Source of the DNA: an uncultured Candidatus Rokubacteria bacterium
GTDB taxonomy: Bacteria; Methylomirabilota; Methylomirabilia; Rokubacteriales; CSP1-6
DNA: 64,000 nt
Direction of reading: 5' to 3'
NCBI GenBank assembly: GCA_963789955.1
Contig: CAWBMV010000036.1
Span: forward strand, 32,001-96,000
This document shows positions 1-64,000 of this stretch, one piece after another (position 1 is the stretch's first letter; the number at the start of each line of letters is the position of its first letter). Position numbers and translations under genes: made by a program. Under the pieces are notes generated by a model. The model was not told where the DNA came from, ran no database searches, and saw only the letters and a list, made by a program, of their open reading frames with translations.

Positions 1-1
1 G

Positions 2-202
2 CGAGCGTACCAGTCGCTCGTGTCGCCGTTCCTGCCGAGCGCATGTCGGTTCGCGCCGACCTGCTCCGAGTACGCGCGGCTTGCGCTCGTGGAACACGGC
101 CTGCTGCGCGGCGCCGCCCTCGCGGTCTGGCGCGTCGCGCGTTGCCATCCATTCCATCCCGGGGGATTTGACCCGCCGCCGGCTCGAGCGAGGCGGGCCT
201 GA
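2..202 (+). CDS. yidD: Membrane protein insertion efficiency factor YidD (5' end lies before the window)
   Basis: [25 protein letters not shown]...[12 protein letters not shown] signature; directly upstream of yidC. Confidence 0.93.
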
Positions 203-204
203 CG

Positions 205-1897
205 ATGGAAAAGCGGGCGATTCTCGCGGCAGTGCTCATGGCGGCGGTCTTCATCGTCTACCAGATGTTCTTCTTCCCTGAGACGCCGCCTCCGGCGAAG
301 CCCCAGCCAGCTCAGACCGCAAGCGAGCCACCCACGGCCCCGCCCCACCGGCACCTGCGCCGCCGACGGCGAGCGCACCGGCCCCAGCGCGAACGTCTCA
401 GGCGGCGCGTCCGCCGCAACGGCTCGTCACGGTGGAATCGTCGCTGTATCGCGACGTGGTCAGCAGCGAGGGCGGAAAGCTGCAAGAGCTGGTGCTCCGG
501 TATCGCAGCGAGAAGCCGATGGTCATCGTCGGCGACCTCGGTCCGGGTGGGCTTCAGCTGGCGCCTGACGAGAACGGTCCCGGCGAAGTCGTGCCGATGA
601 GCTTCGACAAGGATTCGCTGGTCCTGACGGACAAGCTCGCCGAGCTCGTGCTGACCGGCGAAGCCCAGGGCTCAGGATTCGCCAGACGCTCAGGTTCCAG
701 CCGGATGGGTATGCCATCGACGCGTTCGTGCGAGTCGAGAATCCCGGCGCCGCGCCGCGGACGGTCACGCTCAGCCTGCCGTGGCTGACCCGGCAGACCT
801 GGCGTGGAACCCCGGAGAAATTCCAGGGGCAGCACCCGACCGAGATCGTGTGGTCGACCCACGGATCCGTCAATAGAATTAATGACTTAACGGCGGCTCA
901 CAGCGTTACGTCCGACGGCGATTGGGTGGCCCTCGACAGCGTGTGGTATCTCGCGTCTCTCGTCCCCAAGAGCCCGGGGTTCAAGATCGTTGCGGCGACC
1001 GACGGCAAGGTCCCCGACGCGAAGAACGGCGATAAGGCGCCCGCGGGCCGCGTGACCATCGCGGTGAAGGCCACGCCCACGATCGCACCCGGCCAGGCGT
1101 GGGAAGGCACCGTCGTTCTGTACGCCGGTCCGAAGGAGTACGACCGCCTGAAGGCGCTCGGGCTGCAGGACACGATCAACTTCGGCGGCTTTCCCATACC
1201 CCGTAAGTACGGCGGCCTGCCGATGGAATGGCTCGGCGTGCCGATCCTGTTACTGCTGAACTGGACCTTCAAGCACGTCGGCAACTACGGCATCGCGATC
1301 ATCCTGCTCACGGTCGTGTCGAAGGTGCTGTTCTATCCCCTGACCGTCAAGAGCATGCGGTCGATGAAGGCGATGCAGGCGCTGCAGCCTCAGGTGAACG
1401 CGCTCCGGAGCAAGTATCAGAAGGACCCGCAGTCGCTGCAGCGCGAGACGCTGGCGCTCTACAAGAAGCATCGCGTGAATCCGATGGGCGGCTGCCTGCC
1501 GATGATCGCGCAGGTCCCGATCTTCTACGCGCTCTACCTGGCGTTGTCGGTATCGGTCGAGCTGCAGGGCTCGCCGTTCTTGTGCTTCGGACACCTCTTC
1601 GGCTTCGATCTGTGGATCTGCGATCTGGCCGCGCACGATCCGATCTACGTGTTGCCCGTGCTCATGGGCATCACGATGTTTGTGCAGCAGAAGTTGACGC
1701 CGACGATGGGCGACCCGCGGCAGGCGAAGATGATGCTGTTCATGCCGGTCGTCTTCACCTTCATGTTCCTCAACCTGCCCTCGGGCTTGGTTCTCTACTG
1801 GACCGTGTCCAACGTGCTCCAGATCCTGCAGCAGAAGCTCATGGATCGACCCGCGCGCACCCGCGCAGCACGCGAGGCGAAAGACGCCCGGGCCTGA
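205..1897 (+). CDS. yidC: Membrane protein insertase YidC, split over three frames (shifts near 350-430 and 690-730)
   Basis: N-terminal MEKRAILA TM anchor; YAGPK, NYGIAIILLT, PMGGCLPM..Q.PIF, LPSGLVLYW.VSN motifs. Confidence 0.95.
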
Positions 1898-3251
1898 GCC
1901 ACCCCGCGCCGCCGACACGATCGTCGCGGTCGCGACGGCGATCGGCGAGAGCGCCATCGGGGTGATTCGCGTGAGCGGCCCGGACGCGATCGCGATCGTC
2001 GGTCCCCTGCTCCGGAGCGCCGTTCCGCTGGCGGCATTCCCTTCGCACGTCCTTCGCCGCGTCGGCATCGTCGACGCGAAGAGCTCAGAGCGCGTAGACG
2101 ACGCGCTGTGCGCGGTGATGCTCGCGCCGCGTTCGTATACGGGCGAGGACGTCGTGGAGCTGTCGTGTCACGGCTCGCCGGCGTTGCTGCGACTGGTGAC
2201 GCAATGGATCGTCGCCGGCGGCGCTCGGTTGGCGGCGCCCGGCGAGTTCACGCGCCGAGCGTTTCTGAACGGCCGTCTCGATCTCGCGCAGGCCGAGGCC
2301 GTGGCGCTCATGATCGGCGCGCGTACCGATCGCGCCGTCGCGCTCGCGGCGCGCGCGCTCGCGGGCGGACTCGCGGATCAGGTGCGGAGCTGGCGAGACA
2401 CCCTCGTGGAGATCATCGCCGGCCTCGAGGTGGTGCTCGACTTCCCTGACGAGCGTATCGGCCACGACCTCGAAGCCGCGCGCGCCACGATTGCCCGGCT
2501 CCAGGCCGCGGTCGACCGCGCGGTAGCGGCCGCTCGTCATGGCCGAGTCGTGCACGACGGGATCACGGTCGCCCTCATCGGTCCACCGAACGCCGGCAAG
2601 TCGAGCTTGCTGAACGCGCTGCTCGGCCGCGAGCGCGCGATCGTGTCCGCGGCGCCAGGCACGACGCGCGACGTGGTGGAAGCAACGATGGTGATCGGCG
2701 GCGTGCCCGTGCGGCTTCTCGACACGGCAGGGCTCGCCGTTCCCCACGATCCGATCGAAGCCGAAGGCATGCGGCGAAGTCGCCTGGCGATCGATGAGAG
2801 CGATCTCCTCCTGGTCGTGATGGACACGAGCATCCCCCCGGACCGACACGTCCTAGAAGAGACGGCAGACCGCGCGCGCGTCCTCGTGCTCACGAAGAGC
2901 GATCTCCCCCGTCATCCGGATGCCGTGTCCCTGCCCGGCGCGGTGAACGCCTCGACGGTCAGCGACGGCGGGATCGACTTGCTGCTCGAGCGCCTCGCGC
3001 AAGAGGTCGAGCATCGAGCCGCCGCGGCCGGAGACGAAGGCGGCATCGTGACGTCGCTTCGCCAGCTCGAGCTGCTTCAGGCATTCGCCAGTTCCCTCGC
3101 CTCGAGTGTGGCCGCGCTGGCGGAGGCGCCCCTCGAAGCGGCGCTAGTCGATCTGAAGCTTGCTCTTGGTCTCACCGGTGAAATCCTGGGTGTCGATGTG
3201 GGTGACGCGGTTCTCGACCGCATTTTCTCGACCTTCTGCCTCGGCAAGTGA
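1896..3251 (+). CDS. mnmE: tRNA modification GTPase MnmE (start approximate)
   Basis: DTIVAVAT..G..AIGVIRVSG, SYTGEDVVELSCHG, GPPNAGKSS, GTTRD, DTAG, C-terminal FCLGK. Confidence 0.95.
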   Translation, partial: EPPRAADTIVAVATAIGESAIGVIRVSGPDAIAIVGPLLRSAVPLAAFPSHVLRRVGIVDAKSSERVDDALCAVMLAPRSYTGEDVVELSCHGSPALLRLVTQWIVAGGARLAAPGEFTRRAFLNGRLDLAQAEAVALMIGARTDRAVALAARALAGGLADQVRSWRDTLVEIIAGLEVVLDFPDERIGHDLEAARATIARLQAAVDRAVAAARHGRVVHDGITVALIGPPNAGKSSLLNALLGRERAIVSAAPGTTRDVVEATMVIGGVPVRLLDTAGLAVPHDPIEAEGMRRSRLAIDESDLLLVVMDTSIPPDRHVLEETADRARVLVLTKSDLPRHPDAVSLPGAVNASTVSDGGIDLLLERLAQEVEHRAAAAGDEGGIVTSLRQLELLQAFASSLASSVAALAEAPLEAALVDLKLALGLTGEILGVDVGDAVLDRIFSTFCLGK

Positions 3252-3861
3252 CGCCGCTGGAGGCCCTGTCCAATGGGGCCGGGGCGATCCTGAAGCGACC
3301 GCTTTCCGTTCGCGAGCGCGACAACTTTGGCAAATATCTGAGTCTATTGTTGAAATGGCAGAAGGCCCATCGCCTGGTGGGTTCGTCCGACCCGATGTGG
3401 ATCGTGGAACATCTCTTTCTGGATAGCCTGCTCTTCCTGAAGCTGCTTCCCTCTTCAGTTCGAAGCTCTGGGAGACGTGGGTTCGGGCGCCGGTCTGCCC
3501 GGGGCTCCCGATCAAGATCGTCAGGCGTGAGATCGACGTGGTCTTGATCGAGTCGCGCCGCCGCCGGGCAATGTTCCTCACCAGCGCCATTCGAGTGATG
3601 AGGCTTGGTGGGGCCCGTGTCGCAGAGGGCCGAGTCGAGAGCCTCGGCGAGGAGCTCGGCGGGCGGCTCGACGCCGTGGTCATGCGCTGCGCCGGCGATG
3701 TCGAGGAGATGATTCCCGCCGCGGCGGCCCTGGTGTCGGAGTCCGGAATCGTCGTTGCGTCGGGTCCGCCGAAGCCGAAACCCCTATCCATCGGAGAATG
3801 GGCCACCGTTCCCGGAGTCAGGCCGGGCTCATCCCGCCGCTTTGCAGTTTACCGACCCTAG
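3248..3861 (+). CDS. rsmG: 16S rRNA m7G527 methyltransferase RsmG (GidB), frameshifted near 3470-3510
   Basis: LLLKWQ..H.LV, HLFLDSL, DVGSGAGLPG across the shift, LIESRRRR..FL; conserved position between mnmE and parA. Confidence 0.88.
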
Positions 3862-3968
3862 GCTCGTAGCGGTCGGAGGCACGGACCATTGGGCGTGGCC
3901 GCTGCTAGACGTACTACAGCGGCACCCATTAACGGAAAGTTTGACTGGACATGGCAGACTGTGGAAAG

Positions 3969-3984
3969 TGTTGCGCGTGGAACA
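3969..3984. promoter_or_regulatory. parS centromere-like site
   Basis: TGTTGCGCGTGGAACA resembles the parS palindrome TGTTNCACGTGAAACA; immediately upstream of parAB; second CGTGGAACA half-site at 4027-4035. Confidence 0.75.
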
Positions 3985-4063
3985 CTCGGCATAATAGCAA
4001 ACACGTGTTGACTAGATAGTGTGCGTCGTGGAACACTCTAGCGGCGAAGGCAAGGGCTGAACG

Positions 4064-4831
4064 ATGGCTCGGACCCTCGCGATCGTGAACCAGAAGGGTG
4101 GCGTCGGGAAGACGACAACCGCCGTGAATCTGGCCGCAGGGCTCGCGCTGGCCGAGCGGCCTACGCTCATCGTCGATCTCGACCCGCAGGGAAACGCGAC
4201 GACCGGGCTGGGCGTCCAGAAGAGCGGCCTCCATCCGACGGTCTATCACGTCCTCCTCGGTGGCGAAGCGGCCGAGAAGGCGATCCGCGAGACGGTCGTA
4301 CCTGGGCTGAAGCTGCTTCCGGCCGACATCGATCTGGTCGGGGCCGAGATCGAGCTCGTCGGGGTCGAGAGGCGAGAGCACCGACTCAGGGACGTATTGG
4401 CTACGGTTTCTGCGGCCTACGACTACATCATCATCGATTGTCCGCCGTCGCTGGGGCTACTGACCATCAACGCGCTCGTCGCGGCCGACCGGGTTCTAGT
4501 TCCGCTGCAGTGCGAGTTCTACGCGCTCGAGGGCCTCGCGCATCTACTCAAGAAGACCGTGAAGCTTGTCCGGGACAAGCTCAATCCCGGCCTGGACCTC
4601 TTGGGGATCTTGCTGACGATGTTCGATGGCCGCACGAGCCTCACGCTCCAGATCCGCGAAGAGGTCAATCGATACTTTCCTGGCCAGGTGTTTGACACGG
4701 TCATTCCGCGCAACGTCCGCCTCACGGAGGCGCCCAGCCACGGTAGGCCGGTCATGCTTCACGACCTCAAGTCCAGTGGCTCCGCCGCATACCTCGAACT
4801 GACTCGGGAGGTGCTGAACCATGATTACTAA
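4064..4831 (+). CDS. parA: Chromosome partitioning ATPase ParA/Soj
   Basis: NQKGGVGKTT, DLDPQGNAT, IDCPPSLG, PLQCEFYALEG, IPRNVRL.EAPSHG. Confidence 0.97.
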   Translation: MARTLAIVNQKGGVGKTTTAVNLAAGLALAERPTLIVDLDPQGNATTGLGVQKSGLHPTVYHVLLGGEAAEKAIRETVVPGLKLLPADIDLVGAEIELVGVERREHRLRDVLATVSAAYDYIIIDCPPSLGLLTINALVAADRVLVPLQCEFYALEGLAHLLKKTVKLVRDKLNPGLDLLGILLTMFDGRTSLTLQIREEVNRYFPGQVFDTVIPRNVRLTEAPSHGRPVMLHDLKSSGSAAYLELTREVLNHDY

Positions 4832-5678
4832 GCGAGGTCTCGGTCGTGGGTTGGGCGCGCTGTTGGCCTCTGAGCCGGCGGAAGCGGAAGCGCTCGTCGA
4901 CGTACCGATCGATCAGATCGAGGTGAACCCGAACCAGCCCAGGAAGGTGTTCGACTTCACGGCGCTGGACGAGCTGGCCGCGTCCATCAAGTCGTCTGGA
5001 GTCATCCAGCCGATCATCGTCCGAAGAATCGGGGGAGCCTACCAGCTCATCGCCGGAGAGCGGCGGTGGCGTGCGGCGCGTCAGGCCGGGCTCGAGCGGA
5101 TTCCCGCGATCGTGCGCGAGGCCACCGACGCGCAGAGCATCGAGCTCGCACTCGTCGAGAATCTGCTGCGCGAGGATTTGAACCCGATCGAGGCGGCGCA
5201 GGCCTATCAGAAGCTTCTCGCGGAGTTCGCGTGGACGCAGGAAGAGCTCGCGCAGCGGATCGGGAAGGACCGCACGTCGATCGCGAACTGTCTCCGGCTG
5301 CTGAAACTGCCGGAGGAAATCCAGGCCGATCTGCGAAGCGGCCGCCTGACGATGGGCCACGCGCGCGCACTGCTGGCGTTGCCGACAGTTTCCGAGCAGC
5401 TCCGGCTGCGAGACGAGATTCTGACCCACGACTGGTCGGTCCGGACGACCGAGGATTCGATCCGCGCGAAGGAGTCGCTCGCCGAGGCCCGCGGGCTGGC
5501 GCCGCGGAAGGGCCGGCGGCGCTCCGTCGAGCTGGCGGCGCTCGAGGAGGCGCTCCAGCGTGGCCTGATGACGCGCGTGCGGATCATCGGCAACGAGCGA
5601 AAGGGTAAGATCGAGGTCAGCTACGCGACGCCCGACGAGCTCGAGCGGCTCGCCGAGATCTTCGGCGCTCGCCACTAG
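4821..5678 (+). CDS. parB: Chromosome partitioning protein ParB/Spo0J
   Basis: RGLGRGL, NPNQPRK.F, IAGERRWRAA, ENLLREDLNPIE, HTH region. Confidence 0.97.
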   Translation: MITKRGLGRGLGALLASEPAEAEALVDVPIDQIEVNPNQPRKVFDFTALDELAASIKSSGVIQPIIVRRIGGAYQLIAGERRWRAARQAGLERIPAIVREATDAQSIELALVENLLREDLNPIEAAQAYQKLLAEFAWTQEELAQRIGKDRTSIANCLRLLKLPEEIQADLRSGRLTMGHARALLALPTVSEQLRLRDEILTHDWSVRTTEDSIRAKESLAEARGLAPRKGRRRSVELAALEEALQRGLMTRVRIIGNERKGKIEVSYATPDELERLAEIFGARH

Positions 5679-5730
5679 ATCGCGGCCGGCAAGCGCGAGA
5701 CACGCACACGAGGTCGCGACCAGGCGCGAA

Positions 5731-6816
5731 ATGGCAGATCGTATCGTCGTCGGCATGAGCGGAGGAGTCGACTCGTCGGTCGCCGCGGCCCTGCTGGTGG
5801 AGCAGGGGTGCGACGTCGTCGGCATCACCATGCGCGTCTGGCCGCGCCAGGAAGCGGACGAGCCGACGAAGCGGTTCGGAAGCTGCTGCGGCACCGAGGC
5901 GGTCGAGGACGCGCGCCAGGTCGCGCGCACGCTCGGTATTCCGCACTACCTCCTCAGCATGGACGAAGAATTTAACCAAAAGGTGATCGACCAGTTCGTC
6001 GATTCATACGGCAAAGGGCAGACTCCGATTCCGTGCTTGTCGTGTAACAGCAACCTAAAGTTCGGTTCGCTGCTCGGGCGCGCGCGCGCGTGGGACGCCG
6101 CGGCCGTCGCCACCGGGCACTACGCGCGGGTCGAGCGCGATCCGGTCACGGGACGCCATCTGCTCCTGCGGCCCAAGGATCTACGGAAGGACCAGACCGA
6201 TTTTCTCTGGCCCCTCACGCAGGCGCAGCTCGGCGCGGCGCGGTTTCCGATCGGCGAGCTCACGAAGGACGAGGTACGAGCCCGCGCGCGGCGCCTGGCG
6301 CTGGTCACCGCCGACAAGCCGGAGAGCCAGGACATCTGCTTCGTCCCCGACGACGACTATCGCGGCTTCCTGCGACGCCGTGCCCCCGAGGTGTTTCGGC
6401 CCGGCGCGGTCGTCGATCGGCTCGGCACCACGCTCGGCGCGCACGGCGGTATCGCGGGGTTCACCGTCGGCCAGAAGCGCGGGCTCGGGCTGGCGGCCGG
6501 CCGGCCGCTCTACGTGATCGACCTCGATCCCGAGCGCAACACGGTCACGGTCGGCGGCGCGGCCGAGCTCGAGCGCGACCGGCTCGTGGCGACCGCGGTC
6601 AATTTCATCGCGTGCGCGCCGCCGACCTCTCCGCTGCGCGTCGCGGCAAAGATCCGCCACAGCCACCAGCCGGCGCCGGCCACCGTGCGTGCGCTGGAAG
6701 GCGACGCCGCGGAGGTCGTCTTCGACACCCCGCAGCGCGCCGTGAGCCCCGGCCAGTCGGTGGTCTTTTACGACGGCGACGTCGTGGTCGGGGGCGGGGT
6801 CATTTCGCGCTCGTGA
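5731..6816 (+). CDS. mnmA: tRNA-specific 2-thiouridylase MnmA
   Basis: MSGGVDSS PP-loop, TP.PC..CN, ATGHY, KDQ, KPESQDICF, PGQSVVFY. Confidence 0.97.
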   Translation: MADRIVVGMSGGVDSSVAAALLVEQGCDVVGITMRVWPRQEADEPTKRFGSCCGTEAVEDARQVARTLGIPHYLLSMDEEFNQKVIDQFVDSYGKGQTPIPCLSCNSNLKFGSLLGRARAWDAAAVATGHYARVERDPVTGRHLLLRPKDLRKDQTDFLWPLTQAQLGAARFPIGELTKDEVRARARRLALVTADKPESQDICFVPDDDYRGFLRRRAPEVFRPGAVVDRLGTTLGAHGGIAGFTVGQKRGLGLAAGRPLYVIDLDPERNTVTVGGAAELERDRLVATAVNFIACAPPTSPLRVAAKIRHSHQPAPATVRALEGDAAEVVFDTPQRAVSPGQSVVFYDGDVVVGGGVISRS

Positions 6817-6831
6817 GGCCGCGCGCGGCGA

Positions 6832-6861
6832 TTGACACCGAGCGGAATTGCGTGATAGTTT
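6832..6861 (+). promoter_or_regulatory. Putative sigma70 promoter of the atp operon
   Basis: TTGACA (6832-6837), 18 bp spacer, TGa-TAGTTT; GGAG RBS before the atpF ATG. Confidence 0.5.
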
Positions 6862-6905
6862 TCACAAACCTTCGTCGGGCATCTCGAGATCGAGGAGACC
6901 TCCGA

Positions 6906-7503
6906 ATGCATCAGCGTGTACGGGAATGGATCGGCACCGTCGCGCGTATCGTCGTCCTGCTGGTGTTGCTGGCGCCGGGCATCGCGCTGGCGGCGAGCGA
7001 GGGCGGGCACGAGAGCGGCGGCCTCATCAGCCTCGACAAGTCGCTGATCATCCAGTTCCTGAACTTCATCATCTTGCTGCTGATCCTGCAGCGTCTGCTC
7101 TACAAGCCGTTCCTCGCGAAGATGGCCGAGCGCACGCAGGCGATCCAGAAATCGCTCGACGAGGCGCAGGCGGCACGCGCCGAAGCCGCGCGCCAGCAGG
7201 AGGAGAACGAGACGCGGCTCCGCACGTCGCTTAGCCGAGGCGGCGGCCATCCGCGCACAGGCCCTGAAGGACGCGGCGGACGAGCAAAAGCGGCTGGTCG
7301 ACGCCGCGCGCGCTGAATCGCAGCGCCTCGTCGAGACCGCGAAGGCGCAGATGGACGCGGACGTGCGCCGCGCGCGTGACGAGTTGCGGCGCGAGGTCGC
7401 CGACCTGGCGACGGCGGTCGCCGAGAAGCTCATGCGCCGCAGCCTGCGCGACGAAGATCACCGGCGGATCGTCGCGGACGCGATTTCCAAGGTCGGCAAC
7501 TAG
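6906..7503 (+). CDS. atpF: ATP synthase F0 subunit b with N-terminal extension, frameshift near 7230
   Basis: IIQFLNFIILLLILQRLLYKP TM then long Ala/Glu/Arg coiled coil; first gene before atpH. Confidence 0.9.
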
Positions 7504-8052
7504 GTGAAGGCCTCGCCCGGCGTCGCCCGCTCCTACGGGAAGGCGCTCTTCGAGCTCGCCCGCGAGCGCAACCAGGTGGACGTCATCGCGCGCGAGCTCG
7601 AGGCGGTCGCGGCCCAGTTCGCCAGCGAGCCCGGGCTGCACGCGTTCTTCGCGCGCCCGTGGGTCACCTCGGCCGCCAAGCGCGGCGTCGCGGCCGAGAT
7701 CGCGAGCCGGCTCCAGGTCTCGAAGCTCGCCCAGGATTTTCTCGCGCTGGTGGCCGCGCAGGGGCGGGCCGACCACCTGGAGGCGATCGTCGGGGCCTTC
7801 CGTGAGCTCCACGACCAAGCCGAGAATCGCGTCCGCGCTCGCGTGCGGACCGCGGTCCCGCTCAACGACGCCGACCGCTCGGCGCTGACGGGAAAGCTGA
7901 GCCGCGCGCTGGGCGGCAAGCACGTGGTGCTCGAGGAAGTCGCCGACCGAGAGCTGCTCGGCGGCTTCGTGGCCGAAGTGGGCAGCCTGCTCGTCGACGG
8001 AAGCCTGGACGGACAGCTGGCGCGAATGCACCGACGCCTCGCGCAGGGGTAG
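7504..8052 (+). CDS. atpH: ATP synthase F1 subunit delta
   Basis: [31 protein letters not shown]. Confidence 0.95.
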
Positions 8053-8068
8053 GGGACAGGAGAGAGCG

Positions 8069-9595
<1,527 letters not shown>

Positions 9596-9606
9596 AGTCC
9601 GGCCCG

Positions 9607-11933
<2,327 letters not shown>

Positions 11934-11935
11934 CA

Positions 11936-12346
11936 GTGGCCGACCGGATCACGCTCGAGATCGCCACGCCGACGCGCCTGGTCGTGGCCGAGACGGTCGA
12001 CGAGATCGTCATCCCCGGCAGCCAGGGCTACTTCGGTGTGCTGCCGGGCCACGCGGCCTTCCTGACGACCCTCGGAATCGGCGAGCTCATGTACCGGATC
12101 GGGCGCGACGAGCACTATCTGGCGGTCTCGGGCGGCTTCGCCGAGGTGCGCAACGACAAGGTGATCGTGCTCGCTGATACCGCCGAGCGCCCCGAAGAGA
12201 TCGATCGTACGCGGGCCGAGCGCGCCCGCGAGCGCGCCGAGCGCCGGCTCGCCGGCCGCGTCGAGGAAGAAGTCGACTACCAGCGGGCGCTCGCCGCGCT
12301 GGCCCGCGCGCTGGCGCGACTCCTGACCGCCGGTCGCGCTCGCTAG
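11936..12346 (+). CDS. atpC: ATP synthase F1 subunit epsilon
   Basis: LEIATP, GYFGVLPGHA, VSGGFAEV, C-terminal helical hairpin. Confidence 0.97.
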   Translation: MADRITLEIATPTRLVVAETVDEIVIPGSQGYFGVLPGHAAFLTTLGIGELMYRIGRDEHYLAVSGGFAEVRNDKVIVLADTAERPEEIDRTRAERARERAERRLAGRVEEEVDYQRALAALARALARLLTAGRAR

Positions 12347-12509
12347 AAATCTCATCGACGGCCCGCCCCGCGTAGCCCGGTACAATTCGGACGACCCGTC
12401 AACGCGACGACCGCGAGGCTGCCCAGCGGCGTGGGCGCGGCGCCCGCCCCGCTGGGCGCCGGCGGAGCTCTGGGGCAGGGAACTCCGCGGCGTTGCGTGT
12501 GATTCGCGC

Positions 12510-12524
12510 TGGCATCGCGCTTGC
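12510..12524 (+). promoter_or_regulatory. Putative sigma54 (-24/-12) promoter
   Basis: TGGCATCGCGCTTGC = exact GG-N10-GC spacing, TGGCA...TTGC consensus, 14 nt before the receiver-gene ATG. Confidence 0.55.
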
Positions 12525-12538
12525 CGTTAGAGATCGTC

Positions 12539-12925
12539 ATGCTAACGGTCCTGATCGCCGACGACGAGCCGTACGTGGTCGACCTCATCCGCCTCACGCT
12601 CGAAGACGAGCGCATTTCCGTCATCGATGCTTACGATGGCGAGACGGCGCTCGCTCACGCCGAGGCGATGCGGCCGGAGCTGATCTTCCTCGACGTCCAG
12701 CTGCCCGACATCAGCGGGCTCGAGGTGTGCGCGCGACTGCGGAGCGATCCCCGGTTCGCCGAGACCAAGATCGTGATGCTGACCGCGGCGGCCCAGGAGT
12801 CCGACGTCGCGCGGGGGCTCGCGGCCGGGGCCAATCACTATCTGACCAAGCCGTTCTCTCCGGTGCGCCTGCTCTCGCTCGTCGAGAGCGTGGTGCCGCA
12901 TGCGGCCGTATGGCAACGCGAGTAG
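12539..12925 (+). CDS. Single-domain response regulator (receiver)
   Basis: VLIADDE, IFLDVQLP, VMLT, YLTKPF. Confidence 0.93.
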   Translation: MLTVLIADDEPYVVDLIRLTLEDERISVIDAYDGETALAHAEAMRPELIFLDVQLPDISGLEVCARLRSDPRFAETKIVMLTAAAQESDVARGLAAGANHYLTKPFSPVRLLSLVESVVPHAAVWQRE

Positions 12926-13644
12926 GCGCGGCGCCGGGCGACGACCTCACCGTCGCCTATCGCCGCCTCAACGCCGCGTACCAGCAAACGCTGCGGTACG
13001 CCGAGGACGTGCGGCGGCTCTACCAGCAGGTGCAGCGCGCGATCTATCAGTCGCTGCTCGGCCTGGCCAACGCGCTGGAGGCGAAGGACGCGTACACGCG
13101 AGGTCACTCCGAGCGGGTCGGCGCGTGGAGCCGCGGCGTCGCGTCGGCGCTCGGGCTGCCGCCCGGCGAGGTCGACATGATCGGCCAGGCCGGCCTCCTG
13201 CACGACATCGGGAAGATCGGCATTCCCGAAGGAGTACTGCGCAAGCCCGGCGCGCTCGATCCCGAGGAATGGACCGTGATGCGCAATCATCCGCTGATCG
13301 GCGCGCAGATCGTCGCGCCGTTCGACTTCTTCACGGGCGGCGCCTTGATGATCCGCCACCACCACGAGCGCTGGGACGGCTCCGGCTACCCGGACGGGCT
13401 GACCGGGGACGAGATTCCGCTCGGCGCGCGGATCATCGCGGTCGCGGACGTGTACGACGCGCTGACATCGAGCCGTCCGTATCGTGCCGCCCTCTCGCAC
13501 GCGACGGCGATCGAGCACCTCACGTCATCGGCGGGACTCACGCTCGACGAGGATGCGGTGTCCATGTTCGTCAGCCTGATCCAGACGCTGGCCACCGCGA
13601 AGCCCGATGTGGGCGCTCGATCAACCCTACGCTCCTCGGGCTGA
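12910..13644 (+). CDS. HD-GYP domain phosphodiesterase (cyclic dinucleotide)
   Basis: KDAYTRGHSERV, LLHDIGKIG, HHERWDGSGYPDGL, VADVYDALTS.RPYR. Confidence 0.93.
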   Translation: MATRVGAAPGDDLTVAYRRLNAAYQQTLRYAEDVRRLYQQVQRAIYQSLLGLANALEAKDAYTRGHSERVGAWSRGVASALGLPPGEVDMIGQAGLLHDIGKIGIPEGVLRKPGALDPEEWTVMRNHPLIGAQIVAPFDFFTGGALMIRHHHERWDGSGYPDGLTGDEIPLGARIIAVADVYDALTSSRPYRAALSHATAIEHLTSSAGLTLDEDAVSMFVSLIQTLATAKPDVGARSTLRSSG

Positions 13645-13682
13645 GCGCCTGCTCGCCGACACCCCACTGGCACTGCTCGCTA

Positions 13683-14414
13683 GTGCTGGCGGTCGGCGCC
13701 GCGGTCGCGATGCTCCTGGTCGAGGTCTCGATACTTCCGGCGCACGCCGTGCGCGTGATCGGCGTTACGGCGGGACAGGGCGCCTTGCTCGCCACCGCGC
13801 TGGCCTGGGCACCCGTGAGCCCGGCGTCGAGTGTGGTCGCGATCGCGCTGCTCGGGCTGGCCGCCACCGCATCCGCGGTGGCCGCTCCCGGTGCCGCCGC
13901 ATATCTGGCGCCCGCACTGTGGATCTCGTGGCTCGCCGCCCGCGGCCAGCTCGACAGCCTGGGTCTCGGCACGCCGGTCTCGTTGCGCGCCGTGGTGACG
14001 GGCGCCCTCGCGGGGGCCGGTCTCTCGATCCACTTGCTCGTCTCCGCGTCGCGGACTCTCGGTGTTCAGGTGCGCGTCGATCACGCGTCCGAGATACTGT
14101 CGGCGATCGCCTACGACGTCGGCGCCAACGTGCTCGCGGCCGAATGCTTCTTCCGCGGCGCGCTCTTCAATCGAGCCGCGCGGCGCTGGTCCTTCGCGAC
14201 CGCGGCGACCGTGGCGACGGCGGCGTACGTGCTCCGCTATCTCGTCGATCCGCTCCTGCCGAAGAGCCCCGAGCTGGTAGCCGGCGCCGTCTTCTACCTC
14301 GCGCTGCTCGGCGCGATCAACTGCTGGCTTCTGGCGTGGTCGCAGAGCCTGGTGCCGGGGCTCGTGAGCGCGACGCTCTTCTTCGCGGCGTACCGCACCC
14401 TCGGCCCGCGATGA
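13683..14414 (+). CDS. Abi/CPBP (CAAX protease-like) membrane protein with degenerate motifs (start approximate)
   Basis: Multiple TM helices; AECFFRG in place of EExxxR; SL.PG motif near the C-terminus without the HxxxN His. Confidence 0.6.
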   Translation: MLAVGAAVAMLLVEVSILPAHAVRVIGVTAGQGALLATALAWAPVSPASSVVAIALLGLAATASAVAAPGAAAYLAPALWISWLAARGQLDSLGLGTPVSLRAVVTGALAGAGLSIHLLVSASRTLGVQVRVDHASEILSAIAYDVGANVLAAECFFRGALFNRAARRWSFATAATVATAAYVLRYLVDPLLPKSPELVAGAVFYLALLGAINCWLLAWSQSLVPGLVSATLFFAAYRTLGPR

Positions 14415-15878
14415 GTCTCGTCGCGGCGGCTCTCGCGGTGATCACCACCTCGATCGCGCTCGAAGGAGGCGGCGCCGCCTCGCTCTTCCGTCACGCGTAT
14501 CTGGTGCCGGTGCTCGCGGCCGCTCTGCGATTCGGCGCGGTCGGCGGGGGGCTGGCCGCTGCGGCGGCAGTCCTGCTGAGCGCGCCGCTCGTGCTCCCGG
14601 AGATCGAGCGGTCGGGGATCACGACCGAGGCCGTCGAAGGGTTGGCGACGTTCGCGGTGCTGGGCCTGGTCGGAGTGCTGAGCGGGGTCCTGAGAGCTCG
14701 CGCCGGCCGTCACCGTCGGCGGTACGAGACTCTCGTGAGCATCCAGCGAGCGCTCTCGGACGAGGCCGCGCTCGACGTGTCACTCGCTCGGCTACGCGCC
14801 GCGCTCGCCGAGCGGCTGCGCGTGGACGAGACTCGCGCTGATCGTGCGAGACGACGAGCGGCTCGTCATCGCGGGCGGCGAGCGCGTCGCGGCCGGTTCG
14901 CTCGCCGCGCGCGTTCTCGAAGGCGGGAGATCGGCGTTCGTGTGTGACACCGGCGCGCGGGGCCGTCCGCGCCGCGCCTTCGCGACGCCATTGCTGTCGG
15001 GCGGGCGAGCCGTCGGCGTGCTGGCGGTCGAGCGGTGCGGTGATATCTCGACCGGCGAACGTGCCGCGCTGGAAACGATCGGCGCCCACGTCGGTGTGGC
15101 ACTCGAGAACGCCCGGTTGGTCTCCCGGCAGCGGCGCTTTGCCGCCGAGCTGCAGGAGCGAGTGGGGGCGGCGCGGCGGGAGCTCGAGGAGCTCGATCGC
15201 GCGAAGTCGGCGTTCGTCGCGATCGCGTCGCACGAGCTGCGCACGCCGCTGACGGCGCTGCAAGGCTTCAGCGAGATCCTGGCCGTTCGGCGCCTGCCTC
15301 CCGAAGAGGTCACGCGGCTCGCGCAGGTCATGCGCCGTGAGGCGAGACGCCTCGGTCGGATCGTCAGCGACCTGCTCGACCTCTCGCGGATCGAGCGGGG
15401 GCTCGAGCCGGCGCTCTGCCGAATTCCCGTGAAGATCGAGTCGACCATCGAGGCGACGGTCGACCTCTTTCGCCAGGGGACGGCGAGCCATCCGATCACG
15501 ACGGAGTGCGAGTCGGCACTGCCGGTCGTCGACGCCGACCCCGACGCGCTGGAGCGCGTCTTGACCAACCTGGTCTCGAACGCGATCAAGTACTCGCCGA
15601 GCGGCAGCACGGTTCGCGTCGGCGCCCGCGCGCTGGCGGGCGGCGTGGCGATCGAGGTCGCCGACGCCGGGCGGGGCATTCCGGCCGACGCGTTGAGCCG
15701 CGTGTTCGAGCCGTACTATCGCGTGCCGGACGCGGCGGGCGCGGCGCACGGCACCGGCATCGGCCTCGCCGTCGTCAAGGCGCTGGTCGAAGCTCACGGC
15801 GGAACAGTGCGGGTCGAGAGCGCGCCGGCGATGGGCACACGCGTGACCGTTGTTCTGCCGTCGGCGCCGCGGTCCTGA
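14411..15878 (+). CDS. Membrane sensor histidine kinase (TM sensor, GAF-like, HisKA, HATPase), frameshift near 14835
   Basis: SHELRTPL H-box, NLVSNAIKYS N-box, D.GRGI, FEPYYR, GTGIGL; hydrophobic N-terminus starting MSLVAAAL. Confidence 0.9.
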
Positions 15879-15902
15879 CGCCAGGCGGGGGCGGTCCGTT
15901 CC

Positions 15903-15932
15903 TTGACACTCCGAGTCACAGGCGTGTAGGCT
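15903..15932 (+). promoter_or_regulatory. Putative sigma70 promoter (near-leaderless transcript)
   Basis: TTGACA-18 bp-TAGGCT, ending 9 nt before the ATG at 15942. Confidence 0.55.
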
Positions 15933-15941
15933 GACCGGGTT

Positions 15942-16220
15942 ATGCCTCGCCACGCAGCGGTTGCCGATCGCATGGCGAGCGCGGTGGTCAAGCGTCTGAC
16001 GGTGCGGAAGGTCGCCGAGATCAAGGACGAGAACACCGCGCGCGCTGCCATCCGTCAGGTGGTGCTCGACAACCTGAACGCCGAAGAGCAGCTCGACGCC
16101 GACGCCCGAAAGCTGCTGATGGACCACGCCAAGCAGATCAAGGACTCGGCGGCCGACTATCGGCAGCTCCTGGGCAAGGTGAAAGAGAAGCTCGCGCGCG
16201 AGCGGGGGTTCGTCCTCTGA
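15942..16220 (+). CDS. DUF507-family protein
   Basis: EEQLDADARKLL...YRQLLGKVKEKLARERGFVL; tandem pair arrangement. Confidence 0.75.
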   Translation: MPRHAAVADRMASAVVKRLTVRKVAEIKDENTARAAIRQVVLDNLNAEEQLDADARKLLMDHAKQIKDSAADYRQLLGKVKEKLARERGFVL

Positions 16221-16498
16221 TGATGCGCATGAGCCGCGAGCGCCTGTTCCACCTGACCGATCTGATCTTGAAAGAGCTCGGGACGACGCAGGGCGTGAGC
16301 ATCAAGGCGCCCGACGAGCTGCGGACCGAGGTCCTGCGCGCGCTCACCGAGGAAGCCAAGCTCGCCGAGTCGATCGACGGCGAGGTCCGGAAGATCTTGA
16401 GCACCTACTCGCGCCCGATGCCCGAGGGCAGCCACGAGTGGGAAGTGCTCTACGAGAAGACCCGCGAGGAAGTGTTCCGCAAGAGGTTCCGCCTCTGA
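16220..16498 (+). CDS. DUF507-family protein (second paralog)
   Basis: MRMSRER..., IDGEVRKILSTYSRP.PEGS.EWEVLY. Confidence 0.75.
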   Translation: MMRMSRERLFHLTDLILKELGTTQGVSIKAPDELRTEVLRALTEEAKLAESIDGEVRKILSTYSRPMPEGSHEWEVLYEKTREEVFRKRFRL

Positions 16499-17091
16499 AG
16501 CGACTCGTCGTCGGGATCACGGGCGCGACCGGATCGATCTACGGGATTCGTCTGCTCGAGATCCTGCGCGGGCAGGCCGACGTGCAGACGCACCTGGTGA
16601 TCTCGGCGCCGGGCAAGCGCACGATCGTCGAGGAGACGGCGTTCACGGTGAGAGACGTGGAAGCGCTCGCCGCGCACCACTACGACATCCGCGACATCGG
16701 CGCCTCGATCGCCTCGGGCTCCTTCAAGACGGCCGGGATGGTGATCGCGCCGTGCTCGATCAAGACCGCGGGAGCGATCGCCTCGTGTCACACGGATTCG
16801 CTGATCGCGCGCGCGGCCGACGTGACCCTGAAGGAAGGCCGGCCGCTCATCGTGCTCCTGCGCGAGACGCCGCTGCACATCGGACACCTCAAGTGCATGG
16901 TGGCGCTCGCCGAGATGGGCGCGGTGCTGCTGCCGCCGATGCCCGCGTTTTACAACCGACCCAAGGACCTCGACGACATCGTGAATCACACGGTCGCGCG
17001 CGTGCTCGACCGGCTCAATCTTCCGCAGACGCTCGTCGCTGAGTGGCAGGGCACGGCCCGGCGCGTGTCGGCGGGGGAGCCGGGTGACTGA
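16495..17091 (+). CDS. ubiX: Flavin prenyltransferase UbiX
   Basis: VGITGATG, IASGSF, APCS.KT, RAADV.LKE.R, RETPL, PPMPAFY. Confidence 0.95.
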   Translation: MKRLVVGITGATGSIYGIRLLEILRGQADVQTHLVISAPGKRTIVEETAFTVRDVEALAAHHYDIRDIGASIASGSFKTAGMVIAPCSIKTAGAIASCHTDSLIARAADVTLKEGRPLIVLLRETPLHIGHLKCMVALAEMGAVLLPPMPAFYNRPKDLDDIVNHTVARVLDRLNLPQTLVAEWQGTARRVSAGEPGD

Positions 17092-17821
17092 CCTCTCGGT
17101 CGTCATCCCCGTCTACAACGAAGAAGCCAGCCTGACCCCGCTCTGGTCCGAGCTGCGCGGGATCCTCGAGCAGCTCGAGCTCGCCTTCGAGGTCGTGTTC
17201 GTCGACGACGGCAGCCGCGACCGCAGCGCCGAGATCATCCGCTCGTTTCGCGAGACCGATCAGCGCGTGCGCCTGGTGCGGCTCAAGGCGAACGGCGGTG
17301 AGACGGCGGCGACCGATGCCGGATTCAAGGCGGCGCGCGGGCGGCGCGTCGTCGTGATGGACGCCGATCTCCAGAACGATCCTCGTGACATCCCGATGCT
17401 GCTCTCGCATCTCGACCACTGGGACGCGGTCACCGGCTGGCGGGTCAATCGCGCCGCCGGCGACAACGTCGTGCGGCGCGTCTCGTCGCGGATCGCGAAC
17501 CGGATCCGTAACTGGGTGTCCGACGAGACGATCCAGGATAGCGGCTGCACCTTCCGGGCGTTTCGGCGCGAGTGTCTTCGCGGGCTCGTCCTCTACCGCG
17601 GCTTCCACCGGTTCATCCCCACGCTCCTCAAGATGCGCGGCTACCGCGTGATCGAGGTGCCGGTCGGCCACCGGCCGCGTCAGTTCGGCCGGTCGAAGTA
17701 CGGTGTCCTGAATCGCGCGGTCGTCGCCTTCGCCGACCTCCTGGTGATCCGCTGGATGGGCGCCCGCCTCCTCCGCTACGAAATCGTCGAGGACGTGGGC
17801 GGTGACCTCATCCGCGACTGA
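17084..17821 (+). CDS. GT2 polyprenol-phosphate glycosyltransferase (DPM1/ArnC-like)
   Basis: SVVIPVYNE, VDDGS.D, MDADLQNDP, FHRFIP, HRPR..G.SKYG. Confidence 0.9.
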   Translation: MTDLSVVIPVYNEEASLTPLWSELRGILEQLELAFEVVFVDDGSRDRSAEIIRSFRETDQRVRLVRLKANGGETAATDAGFKAARGRRVVVMDADLQNDPRDIPMLLSHLDHWDAVTGWRVNRAAGDNVVRRVSSRIANRIRNWVSDETIQDSGCTFRAFRRECLRGLVLYRGFHRFIPTLLKMRGYRVIEVPVGHRPRQFGRSKYGVLNRAVVAFADLLVIRWMGARLLRYEIVEDVGGDLIRD

Positions 17822-17830
17822 GCGCGGCGC

Positions 17831-18807
17831 GTGAACGTCTTGCTGGTCGGCCTCGGCCGCTGGGGCGAAAAGCATCTGCGCGTGCTCGGCGAGCTCGGCG
17901 TCACGCTCTGGGTCGCCGACGTGTCGCCGGAGCGGCTCGCGTGGGCAGTGCGCCACGGCGTCGCGGCGCGCCGCGCCGTCGCCGACTATCGCACCGCGCT
18001 GAACGCGGTCGACGCGGTCGACATCGTCACCTCGGCGGAGAGCCACTGGGACGTCGCGCGCGCGAGCCTGGCCGCCGGCCGTCATTGCTTCGTCGAGAAG
18101 CCCCTGGCGCGAACGCTCGCGGAGGCGCGGCTGCTGGACGCGGCGGCCGTGTCGACCGGCCGCGTGGTTCAGGTCGGTCACATCTTTCGCTTCCACCCCG
18201 TGACGGCGACCTTGCGCGAGGCGCTCGGCGCCGGGCGCATCGGCGCCGTTCGCTACGCCACCGGTCGCTTCTCGGGATTCAAGCGGCCCCGTCTGGACGT
18301 CGGGGTCACCCAGACGGACGCGATCCACTACTTCGATCTCTTCGCGCTACCTCTTCGATCGGCAGGCGACCCGAGTCAGCGCGCTGCAGCGAGACTTCCT
18401 GGGCCGCGGTCTCGACGATCTGTCCGTGACCGTCGTGCACTACGGCGACGTGCCGGCCGTCGTCGAGGCGAGCTACTTCGCGCCCGGAACCTGGCGCGAG
18501 TGCGCGATCGTCGGGCGAGCGCGGCACGCTCGTGGCCGACTACGGAGCCTCGACCGTCACGCTCCACCTCGGCGAGCACACCAAGCACGGCAGCGCGTGG
18601 GAAGCCGTGGAGACCGGGAAGGAAGAGCTTCGGACGGGGCGCGAGGAGCCCCTTCGTCTCGAGCTCCAGGCCTTTCTCGAGGCGTGCGCCGGCCGTGCGG
18701 CCAACCCGGTTCCAGCGTCGGCTGGCGTGCGGGCGCTCGAGATCGTCGAGGCGGCCGCGCGGTCGGCTCGACTCGGTGCCGATGTCTCGCTCCCGCTCCC
18801 GTCTTGA
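17831..18807 (+). CDS. Gfo/Idh/MocA family oxidoreductase (frameshifts near 18350 and 18515)
   Basis: VGLGRWG, FVEKP, VGHIFRFHP, D.IHYFD, C-terminal EPLRLEL.AF. Confidence 0.85.
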
Positions 18808-18898
18808 CAGCCGCGTCGTCCACGCCGCACAGTCGCGTCGAATCGAATCCAGACGCAGCCGCGGGCACCAGCGCCGGCTGCTCCGAGGAGACAGCGCG

Positions 18899-19189
18899 AT
18901 GGCGATCCGACTCGTGGTCACGATCACGGCCGTACCAGGCAAGGGAACGCAGCTCGCGGAGGGGTACAAAGCCCGCTGCGCGCAGGTGCTGAAGGAGCCG
19001 GGCTGCGAGCAGTTCGAGATCTTTCAGAGCGCGGTGAACCCGGATCGCTTGACCTTGCTCGAGCGCTGGGCGGACCAGGCGGCGCTGGACGCCCACGCGA
19101 AGCTCAACAGCACGCGCCCGCCGCTGCTGCCCGAGCTCCGCGCCGGGAACGGAGAGCGGGAAGACTACGAGTACCGGAGGACGCGTTAG
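18899..19189 (+). CDS. Antibiotic biosynthesis monooxygenase (ABM) family protein
   Basis: EPGCEQFE, LLERW.D.AALDAH; GAGGAG RBS. Confidence 0.85.
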   Translation: MAIRLVVTITAVPGKGTQLAEGYKARCAQVLKEPGCEQFEIFQSAVNPDRLTLLERWADQAALDAHAKLNSTRPPLLPELRAGNGEREDYEYRRTR

Positions 19190-19219
19190 CGCGACTCTCG
19201 GTCGGCCGCGGAGGCTGAG

Positions 19220-20157
19220 ATGGCGACCGTCAAGCCCCATCGGATCGATGTCCACCATCACCACACGCCCCCGCCGTACGTCGCGGCGATCACCGCCGGG
19301 AACATCGCCGGCCCGGTGCGGGACTGGACGCCGGAGAAGTCGATCGCCGACATGGACCGGGCCGGCGTGGCGACGGCCATCACGTCGATCACCACGCCGG
19401 CGCTGCGTTTCCTCGACGACGCGGGCGCGCGGAAGCTGGCGCGGGAGTGCAACGACTACTCGGCGAAGCTGGCCGCCGACTCCAAGGGCCGCTTCGGCAT
19501 GTTCGCGGTGATGCCGATGCCGTACGTCGAGGGCACGCTGCGCGAGATCGGGTACGCGCTCGATTCGCTCAAGGCCGACGGCATCGCGCTGCTGACGAGC
19601 TATGGCGACAAGTGGCTCGGCGACCCGAGCTTCACGCCGGTGCTGGAGGAGCTGAATCGCCGGCGGGCCGTCGTGTACACGCACCCGACCACGGCGAACT
19701 GCTGCGGCAACCTGATTCCCGACGTGCCGGAGTCGATCGTCGAGTGGGGAACGGACACCACGCGCACGATCGCCAGCCTGGTCTTCAGCGGCGCCGCCGC
19801 GCGGTTCCACGACGTGCAGATGATCTTCTCGCACGGCGGCGGAACCTTGCCGTTCTTGACCGAGCGCTTCGTGCGCCTGCCGCTGATCAACAAGAGCCTC
19901 GCCGCGCGCGTGCCGAACGGCGTCGAAACCGAGCTCAAACGCTTCTACTACGACACGGCGCAGGCCGCTCATCCGTACGCGCTCGCGTCGCTGACGAAGC
20001 TCGTCCCGACGTCGCAGATCGTGTTCGGGACCGACTTCCCGTATCGCACAGCGATCGATCACGTGAAGGGCTGACCAGCTACGGCTTCGGCGCGAGCGAT
20101 CTGCAGGCGATCGATCGCGACAACGCGGTGCGGCTCATGCCGCGGTGGAAGGGCTAG
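19220..20157 (+). CDS. Amidohydrolase_2 family (ACMSD-like decarboxylase/hydratase), frameshift near 20070
   Basis: IDVHHH, YTHP, SHGGG.LP, YYDTA, FGTDFP; ...IDRDNAVRL tail in the next frame. Confidence 0.88.
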
Positions 20158-20170
20158 GCGGCCGGGAGCC

Positions 20171-20576
20171 CTATTTCGTGCTGGCCCCGGGTGTTGGTCG
20201 GGGAGCGCTGCTGCCGGGCGGCGGGTTCGTGGCGGCCTCGAGCGCGTGCACACGCGCCGTCAGCTCGTCGACCTGTCGCTGAAGCTTCTCGTTCTGCGCC
20301 CGCAAGTCGTTCAGCCGCGCCGCTCACCTGCGCCGAGACCCAGGTTTCGATCGGCACGGCGGGTACGATGTTTCCAGTCTGGTAGATCGTGCAATCGCCT
20401 TGCTGCGCCGGCCCCGTCCCATTCAGATTCAAGGTCGCGTTGGGGGCGCAGCCGAACACGCGGAACATGTTGGTACCCGATCCGGTATAGAAGGGCTGCG
20501 CGTCGCTTCTCGAGGCGTGAAGAATTCCGAGCAGCGCGACGACGAGGAGCGCGGCGAGACGGCCGGAGTGTCGCAT
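20171..20576 (-). CDS. Secreted hypothetical protein with C-terminal coiled coil (frameshift near 20322)
   Basis: Signal peptide MRHSGRLAALLVVALLG; shifted frame reads RLNDLRAQNEKLQRQVDELTARVHALE...ASTK*. Confidence 0.55.
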
Positions 20577-20621
20577 CGCGTGTACCTTTCTCGAGGTCTG
20601 GTCAGAGGTGGCGCGCGGTGC

Positions 20622-21302
20622 TCAGTCGAAACGGAGCGACCTGGCGAGCGTTTCGAGATCGGCGAGGCCTTCTTCTCGGTTCTCGGGTGTGCCGACGTGC
20701 GCGAGCGAGATCGTATCGGACTGGTTGAAGAAGCCGAGGACGGTCCAGTAGAGCGAACCCCGCGCCTCGTCGGATCGGAAGCGGACCCGCAAGAACCGAT
20801 TCAGCCCGTAGTCGACCACGTCGACCGCTTCCAGGGTGAGCGTCGGCTTGTCGCTCGCGGGTGCGTTGTCGGTCCGCGCTCTCGCGAAGCGGTCCCAGAG
20901 TCCCTGCTTGTCTTTTTCCGACAGTCCGTACTGGAGAGGATTGCCCGAGCTGTACCAGCCACCCGAGCGCGCTTCGGAACCCGCCTGGATCCACGCGCCT
21001 CGCGAGGAGATGAGCCCGGTGTCAATGGCTTGCAGCTCGAACTCCGCGCGTTCGAGCAGGGCGCGGCGGCCTGCCTCGTCGAGGTTTGCGAACACGCGCC
21101 GATTGAAGCCGAGCGATGCATAGTCCGAGGGCGTCGCTTGTCGCCAGCCATCGGGAACGTCGAAGGTATATCGGGGGGGATCGAGGTGAACGTACGCGCT
21201 GCCCCAGTACTCGCCTTTCTGCAAGGGGCCACAGCCAGACAGACTGCAGGCGGCCAGCACGAGGGTGATGAGACCCAGCCATGGCCGGCGCGTGAAACTC
21301 AT
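20622..21302 (-). CDS. Hypothetical lipoprotein
   Basis: MSFTRRPWLGLITLVLAACSLSGC lipobox-like signal; clean 226 aa ORF. Confidence 0.65.
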   Translation of the reverse strand: MSFTRRPWLGLITLVLAACSLSGCGPLQKGEYWGSAYVHLDPPRYTFDVPDGWRQATPSDYASLGFNRRVFANLDEAGRRALLERAEFELQAIDTGLISSRGAWIQAGSEARSGGWYSSGNPLQYGLSEKDKQGLWDRFARARTDNAPASDKPTLTLEAVDVVDYGLNRFLRVRFRSDEARGSLYWTVLGFFNQSDTISLAHVGTPENREEGLADLETLARSLRFD

Positions 21303-21357
21303 CCGAACCACATCGTCTCGTCTCACTGACTTCCGGCTGGGTCTACCGGTGAAGCTT

Positions 21358-21444
21358 TGGTGCCGAAGCGGGGACTCGAACCCCGACACCCTTGCGGGCA
21401 CTAGACCCTGAATCTAGCGCGTCTGCCAATTCCGCCACTTCGGC
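21358..21444 (-). tRNA. tRNA-Leu (anticodon CAG)
   Basis: GCCGAAG acceptor stem, CTAGA-TT-CAG-GG-TCTAG anticodon arm, long variable arm, GTTCGAGT, encoded CCA. Confidence 0.97.
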
Positions 21445-21476
21445 CAGAAAAGCGTGAGTCATAATACCTTTCGGAC

Positions 21477-21965
21477 ATGGCAAGTCAAGCCAGAGAGGTG
21501 TCGGGAGATCGTTCCATCGCGACCAACCGTCGCGCTCGGCACGAGTACGAGATCCTCGAGACGGTCGAGGCGGGCCTGGTACTACGCGGCACCGAGGTCA
21601 AGTCGCTCAGGGACGGTCTGGTCAACTTCAAGGACAGCTACGCGTCCGTCCGGAACGGGGAGGGCTGGCTCCTCGGCTGCCACATCAATCCTTATAGCCA
21701 CGGCACGGATGCCAACCACGACCCCGAACGGGACCGGAAGCTCCTCCTTCATAAGAAGGAGATCGCCCGGCTGAGCGGAAAGATCAGCGAAAAGGGCCTG
21801 ACTCTGGTCCCGCTTCGTCTCTACTTCAAAGGTGGCCGGGCCAAGGTCGAGCTCGGCCTGGCGCGGGGCAAGAAGCTTCACGACAAGCGAGCCACCCTGC
21901 GCGAGCGGGAGGTTCGCCGCGAGATGGACAAGGCCGCCCGTGGCGCTCGACGCGGCGCGTGGTAG
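21477..21965 (+). CDS. smpB: SsrA-binding protein SmpB
   Basis: NRRARHEY, EAGLVL.GTEVKSLR, RKLLLHKKEI, GKKLHDKR. Confidence 0.98.
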   Translation: MASQAREVSGDRSIATNRRARHEYEILETVEAGLVLRGTEVKSLRDGLVNFKDSYASVRNGEGWLLGCHINPYSHGTDANHDPERDRKLLLHKKEIARLSGKISEKGLTLVPLRLYFKGGRAKVELGLARGKKLHDKRATLREREVRREMDKAARGARRGAW

Positions 21966-21998
21966 TGGTATACTTGTTACAAATCGGGTACTTCAAGG

Positions 21999-22353
21999 GG
22001 GGGCGACAGGTTTCGACGGGGATCATTGACGTCCAGGCTGCGTCTCGAGGTTTCTCTCCCCTCGTTAATAAGAGAGAACGGTATAGCTGCCAACACACAG
22101 CTAGCTCTGGCGGCCTAACACCCGTCAGCGTCCGCCGGCTCGAGCCATCAGGGACCGGGAACGGACGTCATATTCTGGTGGCTGGCTCCGAACCTAGCCT
22201 CAGGGGAGGGGCGAGACTTTGAGGCTGGCCGCGCGGTGATCCGGCCGATTGGAGTGCCGCGTAGCGAGAAGCAGTAAAGTAGATCGGCTATCGACGTAGA
22301 CGCCTGCGGCTGAGGGTTTCCGGACGTGGGTTCGATTCCCACCGCCTCCACCA
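21999..22353 (+). ncRNA. ssrA: tmRNA; tag peptide (A)ANTQLALAA at 22089-22118
   Basis: 5' GGGGGCG pairs with CGCCTCC-ACCA 3' including G3.U; GGTTTCGAC and GTTCGATT motifs; tag ORF ends LAA-stop; follows smpB; TGGTATACT extended -10 upstream. Confidence 0.97.
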
Positions 22354-22377
22354 AACTTCGACGGCGCTGACTCGTCT

Positions 22378-23064
22378 TTGATCGCGAACGACCGAGCTGC
22401 CGTACTGTTCGACTTCGGCGGGACTCTGGACGCCGACGGGCTTCCGTGGAAAGAGCGGGTGTATCGGCTGTTCCGCGACGAGGGAGCCGTCATGGCGCCC
22501 GACCGCTTCGATCCTGCCTTCTATGCGGCCGACGACGCGCTCGTCGGCACCCTGCCGGTGACGACCTCGTTCCGGGCGACCGTCGAGCGCCTGGCCGCGG
22601 GTGTCGCCGCGACGCTCGAGCTCCCCGATCCCGACATCGCGGCTCGCGTCGCGGGCCGATTCCTGAGCGATTCATTGCGGACGATCGACGGGAACACGCC
22701 GCTGCTGCGCGAGCTTAGCCGGCGCTACCGGCTCGGCATCGTCTCCAACTTCTACGGAAACCTGGCGCAGGTGTGCGAGGATGCCGGTATTCGTCAACTG
22801 TTTGGTGTGCTCGTCGATTCGGCGGAGGTTGGATGCACGAAGCCGGCCCCGCGAATCTTCCAGCACGCGCTCGACGCGCTCGGCGTCTCTGCGGCGAAGG
22901 CGACCTTCGTCGGCGATTCTCTGCCGCGAGACATGGCGGGCGCGCGCGGCGTCGGCATGCGCCACATCTGGCTCGTCGGCGCCGAGGCGTCCGCGGCGGC
23001 TCCGTGCTGCCGAGACGATCGACAGATTCGCTCGCTTCGCGAGCTGGAGGCGATTCTGCTGTGA
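22378..23064 (+). CDS. HAD-superfamily phosphatase
   Basis: LFDFGGTLD motif I, IVSNFYGN motif II, KP motif III, VGDS..RD motif IV. Confidence 0.9.
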   Translation: MIANDRAAVLFDFGGTLDADGLPWKERVYRLFRDEGAVMAPDRFDPAFYAADDALVGTLPVTTSFRATVERLAAGVAATLELPDPDIAARVAGRFLSDSLRTIDGNTPLLRELSRRYRLGIVSNFYGNLAQVCEDAGIRQLFGVLVDSAEVGCTKPAPRIFQHALDALGVSAAKATFVGDSLPRDMAGARGVGMRHIWLVGAEASAAAPCCRDDRQIRSLRELEAILL

Positions 23065-23765
23065 GCGCGTCGTTCGCGGGCGGCATCATCGCCGCGGGTG
23101 AAGGCAGCCGGCTGCGCCAGGGCGGGTTCGCGATGCCCAAGCCGATGGTGCCGATCGCCGGCGTGCCGCTGATCGAGTCGACCATTCGCAATCTTCGCGC
23201 CGCGCGCGTCGGGCCACTGGCGATCATCGTGAACGAGCAGGAGCGCGAGTGCGTCGAGTGGATCCGCGCGCGCTTCCCCGATCTCGACATCGACTTCATC
23301 GTCAAGACGACGCGCTCGTCGCTCGAGAGCTTCGGCGAGGTGATCCGCCGTCATCCCGGCGGCCGGATGCTCGTCTCGACCGTCGATGCGTGGTGCGTCG
23401 AGTCGGACTTCGTCCGGTTCGTCGAGGCCGCGGCTCGGCGGCCGCTCGACGCGACGGTCTTGGCCGTGACGCCGCTGGTCGCGGACGAGAAGCCGCTGCG
23501 CGTCGTCATGGCGGCGGACGGCCGGATCAAGGACGTCGGCGTCGACGCGGGTGATCTCGTCACCGCCGGCATGTACCTGGTGCCCGAAGCGGTGCGCACA
23601 CTCACGCCGCCGGCCGGGCTCGGACGGCTGCGCGACTTTCTGAAATGGCTGGCGCGCTCGGGCGCGCCGCTGTACGGCGAGATCATCGAGCAGGTCGTCG
23701 ACGTGGATCGGGCCGACGACGTGGCGCTGGCCGAGACGCTCGCCTTGGCGGGGCGGGTATCATAG
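23061..23765 (+). CDS. Nucleotidyltransferase (sugar/polyol-phosphate NTP transferase)
   Basis: GIIAAGEGSRL...PKPMV.IAG.PLIE; VSTVD; DVD..DD near the C-terminus. Confidence 0.88.
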   Translation: MSASFAGGIIAAGEGSRLRQGGFAMPKPMVPIAGVPLIESTIRNLRAARVGPLAIIVNEQERECVEWIRARFPDLDIDFIVKTTRSSLESFGEVIRRHPGGRMLVSTVDAWCVESDFVRFVEAAARRPLDATVLAVTPLVADEKPLRVVMAADGRIKDVGVDAGDLVTAGMYLVPEAVRTLTPPAGLGRLRDFLKWLARSGAPLYGEIIEQVVDVDRADDVALAETLALAGRVS

Positions 23766-23787
23766 ATCGATTGAGGAGGGCTCGAGA

Positions 23788-24624
23788 GTGAGCAGAGTCT
23801 GCTGGGGAATTTTTCGCGAGTCGACCCATTCGCCGGGCCGCGAGTCCGACGACACGGAAATTCTGAGGCTGACCGGCAAGCATCTGGAAGCGAAGGGCTT
23901 TCACGTCGAGCTCAAGACCGCGGACGAGGTGACCGAGGCCACGGAAACCGGGCCGCGCTTCGTCTTCCTCATGTGCGAGCGGGTCGAGGTGCTCGAGCGC
24001 CTGCGGGCACTCGAGGTGAGCGGCGTGCCCCACGTGAACACCCCCCGCGCCGTGCACAACACCTATCGTGACCGGATGATCGCCGTGCTCGACGAGGCGA
24101 ACGTGCCCTTCATCCCGAGCCGCATCGTCGCCACGAGCGAGACGCCGGAGGCGAGCCCGCAGCCGCTGTGGGTGAAGCGTGGCGACGTCCACAATACGCA
24201 GGAGGGCGACGTCGTTCGCGCGTCGACGGCCGCCGCAGTCGAGGCCGCGCTCCGCGGGCTCGCCCAGCGCGGGATCAAGCGCGCCGTGCTCCAGCCGCAC
24301 GTCGAGGGCGACCTGATCAAGTTCTACGGGATCGGCGCCGGCGGTGGGCCGCATCGCGAGCCGCCCTGGTTCCGTTGGTTCTATCACAAGGACCAGAAGC
24401 TCTCCGGCAACCCGCTCGACCAGCGTCAGCTTGCGCGGCTCGTCCGCCGCGCGGCCGCGGCACTCGGCCTCGAAGTGTACGGCGGCGACGCGATCGCGAC
24501 GCCGACCGGTGAGCTGGTGCTCCTGGACGTGAACGCGTGGCCGAGCTTCGCGCTCTATCGCGACGAGGCCTCCGCCGCGATCGCGTCGTATCTGGCGCTT
24601 CGATTCTCGGGAGGCAAGCGTTGA
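23788..24624 (+). CDS. ATP-grasp-fold protein of unknown function
   Basis: VN......N..R, LWVKRGD, LQPHVEGDLIKFYG, LGLEVYGGD, LDVNAWPSF. Confidence 0.7.
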   Translation: MSRVCWGIFRESTHSPGRESDDTEILRLTGKHLEAKGFHVELKTADEVTEATETGPRFVFLMCERVEVLERLRALEVSGVPHVNTPRAVHNTYRDRMIAVLDEANVPFIPSRIVATSETPEASPQPLWVKRGDVHNTQEGDVVRASTAAAVEAALRGLAQRGIKRAVLQPHVEGDLIKFYGIGAGGGPHREPPWFRWFYHKDQKLSGNPLDQRQLARLVRRAAAALGLEVYGGDAIATPTGELVLLDVNAWPSFALYRDEASAAIASYLALRFSGGKR

Positions 24625-25950
24625 CCGAACGGCGTGAGGTCGGACCGCGGTCGCAGAAGATCGTCACTCAGGAACGTAAGCACCTGGCATCGGGCTCCCA
24701 GGGCTTTTCGCTCTACGCGGGCCTCGCGATGGCGCGCGGTGTCGACTGCACCTTGATCGACGAGGACGGCAACGAGTACATCGACTTCATCGCCGGCATC
24801 GCGGTCGGGAGCATCGGTCACTGCCATCCGCACTACGTCGAGGCGCTCAAGCGTCAAGTCGAGCAGATCACCTTCGGCAGCTTCACCACCGAGATACGGG
24901 CCAAGTTCCTCGACCTGCTCGGTTCGGTCACGCCCGAGGGGCTCACGCGCATCCAGATGTTCTCCGGCGGCGCCGAGGCGGTCGAGGCCGCGCTGCGGCT
25001 TGCGCACGCCGCAACCGGCAAGAGCGAGGTGCTCGGGTTCTGGGGCGGCTTCCACGGCAAGACCGGCGGCGTGTTGCCGCTGCTCGGCAGCGAGTTCAAG
25101 CACCACCTCGGGCCATTCATGCCGGGGCGTTATTCCTCGCCGTACGCGGACTGCTATCGCTGCCCCCTCAAGCTCCGGTACCCGGACTGCGGGATCGCTT
25201 GCGCGGAGTTCGCGCGCGACGTCATTCGCTACCAGACCGCCGGCGAGATCGGCGCGATCATCGTCGAGCCGATGCAGGGCACGGCGGGCAACATCATCCC
25301 GCCGGAGGGATTTCTGCGCGCGGTCGCCGGGATCGCTCGCGAGCACGGCGCACTGTTCATCGCGGACGAGATGATCACCGGCTTCGGACGAACCGGGGCG
25401 ATGTGGGGCGCGGAGCACGACGGTGTCGTGCCCGACATCATGACCGTCGGGAAAGGCGTCGGCGGCGGTTATCCGCTCTCGTGCGTGATCTCGACCGACA
25501 AGATCACGTCGTCGAAGCCCTGGTCCAATCCGAGCGCCAGCTCGTCGAGCTATGGCGGCAGCCCGCTCGCGTCGGCCGCCGGCCTCGCCGCGCTCGAGAT
25601 CATCTTGAAGGAAGATCTAGTCAAGAACGCCGAGCGCGTGGGCAAGGTCATGCTCGGACGGCTCGAGGAGCTGAAGGAGAAGTACCGGTGTGTCGGCGAG
25701 GTGCGCGGGCGCGGTCTGATGCTCGGCATCGAGCTCGTGAGCGACCGGGCGACCAAGCAGCCGCTGCTCGAAGACGGCCACGCAGGCGCTCTACCAGGAA
25801 TGCCTTCGCCGTGGTCTCGTCGCGATGACCTACGCGCCGTCGGTTCGCCTCAACCCGCCGCTCACGATCAAAGAGGACGCGGCGCTGGCGGGACTCGCGA
25901 TCCTGGACGAGGCGCTCGAGGTGGTCGTCAGAGATCACGGGCTTCGATAG
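24621..25950 (+). CDS. Class III PLP-dependent aminotransferase, frameshift near 25770
   Basis: D.DGNEYIDF, SGGAEAVE, FHGKT, IVEPMQG, ADEMITGFGRTG, PDIMTVGKG (PLP Lys), VRGRGLM. Confidence 0.92.
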
Positions 25951-25951
25951 G

Positions 25952-26983
25952 ATGCAGCGCGGCGCGATCATCGGCCTGGGCAACGTCGCCCTGCACGGCC
26001 ACCTGCCAGGCTGGCGACGTCGTCGCGACGTGCAGATCGTCGCGGTCACCGACGCGCGGCCCGAGCAGCACGCGCTCGTCTCGGCTCATGCTCCCGGCGC
26101 GCGCTGGTACACGACCTCCGCGGAGCTCCTGGCCGAGGCGTCCGTCGATTTCGTGGACATCTGCACGCCGCCGAGCAGTCACGCCACGCTGATCCGCGGA
26201 GCGCTCGAGCGCGGCCGGCACGTGCTCTGCGAGAAACCGCTGGTCAGCGCCCCCGACGATCTGGGGCCGCTGGCCCGTCTGGTGGAGCGGACCGGCCGCG
26301 TCCTCTATACGGTCCACAACTGGCACCACGCGCCCATCGTGCGCCGCACGGCGGAGCTGATCCGGGAAGGCCGCATCGGCCGGGTCAAGCACGTGATCTG
26401 GCACACCCTGCGCACCCGGCCCGCGCTGGCCGGCGACGAGCGCAGCGGGAACTGGCGCGTCGATCCGGCCGTCGCGGGTGGGGGCGTGCTCTCCGATCAT
26501 GGATGGCATGTGTTCTACGTCATCCAGCGCTGGATCGGCGAGCCGCCGCTGTCGGTGAGCGCCCGGCTGGAGCGGCGGCGACACGTCACGTGGGACGTCG
26601 AGGACACCGCGACGGTGCGCGTGACCTATGCCGGCGCCACCGCCGAGATCCTGTTGACGTGGGCGTCGGACGTCAGGCGGAACTGGGCCGAGGTCGGCGG
26701 AACCGCCGGAACGCTCGAGCTGCACGACGACACGCTCGTGCTCAAGAGCGGCGACCCCGGCGTAGATGCCTCGTGGCCGTGCCCGCCGCCGATGTCGGAC
26801 GGCTCGCATCACCCGGACTGGTTCGATGCGGTGGCGAGCCAGTTCCTCGCGGAGACGACGGGGGCGGTGCCGCGCGGCGCGAATCTGGCCGAAGCGCGGC
26901 TCTGCGTCGCGCTCGAGCATGCGGCGCGTGAATCGAGCCGGCAGGGCGGCCGCGAGATTGCGATCGCGGGAGTCCCGGTCTGA
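25952..26983 (+). CDS. Gfo/Idh/MocA family NAD(P) dehydrogenase
   Basis: IIGLGNVA, ICTPP..H, LCEKP, GGGVLSDHGWH, VEDTA. Confidence 0.9.
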   Translation: MQRGAIIGLGNVALHGHLPGWRRRRDVQIVAVTDARPEQHALVSAHAPGARWYTTSAELLAEASVDFVDICTPPSSHATLIRGALERGRHVLCEKPLVSAPDDLGPLARLVERTGRVLYTVHNWHHAPIVRRTAELIREGRIGRVKHVIWHTLRTRPALAGDERSGNWRVDPAVAGGGVLSDHGWHVFYVIQRWIGEPPLSVSARLERRRHVTWDVEDTATVRVTYAGATAEILLTWASDVRRNWAEVGGTAGTLELHDDTLVLKSGDPGVDASWPCPPPMSDGSHHPDWFDAVASQFLAETTGAVPRGANLAEARLCVALEHAARESSRQGGREIAIAGVPV

Positions 26984-27003
26984 CGACCGCGGTCTCGGTC
27001 TCC

Positions 27004-28164
27004 GTGCAGGCGGAGGACAGTCTGCTGGTGGTCGTGCCGCCCGAGCCTGGGACCGCGACCAGCGTGACGCCCGACACCGTGGTCGCGGGGCTTCCGCTGC
27101 TGCGCCGCATCGTCCTGGCCGGCTCGCGCGCGGGGTTCTCGCGTGTGCTGGTGCAGAGCGGTCACGACGACGCCGAGCGACTGCTCGCCGGCACGACGGC
27201 GCGCGTGCTGAGCGGCGCGCCGCCGCCCGACTCGCGCCGCCGGATCGTCATCCTCCCGGCCAACGTCGTGCCCCAGGCCAAATGGCTCCGGGCGCTCCGC
27301 GAGGCCGAAGTCGAGCCCGAGCGCGTCTACGCCGACGGACAGCTCGCCGCGATCATCGACACCGACGACCCGGCGTTCGTGCTCGCGGCCGCGACGCAAT
27401 GCCGAGACATCGGCGAGCTCATGGCGACGTTGCGCGTCCGGTTCGACGAGGCCAAGCTCGAGGTCGACGAGACCGGGCGCTTCCCGCTCTCCGAAGCGGC
27501 CGACACCCGGCCGGCCGAGACGTGGCTCCTGCGAAGCCTGATCAAGCAGCGCGAGGGCTTCATGTCGCGCCACTTCGAGCGGAAGATCTCGCTGGCGATC
27601 ACGCGCCGGCTCGCGTTGACTCGCGTCACGCCCGACATGATGACCGTCGTGAGCGTGGGGATCGGGCTGCTCGGCGCGCCGTTCTTCCTGTCGGAGTCTC
27701 CCGTCTACCAGCTCGTCGGGGCCCTCCTGTTCCTGACGCACTCGATCCTCGACGGCTGCGACGGCGAGCTCGCCCGGCTCAAGTTCATGGAGTCGCCGCA
27801 CGGCGCGATCCTCGACTTCTGGGGCGACAACGTCGTCCACGTCGGCGTCTTCTCCTGCATGGCGGTCGGTCTGAGCTTCGCGCAGGACGCCACCTGGCCG
27901 CTGGCGCTGGGCGCGCTCACGGTCATCGCGACCCTCGGCGCGGCCGCCTGCCAGTCACGCGACATCATGCTGGACACGGCGGTCGGCGGCGACGCCAGTT
28001 GGATCGCGCGCTTCGCCGAGGCGTTTTCTTCGCGAGACTTCATCTATCTGGTCATCGCCATGTCCGCGTTCGGCAAGGCCCACTGGTTTCTGATCCTCGC
28101 GTCGATCGGCACGCCGATTTTCTTCGGTCTCCTTCTCTGGGTCGGGGCGCGGCGGCGCGCCTGA
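27004..28164 (+). CDS. CDP-alcohol phosphotransferase with N-terminal degenerate nucleotidyltransferase-like domain
   Basis: TPD.MT, DGCDGELARLKFMESPHGAILDFWGD = DxxDGxxAR-x8-GxxxDxxxD; N-terminal VAGLPLLRRIVLA..RAG. Confidence 0.9.
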   Translation: MQAEDSLLVVVPPEPGTATSVTPDTVVAGLPLLRRIVLAGSRAGFSRVLVQSGHDDAERLLAGTTARVLSGAPPPDSRRRIVILPANVVPQAKWLRALREAEVEPERVYADGQLAAIIDTDDPAFVLAAATQCRDIGELMATLRVRFDEAKLEVDETGRFPLSEAADTRPAETWLLRSLIKQREGFMSRHFERKISLAITRRLALTRVTPDMMTVVSVGIGLLGAPFFLSESPVYQLVGALLFLTHSILDGCDGELARLKFMESPHGAILDFWGDNVVHVGVFSCMAVGLSFAQDATWPLALGALTVIATLGAAACQSRDIMLDTAVGGDASWIARFAEAFSSRDFIYLVIAMSAFGKAHWFLILASIGTPIFFGLLLWVGARRRA

Positions 28165-28170
28165 GTCGCG

Positions 28171-29745
28171 GTGGCCGGGTTCGTCGACGTTCTGCTCCGA
28201 GGGCTTGCCCTGTGCGGCCAGGCGGTCGCCATCGGCGGCGTGCTCTTTGCTCTGCTCTTGCTGCGTCCGACCCTCGGCGAGGGCGGTGCTGCGCGCGCGC
28301 GGCTTGTGCGCAGCCTCTGGCTGACAGCGCTTGGGGCCGCGGTCGTCGCCGTCGCCCAGGGCCTCTCGCTGGGGGTCCAGCTCTCCGTCCTCGGCGATAC
28401 CGCGGGCGGATGGCCCATCGCCGAGGTCGCTCGGACGAGCTTCTTTCGTGCGGGCATCGTCCGCATTCTGGCCTGCGTCGGGCTCGTGCTCGGATGTGCG
28501 GCTCTGGTCAAGCGTCCCGAGCCACGTCTCTGGTGGATCGCGCTCGCCGGGCTGACGGTGCTCCTCGGCGCTGGCAGCGCGTGGACGAGCCACGCCGCCG
28601 GCCGTCTCGGGCCCCGCGCCGTGCTCCTGATCCTCGACGCGCTGCACCAGCTCGCGGCCGGCGTGTGGATCGGCGGGCTGCTCCATCTGACGATCGCCGC
28701 GTTCTCACGCGCGGAGAGCGGGTGGTCGGGGAGTTTGCTCAAGCGCTTCTCGACGATGGCCTTCATCTCGGTCGTGATTCTGGTCCTCGCGGGTGTGGGA
28801 CTCACGTTCTCCTACGTCGACAGCCCGGGCGCGCTCCTCGGCACCTCCTACGGCAGCATGATTCTCACGAAGGTCGCGATCCTCGGCGGAGTCTTGCTCC
28901 TGGGCGCGGCCAACTTCTTCGCCGTGCGACGTTTGCCCGACTCCGCCAACGTCTCGGTGGCGCGGCTGCGGCGCTTCGTCGAAGTCGAGTTCGGCCTGGG
29001 TGCGACGGTGCTGTTCGTCGCTGCGTCGCTGACGTCGTTGCCGCCCGCGGGTGACGTCGTCGCCGACCGCGCCTCGCTCGCCGAAGTCGGCGTCCGGTTC
29101 GCGCCGCGCTGGCCCGCGCTCACGTCGCCGAAGATCGCGGATATGCCGGTGGACGACCGCAACGCGCCGCGGACCGACGCCGACCGGGCATGGTCGGAGT
29201 TCAATCACCACTGGGCGGGGCTCTTCGTGCTCGCCATGGGCCTGCTGGCTCTCGTGCACGCGACGGGACGCGCGCGATGGGCGCGACACTGGCCGCTCGT
29301 GTTCCTCGGCCTCGCGGGCTTCCTGCTCGTTCGCAACGATCCGGGCGCGTGGCCGCTCGGGCCGCTCGGATTCTGGGAGAGCATGCGCTATCCCGAGGTG
29401 TTGCAGCATCGCATCTTCGTCCTGCTGGTCGTCGCCTTCGGCATCTTCGAGTGGCTGGTCCGCACCGACCGCGTCCGCGTCCACGGAGCCGCGCTCGTTT
29501 TCCCGCTGCTCTGCGCCGTCGGCGGCGGGCTGCTCCTCACGCACTCGCATGCGGGCTTGAATCTGAAGCAGGAGTACCTGATCGAGATCACGCACGTCCC
29601 CCTGGGCGTGCTGGCGATGATCACGGGGTGGTCGCGCTGGCTCGAGCTGCGCCTGCCGGCGCCGTCCGGCCGGCTTGCCGGGCGCATCTGGCCGGTCGCG
29701 TTCACGTTGGTCGGCGTGTCCCTCATCCTCTACCGGGAAAGCTGA
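28171..29745 (+). CDS. CopD-family polytopic membrane protein with His-rich C-terminal TM domain
   Basis: TSHA, LHQLAAGVWIGGL, RFS, TSYG..L.K, VEVE motifs; C-terminal WSEFNHH, QHR, HSH, THVP. Confidence 0.72.
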   Translation: MAGFVDVLLRGLALCGQAVAIGGVLFALLLLRPTLGEGGAARARLVRSLWLTALGAAVVAVAQGLSLGVQLSVLGDTAGGWPIAEVARTSFFRAGIVRILACVGLVLGCAALVKRPEPRLWWIALAGLTVLLGAGSAWTSHAAGRLGPRAVLLILDALHQLAAGVWIGGLLHLTIAAFSRAESGWSGSLLKRFSTMAFISVVILVLAGVGLTFSYVDSPGALLGTSYGSMILTKVAILGGVLLLGAANFFAVRRLPDSANVSVARLRRFVEVEFGLGATVLFVAASLTSLPPAGDVVADRASLAEVGVRFAPRWPALTSPKIADMPVDDRNAPRTDADRAWSEFNHHWAGLFVLAMGLLALVHATGRARWARHWPLVFLGLAGFLLVRNDPGAWPLGPLGFWESMRYPEVLQHRIFVLLVVAFGIFEWLVRTDRVRVHGAALVFPLLCAVGGGLLLTHSHAGLNLKQEYLIEITHVPLGVLAMITGWSRWLELRLPAPSGRLAGRIWPVAFTLVGVSLILYRES

Positions 29746-29747
29746 TC

Positions 29748-30719
29748 CTGCGCTACGTTCGCGTCGCGCTCCTCGTGCTCGGCGTGGCGCTGCTCGCCGC
29801 GCTCGTCGCGCAGAACGATCCGGCGGTGGTCCTCGCGTCGATCGCCGATCTGCACTGGCGGCTCGCCGTCATCCTGTGCTTTCCCGCCGTGCTCGTCGCG
29901 CTGTTCGACACGCTCGGCTGGCGCTATGCCTTCATGCGCGAGATCGTTCCGTTCCGCGCGCTCGTCGCGTCCCGGCTCGCCGGCGAGGCGTTCAACATGA
30001 CGACGCCGACCGCCGCGGTGGGCGGGGAGGCGGTCAAGGCCTGGCTGCTCCGCGGGTACGCGCCGCTCGACGCGACGCTCGCGTCGGTGATCGTCGCCAA
30101 GACAACGATTACGCTGGGTCAGGGGCTGTTCTTCCTGCTGGGGGTCCTGGTCGCGTGGGAGACGGGCCTGGCCGGGTCGACGTTGCTCTACGGCATGCTG
30201 TGGTTCCTGGTCATCGAGGCGATCGTCCTGGGGCTGTTCGTTCTGGTCCAGATGCGCGGCATGCTCGGCTGGACGGGGCGGCTGCTCGAGCGGCTGGGGA
30301 TTCGCCCGGCGAAGGTTCAGGCGATGTTCGGCCGCGTCGACGACTCGCTCGGACAGTTCTACCGGACCGCGCCGGGCCGGCTCGGTCTCTCGATCGGGTT
30401 TCACGCCATCGCCTGGGCCCTGGGCGCGGTCGAGACGTGGCTCATCCTGAAATTCCTCGGCAGCGAGGTCTCGCTGGCAACCGCCACCGTGATCGAGGCG
30501 TTCGGCACGGGCATCAAGGTGGCGACCTTCCTGGTGCCGGCAAGCCTCGGCGTGCTCGAGGGCGGCTTCGTGGCCACGGCCGCGACGTTCGGGCTCTCCG
30601 CCACCACGGCGATCTCCTTCAGCCTGGTGCGGCGCCTTCGCGAGGCCACGTGGGTCGCGATCGGCCTGGTCGCGTTCGCCGCGATGCGTCCCCGGGAGCC
30701 CAGAACCACCTCGGACTAG
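29748..30719 (+). CDS. Flippase-like membrane protein (lysylphosphatidylglycerol synthase TM / UPF0104 family), start approximate
   Basis: GWR, GEAFN.TTP...GGE.VK, PASLGVLEGG, SLVRRLRE. Confidence 0.8.
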   Translation: MRYVRVALLVLGVALLAALVAQNDPAVVLASIADLHWRLAVILCFPAVLVALFDTLGWRYAFMREIVPFRALVASRLAGEAFNMTTPTAAVGGEAVKAWLLRGYAPLDATLASVIVAKTTITLGQGLFFLLGVLVAWETGLAGSTLLYGMLWFLVIEAIVLGLFVLVQMRGMLGWTGRLLERLGIRPAKVQAMFGRVDDSLGQFYRTAPGRLGLSIGFHAIAWALGAVETWLILKFLGSEVSLATATVIEAFGTGIKVATFLVPASLGVLEGGFVATAATFGLSATTAISFSLVRRLREATWVAIGLVAFAAMRPREPRTTSD

Positions 30720-30772
30720 GTCCCCCTATAAAGCCGTTCCCTTGCGCGGTCCGTTGTTAGAATTGGCTCCCG

Positions 30773-32257
30773 ATGAGCGCCAAATGTCTGGCCGGTGCCC
30801 TGATCGTGCTCCTGCTCGCCTCGACGGGCTGGGCGGCGACGGCGCTTCTCCCCATCGTGACCCACGACGGGCGCCCGTACGTCGAGCTGACGCGGGTGGC
30901 CGCCTCGATGCAAAGCAAGGGCTCGCCGCCGGCCAAGGTCGTCGCGACCCCTGCCAGCACGCGAGCGCAGCTGCGCGCGGGGGACCAGGTCGTCACGCTC
31001 ACGCGCAACTGGTCGCAGGTGCTGGTCAACGGTAAGCCGGTCGTGCTCGACGCGCCCGTGCGGGTGAAGGGCGGCGTGTGGCTGGTGCCCGAGTCCTTCA
31101 TCGGCCGGATCGTGCCGACCCTGGTGGCGAGCGCGGCGCCGGGCCCGACGAGCGCGCGCTTCGCGGCCGCGCCGCCCGAGGTCAACCTGGAAGACGTGCG
31201 GGTCAGATCGTATCCGTCGTTCACGCGCATCGTCGTCGAGACGTCGTCGGCCGTCACGCATCGCATCGAGTCGAGCGGACCCAAGGAAGCGCGGGTGCGG
31301 CTCGTCGGCCTCGGAAGCGGCGCGCACAATCAGGAGATCGGTGACGGGCTGATCTCGGAGGTGCGCGTGGATCGCGCCGGGTCCGACGCGCTCCTGCGCG
31401 TGGTCTACGAGGGCACCGCCGGGACGCTCCGCGCCTCCACCCTGGCCGATCCGCCGCGTATCGTGCTCGACGTGGCCCGGCCCGTCGATCCGGGTGCCCG
31501 CGAGGGCCGGGAGCAGCTCACCCCGCTGAAGACGATCGTGCTCGACGCCGGCCACGGCGGCCACGACTCCGGCGCGACCGGGCCGACCGGCCTCATGGAG
31601 AAGGATCTGGTGCTCGACGTCACGCGCCGCGTGGCGAAGCTCGTCGCGGCGCAACTGGGCATGAAGGTGCTGCTCACGCGGGACTCCGACAATTTCGTCA
31701 CCTTGCGCGACCGCACGAGCTACGCGAACAAGCAGCACGCCGATCTGTTCGTCTCGATCCACGCGAACGCCCACCGAGAAGCCGCCGCCGATGGGGTCGA
31801 GACGTACTTCCTGTCGTCGGAGGCCACGGACAGCGCCGCCCGTCAGGTGGCCGCGCTCGAGAACGGCGTCGTCCAGCTCGAGCAGCCGACCGGCCGCGGC
31901 GCGGGCCAGATGGACATCGTGAAGGCGATCCTCTGGGACCTGGCGCAGTCCGAGTTCCAGGTCGAGTCCTCGCGCCTGGCCGAGGTCGTCCACGACTCGA
32001 TGACGCAAACCCTGAGAATCTCGAACCGCGGCGTGAAGCAGGCCGGGTTCTATGTTCTGGGCGGCGCGGCGATGCCGGCCGTCCTGCTCGAGATCGGCTT
32101 CGTCACGAATCCCAGGGAAGAGCGGAAGCTCAAGGACACGAAGTACCGGGACGAGATCGCCCGCGCGATCTTCTCCGGCCTCGCCGAGTACAAGCGCGCC
32201 TGGGACCAGCGGGCGCGGGCATCGGCCGAGACCCCGACGGTGACGCGAACCCGATAG
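30773..32257 (+). CDS. N-acetylmuramoyl-L-alanine amidase (AMIN + Amidase_3)
   Basis: Signal peptide, RIVVE/RIVLD AMIN motifs, [28 protein letters not shown]. Confidence 0.92.
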
Positions 32258-32261
32258 CGCC

Positions 32262-32993
32262 ATGGCTCGCCCCGACGGCCGCGCCTCCGACCAGCTTCGT
32301 CCCGTCACGATCACGCGGGACTACCTCCTTCATCCGGAGGGCTCCGTGCTGGTCGAGTTCGGCGCGACGAAGGTCATCTGCACCGCGTCGGTCGAGGACA
32401 AGGTGCCGCCCTTCCTGAAAGGTCAGGGCCAGGGCTGGGTCACCGCCGAATACGCGATGCTCCCGCGATCGACCAACACGCGGACGACGCGCGAGAACCG
32501 CGGCCCGAGCGGACGCTCGCAGGAGATCCAGCGGCTCGTCGGACGCGCGCTCCGGGCGGTCATCGATCGGAGCAAGCTCGGCGAGCGCACGGTGTGGGTG
32601 GACTGCGACGTGATCCAGGCCGACGGCGGCACCCGGACCGCGGCCATCACGGGCAGCTTCGTCGCGGTGGCCGACGCGATCTCCCGCGTGCCCGTCCTGC
32701 AGCCGTCGGCCGCGATCCGCGACTGCGTCGGCGCGATCAGCGTCGGCGTCGTGCACGGCCAGGCGGTGCTCGATCTGAACTACGTCGAGGACTCGAGCGC
32801 CGAGGTGGACATGAACGTCGTCATGACCGGCGCCGGCGAGTTCGTCGAGGTGCAGGGCACCGCCGAGCAGGTGCCCTTCGGCCGCGCCCGGCTCGACTCG
32901 CTCCTGGCGATCGCCGAGGCGGGCATCCGCCGCCTCGTCGCGCTCCAGCGCCGCGCCCTCGAAACGCGTGCCGAGCGCGTCTTCACCCTCTAG
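32262..32993 (+). CDS. rph: Ribonuclease PH
   Basis: [45 protein letters not shown]. Confidence 0.97.
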
Positions 32994-33579
32994 ACCGGTT
33001 CTCGTCCTCGCCACGCTCAATCCCGCCAAGGGACGCGAGCTCGTCGCGCTGCTCGGTTCGGTCCCGTTCGAGATCCGGATGCTGGCCGACATTTCCGGGG
33101 CCCGCCTCCCGGAGGAAACGGGGGCGACGTATGCCGAGAACGCGCTCGTCAAAGCGCGCGTGGCCGCGGAGCTGACCGGTGCCTTGGCCCTGGGCGACGA
33201 CTCCGGGCTCGAGGTCGACGCGCTCGACGGCGCGCCCGGCCTCCACACGGCGCGGTTCGGCGGCCCGGGGCTCGACGATCGAGGCCGCTGGGCACTCTTG
33301 CTCGAGCGGCTCCGCGGCGTGCCGGCGCCGCGCCGGACCGCGCGCTTCCGCTGCGTGATCGCGCTGGCGGGCGGGGGACGCCCCGAGACGGTGGTGGAGG
33401 GCGTCGCCGACGGCGTGATCGCTGAAGCGCCGAGAGGCGGCCAAGGCTTCGGCTACGACCCGGTGTTCTTCTATCCGCCGCTCGGCCGGACCTTCGCCGA
33501 GCTGACGGACGAGGAGAAGGCGCGCGTGAGCCATCGCGGTCTCGCGCTGACGGCGGCCCGGCGGCTTCTGAGCGGGTGA
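32968..33579 (+). CDS. rdgB: dITP/XTP pyrophosphatase (Ham1)
   Basis: [38 protein letters not shown]; follows rph. Confidence 0.93.
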
Positions 33580-33617
33580 TATAGTCAGACCCGAACCGAT
33601 TCGAACGCGCTTGCCGA

Positions 33618-33694
33618 CGGGGTGTGGCGCAGCCTGGTAGCGCACCTGCTTTGGGAGCAGGGGGCCGGAGGTTCAAATCCTCTCACCCCGACCA
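33618..33694 (+). tRNA. tRNA-Pro (anticodon TGG)
   Basis: CGGGGTG/CACCCCG acceptor, CCTGC-TT-TGG-GA-GCAGG, GTTCAAAT, CCA. Confidence 0.97.
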
Positions 33695-33732
33695 TTCTTT
33701 CCGCATGACCGTCTCTTCCGCGGAGGTCCGGG

Positions 33733-34407
33733 ATGAACATTCAACCGATCGACTACCTCGTGCATTTCTCGAACATCTTGCTGCTCGTCTCCTACTCGGT
33801 GCGGAACATCCTGTGGCTGCGCTGGTTCGCCGTCGCGGCGGCGCTGACCAACATGCCCTACTTCCTGCTGCAGCACACGGTGCTGTGGCCGCCGATCCTC
33901 TGGGCCGTGGTGTTCACCGCGATCAATCTCTATCAGATCTCGCGCATCTATCTCGAGCGCCGTCCGGTCGTGCTGTCCGAAGACGAGCAAAGGCTCTACG
34001 ACCTTGGATTTCGATCGCTGCGCCCGCGTGAGTTCGTCTCGTTGACGCTCGTGGGCGAGTGGAAAAGCGGCGCGGCCGGCGACAAGGTCCTGACCGAGGG
34101 TGAGCCGGTATCACGCCTCTGCATTTCCATCGCGGGGAGCGCGGAAGTCCGCATGCAGGGAAGACCGGTGGGACGGTTCGAACCCGGCCACATTATCGGT
34201 ACGGCTCTCGCCCTGACGGGGTCTCCATCGCCGGTGGAGGCCACGTTCACCGAACCCGCGCGGTACATGAGCTGGCCGCTCCAGAGCCTGCGCGCGTTCA
34301 TGGACAAGAGACCCGATCTGCGTGTCGCCCTACAGGCCCTCGTCAGCCGGGACCTCGCGGGAAAGGTGGAGCGACTGCTGGCGCAGTCGGGCTCCGAAGG
34401 GCGCTAG
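33733..34407 (+). CDS. Popeye-like membrane protein with cyclic-nucleotide-binding-fold domain
   Basis: Three TM helices (SYSVRNILWLRW, IN..Q), E..LY...F..L...EF linker, then LT.EGEPV..L..I..G beta-roll. Confidence 0.7.
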   Translation: MNIQPIDYLVHFSNILLLVSYSVRNILWLRWFAVAAALTNMPYFLLQHTVLWPPILWAVVFTAINLYQISRIYLERRPVVLSEDEQRLYDLGFRSLRPREFVSLTLVGEWKSGAAGDKVLTEGEPVSRLCISIAGSAEVRMQGRPVGRFEPGHIIGTALALTGSPSPVEATFTEPARYMSWPLQSLRAFMDKRPDLRVALQALVSRDLAGKVERLLAQSGSEGR

Positions 34408-34513
34408 CCCGGACGCCTCGGCGCGCCGGACGGGCACGTGCCCGCGCGTCATTTCTGTCAGACGGCCGGAGCACCTGTGCTGGAAACTATTGATTGTCTG
34501 CGCTCTCCGGGCG

Positions 34514-34529
34514 TGGCGAAATTTTTGCT
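34514..34529 (+). promoter_or_regulatory. Putative sigma54 promoter
   Basis: TGGCGAAATTTTTGCT has GG-N10-GC spacing within an AT-rich patch. Confidence 0.4.
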
Positions 34530-34570
34530 GATTCGGATGGGGCAGGAGGGACCTGCCCATCTTCCGTACG

Positions 34571-35080
34571 GTGTTCGCGGTCGTGGCGGCGGCCGTCGCC
34601 GTCTTAGCCCTGGCTGGAGAGGTCGCCGCCCAGACGAGAGGCGGCTGGCTCCTGGTCACGCCGCCGCCGGTCCCCGAGCGGCGCATGCTGATGAAGGTGT
34701 ACGCGGCGAGCTCTGACTCCGAAGTGCGAGCCGCCGTCGCGAGCCTGCCCGGCGAAGAGCAGGTTCGCCTCGTCACGAAGGTCTACAAGATCCTCACGAT
34801 CGCCGTGCCCGCCGACCGCACCGAGGCGCTCCTCACCGCGCTCCAGGACACGGCGGCCCCCGTGTCGAGCTGGCGGACCCTCGAGAAGTTCGACTCGGCC
34901 ACGTCGTGCGAGGACAAGCGCGAGCGCGCCCTTCAGAGCTTCGAGCGCGCCGCGGCGAAAGTGCGCTCCGAGTCCCCCGAGGATGACGAGCTCGCGGTCG
35001 AAGACTGGACGATTCTCGAGGGATTGGCCGCCTGCCGGATGAGCCGCTGCGTGCCGGAGGCGACGCTCTCGCTGCGCTGA
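34571..35080 (+). CDS. Secreted hypothetical protein (W.L..PP ... FDS...C ... RCVP type)
   Basis: Signal peptide-like N-terminus; clean ORF with GC3-rich codons. Confidence 0.65.
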   Translation: MFAVVAAAVAVLALAGEVAAQTRGGWLLVTPPPVPERRMLMKVYAASSDSEVRAAVASLPGEEQVRLVTKVYKILTIAVPADRTEALLTALQDTAAPVSSWRTLEKFDSATSCEDKRERALQSFERAAAKVRSESPEDDELAVEDWTILEGLAACRMSRCVPEATLSLR

Positions 35081-35171
35081 CCGGCGCCGCCGCGCCGTCC
35101 GCCGCGCGCCCGCTCGTCAAAAAAATGCGCCGCCCGGCTGAACTCGCGCCGGATCACGTTAGAATGCCGGC

Positions 35172-35468
35172 GTGAGATTTCTCGTCATCCTGCTCGTGTC
35201 CGCAACGCTCGTCCTCCTCGGTTCGGCTTCCTGGGCGTACAACTGCCCGGTCGTGATCAAGCAGGCGGAGGACACGATCAAGAAGGCCGAGGCGGGCAAG
35301 GTGAGCCCCGAGACGCGGCAGCTCATCGACGAAGCCAAGAAGCTCCTGGCCGAGGCCAAAGCCCACCACGAGAACGCCAAGACCAAGCGCGACCACGGCG
35401 ACGCGGTCCGCAAGGCCAAGACCGCCATCGCCTACGCCGACGAGGCCATGATCCTACAGAATCCATAG
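35172..35468 (+). CDS. Small secreted helical protein
   Basis: Signal peptide ending ASWA, mature YNCP..., Ala/Lys-rich helices with His residues. Confidence 0.75.
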   Translation: MRFLVILLVSATLVLLGSASWAYNCPVVIKQAEDTIKKAEAGKVSPETRQLIDEAKKLLAEAKAHHENAKTKRDHGDAVRKAKTAIAYADEAMILQNP

Positions 35469-35475
35469 CGCGCCA

Positions 35476-36303
35476 TTGGGGGGACGCTGCCAGCGTTTGC
35501 CGGCAACGCGATCTTCATCACGGGTGCCTCGTCGGGCATCGGCGCGGCCCTCGCTCGAGAATTCTCCCGTGAGGGCGGCGACGTGGCGCTGGTGGCTCGC
35601 CGCCGGGACCGGCTCGAAGCGCTCGCCGCCGAGATCCGGCAAGATCGGACGCCGCGCGGTGGTGATCACCGCCGACGTCACCCGCGACGGCGACCTCGAG
35701 CGCGCCGCGCGCGAAGCCCGAGCCGCCCTTGGCAGGCTCGACGTCGTCGTCGCGAACGCCGGATTCGGAGTCGCCGGATCGCTCGAGAGCCTGTCGCTCG
35801 ACGACTACCGCCGCCAGTTCGAGACCAACGTCTTCGGTGTCCTCAGAACGGTCTACGCAACGCTCGACGAGCTCAAGAAGACCCGCGGCCGCCTCGTCCT
35901 GATCGGAAGCGTGAGCGGCCACGTCGGCGTTCCCGGCTCGTCGGCCTACTCGATGAGCAAGTTCGCCGTACACGGGCTGGCCGCGGCGCTCGGCCACGAG
36001 CTGGCTCCGCACGGCGTCGCGGTGACCTTGATCAGCCCGGGGTTCGTCGAATCGGAGATCCATCAGGTCGACAACCGCGGCGTCTGGCGCGCCGAGGCGC
36101 CCAGCCGCCCGATTCCCGCCGCGCTCGTCATGGCGACGCCGACCGCGGCGCGAAAAATCGTGCGCGCGGTCGCGCGGCGGCGCCGCGAAGTGGTGATCAC
36201 CGGCTTCGGAAAGGCCGCGGTCCTCATCCAGCGGCATGCTCCGTGGCTGCTCGCGGCGATAATTCGACGTTTCGGTGTTAAAGGACGACGAGAACCGCGT
36301 TAA
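35476..36303 (+). CDS. Short-chain dehydrogenase/reductase, frameshift near 35640
   Basis: ITGASSGIG in the upstream frame, ANAG, S and YSMSK catalytic motif, SPGFV. Confidence 0.9.
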   Translation: MGGRCQRLPATRSSSRVPRRASARPSLENSPVRAATWRWWLAAGTGSKRSPPRSGKIGRRAVVITADVTRDGDLERAAREARAALGRLDVVVANAGFGVAGSLESLSLDDYRRQFETNVFGVLRTVYATLDELKKTRGRLVLIGSVSGHVGVPGSSAYSMSKFAVHGLAAALGHELAPHGVAVTLISPGFVESEIHQVDNRGVWRAEAPSRPIPAALVMATPTAARKIVRAVARRRREVVITGFGKAAVLIQRHAPWLLAAIIRRFGVKGRREPR

Positions 36304-36342
36304 TATGACCGCAACGGCGTTAAGGCGCCGGGAGGGAGGCGA

Positions 36343-37134
36343 ATGCTCCACTTCACGATCGACGGGTTTCGGGGATTCCGCTCTCGCTTCGACGACGCTC
36401 ACCTGATCCAGGAAGTACTCGAGGACGCACCGGCGCAGCTCGGACTCAAGCGCGCGATGCCGGCCTTCGTGCTGCCGTACTACAACGGGGTCGTGCCCGA
36501 GGATTGTGGGATCAGCGCGTTCGTGTTCCTGGCGGGCGGCCACTTCACGCTCCACACCTTCTCGTTCCGTGAGACGTACTTCGCCGATCTGGTGGCGCCG
36601 GACGAGTTCGACCCGGCCAAGCTCCGGGCGCTACTCGAGGCGGTCTTTCCGTGCGCGCTCACCAGTGTCCGGACCGTAGAACGGCAGGACCTGAAGGACT
36701 CCGAGCCAGACGTCGAGAACGACTTCGGGCCCCATCTGTTCCTGAACATCGATGCGTACCAGGGTCCGCAAGATCTCGATTCCCTGTTCCAGCTCTTCGA
36801 TCGGCTCCCGGCCGAGATCGGCATGACGCCGATCATGCGGCCCTACGTCATCCGCGACACCACCTCGGACGGGCAGCCCGTCTTGAGCGCGATGACGATG
36901 ATCGCGGAGAGCCACGTGACCCTTCACGTCTTCCCCCGCGAGGAACGTGCGTACTTCGACATCTTCTCGTGCCGGTTCTTCGACCGGTCGTTCGTGGTGC
37001 CCCGGCTCCTCGCCCAGTTCCCCGGCGGGAGCGTCCAGGAGGCCCTCGTCGCTCGGGGCAGCCGTTACCGCTATCTGCGGACCGAGCGCGCCGACGAACA
37101 CGCCAAGTCGCGCACCTGGCTTCCTCAGCGATAG
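36343..37134 (+). CDS. Tandem two-domain S-adenosylmethionine-decarboxylase-fold (SpeD-like) proenzyme
   Basis: Domain 2 has GPHLFLNI, IAESHVTLHVFP, DIFSC; domain 1 is homologous (LHFTIDG, GISAF.FLAGGHFTLHTF) but lacks the ESH serine. Confidence 0.8.
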   Translation: MLHFTIDGFRGFRSRFDDAHLIQEVLEDAPAQLGLKRAMPAFVLPYYNGVVPEDCGISAFVFLAGGHFTLHTFSFRETYFADLVAPDEFDPAKLRALLEAVFPCALTSVRTVERQDLKDSEPDVENDFGPHLFLNIDAYQGPQDLDSLFQLFDRLPAEIGMTPIMRPYVIRDTTSDGQPVLSAMTMIAESHVTLHVFPREERAYFDIFSCRFFDRSFVVPRLLAQFPGGSVQEALVARGSRYRYLRTERADEHAKSRTWLPQR

Positions 37135-37142
37135 GAGCGAAC

Positions 37143-38219
37143 ATGACTCGCGAGCCGCGATTCGACGACCCGAACCTCGTCCGCGAACCCATGACCGTGG
37201 CGGAAGACACCGGACGGGGTAGCGTCCTGTCCCTGCTCGGCCGGATGGGGAAGTCCGCCTTCCAGGGCCGGAAGCTCGGCGAGGCCTTCGAGGCCTGGAA
37301 GACCATGATCGAGGGCGACAGCCTCATCTGCCTGGGCTATGCCGCATCGATGTCGAGCGCCGGGATGTGGCCGCTCATCACGTGGCTGGTCCAGCGCGGC
37401 TACATCGACGTCCTCGCGTCGACCTCGGCCAACATCTCCGAGGACCTGCTCGACATGATGGACGGCACGCGTGTCTACCGTGTCGACCCCGAGCACGTCG
37501 ACGACGTGGCGCTGGCCGACAAGGGCTACTACCGGTTCTACGACCACATCGTCTCGTCCAAGAAGTACGACCAGATGGAAACGGTCGTCACCGGCCGGTT
37601 CTTCGATGAGCTCGCCGACACCTGGCGGAAGCCCACGATCCCGACGGTCCGGCTGCTGTTCGAGCTGGGGAACTGGCTCAACGCCAAGGGCTTCGAGAAG
37701 TCGATCCTCGCGACGGCGGCGCGCAACCAGGTGCCCGTCTTCTGCTGCGGCTTGCCGGACGGCCCGATCGGCGAGGGCTACAGCACCTCGCCCAAGGCCG
37801 AGCAGGCGCCCGTCGTCGACTTCTTCAAGGACTACCGGATCGCCACGGACATCATGGACAACGCCATGATGTCGAAGCGGGGAACCTCGGTCGTCTTCCT
37901 GGGCGGTGGGGTGCCGAAAGATTTCCTGCAGATCACCGCGACCAGCGTGCGGACCCGCCACGGCAACGTGGATCCCACCCCGCACAAGGCCTCGATCCAG
38001 ATCACGACCGACAATACGGTCTACGGCGGCCTCGGCGGCGCCACCCTCGCGACCGAGTGCATCTCCTGGGGCAAGGAGGCGCACGGGAACGCGAACGTCA
38101 TGTGCTTCGCCGACATCACGATCGCGCTGCCGATCATCTGTCAGGGTCTCGCCGAGCACTTCGGGCGCGGCCACCGGCGCGAGCAGCCCAAGCCGCTGAA
38201 GCTGGCCGAAGTCTTCTAG
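37143..38219 (+). CDS. Deoxyhypusine-synthase-family protein (possible homospermidine synthase)
   Basis: FQGRKLGEA, STSANI.ED, LGGGVPKDF, GGLGGAT..ECISWGK (catalytic Lys), ADITIALP. Confidence 0.88.
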   Translation: MTREPRFDDPNLVREPMTVAEDTGRGSVLSLLGRMGKSAFQGRKLGEAFEAWKTMIEGDSLICLGYAASMSSAGMWPLITWLVQRGYIDVLASTSANISEDLLDMMDGTRVYRVDPEHVDDVALADKGYYRFYDHIVSSKKYDQMETVVTGRFFDELADTWRKPTIPTVRLLFELGNWLNAKGFEKSILATAARNQVPVFCCGLPDGPIGEGYSTSPKAEQAPVVDFFKDYRIATDIMDNAMMSKRGTSVVFLGGGVPKDFLQITATSVRTRHGNVDPTPHKASIQITTDNTVYGGLGGATLATECISWGKEAHGNANVMCFADITIALPIICQGLAEHFGRGHRREQPKPLKLAEVF

Positions 38220-38229
38220 AGCGACCGCG

Positions 38230-38598
38230 ATGCGGCCCGGCGTTCTGCTGATCGCGGTGGTGGCGCTCGTCGCCGCCGCCGCGGTCGCGCAGGCGCAGGG
38301 CCCCGGCCGTCCGACGTCCGAATCCTTCCGGATCGAATGGGTGCGTCGCCCGCCGTCGATGCGGCCGGGCGTGGACGGCTACATCTACAACGATTCCCGC
38401 TGGCGCGTGACCAACATCCGCGTCCGCGCCGTCGTGGTCGACGCCGCCGGGACCGTCGTCCGCGAGAGCGTGGTGTCGGTCTGGGGCAACGCGGTGCCGG
38501 GAACCCGGACGTTCTTCGTCCTGCCGGCCCTCGGCGAGGGCCAGATCTACCAGCTCACGGTGATCTCGTTCGATCTGATCTCGGAACAGACCCCGTAG
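38230..38598 (+). CDS. Secreted hypothetical protein (Ig-like, FxLYD-like)
   Basis: Signal peptide; GYIYN, V...D.AG.VV, VPG.RTFF pattern. Confidence 0.65.
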   Translation: MRPGVLLIAVVALVAAAAVAQAQGPGRPTSESFRIEWVRRPPSMRPGVDGYIYNDSRWRVTNIRVRAVVVDAAGTVVRESVVSVWGNAVPGTRTFFVLPALGEGQIYQLTVISFDLISEQTP

Positions 38599-38638
38599 CC
38601 CACAGATCGCCACCCGGCGCGCGGCCTGCGCCGACCGG

Positions 38639-39019
38639 CTATCGAGGCCGGAACCGCACCACGGTGTAGCCGAGCGACGAGGCCTGACCGAGCCTGAGGC
38701 GCCGCCGCAGACGGCGGCGATCGGGCGCCCGCTGGCGGAGCTCGTGCCGCCGGTCGGCGACCCGGCGCTCGAGGATTACCTTGACCCCGCGGACACCATC
38801 CAGCCGCCGCTGGAGATACTCGAACAGCGGGACGTCGTGACGGCGGACCACGATCAAAAGCTCGACGTCCGGAAACGACAGTGACGGAAGCGAGGCGAGG
38901 AGCAGTGCCGCGTGCCGCGGGCAATAGCCGTGGGTTTCGGCGGGATCGTCGAAGGGCGCCTTCTGGCCCAGGTCGCCGGGCCGGCCCTCGACTCGACACG
39001 ATGCGCAGATGACTCTCAT
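38639..39019 (-). CDS. Small protein with Zn-finger-like N-terminus and ERR/DRR Arg-rich C-terminus
   Basis: CASC...THGYCPRH; LIVVRR, VILERRVADRR...DRR. Confidence 0.65.
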   Translation of the reverse strand: MRVICASCRVEGRPGDLGQKAPFDDPAETHGYCPRHAALLLASLPSLSFPDVELLIVVRRHDVPLFEYLQRRLDGVRGVKVILERRVADRRHELRQRAPDRRRLRRRLRLGQASSLGYTVVRFRPR

Positions 39020-39213
39020 TCTGTCGGAGAACCTTTGCCTCCCGCCGCGAGTGGTAGCACCGCCTATAATTCCGGAAAAATCCTGAGCGGCCGCCACTCG
39101 GGTACGACACTCTAGCATCTTCTTCGACCCGTTCGATCGCCGCCGTGTAAACGCGCGACCGCGCGCCTTCGTCCAGCGAGGTGTACCATCATTCGTAGAG
39201 TCTGGAGGCAGAC

Positions 39214-39654
39214 GTGATCAAAGCTGGCCGGATCTCGGGCACCGCATTGCTGGTGGTAGCGGCCTGCGTCTCTCGGGCAGGCGCCGAGGACGTCGAGCAT
39301 TTCGCGATGAGTCACGTGCGCATGTCCACCGACCGCGCAATCGCGTCGGGGTGCGGGCTCGTTTCTCGAGTGAGCGACGATTCGCTGCGAGATCTGAGGC
39401 GCAAGGTCGTGCGCTCCGGCGGCAACACGGCCGTCCTTTCGTTCTCGACCGACGACCTCGGGATGATCCAGGCGGATGTCTACCGCTGCAATCCGCCGGC
39501 GGCGCGCCGGCCGCCGAATGTTCCGCCTCCTCCGGCAGGTGCTCCGCCACCTCCGCCGCCCACATCGAGTTCGCCGCCCCCGCCTCCGGCGGGGAATCCG
39601 CCGCCGCCCCCCAGCGGCACGCCGCCGCCACCTCCGCCGCCGCCGTCGCGGTAG
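39214..39654 (+). CDS. Secreted/lipoprotein with proline-rich C-terminal tail
   Basis: LLVVAAC signal; GGN motif; repeated PPPP runs; GGAGG RBS. Confidence 0.65.
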   Translation: MIKAGRISGTALLVVAACVSRAGAEDVEHFAMSHVRMSTDRAIASGCGLVSRVSDDSLRDLRRKVVRSGGNTAVLSFSTDDLGMIQADVYRCNPPAARRPPNVPPPPAGAPPPPPPTSSSPPPPPAGNPPPPPSGTPPPPPPPPSR

Positions 39655-39680
39655 CGGATCGGGAGCGGCTCCGCTCCACG

Positions 39681-40944
39681 TCATCGAGTCGGCGCCGCTA
39701 CAGGTGTGCTCGCCGCGCGGAGGTCCACTTCGAGCGTTGCGCGGCCCGCGAGAAGCACGGCACCGGCCACCGCCAGAAGGCAGCCCGTGATGAGGACGGG
39801 GGTGCGGAGGCCGACCTGATCCGACGCGGCCCCGATGAGCCAGGGCGAGGCCGCATCCCCGAGCAGGTGCATCAGGAGGGTCGTCACCGCGAATCCTCGG
39901 GCGCGAAGCTCGGCCGGCAGCACGTTCGCCATGGCCGCGTTGAGGGGGCCGATGTTCACGAACACCAGGAGCAAGGTGATGAACATGGCCGGCCAGAACA
40001 CGGTCGGCTGCGGCGCCAGGATCGCGACCAGCGTGAAGACGATCGATGCCACGAGCGACCAGCCCGACACGATGAAATCGGCGCCGGGATGCCGCCGCGC
40101 CACCGACGCGGAGATGCGGCCGCCGAGCAAGGTGCCGGCGAAGCCGGCGACCACGAGGAGCAGGCCGAAGGTCGCCGCGGCGCTGCCGAGCGGGATGCCG
40201 CGCTCGCGCACGAAGTAGGTCGGCATCCACGTCGCCAGGCCGCCCATGCTGAAGGTGTAGATGATCTGGGCCGCGGTGTTGACGTTGTAGCTCCGGCGGC
40301 TCGTCAGCGCGCGGAGCGATGAGACCAGGCCGAGCGGTGTGGCCGTGCTGTGCGTGCTGTCCTGAGCCCCGCGCGCCGGCTCGGTGAGGAAGAGCAGCAA
40401 GAAGGCGAGCGCCGCGCCGGGCGCGCCGGCCACGAAGAAGGCGGCGCGCCAGCCGTGGGCCTCGCCGATCAGGCCGCCGATGATGTAGCCGAGGGCGGAG
40501 CCGATCGGGATCGCCGCGTAGAAGACACCGAGCACCCGCGCGCGCCGCTCGGCCGGGTAGCAGTCCGACAGGAGCGACGGCGTGACGACCGCGTAGCCCG
40601 CCTCGCCGACGCCGATGACGGCGCGAGCCAGCAGAAGCCAGCCGTACGTCGGCGCCAGGCCCGACGCCACCGTGGCGATGCTCCACACGAACACACCCGT
40701 GGCGACCAGGCGCAGGCGGTTGCTGGTAGTCACCGAGCCAGCCGGCCGGTCCGCACGCCAGGGAATACGCGACGATGAAGAGAGACTGCAGGAGACCGCC
40801 CTGGGCGTCCGAGATCGCGAGATCGGCCAGGATGAGCGGCAAGGTGGCCGCCGAGACGTAGCGGTCGAGATAGTTCAGCGCGTTGAGCGTGGTGAGCGAG
40901 CCGAGGATGACGCCCGGTGATCGTGACCAGCCGCTAGCGGACAT
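39681..40944 (-). CDS. MFS transporter, Spinster-like, frameshift near 40735
   Basis: LNALNYLDRY, GWLGD, WS.AT, RA.IGVGEA, PSLLSD.YP..RR, GWRAAF, HLLGDA.SP. Confidence 0.85.
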
Positions 40945-42320
40945 CGCCCGCCCGATCCGATCGGAGCACCTCGGCCGGCACGCGGTCAGCGAGATCGCGC
41001 AGCTCGACGGCGAGTGCGCGGCGCTCGTCGAGCAGCCGCTGGTGGAGCGCCCGGTCGCCGAGGAACCACAGGAAGGCGCGCGCCTGTCGCACGACGCGGC
41101 CGAGCCGTTCACGCCAGGCCAGCGCGAGCAAACCGGACGGCACGATCAGCAGGATGAACAGCAACAGCGCGCCGCGGCCCGCGAGCCGCCAGACGAGCCA
41201 GCCCTCGATGCACCAGAGCAGGGGATGGATCACGAAGCCGACGGCCATCTTGTCCGTCGCTTCCTCCTCGGACGTTCGCCCGAGCCGCCCCACGATCCGC
41301 CCGGTGAGCCAGTACGGCGCGGCGTGACTGACGATCCCCCAGCACGCCAGCGGCAGTCCGAGCGCGAGCCACAGCACGTTGGTGAGGACGTAGGAGATCA
41401 CGAGGCCGGATGTATAGGGCTGCCCGAGCTGGGCACTGGTGATGCCGACCTCGTCGAGGTGGCTACGGTAGAGCTCGATGCGGTGCCGCACCTCGGCGAC
41501 GCGGTGTGGCTCGCGAACGGCGAGATACCGTCCCGCGCGCATGACCTGTTGCTTCCACGCCAGCGACTGCTCCGCATCCGAGGGCTTGGACTCGCCCCGG
41601 CGCGCCGCCTCTTCCCACCATGCGCGCTCGAGCACGGCGAGGAGCTCGAGCGAGTACTGGTCCTGGGCCTCGACGATCTGGGCGCCGATGGCGTCCCTCA
41701 GTCGCGCGGTGATGGCGCGCACCGCTTCTTCGGGCTGATCGCGATGAGCGGCGATGAGATCGGTGGTGATGACCGGAGCGCCGATCGTGACCTGGACGGA
41801 CGCGGACCGAAACGTTCCCGGGTCGTGGAAGACCATGCCGACGGGCATGGAGCGTCACGCGGGCCGAGTCGCCCATGGCGCGCTCGGCCCCGAGGACGAG
41901 CCGCGCCGCGCCGGTCCGCAACGGCAGCAGGACCGGCTGAGGCTGCGTGGTGCCCTCGGGAAAGATCAGGATGATGCCGCCCGCGCGCAGCGCCTCGATC
42001 GCCGCGGCGAACATCTCGTCGTTCTTCCGCGGATCGTCCCCGGCCTCGACGCGCCGGTGGACGGGCACGCCGCCGAGCAGACGCAACGGAGGACCGATCA
42101 GCGGGTGACGAAAGAGCGGTGCCTTGGCGAGCACCGTGATCGCGCGAGGGACGGTCGCGATGATCAGCATCGCGTCGACGAGCGAATTGTGGTGGTTGGC
42201 GGTGATGATGACCCCGCCGCTCTCGGGGATCCGCTCCTGGCCGACCACGTCGATCCGCCGGTAGAAGAGCCACAAGAGCAGCCGGATCAGCGCCCGGGTG
42301 ATCCGGTAGGCCGGGCTCCC
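40934..42320 (-). CDS. Phospholipid/glycerol acyltransferase (PlsC superfamily) with C-terminal TM extension, frameshift near 41850, start approximate
   Basis: ANHHNSLVD (HxxxxD), LAKAPLF, PVHR, IFPEG, TGAAR, PVG. Confidence 0.85.
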
Positions 42321-42334
42321 GCGACCCGATCTAT

Positions 42335-42995
42335 CTAGTGGCGCGATAGCGCCCGCGCCGCGCCGAGGATCGTCTCCTCCGGCGGAAACTTTCCGACGCC
42401 CGCGAAGCCCTCAGTGGCGCATTCGATGTTCGCCCAGCGAACGATGCCGTCGCGGTCGATCAGGAACTGCCCCTTGAGCTGAGGCCACTGGCGCTCCATG
42501 TCGGTCTGGTCGGTCTGCGTCCCGGCGTAGCCGTCGAGCTCGAGCGACCGCCGTCGCGGCCTCGACGACCGGCAGCGGCGCCGGCAGCTCGCCGGTGGGA
42601 TTGATGCGCGTCGAGGCCAGCGCCTCCATGAACTCCGGACTCACGGGCGGCCGCGGCACGCCGTACGCGCGGTGCGTCGAGAGCTCCGGGTCCGACGCGA
42701 GCCGCACGCGGGTCGGGCGGAACTTGAAGTAGAGCCGGGCGTTCTCGGGTGGCGTCGCCACCACCGCGAGACTCTCGACGCCGAGCGCCTTCAGCTTGCC
42801 CTCGATCGTCCCGATCTGGGCGATCTGCCGGCGGCAGAACGGACACCACAATCCGACCATCAACGCCAGGAACACCGGGCTCCGTCCGCGGTAGTCGGCC
42901 AGCGAAACGTTCTCGTTCCGGTCGACGGCGGGCAAGGTGAAATCGGGCGCCGGCTCTCCGGGTGCGACCGGCGGCCGCGCTTCAGGCATCGTCAT
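42335..42995 (-). CDS. AhpC/TSA (peroxiredoxin-like redoxin), frameshift near 42540
   Basis: PGEPAPDFTLP, WCPFCRRQ, D......AYG, FLIDRDGIVRW. Confidence 0.82.
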
Positions 42996-43038
42996 TGGCG
43001 AGCTCCTTCGTGTAACGACGGTAACAAAGCGACGGGTC

Positions 43039-46000
43039 TCAGCAAAGGAACGGAAGCACCATGAGCGTGTCGGGCTCGACTCCGGCTCGCTCGCACACCT
43101 GCCTGCGCCTTCGCCAGGTACGACTCGGCGAGCTCCTGGTTGCCGGCGTCGAGGTGCAAGGTGGCCAGGCCATCGTAGCAGGGGAACAGGAGCTGGGGCT
43201 CGCCGACTTGTTCGGCGAGGCCGAGCGCTTCCTGGTACGACGCGAATGCCTCGGCGTGGTCGCCGTGACACTGGTGGATCTGGCCGAGCACGATCAGCGG
43301 CACCGCCAGATGATCGATCAATCCCAGCCGTCGATCGAGATCGATGGCGGCTCGGGCGGCCTCGACACCTTCGGCCTCACACTGATCCGTCAGGGCGCAG
43401 TAGGCCACCGCGAGATTCGCGTAGAGCCGTGACTGAAAGCCGAGATCGCCCACTTTCTTGGCGGTCTCGAGCCCCTTGAGACACGTCTCGATGCTGCGGC
43501 GCGGGTCGAGCGAGCTGTAGAGCACTCCAAGATTCGTATACCCGCGGCAGGCGTCCTGCAACAGATTGCGCGCCTCCGCCAGGCCGATGCTCTGCTCGAT
43601 CTGCGCGACGGCCTCGGTGAGGCGCCCGGTCCTCGCGAGCGCGACACCGAGGGTGTTGTAGGCCTGCGCGCGCATGGCCGCGGCCTCACGAGCGCGCGCG
43701 CCGTCGGTGGCCGTTTCCTGCTCGTTCGCCACCTCCGCGAGGGCCCGCTCGGCCCACTCGATGGCTCCGGCGTTGTCGCCCGCCCGGAACGCGAGCCGGC
43801 CCATCTCCTGGAACAGGTGCGCGCGCTCGAGCGGGTCGCCATCACTGCCCAGGCGTTCGAGGCCCGCGGCGAAGCAGGCGCCGGCGCGCTCGCGGTCACC
43901 GGCCTCCCAGTGCAGGCCGCCGATCTTCCGATGCAGGCGCGCGCCGGCCGCGCGATCCTCGCAGGCCTCGAGCTCCTGCCGCACCGATTCGTAGTGCGCG
44001 AGCGCCTCGGCCCGCCGTCCGATGAGCCCCAGCAGATCGGCGAGGCGCTCGCGGGCCGCGCGCGTCTCGACCTCGCAGAGCTCGCACTCGGCGAGGGTGC
44101 GAAGCGCGCGCTCGTAGTGGCGAATCGCGTCGTCGTTGGCGTACACGCCTCGCGCCCAGTCGCCGGCGGCCAGGAGATAGCGCGCTCCGCGCGGCTTGTC
44201 GGCGCTGAGGCTCCAGTGATGGCCGAGCGCTTCCAGGTCGCTGAGCCGTTCGGGGTGCGGGCCGGCGAGCCGCTCGAGCGCGCGCCCGGCCGTCTCGTGC
44301 AGCTCGGTGCGGCGCGCGAGCAGCAGATTCTGGTAGACGACCTCGTGGGTGAGCGCGTGCGTGAAGCGGTAGCGCGCGCCATCGCGGCCGGATCCGGCCG
44401 ACTGGATCACATCGGCCTCGACGAGGCGGTCGAGGGCGACATGGGCCGTCGCCGCGTCGCTCGCCACCGCCCGCAGGAGCGATTCGTCGAACTCCGCGCC
44501 GAGCACGGCGGCCTCCTGAAGCAGGCGGCGCGCGTCGGCCGGAAGTCGATCGACCCGCGAGAGCAGCAAGCCCTGCAGGGTCGGAGGGACGTCGACCGCC
44601 TCGTAGGCCGCCGTGCTCGCCCAGTGCTCGCCCGTGCGGACGAGCACGCCCTTGCCCACCAGGCTCCGGACGACCTCTTCGACGAAGAGCGGATTGCCGC
44701 TGGCGCGCGTCGCGACGAAGTCCTGGAGCGGACCCAGCTGGTCGCCGCCTGCCGCGCCGAAGAGGCCGACCACCAGCGCCCGGGTCTCGTCACGAGAAAG
44801 CGGGTGGACGCGGATGACCGTCTGCGCGGCGCGGGTCACCTGCGGCGGCGTGCGCCTCGGGCCGGTGCGAGAGCAGCACCATCAGCGGCTTGTCCGCGAG
44901 GTGGTCGACCACGTTCCGGAGCAGGTCGATCGAGGCGTTGTCGGCCCAGTGGAGATCGTCGACGACGATCATCAAGGGTCGTGCTGGACGCGCCGTTCGA
45001 TCAGGGCGCGGGCCGCCAGGGCGATCTGGCGCTGCAGCTGCTCGGGCTCGACGTCGCTCGGCTTGGCGTCCTCCACGCCGAGCATGTAGCTCAGCACGGG
45101 GGCGATCGCTTCGGCCTCGTCCGACCGCGGCGCCGAGCGCCAGGAGGCCGTCGATCAGCTTGCGCCGGGCGACGTCGAGCGAGTCGGCCTGGTCGACCTT
45201 GTACGCGTCGCGAAAGAGCGCCCCGAAGATGCCGTAGGTCGGCTCGCCCAAGGACGAGCACGTCGCGCGTCTGACGACGGTACCTGCGAGCCGGCCTTCG
45301 GCCTCGAGCGTCGAGAAGAACTCGGCGATGAGGCGCGACTTGCCGGTCCCGGCTTCGCCGACCAGGCTGACCAGCTGGGCCCGGCCGCGCTGCATGCGGT
45401 CGAACGCGCTCTTGAGCTGGTCGAGCTCGTCCGCGCGGCCGACAAGCGGCGCCCCGAGCCCCAGCGCGGCGAGCCCGCGCCCGGATCTGGGCTCGGCCAT
45501 GGCGCCGAGGAGGCGATGGACGACGACGGGCTCGGACTTGCCGCGAAGCGAGATCTCTCCGCCGGGCTCGAACGCGAAGCGATGCCGCGTCAGCGCGTAG
45601 GTCGCCTCGGACACCAGAATCGTGCCGGGCGCCGCGGCGGCCAGGAGGCGCGCGGTCGTGTTCACGGTGTCGCCGGTCACGGCATACGCGGCGCCGGCCG
45701 CGGCGCCGAGGCTGCCGGCGACGACCGGACCGCTGTGGACGCCGATGTGGAGCGTCACGCGCTGGCCGAGTCGCGCGGCCCAGCGATCAGCGAGCCCGGC
45801 GGCGCGCTCGAGCATGTCGAGCGACGCGTCGAGGGCGCGCTGCGGGTCGTCTTCGTGCGCGACCGGCGCGCCGAAGACGGCCATCACCGCGTCGCCCACG
45901 AATTTCTCGACGAATCCGTCGAAGCGCTCGATCGCCTGCGCCAGCGTCTCGAACAGCGCGTTCTGAAACGCGCGGACCTCTTCGGGGTCGAGCCGCTCCG

Positions 46001-46284
46001 ACAGCGAGGTGAACCCGGAAAGGTCCGCGAAGAGGACGGTCACCTGCCTCCGGTCGGCTTCACGCTCGTCCGCCGCCACCCCGGTGCCGGAGCTGCGGGT
46101 GCCGCGGGACGCCCTTGTTCGCCGCGGCGGCCGAGCCGCGCGACGCGCCACAGCGGGGGCAGAACGCGAAGTCGGCCTCGAGCGACGACCCGCAGGCGGC
46201 ACAGGGCGTCGGCTGGCGCCGCCCGCAGCGCGGGCAAAACGCGAAGTCCGGAGAAGTTTCGAGGCCGCAGCCGGCGCACGCCAT
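43039..46284 (-). CDS. Class III adenylate/guanylate cyclase with double Zn ribbon, STAND-type AAA ATPase and TPR repeats (several frameshifts)
   Basis: CxxC...FCPRCG twice; VLFADLSGFT, KFVGDAVMA, GDTVNTTARL; GEAGTGKS, VDDLHWAD, GNPLF; TPR-like helices; ends ...MVLPFLC. Confidence 0.9.
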
Positions 46285-46399
46285 CGTATCGACTAGTCTA
46301 ACCGGCAACACCTGGGATCCTTGACCCTACTTGTTCGGTGGGCTTACGCTCGGTTCTCGATCATCTCGACCGACCACGCCCGATCTTGGAGGCGATGCG

Positions 46400-47956
46400 A
46401 TGACCCAACGCAGACGAACGATCACGGCCGGCGCGCTTGCGCTGGCGCTATGCGCGTGGACCCCCGCGATCCTGGCCCCCGAAGCGCGTGCCGAGGCGCC
46501 GGCGGGCCAGATCACCTGGGCGTTGCACTTCACACTGGCGCCGACGCTCTTCGAGCCGGCCGAGACGCCCGGGCTCATCACGCCGTTCATGATGCTCTAC
46601 GCGCTTCACGACGCGATGCTCAAGCCCATGCCCGGCAAGAGCATGGCTCCGAGCCTGGCCGAGTCGTGGAGCATGTCGCCCGACGGGCTCGTCTACGAGT
46701 TCGTGCTGCGCAAGGGCGTGCGCTTCCACAATGGCGAGCCGGTCACCGCCGAGGACGTGAAGTTCTCGTTCGAGCGCTATCGCGGCATCTCGGCGAAGAC
46801 TCTCAAGGACAGGGTGGCGGCGGTGGAGACGCCGGACCCCACCCGCGTGCGCTTCAAGCTCAAGCAGCCGTGGCCCGACTTCATGACCTTCTACGGCACG
46901 CCGGCCACCGGTGCGGGCTGGATCGTGCCCAAGAAATACGTCGAGAAGGTCGGCGAGGAGGGCTTCAAGAAGCACCCGATCGGGGCCGGGCCGTATCGCT
47001 TCGTCTCGTTCACGCCAGGCGTCGAGCTCGTGCTCGAGGCCTTCGAGGGCTACTGGCGCAAGACGCCGAGCGTGAAGCAGCTCTCGTTCAAGGTGGTCAC
47101 GGAGATCTCGACCCGGCTGGCGATGCTCAAGCGGGGCGAAGCCGATATAGCCTATGCCATGACCGGGCCGCTCGGTGAGGAAGTGCGGCGTACGCCCGGG
47201 CTCACGCTGCATCCGACGCCGTTCTCGAGCACGCACTGGCTCGTCTTCGCCGACCAGTGGGACGCGAGCTCGCCGTGGCACGACCGGCGCGTGCGCCTGG
47301 CCGCCACCTATGCCGTCGATCGTCCGGCGATCAACCAGGCGGAGACCCTGGGGTTCTCGAAGATCACCGGCAGCTTCATCCCGACCAGCTTCGAATTCTA
47401 CTGGCAGCCACCGATCTATCCATACGATCCGGCCAAGGCGCGACAGCTTCTCGCGGAGGCCGGATACCCCAAGGGCTTCGATGCCGGCGATTTCTGGTGT
47501 GACGCCGGCGGCACCAACTACTGCGAGCCCGTGCTCAACTATCTGCAGGCCGCCGGGATCCGGTCGAAGCTCCGCCCGCTCGAGCGCGCGGCGTTCCTGA
47601 AGGCGTATCAGGAAAAGAAGCTGAAGAACCTCATCTACGGCTTGAGCGGTGTCTCCGGCAACGCGGCGACGCGGCTCGAGGCGTTCACGGTCTCGACCGG
47701 CTCGTACGCGTACGGCGGCTATCCCGACATCGACGGACTGTTCAGAGAGCAGGCGACCGAGCTCGACTCGAAGAAGCGCGAGGCCATCCTGCACCGGATC
47801 CAGCAGCTGATCCACGAGAAGGTCATGTACCTGCCGATCTGGCAGCTCGCCCTGCTGCAGGCCTCCGGCCCGCGCATCGCCGAATCCGGGTTCGGTCTCA
47901 TCACCGACTATCCGTGGTCGGCGCCCTACGAGGACGTGAAGCTCAAAGGTAAGTAG
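46400..47956 (+). CDS. ABC transporter substrate-binding protein, family 5 (peptide/nickel)
   Basis: Signal peptide; PSLAESW, F.LRKGVRFHNG..VTAEDVKFSFER, PIGAGPY, D.RVR.A. Confidence 0.93.
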   Translation: MTQRRRTITAGALALALCAWTPAILAPEARAEAPAGQITWALHFTLAPTLFEPAETPGLITPFMMLYALHDAMLKPMPGKSMAPSLAESWSMSPDGLVYEFVLRKGVRFHNGEPVTAEDVKFSFERYRGISAKTLKDRVAAVETPDPTRVRFKLKQPWPDFMTFYGTPATGAGWIVPKKYVEKVGEEGFKKHPIGAGPYRFVSFTPGVELVLEAFEGYWRKTPSVKQLSFKVVTEISTRLAMLKRGEADIAYAMTGPLGEEVRRTPGLTLHPTPFSSTHWLVFADQWDASSPWHDRRVRLAATYAVDRPAINQAETLGFSKITGSFIPTSFEFYWQPPIYPYDPAKARQLLAEAGYPKGFDAGDFWCDAGGTNYCEPVLNYLQAAGIRSKLRPLERAAFLKAYQEKKLKNLIYGLSGVSGNAATRLEAFTVSTGSYAYGGYPDIDGLFREQATELDSKKREAILHRIQQLIHEKVMYLPIWQLALLQASGPRIAESGFGLITDYPWSAPYEDVKLKGK

Positions 47957-48056
47957 GACACTCTGGGCGGCCCTGCGCTTCCTCGGAACGTCATCGTGAC
48001 GCTCTCCGACGACGCCCGCGCGACGTCGCTTATCACGGCCGGGCGCGCGGTTGCTG

Positions 48057-49244
48057 TCACGATACTGCACGCCCCCGAAGGCCCAGGAGCGCACTGACCA
48101 GGAGTAGCGCCAGGACGACATTGCGGACGACGACGAGCAGAGCGGCCGGCGCGCCGGCTATGACCAGATCGTAGTAGGACCAGAAAACCATCGTGAGGAG
48201 CACTGCGAGCGCCGCCATTCCGACCGACCGCCGGTCGCCCTCGGCCCAGGCGATCCCCGCGGCTGGCGTGAGCCAGATGACGTATTGAGCCGAGAGAAGA
48301 GCTGACAACAGGAGCAGGGCAGCAACTGCCGCCAGCCAACCGGAGCCTGGCCGGTTCGTTCGGAACCCGCGCCAACTGCTCCAGAGACACATCGGCGCCG
48401 CGGCCAGAAACATCGCGATGCTGACGGCTCCGGTCGTTGTCCCGATACGCCATGCACCGCTCTCGAGTCGCAACGTCTCCGAGCCGCGAAGATGAATCAA
48501 GCTGCCGACCACGCTTTCGATCTGCCATCCCTGGGCGCCTCGAAACGTGAGCACCTGCATCAGGCTGTTCGCGCCAGCGAGCCACGCTGCGGCGCCGGCG
48601 AGGACACCTGCCACCACGGCGAACGCGGCGAGTGGCGTCAAACCGACCGGAATGCGCCGATCGATCTGCGTCCGCGCCGGGCCGAAGGCCCCTGCTTCGG
48701 ATCGTCCACCGCCCTGGAGTATGAGCGGCGTGAGGACCAGCGGCCACAACTTGAAGGCGCTGCCGACGGCGAGCGCGGCGCCGGATCCGCCCGGGCGGCC
48801 GCGCCGCCACGACGCCACGGCGAGGGTTGCCGCGGCCGTCGACCACGCGTCGACGCGGTTGAAGAACAGTCCCAGGACCGGGACGAGGATCACCGCATAG
48901 CAGGCGGCGGCCTCGACGCCCCATCCCCGGATCAGCGCGGCGACAATCAGCGCGTCGCCCAGAGCATTCAGAGCGACGACGCCGTAACCGAATGTGTCGC
49001 GGCCTCCGAGACCGGCCAGCAGTTTGAACACGAGGAGTGTGTCGATCGGATGTTCGACCTGATAGTCCACGTACGGCCGGCCCGGGGTGCTGGCGATTGC
49101 GTAGTAGCGGTTGAAGTCGTCGCGCTTCTCGGGACTGTTGATGAACGAGCGGATGCCGATCGCGGCGTGGACGACGAGCGCGATCACCAGTATCGCGGAG
49201 CTGAGTGCGGGCGTGATTGCCTTGTTCGCATTCGTCACGGACAC
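48057..49244 (-). CDS. GT-C fold membrane glycosyltransferase (GT87/DUF2029-like)
   Basis: PYVDYQVEHP, NRVD, FKLWP, RG.QIES, LSAQYVIWL; about 10 TM helices. Confidence 0.7.
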   Translation of the reverse strand: MSVTNANKAITPALSSAILVIALVVHAAIGIRSFINSPEKRDDFNRYYAIASTPGRPYVDYQVEHPIDTLLVFKLLAGLGGRDTFGYGVVALNALGDALIVAALIRGWGVEAAACYAVILVPVLGLFFNRVDAWSTAAATLAVASWRRGRPGGSGAALAVGSAFKLWPLVLTPLILQGGGRSEAGAFGPARTQIDRRIPVGLTPLAAFAVVAGVLAGAAAWLAGANSLMQVLTFRGAQGWQIESVVGSLIHLRGSETLRLESGAWRIGTTTGAVSIAMFLAAAPMCLWSSWRGFRTNRPGSGWLAAVAALLLLSALLSAQYVIWLTPAAGIAWAEGDRRSVGMAALAVLLTMVFWSYYDLVIAGAPAALLVVVRNVVLALLLVSALLGLRGRAVS

Positions 49245-49394
49245 GTGCGCCTACTGTGTCATGCGGCCGATCAAGATCGGCTTCAGGTGCATGGCCCGAT
49301 TATACTTTCCCGCGCGTCACGGACGGACTCCGCGCTCGCGGGTCTACTTCCCGATTTTGGCGAGGTTTACGAAAGCCGAGCACGACGTCACGCG

Positions 49395-49520
49395 ATGGTC
49401 ATGCGCTACGCGCACCTGGCGCCCGAACACCTCGGTACGGTCGTCGCCCGCCTCGACGCCGCGCTGACCCTCGCGAATCCGGCGCAAGCTTCGGCGCATG
49501 AGCCAGTTCGTGTATCGTAA
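49395..49520 (+). pseudogene. C-terminal remnant of a tyrosine recombinase/integrase
   Basis: MVMRYAHLAPEHL matches the box II catalytic-Tyr segment; no upstream LG(H/G)W or box I; ends 9 bp before tRNA-Arg. Confidence 0.65.
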
Positions 49521-49529
49521 CTACCTGAC

Positions 49530-49606
49530 GCGCCTGTAGCTCAGTTGGATAGAGCATCGGACTTCTAATCCGAGGGTCGCAGGTTCGACTCCTGCCAGGC
49601 GCACCA
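49530..49606 (+). tRNA. tRNA-Arg (anticodon TCT)
   Basis: GCGCCTG/CAGGCGC acceptor, TCGGA-CT-TCT-AA-TCCGA, GTTCGACT, CCA. Confidence 0.97.
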
Positions 49607-49615
49607 CGCAAAATC

Positions 49616-50909
49616 GGTCCATTCCGGACACACGGGTAACAGTTCATTCCGGGGACATGGGTAACACTTTCGGGCCGAACGGGTTGTCGATCGGTTCGAG
49701 TCGGCACGTCTCATCGTCGAAGTAGCCCAAATCGTAGTGCATGAAGGTCACGAGCCAGATGCGCTCGGCGACCTGCGTCACGCCGACGTTCTGGCCGGCG
49801 AAAACGCGGCTGAGATTTACCTTTCGGCGTTTGAAGCAGATCCGGCCACACCGGGTGACGCTGATCGTGTGGTCGTGAAAGGGATAGGTGAGCTCTTGAA
49901 GTCCCCGGTAGACGCGCGGCGATCGCGCGTAGACGTCGGCGGGAACTTTCATCCCTAAAGCCTGGTGCGGCCGTGCGTGGTTATAGCGTTCGACGAAGGC
50001 GTCGAACCGGGCCTGCGGCTGGAGCACGTTGGCGGCGACGGGCTTGGTGGCTTCGGTCTTCAGCGTGAGATGCATGCGTTCGTGCCGGCCGTTTTGCTGG
50101 GGATGACCGGGTTGGATGCGCTCGATGTGGATCCCAAGACGGAGCCACCAGACGGAGAGTTTGCTGAGGCCATAAAGCGCGTGGGCGGAGGCAAAGGGCA
50201 CGCCGTTGTCGGTGCGAATGGTTTGCGGGAGACCAAATTCCTTGAAGGTGCGCTCGAAGACGGTGAAGGCGAACTTTTCCTGCGTTGTTGACAGCGCCTC
50301 ACAAGTGAGGAGGTAGCGGCTCGCGAAGTCGGTGATGGTGAGAGGGTAGCAGTAGCGGCGGTCGCCGAGCATGAATTCGCCTTTGTAGTCGGCGCACCAG
50401 AGCGCGTTCGGGTCGGTCGGGCGAGATAGCTCGGTGCCGCGGGCGGGGTGGCGCCGACGGCGGCGACGTTTGACGAGGCCGTGGCGGTCGAGAACGGCAT
50501 GGACGGTACTGATCGCGGGCAGGTGCGACCCCGCCGATTGCTGGCGGAGCTTCTCGCGGATCTTGGGCGCGCCCCAGCCGGGATACTCGCGCTTGAGGCG
50601 GACGATGATCGCCTCGATCTGGGCCGGGAGGCGGTTCGCCTGGCGGAAGGGCCGGCGGCTGCGGTCGGTCAGCGCCTCGAGGCCGCAATCTTTGTAGCGG
50701 TCGAAGATCTTGTAGCCGGTCTTGCGGGAGATGCCGAACTCGGCGCACAGAGGCGCCATCTTCTCGCCCTCGAGTAGGCGGGCGACAAATCGGAGCCGTT
50801 CGTCCATGACGTGACACTCCTTCCAAGGCATGCCCTCCTCCTCCGAAGAGAGCAAGAAGTGTCACCCATGTGTCCGGAATACTCTGTTACCTATCTCGCA
50901 GGAAGGACA
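49616..50909 (-). mobile_element. IS481-family insertion sequence
   Basis: Transposase flanked by doubled imperfect inverted repeats (ATTCCGGACACACGGGTAACA and ATTCCGGGGACATGGGTAACA left; TGTCACCCATGTGTCCGGAAT and TGTTACCTATCTCGCAGGAAGGACA right). Confidence 0.88.
49644..50831 (-). CDS. IS481-family DDE transposase
   Basis: MPWKE, GISRKTGYK HTH, WG.PK, WCADYKG, RTDNG.PF, P.QNGRHERMH, YN..RPH.AL. Confidence 0.93.
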   Translation of the reverse strand: MPWKECHVMDERLRFVARLLEGEKMAPLCAEFGISRKTGYKIFDRYKDCGLEALTDRSRRPFRQANRLPAQIEAIIVRLKREYPGWGAPKIREKLRQQSAGSHLPAISTVHAVLDRHGLVKRRRRRRHPARGTELSRPTDPNALWCADYKGEFMLGDRRYCYPLTITDFASRYLLTCEALSTTQEKFAFTVFERTFKEFGLPQTIRTDNGVPFASAHALYGLSKLSVWWLRLGIHIERIQPGHPQQNGRHERMHLTLKTEATKPVAANVLQPQARFDAFVERYNHARPHQALGMKVPADVYARSPRVYRGLQELTYPFHDHTISVTRCGRICFKRRKVNLSRVFAGQNVGVTQVAERIWLVTFMHYDLGYFDDETCRLEPIDNPFGPKVLPMSPE

Positions 50910-51161
50910 CTGCGTAGCAGGCGCTGTCGCTGGCGATATCGTAGTGATCTCGGTAAACGGACGTACGACAACCGTGCCACAACTCGGTATTGCCGCTGGG
51001 CTGGGATGTGCAGGTGGCGCTACAGTCGCAGTTGGTGTTGGCGTGGTCGCCGGCCAGTGAGTCGGTGGATAGCAAACCTCGTCACACCTTGCCTCTTCTT
51101 CGCATCGCCACAACGCAACCGCACGGTTGCGCGCGGGCTCTCCAATGGACGAACGACGAAG

Positions 51162-52061
51162 TCAAGCAACGAAGGAGCGTGACCGCGCGGTTTCCCTTGC
51201 CACGCTGACGAACGCTTGGACGAAGGGCCCCTCACGTTCTCGGTGCCACGCGATGACAGTCTCCAGCGCCGGGCCGGTCGGCGTCAGACGCCGATACGCG
51301 ATCCCAGGCCGCTTCAGCCTCTGCAACGAGGCGGGCACCAATGAAATGCCAACGCCGGCCGCGACCACCGCGAGGACGGACTGAGGATTCTCGACCTCGT
51401 ATTTGACTTTCAGCGTCACCCCTGCGTCGCGGCATGCCCTGGCAACGAGGGCCTGATAGGCCGGCGCTCGCCGGCGCGAGAAGAGCACGTAGGGCTGATC
51501 GACGAGAGCTTCCCATGGAACTCGCTGGTAGTCCGTAAAGCGGTGCCCACGTGGGAACGCGACGACCAGGCTCTCCGAGAACAGGCGCTCACTCACGAGC
51601 GCGTCGCTCGGGATCGGCGGCCGAAGAATCCCTGCATGGATGGACCCGTCCTCGAGGGCGGACACCTGCTCTGGAGCCGTCAGATCGCGCAGCTCGACCT
51701 CGACATCCGGATGTCGCCGCGCGAAGAGTCGAATAATCCTCGCACCGTTGAGAAAGTCGGCCCACAGGGCGCAGCCCACAACAAGCTGGCCGACCTCACC
51801 ACGCTTCGCTCGCTGGACCGATCGGGCGGCCTGCTCGGCCTGTGCGATGACGGCCCGGGCTTCCGCGAGGAATACTCGGCCGGCGGGCGTTAGCTCGACG
51901 CGCCGCGTCGATCGATGGAAGAGGGGTGTCTGCAGCTCCGTCTCAAGGCGCTGAATCTGCTGGCTCAGGGGGGGTTGAGAGATGTTGAGCCTCGCCGCCG
52001 CTCGCCCAAAATGACGTTCCTCGGCGACCGCCACGAAGTAGCGCAGGTGCCGCAGCTCCAT
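51162..52061 (-). CDS. LysR-family transcriptional regulator
   Basis: MELRHLRYFVAVAEE.HFGRAA.RL.ISQPPLSQQI. Confidence 0.96.
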   Translation of the reverse strand: MELRHLRYFVAVAEERHFGRAAARLNISQPPLSQQIQRLETELQTPLFHRSTRRVELTPAGRVFLAEARAVIAQAEQAARSVQRAKRGEVGQLVVGCALWADFLNGARIIRLFARRHPDVEVELRDLTAPEQVSALEDGSIHAGILRPPIPSDALVSERLFSESLVVAFPRGHRFTDYQRVPWEALVDQPYVLFSRRRAPAYQALVARACRDAGVTLKVKYEVENPQSVLAVVAAGVGISLVPASLQRLKRPGIAYRRLTPTGPALETVIAWHREREGPFVQAFVSVARETARSRSFVA

Positions 52062-52242
52062 TACGGGGGACTCATATCACCAACGTCTGAATGGCGCTGG
52101 AAAAAGATATTGGACACCCGACTGCGCCGATCGCATCGTCGTCTCGACACTGGCAAAAACGGCCTTCGTCATCGATCGAATCGGTTACCGAGCAGCCCTC
52201 AGGTCGGGCTCACGGTCGTCCGTGGTATCGAGGGAGGACGTC

Positions 52243-52704
52243 ATGCGAACTGCTGTTTGTCTTGCCACGTCGGGCGCGCTCCTACTTTGGTCAACTGTAG
52301 ACAGCTGGGCCGAGCGGCCCGACTCGATCGGCGCAACGAACACGATCCTCACCATCTCCGTCCTCGCGGCGATCACGTTGGCCATCGTCGTCGTCGCGAG
52401 GTCTCTGGTCACCAGACGGAAGCAGATGGAGGAGGCCGTCATCCTTCAGTCGCAGCTGTCCGACGCGCTCGCGCGTGAAGTTCAGCTGCGTGGCTTGCAG
52501 ATCATTCCGAAGTCTCACGTCTCCGGATGGCGCAAATCGCACGTGACGATCCAGGTCGTCGGCGAGGTCCCGACGCCGGAGATTCGCGAGACGGTGATGC
52601 GAATCGCTCGGGCTGAGGTCCGGCGGTTCCGGCCGGACGTCATCCCCGAGGATCACCTCTTCATCGTTCCGCCGGTGCATCAGGATCTCTCGCGTTCCGG
52701 GTAA
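52243..52704 (+). CDS. Membrane-anchored hypothetical protein (BON-like C-terminal domain)
   Basis: GGGAGG RBS; TM helix; LSDAL, V.GEVPTPE.RE...DHL pattern. Confidence 0.55.
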   Translation: MRTAVCLATSGALLLWSTVDSWAERPDSIGATNTILTISVLAAITLAIVVVARSLVTRRKQMEEAVILQSQLSDALAREVQLRGLQIIPKSHVSGWRKSHVTIQVVGEVPTPEIRETVMRIARAEVRRFRPDVIPEDHLFIVPPVHQDLSRSG

Positions 52705-52717
52705 TGGTGATGCCGGC

Positions 52718-53026
52718 ATGATCCGCCTCACGCAAAAGACGTCACTCGTGGCGTTGGCCGTGCTCGCGTGTGCCGCGACCGCCTCTGGCGGCGACGGCGA
52801 GTGGGCGGTCTGGCTCACTCCGATATCAGACAATCCGCCACGATGGGGATCGAGTGCTCGGCACAAATTCCCGACGCTCGAAGATTGCGACCGACACGCC
52901 GCGTTGATCTTCGCCGAGTTCCATCTGATGCATCCGACTGCGGTGCTCGAGGCGCGCTGTTTCGCCGAGACCGCCGACTGGCGCCAGGCGAAAGACCAGG
53001 ACCTTTGGCAACGGGACTCCTACTGA
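52718..53026 (+). CDS. Small secreted hypothetical protein (W.VW ... F.T..DC ... RC)
   Basis: Signal peptide; Cys pair in the mature part. Confidence 0.55.
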   Translation: MIRLTQKTSLVALAVLACAATASGGDGEWAVWLTPISDNPPRWGSSARHKFPTLEDCDRHAALIFAEFHLMHPTAVLEARCFAETADWRQAKDQDLWQRDSY

Positions 53027-53127
53027 GCACGTTCGGTGGGAGCGCGCGGCCGAGCAGTTGTGCGGTTCGGGCTCAGCGAGACCGACAGCCTCCGGCGCAG
53101 GCAGGCACAATCAGAAAGGCCGCGGCG

Positions 53128-53538
53128 GTGGTGAAGGCTCCGGCCGCTAAAATTCTCGTGATCGACGACAACGCCGCGGTGGTTGACGTCCTGGTCGCCT
53201 GTCTCCATGAAGAGGGGTACAGGGTCTCAGGCGCACTCACGGGCGAAGAGGGCCTGAAGGGCTTCATCTTGTCCCGCCCAGATCTGGTTTTGCTCGACGT
53301 GGCGCTGGCCGGCGGAATGGACGGCGTCGAAGTGCTCAAGCGAATCCGTTTGATCAATCCGGCGGCCAAGGTCGTCATGGTGACCGGGAACAGAGACGCC
53401 ACACTTGCTCGCGACACCCTCGAACGTGGCGCCCTCGCCTACGTGGACAAGCCGTTCGACTTTGCTTACCTCAAGCGGGTAGTCGCCATGGCGTTCCAGA
53501 CAGAGCGCGCGCAACCGAACGAACATTCAACGGGCTGA
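53128..53538 (+). CDS. Single-domain response regulator
   Basis: KILVIDDN, DLVLLDV, VMVTG, YVDKPF. Confidence 0.9.
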   Translation: MVKAPAAKILVIDDNAAVVDVLVACLHEEGYRVSGALTGEEGLKGFILSRPDLVLLDVALAGGMDGVEVLKRIRLINPAAKVVMVTGNRDATLARDTLERGALAYVDKPFDFAYLKRVVAMAFQTERAQPNEHSTG

Positions 53539-53572
53539 CCGCGCATCTTTCATTCGCGACCGATCCCGCAGG

Positions 53573-53921
53573 TTGCTTCTCGCCCTCTGCCTGCTCACTT
53601 CGGCGTCGCGACGGCCTGCGCCGAGAGTTCGTGGGTATTTTGGGAAGAGTCAGCTCGTCCTCCACTTTACGAAGGCTCGACCCGGGCGGTGTCGGCGTGG
53701 AAAACGACGGAGGCTTGCGAGCAGGCGCTAACCCAACAGTTGGGGTCGGATTCATACGAGTACTCAAGAACGCGAACGCGGACGCGGAAGTGATGATTGA
53801 CCATGAGCCCGGTCGGCCACGTCTGTTGGTGCGGACAAAGGGCCGTACCGAACCCGTCATCGTGACTACCTATGTCTGTCTCCCCGACACCGTGGACCCG
53901 CGCGAGGTGAAGCGGAAGTAA
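53573..53921 (+). pseudogene. Frameshifted small secreted protein ending CLPDTVDPR
   Basis: Pieces in three frames: LLLALCLLTS / ATACAESSWVFW...AWKTTEACEQAL / YVCLPDTVDPREVKRK. Confidence 0.5.
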
Positions 53922-53954
53922 ACGAACTGTGCGATCTTCGAGAGCTCGAGGCAC

Positions 53955-54494
53955 CTACTGCGACCGCGGTGGGACCTTGATCCACGGCTCTGGGCACGCG
54001 GGTGCCGTCGGATAGTAGGCCCTAGCGCTGGCACAGTAGTACCAGTATGACTCGGGCGGTTGCTGCGCTTTCGCCCGCACACGGTGGATGGCGTCCCTCG
54101 TGTCCTTTTGCTGCGCGAGGAAGGCATCGCTGAGCTGCTGCATCCACTCGAGCCGGCTGTCCATCAGCTCGAGGACCTGGGGGAAACTAACCAGAGCCTT
54201 GACGCTATCGTCCCATTGTTGCTTTTTGAGCTCTGCGTTGAGCGCGTCGCCCTTCAGGCTTGGATTGGCTTTTGCGAATCGTGCCGCCTGGATCACCTCG
54301 AGCGGATACGTGGATGCCATGAAGATCTGCGCCAGGAGCGCGTCCGAATACTTCGCAATGGGTGTGACGATCTGCTCCAGCTCCTCGGGCTTGAAGGGAC
54401 GGGAGTCGGCACTGCGTGGCTGTTGCGCTCCCGCTGCGAGTGGCGCAAATGGTAGGCTCAGTGCTACAACGACCGCGAGCGCGATCAGCCGCAT
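53955..54494 (-). CDS. Truncated DUF3300-like protein fused to a YWYYC...YYP...CP..W module
   Basis: EELEQIV.PIA.Y.D.LLAQI.MASTYPLE, WD.SVKAL..FPQVL, DAFLAQ; C-terminal YWYYCASARAYYPTAPACPEPWIKVPP. Confidence 0.7.
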   Translation of the reverse strand: MRLIALAVVVALSLPFAPLAAGAQQPRSADSRPFKPEELEQIVTPIAKYSDALLAQIFMASTYPLEVIQAARFAKANPSLKGDALNAELKKQQWDDSVKALVSFPQVLELMDSRLEWMQQLSDAFLAQQKDTRDAIHRVRAKAQQPPESYWYYCASARAYYPTAPACPEPWIKVPPRSQ

Positions 54495-54630
54495 GGGCAC
54501 CTCGGTAGGGTTGGCTGGCGGGAGTCTAGCAGAGCTGCACTCCAGCGGGTCAGCGACACATCAGCGAGCTGAACGACGGGCGTTGCGCGCGTCGTCGCGC
54601 TCGGTGATACTCAGCGAAACGTGGCAGGGC

Positions 54631-54679
54631 CGGACTTCTAATCCGAGGGTTGCAGTCGCGACTCCTGCCAGGCGCACCA
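54631..54679 (+). repeat. Degenerate direct repeat of the tRNA-Arg 3' 49 nt (att site)
   Basis: CGGACTTCTAATCCGAGGGTtGCAGtcgCGACTCCTGCCAGGCGCACCA vs 49558-49606, 45/49 identical by manual alignment. Confidence 0.9.
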
Positions 54680-54725
54680 ACAACGACCGAAGCTTCTGGA
54701 CGTCCGGCTCAGCGAGGACTAAACC

Positions 54726-56328
54726 ATGAAGAGTCATCGCCCCCTCGTTCTCTTCGCGACCGCCCTCACGATCGCCGTCCTCTTCGCGCTGGCTCCTTCA
54801 GCGCGCGCTGCGGAGACGCCACGACGCGGCGGAGTACTGCTCGCCGCGATCGCCGCCGATGCGCCCAGTCTCGATCCGCACCAGGAGGAGACGTTCGCCA
54901 CGCTCGAGCTCGTGGCGCCGTGTTACAGCACCTTGCTCCAGATCGATCCCTTGCAGTACCCCAAGGTCATCGGCGACGTGGCGACCGAGTGGAAGATCGC
55001 GGCTGACGGGCTCACGTACACGTTCAAGCTCCGGCAGGGGATTCGGTTTCACGACGGCTCGCCGTTGACGGCGGCGGACGTCAAGGCGACCTACGAGAAG
55101 ATCGTGTTTCCGCCGGCGGGCGTCCGCAGCATCCGCAAGAACGCGTATGCCGCGGTCACGAGCCTCGAGGCTCCCGATGCGAACACCATCGTGTTCAAGC
55201 TCAAGCACCCGTCGGCGTCACTCCTCGCCAACCTGGCCTCGCCGTGGAACGTGATCTACCCGAAGAAGTACCTCGACAAGGATCCGAACTACTTCAAGGC
55301 GAACATCGTCGGGTCCGGGCCCTTCAAGTTCAAGAGCCACACGCGCGGATCCACGTTCGAGGCCGAGCGGAACCCCGACTACTTCATCAAGGACCGCCCC
55401 TATCTCGACGGCTACAAGTTCTTCGTCATCACGGAGACGTCGGCGCGCGCGGCGGCCATTCGCTCAGGGCGCGCCTGGATCGAGTTTCGCACCATGCCGC
55501 TGTCCGAGGTCGAGGCGATCCGTAAGCAGCTCGGCGACAAGGTGGTGGTGCAAGACACGCCGGCCACCGGCATCTTCGGCATCGCGGTGAACCAGACGAT
55601 CAAGCCCTTCAACGACGAACGCGTCCGCAAGGCGCTGACGCTCGGTCTCGATCGGTACACCGCGAGTCGCGTGCTCTACCCCATCGCGAGCCTCAAGGAC
55701 GTCGGCGGGCTGATGCGTCCTGGGACGGAGTGGGCGATGTCGGACGCCGAGCTGCAAAAGTTTCCTGGCTTCGGGAAGGACATCGAGAAGAATCGCGCCG
55801 AGGCCAAACGCCTTCTGGCCGAGGCCGGGTACCCCAACGGGATTCAAAACGGTCTTGAAGAACCGCAACGTCCGGGTCCCGTACATCGACTTCGGCACGT
55901 TCGTGATCCAGGAGTGGCGCAAGATCGGCATCGAGGTCGAGCACCAGACTCTCGAGACCGCGTCCTGGTTCGCGGATGGCCGGGACAGCGGCAGCTTCCA
56001 GCTGATCGTCAGCCCTTCGTTCAACTTCATGGACGACCCCGACCAGTTCCTCGAGCGGTACACCACGGGCGACAGCAACAACTGGGGGCGATTCTCCGAT
56101 CCGCGGATCGACGACCTCTTCACCCGCCAGGCGAGATCTCTGGATCCCACGGAGCGCAAGAAGCTCATCAACGAGATCGAGAAGATCGTGCTCGGGCACG
56201 TGTACTACATCCCGGGTATCTGGTGGGCGCGGAGCGTGGTGCACTGGGCGAAGGTGAAGAACTACGTGGCGCCGCCCAATCACTACTCGAACCAGAAGCT
56301 GCAGGACGTGTGGCTCAGCGAGGACTGA
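54726..56328 (+). CDS. ABC transporter substrate-binding protein, family 5, frameshift near 55845
   Basis: PRRGG.L, SLDPH, YTFKLRQGIRFHDGSPLTAADVKAT, GSGPF, PF.D.RVRKA, DVWL. Confidence 0.92.
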
Positions 56329-56347
56329 TGACTGCTATGCTGTAGCG

Positions 56348-57631
56348 ATGGGCGACGGGTCGCTCGCTTCAGGAACCACCAGCGCGCCCGCCGCCGTCTC
56401 GTCACGGGCGGTCACACCCGTCATCGACACGACCTTCACGGTGATCCTGTCGCTGAGCTTCTGCCACTTGCTCAACGACATGATGCAGTCGCTGGTGCCC
56501 GCGCTCTATCCGATCCTCAAGAGCTCCTACGGCCTGAGCTTCAGCCAGGTTGGTCTGATCACCCTGGCGTTCCAATGCACGGCCTCCATGCTGCAGCCCG
56601 TGGTCGGCCTCTACACCGACCGGCACCCACGACCATATTCCCTGACGATCGGCATCGGACTCACCCTCGTCGGGCTCCTGCTGGTGTCTCGAGCCTCGAC
56701 GTATCCGGTGATCCTGTTCGCGGCGACGTTGATCGGGATGGGCTCGGCGATCTTTCATCCCGAGGCCTCGCGCGTGGCGCGCATGGCGGCCGGCGGACGT
56801 TATGGGCTCGCCCAATCCCTCTTCCAGGTCGGCGGCAACATCGGCTCCGCCTCGGGCCCGTTGCTCGCCGCGTTTGTCGTCATCCCGCATGGGCAGTCGA
56901 GTATCGCGTGGTTCTCGGGAGCGGCGCTGATCGCCATCTTCGTACTGCTGCAGGTCGGGGGCTGGTACGCGCGTCACCTCGCGCAGGCGCGACCGAAGCT
57001 GCGCACCGCGGCAGCCGCCGTGATGTCCGCCACGGCGCCGCGCAAGAGCGCGCTGCCGCGCCGCAAGGTGATCCAGGCGGTGGCCATCCTGGTGGCGCTG
57101 CTCTTCTCGAAGAACGTCTACAGCGCCAGCCTGAGCTCGTACTACACCTTCTATCTGATCGACACGTTCCACTTGTCGATACAGACGGCGCAGTTCTATC
57201 TCGTTGCTTTCCTCGTCGGCATCGTGATCGGTACCATTGCCGGAGGCGCAGTCGGTGATCGTGTGGGACGCAAACCCGTCATGTGGTTCTCGATCCTGGG
57301 GGCGTTGCCCTTCGCGCTGCTCCTGCCGCACGCGAACCTGTTCTGGACCGGCGTTCTGGCCGTGCTCATCGCCATGATCATGGCCTCGGCCTTCTCCGCC
57401 ATCCTCGTCTACGCGCAAGAGCTCCTGCCGGGACGGGTGGGTCTCGCCGCGGGGATGTTCTACGGCTTCTCGTTCGGTCTCGGGGGTCTAGGCGCCGCCG
57501 CGCTCGGCAAGCTGGCCGACCTCACCAGCATCACGACGGTCTACCGCGTGTGCCCCTTCCTCTTGCTGCTGGGGCTCTTGACCGCCTTCCTGCCTCGGCG
57601 GCCCGGCGCGCCTTCGTTGAAGTCGGCGTAA
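56348..57631 (+). CDS. MFS transporter, Fsr (fosmidomycin resistance) family
   Basis: HLLNDMMQSL, QPVVG.YTD, FHPEASRVAR, AQSLFQVGGN, SAILVYAQEL.PGRVG. Confidence 0.9.
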   Translation: MGDGSLASGTTSAPAAVSSRAVTPVIDTTFTVILSLSFCHLLNDMMQSLVPALYPILKSSYGLSFSQVGLITLAFQCTASMLQPVVGLYTDRHPRPYSLTIGIGLTLVGLLLVSRASTYPVILFAATLIGMGSAIFHPEASRVARMAAGGRYGLAQSLFQVGGNIGSASGPLLAAFVVIPHGQSSIAWFSGAALIAIFVLLQVGGWYARHLAQARPKLRTAAAAVMSATAPRKSALPRRKVIQAVAILVALLFSKNVYSASLSSYYTFYLIDTFHLSIQTAQFYLVAFLVGIVIGTIAGGAVGDRVGRKPVMWFSILGALPFALLLPHANLFWTGVLAVLIAMIMASAFSAILVYAQELLPGRVGLAAGMFYGFSFGLGGLGAAALGKLADLTSITTVYRVCPFLLLLGLLTAFLPRRPGAPSLKSA

Positions 57632-57660
57632 GCGAAAGACGCTCTCGACGAGGCGGCGGG

Positions 57661-58173
57661 TCAGGCGACACCGCTCCCGCCGGGCGCAGGCGGGGGAACG
57701 GCACAGCTGGCGATGAGAGCGATGTCCTGGTCAGCGCGCCGGCCGACCTGGTGATACCAGATCGAATCGCGCATCTCCTCGGCGGCGGCGATCCAATCAC
57801 GGCGCTCCACCGCCGCGATCATCTTTCGAAAGGTCGAGAAGCCTCCGACCCCGAGATTGAAAACCATGTCGATGATCACCATCTGCGCCTGAGACGGCAG
57901 CGTATCGAAGCCTTGCACACAGCGGCGCGCGCCGGCTCGAGCCGCCGCGATGTCGAGGTCGAGTAGCGCGTCGATCTGCGCGTCGGTCAGGGAGACGGTC
58001 CCGCGACACACCGCCTCGTACGAGAGTCCAAGGGCCGCGATCTTGTCCTTCGCGTCAGGTCGGGTGAGATTGAAGCCGACCCCGATCGTGGGAATCCCGC
58101 GGGAGTCGACATAGGCGTTGACTCGCCGACCTTCGTGAGCCTCGATGAAGCGGCGGAGGCGGGCACTATTCAT
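57661..58173 (-). CDS. T4-type lysozyme (GH24)
   Basis: HEGRRVNAYVDSRGIPTIGVG = E-x8-D-x5-T triad; DMVFNLG, F.KM, S.WY.QVGRRA. Confidence 0.88.
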   Translation of the reverse strand: MNSARLRRFIEAHEGRRVNAYVDSRGIPTIGVGFNLTRPDAKDKIAALGLSYEAVCRGTVSLTDAQIDALLDLDIAAARAGARRCVQGFDTLPSQAQMVIIDMVFNLGVGGFSTFRKMIAAVERRDWIAAAEEMRDSIWYHQVGRRADQDIALIASCAVPPPAPGGSGVA

Positions 58174-58263
58174 CGCCCACTCGTTGCGCTAAGGTAGCCT
58201 GCCTCATGGTCTATCGGGCGGAAGCCTACTCCCTCGTCCTGCCCGCGGTGTGGGACCCGGCAC

Positions 58264-59779
58264 TCAAGAACTACGGTCCGAATCTCGGGTACGACTACGG
58301 TGGGCGTCTGATGGCGGCCTGGCTCGATCGCTGACGACGCGCTGGACCACATCCGCCACGCGCCGGATCGCGGCGCGGATGTCGGCCTCCGTCAGGGACG
58401 CGTAGCCGAAGAGCAGGCCGGCGCGTGGTGGTGGGCTCGTATGGAAGGGCGCCACGGAGTAGAGGCCGACGCCAGCCTCCCGCGCGCGCGCGATGACGGC
58501 ATCGAGCTCGCGTGGCCGCACGTCGTTCAGCCACACCACCAGATGCACGCCCGTGTTCTCGCCGGCAATCTCCGACGCGGTCGCCGAAGTGTTGCCGCAA
58601 CGCGCCGATCAGCGCGCGACGTTTCGCGGCGTTCCGGTTCCCCGCGCGCCGCAGGTAGCGCTCGAACTGGCCGGTCGTGATGAAGTCCGTGAGCGCTTCC
58701 TGGGCGAGCGTGGCCGAGAAGCGGTCCGTGGCCCACTTGGCCGCGACGAACGAAGGCACGAGAGATCGAGGCAGCACGAGGTACCCGATCCGTAGCGCTG
58801 GGAAGAGCGTCTTCGAGAATGTCCCGACGTAGATCACGCGGCCGTCGCGGTCCAGGGACTGCAGCGCCTCGAGCGGGTGCCCCTCGTACCGGAACTCGCT
58901 GACGTAGTCGTCTTCGATCACCCAGCTATTGGTGCGGCCGGCCCACGCGAGCAGCGCGAGCCGGCGCTCGAGCGGCATGATCACCCCGGTTGGAAACTGA
59001 TGGCAGGGGGTGACGTACGCGACCCGTGCCCGGGACGGCAGCCGGTGCGTCTGCAATCCGTCGCCGTCGACCGGCGTGTGGGCCAGTCGCGCGCCGGCCG
59101 CTTCGAACGGAATCGTCACCCCGGGGTAGTGCGGCTCCTCGACCACCGCGACGTCTCCCGGATCGAGCAGGACGCGCGCGGCGAGATCGAAGCCCTGCTG
59201 CGAGCCGTTGGTGATCACGATCTGATCCGCCTCGCAGACGACCCCTCGCGCCCGCTTCAGATATTCGGCGAGGGCGTCGCGCAGCGGCGCGTACCCGGCC
59301 GGGTCCGCATAGCCGAACGCGTCGCGGGCGGTGCGCCGCGCCCGCGCGGCCAGCAGCCGCCGCCAGATTTCCCGCGGGAACTCGTCGACGGACGGTTCGC
59401 CGTAGCGAAAGTCGTAGCGGAGACCGGTCGAGCGCGCAGGCGGCGTGCCGAGAAGCCCGGTCAGCCGCCGGGCGTAGGCGGAGACGGGCGCGGGATGCCA
59501 GGGCTTCGGACGCGGGGGCGCGGGCATCGCGGAGGTCGGCAGCACACCCGCCACCAACGTGGTCGCGCGGTTTCGGCTGACGACGTACCCTTCGGCGAGG
59601 AGCTGCTCGTAGGCCAGCATGACCGTGTTGCGCGAGACCCGGAGATCGGTCGCGAGCTCCCGGGTCGACGGCAGGCGCGCCGCGGGCGCCAGACGCCCGT
59701 CGCGGATCATCGACTTGAGGGCATGGTAGACGCGTCGATAGAGGGGGCCGTCCGCCTTACGCAGATCGAGGAGAAGCAT
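58264..59779 (-). CDS. MocR/GabR-family PLP-dependent transcriptional regulator, frameshift near 58575
   Basis: RLPSTRELA..L.VSRNTV..AYEQL.AEG wHTH; YVTP.HQFPTG, IEDDY, GTFSK.LFP.LR.GY, GMHL tail. Confidence 0.93.
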
Positions 59780-59824
59780 CTGGCACCGTAGATTAACTCG
59801 AAACTGGCTCTTTCAACAGGCCAG
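59780..59824. promoter_or_regulatory. Putative MocR operator (two direct repeats plus one inverted repeat)
   Basis: CTGGC at 59780 and 59804, GCCAG at 59820, within the 58 bp divergent intergenic gap. Confidence 0.55.
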
Positions 59825-59837
59825 AAGTCTGGGCACG

Positions 59838-60675
59838 ATGTCGGAGTACGATCACCGCGACGGAGGACAGGCCATGGGAAATATCAGAGTCGAGACCGGG
59901 CGCGTGCGCGCCAACGACGTGCAGACACTCGAGCAGCTGAACCGCAGCTACGTCCGGGCCGGCCAGGCTTCGGACACGCGCTGGTTCGACGAGCACCTGG
60001 CGGCGTGCTTCATGGCCAGTAATCCCGACGGGTCGCTGGTCGACCGTGCGGCTTTCCTGGACCGCATCGGCCGGCCGAATCCCAGCAAGAACATGGCGCC
60101 CGTCGACACCCATATCCGAGTGGTCGGTGACGTCGGCATCGTCGATTCGGGTTACCAGTACACGAGGCCGGACGGCCAGGACGGCGTGGGTCACTACACC
60201 GACGTCTACGGATTCCTGGAGGGACGCTGGCAGGGCGTCTCCGCGCACTTCGCCCTGCGCCCGGCGCCCCCACAAATCGGGGCCACGAAGACGGCCGACG
60301 TCGTCGCTGCCGCCCCGAATCCGACGGACCACGCGGCCCTTGCCGAGCTGAACCATCACTACATCCGTTCCGTCCAGGAGTCGGACGTCCGCTGGTTCGA
60401 CGCGAACCTCGCCCCGGAGTTCGTGAACGGCAACGCCGACGGCTCGTTCTCCGATCGTGCGGCGTTCATCGCGGTGCATCGGCAAGCCGAGCCAGGTCTC
60501 GAACCTCCGCGAGGAAGACGTCCGGATCCAGGTGGTGGGCGACATCGGCATCATCCACGCGCGCACTGCGTACACGAAGCCCGACGGTCAGGCCGGCACG
60601 GGGCGCTACACGGACATCTGGTGGCGCGCCGACGGGCGGTGGCGCTGCGTGTCGGCGCACGTCACGCGCGGCTGA
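59838..60675 (+). CDS. Tandem DUF4440 / NTF2-like protein, frameshift near 60478
   Basis: Two homologous repeats LN..Y......SD.RWFD..LA..F...N.DGS..DRAAF...GDVGI....Y..PDG..G.G.YTD....GRW..VSAH. Confidence 0.82.
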
Positions 60676-60873
60676 GCCACTCGGCGTCGGCCCGGCGAAC
60701 CTCGAAACGGTCGCTCCCTGCCCATGAGGGGCAGGTGCCAAATACGTGATAAGCTCTCGGTGTCCGGTTTCCCCCCTGTCCGTGACAGGGCTCGCTCGGA
60801 GCGCCTTCTGCCTCTCAGGCCGTATCCACATTGGGCGTCTGCCGAGACGCCGATGAAAGGCGAAAGCGAAAGT

Positions 60874-61092
60874 ATGAGCAAGGAAGACGCGATCGAGGTC
60901 GAGGGCAAGGTGGTCGAGCCGTTGCCCAATGCGATGTTCCGGGTCGAGATGGAAAATGGCCACAAGGTCCTGGCCCACGTGTCGGGCAAGATGCGCATGC
61001 ACAGGATCCGGATCCTCCCCGGCGACAAAGTCACGATGGAGCTATCGCCCTACGATCTGACCCGCGGTCGGATCACGTACCGGTTCAAGTAG
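60874..61092 (+). CDS. infA: Translation initiation factor IF-1
   Basis: [21 protein letters not shown]...AHVSGKMR...[23 protein letters not shown]. Confidence 0.98.
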
Positions 61093-61158
61093 CAGTCCGC
61101 GTTCGGCAGCACAGCACACCACCGCCCTGAGCCTCGCGCTCTGCCATAATCACGCGTC

Positions 61159-61919
61159 ATGCTCGAGGTGTCGGGGCTCGTCAAGGCATTCGGGAGTCTG
61201 CGCGCCGTCGATGGCGTCGATCTCGCCGTCGGCGCCGGCACGATCACCGGGCTCATCGGCCCCAACGGCGCCGGCAAGACGACGCTCTTCAACCTGATCG
61301 CGGGCGCGCTCGCACCCGAGGCCGGCGCCATCCGTTTCATGGGCGAGCGCATCGACCGACTCACGCCCGATCGCATCTTCGCCAAGGGCCTCGCCCGCAC
61401 GTTTCAGGTTCCGCGGCCGTTTCCGCAGATGACCGTGCTCGAGAACCTCATGCTGGCGCCGCTTCGCCAGTCAGGCGAGCGCCTCTGGAACAACTGGCTG
61501 CGCGCCGGGCGCGTGCGGCACGAGGAGCAGCGCGGCGCGCGCGCGCGCGGTGGAGGTGCTCGAGCTGTGCGATCTCGCCGACAAGGCCGGTGAGATCGCC
61601 GGACGACTCTCGGGCGGGCAGCAGAAGCTCCTCGAGCTGGCGCGCGTCCTGATCGCCGAGCCGAAGCTGATCCTGCTCGACGAGCCGGCGGCCGGGGTCA
61701 ACCCGGTGCTGCTCGAGACGCTCGTCGATCGCATCGTGCGCCTGCAACCAGCGCGGCGTCACGTTCCTCGTCATCGAGCACAACATCGATCTCGTGCTGA
61801 CCGTGTGCCGGCCGATCGTCGTCATGGCGCAGGGCAAGCTGATCTACCACGGGGATGCCGCGGGCGTGCGCCAGGACCGGCGGGTGCTCGACGCGTATCT
61901 GGGCGACATGCCCGCATGA
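61159..61919 (+). CDS. livG: Branched-chain amino acid ABC transporter ATPase (LivG-like), frameshifted
   Basis: GPNGAGKTT, ARTFQ, LSGGQQKLLELAR, LLDEPAAG, IEH, AYLG. Confidence 0.85.
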
Positions 61920-61926
61920 CCCTCCG

Positions 61927-62640
61927 ATGAGCCATCTCCAGGTGAACGACCTCGTCGCCGGCTATGTCCGCGGCCTGCCGGTGGTGCACGGCGTGTCGAT
62001 CGCAGGTCGATCGGCGCGAGATCGTCACGCTCATCGGCCCCAACGGCGCCGGGAAGAGCACCTGCTCAAGGCCATCGCCGGGCTGGTCTCGCGCGAGGGG
62101 GGGCACGTCACGGCTCGACGGCCGGGACGTGACGGCGTTGCCCGCACACGAAGTCGTGTCGTCGGGGATCGGGTTCGTGCCGCAGACCGGCAACGTCTTC
62201 ACGACCCTGACCGTGCACGAGAATCTCAAGGTCGGCGCGCACGTGATCCGCGGCGCGTTGACCGAACGCCTCGAGCGCGCCTATGCCTTGTTCCCGCCGC
62301 TGGCGGCGCGGCGCGCGCTTCGCGCCCGCACCTTGTCGGGCGGCGAGCGGCAGATGCTCGCGATCGCGCGCGCGCTGATGACCGATCCGACGTTGCTCAT
62401 GCTCGACGAGCCGACGGCGGGGCTCGCGCCGCGCGTCGTCGAAGAGGTCTTCCGCCAGCTTCGTGGGCTCGCCGAATCGGGCATCGCGGTCCTGATGGTG
62501 GAACAGAACGCGAAGGCCGCGCTTGCGCGTGTCCGACCGCGGCTACGTGCTGACCGAAGGCCGTAATCGCTTCACCGGTCGCCGGCGCGCGCGACGAACC
62601 GCGCTGCTGAAGCGCTCGGCAGCCGACGTCGATGAGTCGG
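61927..62640 (+). CDS. livF: Branched-chain amino acid ABC transporter ATPase (LivF-like), frameshifted, end approximate
   Basis: GPNGAGKST, FVPQ..NVF..LTV.ENL, LSGGERQMLA.ARALM, LDEP, VEQNA. Confidence 0.82.
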
Positions 62641-62699
62641 CGCATGCGCGATTCCTGGGCGTGTCGCGCGGGGCCGCGGCGAAGCCGCGGCCAGCCAGC

Positions 62700-63605
62700 G
62701 TGGTGGGCTCGGGCCCCACATCGCCGACGGCCTGCCTCGACCGGCGCCGTCATCGCGCTCGGCGCGATCGGCGTGACGTTCACGCTCGGCATCATGCGCT
62801 TCGCGAACTTCGCGCATTCCGAGCTCCTCACGTGGGGCGCCTACTTCGCGCTGGTCGTCGTCGCGTTCGCCGGACCCGGCGCGCCCACCGGGCCGCTCTC
62901 GTTCGGCTGGCAGCTGGTCGCCGCCGCGCTCGTCGCGGCCGTACTGACCGGGCTCGCCGCGTGGGCCGTCGACGCGCTCGTGTTCCGGCGGCTGCGACGC
63001 CGCGGCGCGCATCCGCTCACGATGGTCTTCGCGGCGTTCGGGGCCGCGCTCGTGATGCGCCACCTGGTCGTGCTGGTCTGGGGACACGAGTCGCGCTACT
63101 ACACGCGCGAATTGCAGATGGCGACGGAGGTGCTGCCGGGAGTTCGCGTGCTGCCCGGATCAGATCTTCATCGTCGGCCTGGCGCTGGCGGCCATGATCG
63201 GCCTGCACGTGTTCCTGACGCGGAGCCGTACCGGCATGGCGATGCGCGCGATGGCGGAGAGCCCGGCGCTCGCGCAGGTGTGCGGCATCGAGGTCGAGCG
63301 GGTGGTGCGCCTCACCTGGATCATCTCCGGGGCGCTGGCGGCGCTCGCCGGCGTGTTCGTCGGCCTCACGCCGCAGATTCATCCGGAGATCGGGTTCAAC
63401 GTGCTGCTGTCGCTGTTCGCGGCGGCGATCCTGGGCGGCACGGGCAGCCTCCCCGGCGCCGTCGTCGGCGGGCTTCTGGTCGGCCTCGCCGAGAACCTGT
63501 CGCTGCTCGTGATCAGCCCGGGCTACAAGGGCGCGATGCCCTTCCTGCTGCTCCTGCTCATGCTTGATCGTGCGGCCGCAGGGCATCTTCGGCGAGCGGA
63601 GCTAG
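62700..63605 (+). CDS. livH: Branched-chain amino acid ABC permease (LivH-like), frameshifted, start approximate
   Basis: GAVIALGAIGVT......FANFAH, G.AMRA, FAAAILGG.GS, RPQGIFG. Confidence 0.82.
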
Positions 63606-64000
63606 ATGCTCGCCTACCTCGTGTTCTTCGCGTGCATCGTGCTGATCCTCGGGGTCCTCACGCTCGGCCTGAATCTGCAGTGGGGGTTCACCGGGCTGTT
63701 CAACGCCGGCGTGGTCGGCTTCTACGCGATCGGCGCCTACACGCACGCGATCCTCACCGCGGCGCCGCAACCCCAGTACGTCGGCAACTTCGGCCTGCCC
63801 TGGCCCGTGGGCGTCCTGGCCGCGATGGCGTCGACGGCGCTCGCCGGCTGGCTGATCGGACTCGTCACGATTCGCCTGCGCGGCGACTACCTGGCCATCG
63901 CGACGTTCGGCGTCGCCGTCTCCATCCAGCTCGTCGCGCTCAACTGGGAGCCGCTCACCGGCGGCCCGCAGGGGCTCACGCGCATCGGCCGGCCGCTCGC
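63606..64000 (+). CDS. livM: Branched-chain amino acid ABC permease (LivM-like), runs off the window
   Basis: LGLNLQWGFTGLFNAG..GFYAIGAY, RLRGDYLAIAT, TGGPQG. Confidence 0.88.
   Translation, partial: MLAYLVFFACIVLILGVLTLGLNLQWGFTGLFNAGVVGFYAIGAYTHAILTAAPQPQYVGNFGLPWPVGVLAAMASTALAGWLIGLVTIRLRGDYLAIATFGVAVSIQLVALNWEPLTGGPQGLTRIGRPL

Follow-up and report, generated by a model that had tools for sequence, protein, structure and literature searches.

What does an operon make that joins a nucleotidyltransferase and a CDP-alcohol phosphotransferase with an aminotransferase, a dehydrogenase and two membrane proteins? The question is raised by eight genes of a soil bacterium in the 64-kb window (the whole stretch of DNA analysed), for which a sequence-only reading had proposed an amino-cyclitol phospholipid head group as the product.

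Organization and conservation of the operon

The eight genes are co-oriented and closely packed (Table 1), with spacings that range from 4-base overlaps to 22-base gaps; from 5' to 3', the successive junctions are an overlap of 4, a gap of 22, an overlap of 4 and gaps of 1, 20, 6 and 2 bases. Coordinates, strand and spacing were confirmed as originally read, and so were the family names: seven of the eight genes match a named Pfam family above cut-off, and the ATP-grasp protein is assigned by its predicted fold. The identical eight-gene order recurs in 11 of 15 loci fetched from the same family, so that the grouping exceeds chance; the eight genes are a real operon. Its last gene lacks an ATG and apparently starts with CTG, all seven aligned relatives having CTG or TTG at this position. 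The tmRNA gene ends 24 bases upstream of the operon. Among the best 80 of 597 related loci, smpB is found upstream in four; tmRNA and amidase genes adjoin the operon in close relatives only.

Table 1. Genes of the operon and the adjoining tmRNA gene, with positions in the window
Feature	Coordinates	Strand	Basis
HAD-IA hydrolase	22378..23064	+	PF00702
NTP transferase	23061..23765	+	PF12804/PF00483
ATP-grasp protein, unnamed family	23788..24624	+	Alignment, structure model, fold searches, PDB profile matches
Class III PLP aminotransferase	24621..25950	+	PF00202
Gfo/Idh/MocA NAD(P) dehydrogenase	25952..26983	+	PF01408/PF22725
CDP-alcohol phosphotransferase (CDP-AP), AF2299/DIPPS type	27004..28164	+	PF01066
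CopD-domain membrane protein	28171..29745	+	PF05425
LPG-synthase-TM / HpnL-like flippase-family protein	29748..30719	+	PF03706
tmRNA (ssrA), context, outside pathway	21999..22353	+	ARAGORN; downstream of smpB

Two collections were compared: the 80 best-scoring of 597 related loci, which are weighted towards relatives and non-independent, and a sample of 151 genomes of the phylum. The operon is conserved across many bacterial phyla: in about ten of them (assigned by record title), the clustering is kept despite a shuffled gene order. In the phylum sample, the aminotransferase occurs in 75 and the ATP-grasp protein in 76 of the 151 genomes, 74 having both, and the two are jointly present or jointly absent in 148. 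Had the aminotransferase and the dehydrogenase been found apart from the core genes in related genomes, the amino-cyclitol reading was to be given up; their synteny with the core holds across phyla. A grouping of unrelated genes by chance or mere inheritance is very improbable. The CopD-like gene (13 of the best 80 loci) does resemble a passenger, and the restricted distribution of the tmRNA and amidase neighbours is of the same kind, but the clustering retained in spite of shuffling, the joint presence and absence, and fusions between cluster genes all oppose chance, which synteny and fusions largely refute.

Predicted activation and transfer enzymes

The HAD gene is present in 68 of the best 80 loci. 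Its product has the conserved motif I DFGGTLD, without the usual second Asp, is the best match in this genome for both HADs of the Bacteroidales clusters compared, and is likely an inositol-phosphate phosphatase; the missing second catalytic Asp counts against the pathway proposed below. The NTP transferase (70 of the best 80 loci) carries the motifs AAGEGSRL...PK, DEKPL and DVDRADD. It is the sole match in this genome to the Bacteroidales NTP transferase, with which it has 30-32% identity over the full length (about 230 aa) and the DEKP motif in common, and is likely a cytidylyltransferase. It matched IPCT (2XME) with E 7e-6 and sugar-phosphate thymidylyltransferases with E 4e-12; that the enzyme is no closer to the former than to the latter is a further point against the pathway.

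The best PDB match of the CDP-AP is AF2299 (4O6M, E 7e-22), followed by IPCT/DIPPS (4MND), both ahead of PIP synthases. The signature DxxDGxxAR...GxxxDxxxD is present, DGCDGELARLKFMESPHGAILDFWGD aligning with AF2299 and 4MND, and the N-terminal domain is a degenerate nucleotidyltransferase-like one (best match the AF2299 N-domain, E 0.008). With the Bacteroidales enzyme, the motif region alone aligns (30-32% over 71-104 residues), and a CDP-AP paralog on contig C1 scores similarly for one Bacteroidales query. DIPPS is a solute synthase, and its place beside AF2299 as closest solved relative likewise counts against the pathway below. An NTP transferase, DIPPS and a phosphatase constitute the logic of the DIP pathway.

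Another possible product is a water-soluble compatible solute of the phosphodiester type, namely an amino analogue of either di-myo-inositol phosphate or glycerophospho-inositol; the HAD would then take off the final phosphate, as happens in the DIP pathway. The ranking of AF2299 and IPCT/DIPPS ahead of PIP synthases and the DIP-type enzyme set (cited in PMC9246714) would suit such a solute, which is nevertheless quite unlikely in view of the flippase-family gene in 52 of the best 80 loci, the Mla, hopanoid and sphingolipid-type neighbours, and the inositol lipids of Bacteroidales species that bear the core (PMC9246714).

The ATP-grasp protein: kinase or ligase

The ATP-grasp protein has no Pfam match above cut-off; its structure model (pLDDT 95.4) has the ATP-grasp fold. 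It is a core enzyme, also found where no aminotransferase occurs (8 of the best 80 loci and 3/3 annotated Bacteroidales records), and in 8/8 long homologs checked it is fused to NTP transferase, HAD or CDP-AP. We predict from its metal motif, D247-x-N249-x-x-P252, that it is an ITPK-like cyclitol kinase: D247 and N249 are invariant in 97 of 97 aligned sequences, and D-x-N-x-x-P aligns with DLNYLPSF of AtITPK4 and DINAFPGY of human ITPK1, whereas RimK and PsnB carry E-x-N. The fold match to ITPK1 has an rmsd of 3.1 over 249 residues. In the fold search, ArgX (Z 22.3) and the ArgX/RimK group (Z 21.5-22.3) rank above PPIP5K2 (Z 18.6) and ITPK1 (Z 18.5), and the best PDB profile match is the ligase PsnB; both observations count against the pathway below.

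The same head-group chemistry might instead employ a ligase of the RimK type, attaching an amino acid or another acyl group (as an amide on inosamine or an ester on inositol), in which case amination may take place on phosphorylated or CDP-bound inositol. LPG-synthase-TM domains flip aminoacylated lipids, which counts for a ligase, as do ArgX, RimK and LysX at the head of the structural matches, RimK as the commonest weak Pfam match among 97 family members (14, vs 10 for the ITPK family, PF05770), and the weak NCBIfam matches, MptN and RimK. The invariant Asp where the aligned ligases have Glu, the retention of the gene in aminotransferase-free clusters, and the plain PI-DHC reported as the lipid of the Bacteroidales species (PMC9246714) make this unlikely, and the kinase is the assignment used here.

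The predicted amination module

The aminotransferase, a class III enzyme like Hyg8 of hygromycin A biosynthesis, carries the motifs QGTAGN and PSxSSSSYGGNP, is 48-92% identical across phyla and is encoded immediately after the ATP-grasp gene in 71 of the best 80 loci. The dehydrogenase occurs in 65 of the best 80, never without the aminotransferase; in the six loci with the aminotransferase but no dehydrogenase, the sequence stops within about 250 bases of the former. The two genes are an optional paired module. In the window, the aminotransferase gene contains a single surplus base near 25766, very likely an assembly error, because it is missing from near-identical contigs in most runs compared (3/4 DNA and 3/4 RNA runs) and 15/15 relatives' loci keep the junction in frame.

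GABA and ornithine had been named as substrates that would speak for another function; both enzymes score below cut-off against every GABA, ornithine or IolG model listed. Among the 25 best matches listed, both the 383-aa part of the aminotransferase in the window and the intact 453-aa ortholog of the closed genome G047 stay below the cut-offs of the GABA, (acetyl)ornithine and putrescine aminotransferase models. The dehydrogenase scores 63 vs the 355 bits required for IolG (TIGR04380), with no inositol dehydrogenase among its top PDB matches; this distance from IolG, too, counts against the pathway below.

Alternatively, the substrate of the pair may not be inositol but a sugar phosphate (compare kanosamine synthesis) or the lipid acceptor, or the two enzymes may serve as an epimerase, racemase or lyase; an ordinary or isomeric inositol phosphate would then be the head group. 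Among solved structures, those closest to the aminotransferase include GABA transaminases, amino-acid racemases and a phospho-lyase, and Gfo/Idh/MocA enzymes accept many sugars (PMC10949010). In the loci seen, however, the pair always lies right after the core ATP-grasp gene and near MIPS, the listed GABA and ornithine models are all far below cut-off, and hopanoid-type, sphingolipid-type and shc-lacking genomes alike have the pair, which argues for action on the shared head group; a different role is quite improbable.

Probable inositol supply

The sequence-only reading had taken the lack of an inositol-1-phosphate synthase (MIPS) in the operon to point away from inositol. MIPS is indeed absent from the entire window, and hence from the vicinity of the cluster here, but the argument built on this absence does not hold: this genome encodes MIPS on contig C12 beside shc, within an shc-hpnH-hpnN cluster, MIPS is present in 37 of the best 80 loci (in 34 together with the aminotransferase, a hygromycin-type set at the level of gene content), and in 12/12 aminotransferase-bearing Bacteroidota genomes it lies at most about 6 kb from the cluster. 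In G047, it belongs to the same gene run. Within the phylum sample, MIPS is found in 73/75 aminotransferase-positive vs 44/76 aminotransferase-negative genomes; since, within this family, it is present in 89 of the 93 genomes, operon-carrying or not, co-occurrence at that level is weakly informative. Because of its presence in those 37 loci and in the hopanoid cluster of this genome, the polyol substrate is very likely inositol.

Membrane proteins and lipid context

The CopD-like gene, listed among the eight genes in the sequence-only reading, falls outside the core. Its identity is also backed by Atlas CopD clusters, two paralogs are encoded elsewhere in the genome, and it is probably a lineage-restricted passenger. 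The last gene's best NCBIfam match is HpnL (TIGR03476), below cut-off (165 vs 195.65 bits); an ortholog at locus L100, located between hpnA and an hpnM-like gene, exceeds it, and another paralog in this genome adjoins hpnI/hpnJ.

The cluster has hopanoid genes for neighbours in four phyla and sphingolipid-type ones in another; hpnA, hpnL, hpnN, dxs and ispH are among the neighbours. In 13 of 76 phylum genomes, shc lies on the contig of the ATP-grasp gene, at most 14 kb away. It is conceivable, though doubtful, that CDP-inosamine, made via a bacterial ITPK-type cyclitol kinase, is transferred to bacteriohopanepolyol, giving a phosphodiester-linked amino-inositol hopanoid flipped by an HpnL-type protein. 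The operon would then be a portable head-group module, hopanoid-coupled in Methylomirabilota, Acidobacteriota, Desulfobacterota-type and Pseudolabrys loci and ceramide-coupled in Verrucomicrobiota. The proximity of shc, the hpn/dxs/ispH neighbours and MIPS inside the shc-hpnH-hpnN cluster favour a hopanoid; against it stand the near-universality of shc in the phylum (144/151 genomes) and the carriers in which shc was not found, 7 of 20 genomes checked, for which completeness is not given, including 5/5 with Ignavibacteria or Bacteroidota titles.

Proposed pathway

The genes, folds, synteny, module structure and MIPS linkage are observed; we infer what the enzymes act on, the order in which they do so, the acceptor and the final product. 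On balance, it is somewhat probable that the operon's enzymes synthesise an amino-inositol phosphate in CDP-activated form, for transfer to a membrane-lipid alcohol. Inositol 1-phosphate from the MIPS encoded elsewhere in the genome would be dephosphorylated by the HAD, and one hydroxyl oxidised by the Gfo/Idh/MocA enzyme to an inosose, whose ketone would be aminated by the class III aminotransferase to an inosamine, following the logic proposed for Hyg18/25/17/8. The ATP-grasp protein, as an ITPK-like kinase, would re-phosphorylate the inosamine, the NTP transferase would form CDP-inosamine, and the AF2299/DIPPS-type enzyme would join it to a lipid alcohol; candidate acceptors are diacylglycerol or an ether lipid, ceramide in some lineages and possibly hopanepolyol here. 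The phospho-inosamine lipid may then be moved across the membrane by the HpnL-like protein. Of the earlier amino-cyclitol lipid interpretation, the synteny of the pair with the core and the likeness of the core to the Bacteroidales cluster have stood, whereas the argument from MIPS absence and CopD as a core member have not.

No description of an amino-inositol phospholipid head group was found in the literature searched. The predicted zwitterionic lipid would belong to uncultured bacteria abundant in soil and groundwater (about half of the 151 phylum-sample genomes) and, with a head group about 1 Da lighter than phosphoinositol, offer a specific lipidomics target and possible biomarker. If the ATP-grasp enzyme is a kinase, ITPK-like chemistry reaches bacteria; should a hopanoid prove to be the acceptor, this would define a new hopanoid class and give HpnL-family proteins a role open to testing for the first time.

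Comparison with known systems

ITPK1/PPIP5K-type kinases, known from eukaryotes and Lokiarchaeota (PMC8024741), have the ATP-grasp fold and D-x-N metal motif in common with the operon protein, but act on inositol phosphates, and the fold of the operon protein ranks nearer RimK/ArgX. In the hygromycin A branch, Hyg17 (PF01408) oxidises myo-inositol, and Hyg18 (MIPS), Hyg25 (phosphatase), Hyg17 and its proposed partner, the aminotransferase Hyg8, are proposed to yield an inosamine (PMC10949010); as an antibiotic pathway without CDP activation or lipid transfer, it resembles the operon at the level of the gene set. IPCT/DIPPS and AF2299 of Archaeoglobus fulgidus (4MND, 4O6M) have the four-Asp CDP-AP signature, a nucleotidyltransferase-like N-domain and the CDP-polyol logic of the operon. 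The operon's CDP-AP differs in an N-domain whose consensus lacks the GxGxR loop and in its score below the NF041135 cut-off (73 vs 580 bits); the NTP transferase is separate, and the ATP-grasp protein, amination pair and flippase are additional.

The closest counterpart is the putative, functionally unconfirmed alternative inositol-lipid cluster described for Bacteroides (Phocaeicola) vulgatus and Prevotella by Heaver et al. 2022 (PMC9246714), in which two species assigned this cluster make inositol-phosphoceramide. Its gene order is MIPS-NTP-'hypothetical'-CDP-AP-LPG-HAD in B. finegoldii and NTP-'hypothetical'-CDP-AP-HAD-MIPS in P. nigrescens. The Bacteroidales NTP transferase, ATP-grasp and HAD proteins all match this operon first in the genome, and the unannotated ORF is identified by sequence similarity as the same ATP-grasp protein; the main text of PMC9246714 contains neither 'grasp' nor 'aminotransferase'. 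This adds a sixth gene to the alternative pathway of gut Bacteroidales and, with the ATP-grasp step, a possible reason for a phosphatase plus an ATP-dependent enzyme in one pathway. The core likeness claimed originally extends to five matching genes (HAD, NTP transferase, ATP-grasp, CDP-AP and flippase-like LPG-synthase-TM), besides the MIPS that is linked in Bacteroidales but not here; the CDP-AP appears to be of another, AF2299-like subtype, and the aminotransferase and dehydrogenase (and CopD) are extra.

Organization and integrity of the operon

The eight co-oriented, closely packed genes described from the sequence alone are borne out: neighbouring genes overlap by up to 4 bases or lie up to 22 bases apart, seven of the genes match the named families in Pfam, and the third, a 278-aa protein without a Pfam match, yields a confident ATP-grasp model when predicted from a 97-sequence alignment (pLDDT 95.4; 38.8 for the single-sequence prediction). 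The closest named homologs carry the labels Rokubacteria or Methylomirabilota. One extra base near 25766 interrupts the reading frame of the aminotransferase. Since this base is missing from near-identical contigs of three of four DNA runs and three of four RNA runs, and 15/15 relatives' loci read in frame across the junction, a real pseudogene was rejected (extra base absent in 6/8 runs compared) and the gene was treated as intact. The apparently split ORFs of the second Gfo/Idh/MocA gene, shc and hpnN are probably likewise indel errors of the assembly. The LPG-synthase-TM (LPG-TM) gene lacks an ATG at 29745-29750 and apparently begins with CTG; CTG (in one case TTG) lies 1-2 bases after the CopD stop in the window and in 7/7 relatives aligned, so that the gene apparently has a conserved non-canonical start.

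Coordinates of the features discussed and occurrence at related loci (best 80 of at least 597)
Feature	Location	Strand	Loci
Operon, eight genes	22378-30719	+
HAD phosphatase		+	68/80
NTP transferase		+	70/80
Class III aminotransferase	24621-25950	+	71/80
Gfo/Idh/MocA dehydrogenase	25952-26983	+	65/80
CDP-alcohol phosphotransferase (CDP-AP)	27004-28164	+	60/80 (window-type match); 14 (Bacteroidales-type)
CopD-like		+	13/80
LPG-TM (HpnL-like)	29748-30719	+	52/80
Inositol-1-phosphate synthase (MIPS)			37/80
smpB, then directly tmRNA (tag ANTQLALAA)	21477-22353
GT2 glycosyltransferase, then second Gfo/Idh/MocA gene, apparently frameshifted	17084-18830
ORFs taken by us, by eye, to be S-adenosylmethionine-decarboxylase-like, then deoxyhypusine-synthase-like	36343-38219
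Hopanoid cluster of the source genome: hpnH, shc, mlaEFDC, MIPS, hpnN	L030:5459-15846 (contig C12)
HpnL-like gene, hpnJ, hpnI with ATP sulfurylase/APS kinase and sulfotransferase, source genome	L138:178-6826 (contig C18)

The tmRNA ends 24 bases upstream of the operon, and a promoter/terminator scan, otherwise uninformative, found no terminator-like site between them; read-through from ssrA is possible. A recent island inserted at ssrA was rejected, as the GC content (0.67-0.72) matches the rest of the window and smpB occupies the same position in 8/15 relatives' loci. Among the RNA runs listed, the stretch is present in contigs of 6/10; those of four runs span 26-30 of 30 bins, although contigs without a silent control are no measure of transcription.

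A conserved core with an optional amination module

The full gene order is kept in 11/15 fetched loci of the same family. When GTDB was scanned with the ATP-grasp alignment, at least 597 of 600 stretches were confirmed as loci, and the best 80, a set biased towards relatives, were kept; by record title these come from Methylomirabilota, Nitrospirota, Acidobacteriota, Verrucomicrobiota, Chloroflexota, Pseudomonadota, Deltaproteobacteria, Myxococcales, Ignavibacteria/Bacteroidota and Elusimicrobiota. Synteny of the aminotransferase and dehydrogenase with the other genes, on which the sequence-only reading depended, holds: wherever one of these 80 has the aminotransferase, it comes directly after the ATP-grasp gene, and the dehydrogenase never occurs without the aminotransferase. 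The six aminotransferase-only loci break off just after the aminotransferase gene; both amination genes are truly absent from eight of the 80, a ninth being a cut locus. In a 151-genome sample of the phylum, the aminotransferase was found in 75, the ATP-grasp gene in 76 and both in 74 genomes, and of 301 Bacteroidota genomes 12 carry the aminotransferase, all 12 with an adjoining ATP-grasp gene. The ATP-grasp domain is fused to the NTP transferase, to HAD plus NTP transferase or to CDP-AP in 8/8 long homologs checked. These locus counts, co-occurrences and fusions divide the gene set into three parts: a core made up of HAD, NTP transferase, ATP-grasp and CDP-AP, mostly accompanied by LPG-TM and MIPS; the aminotransferase and dehydrogenase as an optional module for amination; and CopD, probably a passenger, which was rejected as a core member given its count among the best 80 loci and two further paralogs in the genome. 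A chance grouping of the genes is hardly credible.

Eight Acidobacteriota loci (L076, L078, L079, L083, L086, L090, L099, L102) hold two divergent cassettes each; the amination pair is present in the first and absent from the second, LPG-HAD-ATP-grasp(-CDP-AP), which suggests aminated and plain products in the same cell. Tandem ATP-grasp copies occur in two Bacteroidota genomes. In four of the best 80 loci (L051, L054, L055, L062), the neighbour of MIPS or of the operon is a HalD-like (PF23169) oxygenase/halogenase gene, possibly for an additional tailoring step. A plasmid search with the aminotransferase returned, among the best 25 of 270 matches, only relatives of at most 40% identity, the top one without annotation.

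Enzyme assignments

CDP-AP has all four Asp of the signature; its closest match is AF2299, followed by IPCT/DIPPS. Its N-domain lacks the nucleotide loop; as profile comparison with the NTP transferase gave little (a 32-column match, probability 6.7%), the claim of a degenerate domain rests on a weak AF2299 match. From its partner CDP-AP, we infer that the NTP transferase uses CTP. The HAD protein has DFGGTLD in place of DxD.

For the ATP-grasp protein, overall fold and profile place ligases ahead of ITPK (Z 22.3 vs 18.5), and the ESM Atlas gave nothing beyond unnamed clusters and a 14% RimK lead. Yet D247-x-N249-x-x-P252 is invariant in the family, and its D-x-N aligns with ITPK4 and ITPK1, whereas RimK and PsnB have Glu in place of D247. 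The gene is moreover retained without an amine-forming partner, and a phosphatase ahead of a nucleotidyltransferase demands re-phosphorylation; a kinase is therefore the favoured prediction, and a ligase appears unlikely.

Members of the aminotransferase family are close to one another (48-92% identity) and share the motifs QGTAGN and PSxSSSSYGGNP. GABA and ornithine had been named at the outset as unrelated substrates that would speak against an inosamine; the enzyme exceeds the cut-off of none of the listed GABA or ornithine models. The dehydrogenase falls below the IolG cut-off. That the pair acts on another substrate, or serves as an isomerase, is distinctly improbable.

Inositol as the probable polyol

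The sequence-only reading noted the lack of MIPS in the operon. The gene is indeed absent there, but this does not tell against inositol: the source genome encodes MIPS elsewhere, clustered with shc, hpnH, hpnN and mla genes. In the closed genome G047, MIPS ends the same gene run as the operon, facing hpnN. In the 151-genome sample, MIPS occurs in 73/75 aminotransferase-positive vs 44/76 negative genomes. Since it is near-universal in the window's family (89/93 genomes), more weight falls on adjacency in other lineages: MIPS lies within about 6 kb in 12/12 aminotransferase-bearing Bacteroidota genomes. Many relatives without the operon likewise have MIPS on one contig with shc.

The proposed lipid acceptor

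The neighbours of the cassette vary by lineage. Among the best 80 loci, dxs occurs in 17, ispH in 16, an hpnN-like MMPL gene in 9 and an HpnA-like gene in 7, and Mla genes occur too; Verrucomicrobiota-type loci instead have an SPT/Kbl-family enzyme (7; under all cut-offs), a sphingolipid-desaturase-like protein (7), a GNAT protein (6) and a fatty-acid hydroxylase (5). In L107, L109, L110, L112, L117, L121 and L123, the cassette lies amid SPT/Kbl-family, desaturase, hydroxylase, GNAT and SDR genes; the record title of L107, Bifidobacterium, fits a sphingolipid-type locus poorly. As at least 13/76 phylum genomes have shc no more than 14 kb from the ATP-grasp gene, and as shc was not found in 7/20 carrier genomes from other groups, a hopanoid acceptor is possible and an obligatory one was rejected; for this lineage we consider it rather doubtful. 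The sulfation genes beside HpnL-like, hpnJ and hpnI genes on contig C18 hint at a sulfated hopanoid.

Proposed pathway and known systems

These genes could act in the following manner: HAD would convert inositol 1-phosphate to inositol, which the dehydrogenase would oxidize to inosose and the aminotransferase convert to inosamine. The ATP-grasp protein may then form inosamine phosphate and the NTP transferase CDP-inosamine, which CDP-AP would join to a lipid alcohol as a phosphodiester; the HpnL-like protein may translocate the product. For the pathway as a whole, an amino-inositol phosphate that is CDP-activated and joined to a lipid alcohol, the balance tips slightly in favour; a soluble osmolyte as the product is quite improbable.

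In the literature searched, which excludes most subscription journals, we found neither a lipid with an inosamine head group nor this set of genes described. Among the matches listed on ITPK or ATP-grasp proteins in bacteria, no paper treats the operon's family, to judge by title; one paper on Methylomirabilis and intact polar lipids gave no bacterial head-group data in the passages available, and a passage on bacteriohopanepolyol and phosphoinositol was not relevant. Aminopentanetetrol phospholipids, as far as the available text goes, are known and have a different head group.

In B. finegoldii, P. distasonis and P. nigrescens, the annotated genes run NTP-hypothetical-CDP-AP-(LPG)-HAD, with MIPS in 2/3 records. 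The hypothetical protein is a member of the operon's ATP-grasp family, and the NTP transferase, ATP-grasp and HAD proteins each find this operon as first match in the source genome. This gene set is, by the portions of PMC9246714 available, its putative alternative inositol-lipid cluster, whose gene functions are there called unconfirmed; for B. vulgatus and P. veroralis, the inositol-phosphoceramide lipid PI-DHC is reported. The main text mentions neither an ATP-grasp protein nor an aminotransferase. The first half of the pathway suggested here resembles the branch put forward for hygromycin A; there, according to the part of PMC10949010 available, Hyg17 is a verified myo-inositol dehydrogenase. 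Overall, the operon is real and widespread, an uncharacterised variant with amination of a pathway that is known yet itself unproven.
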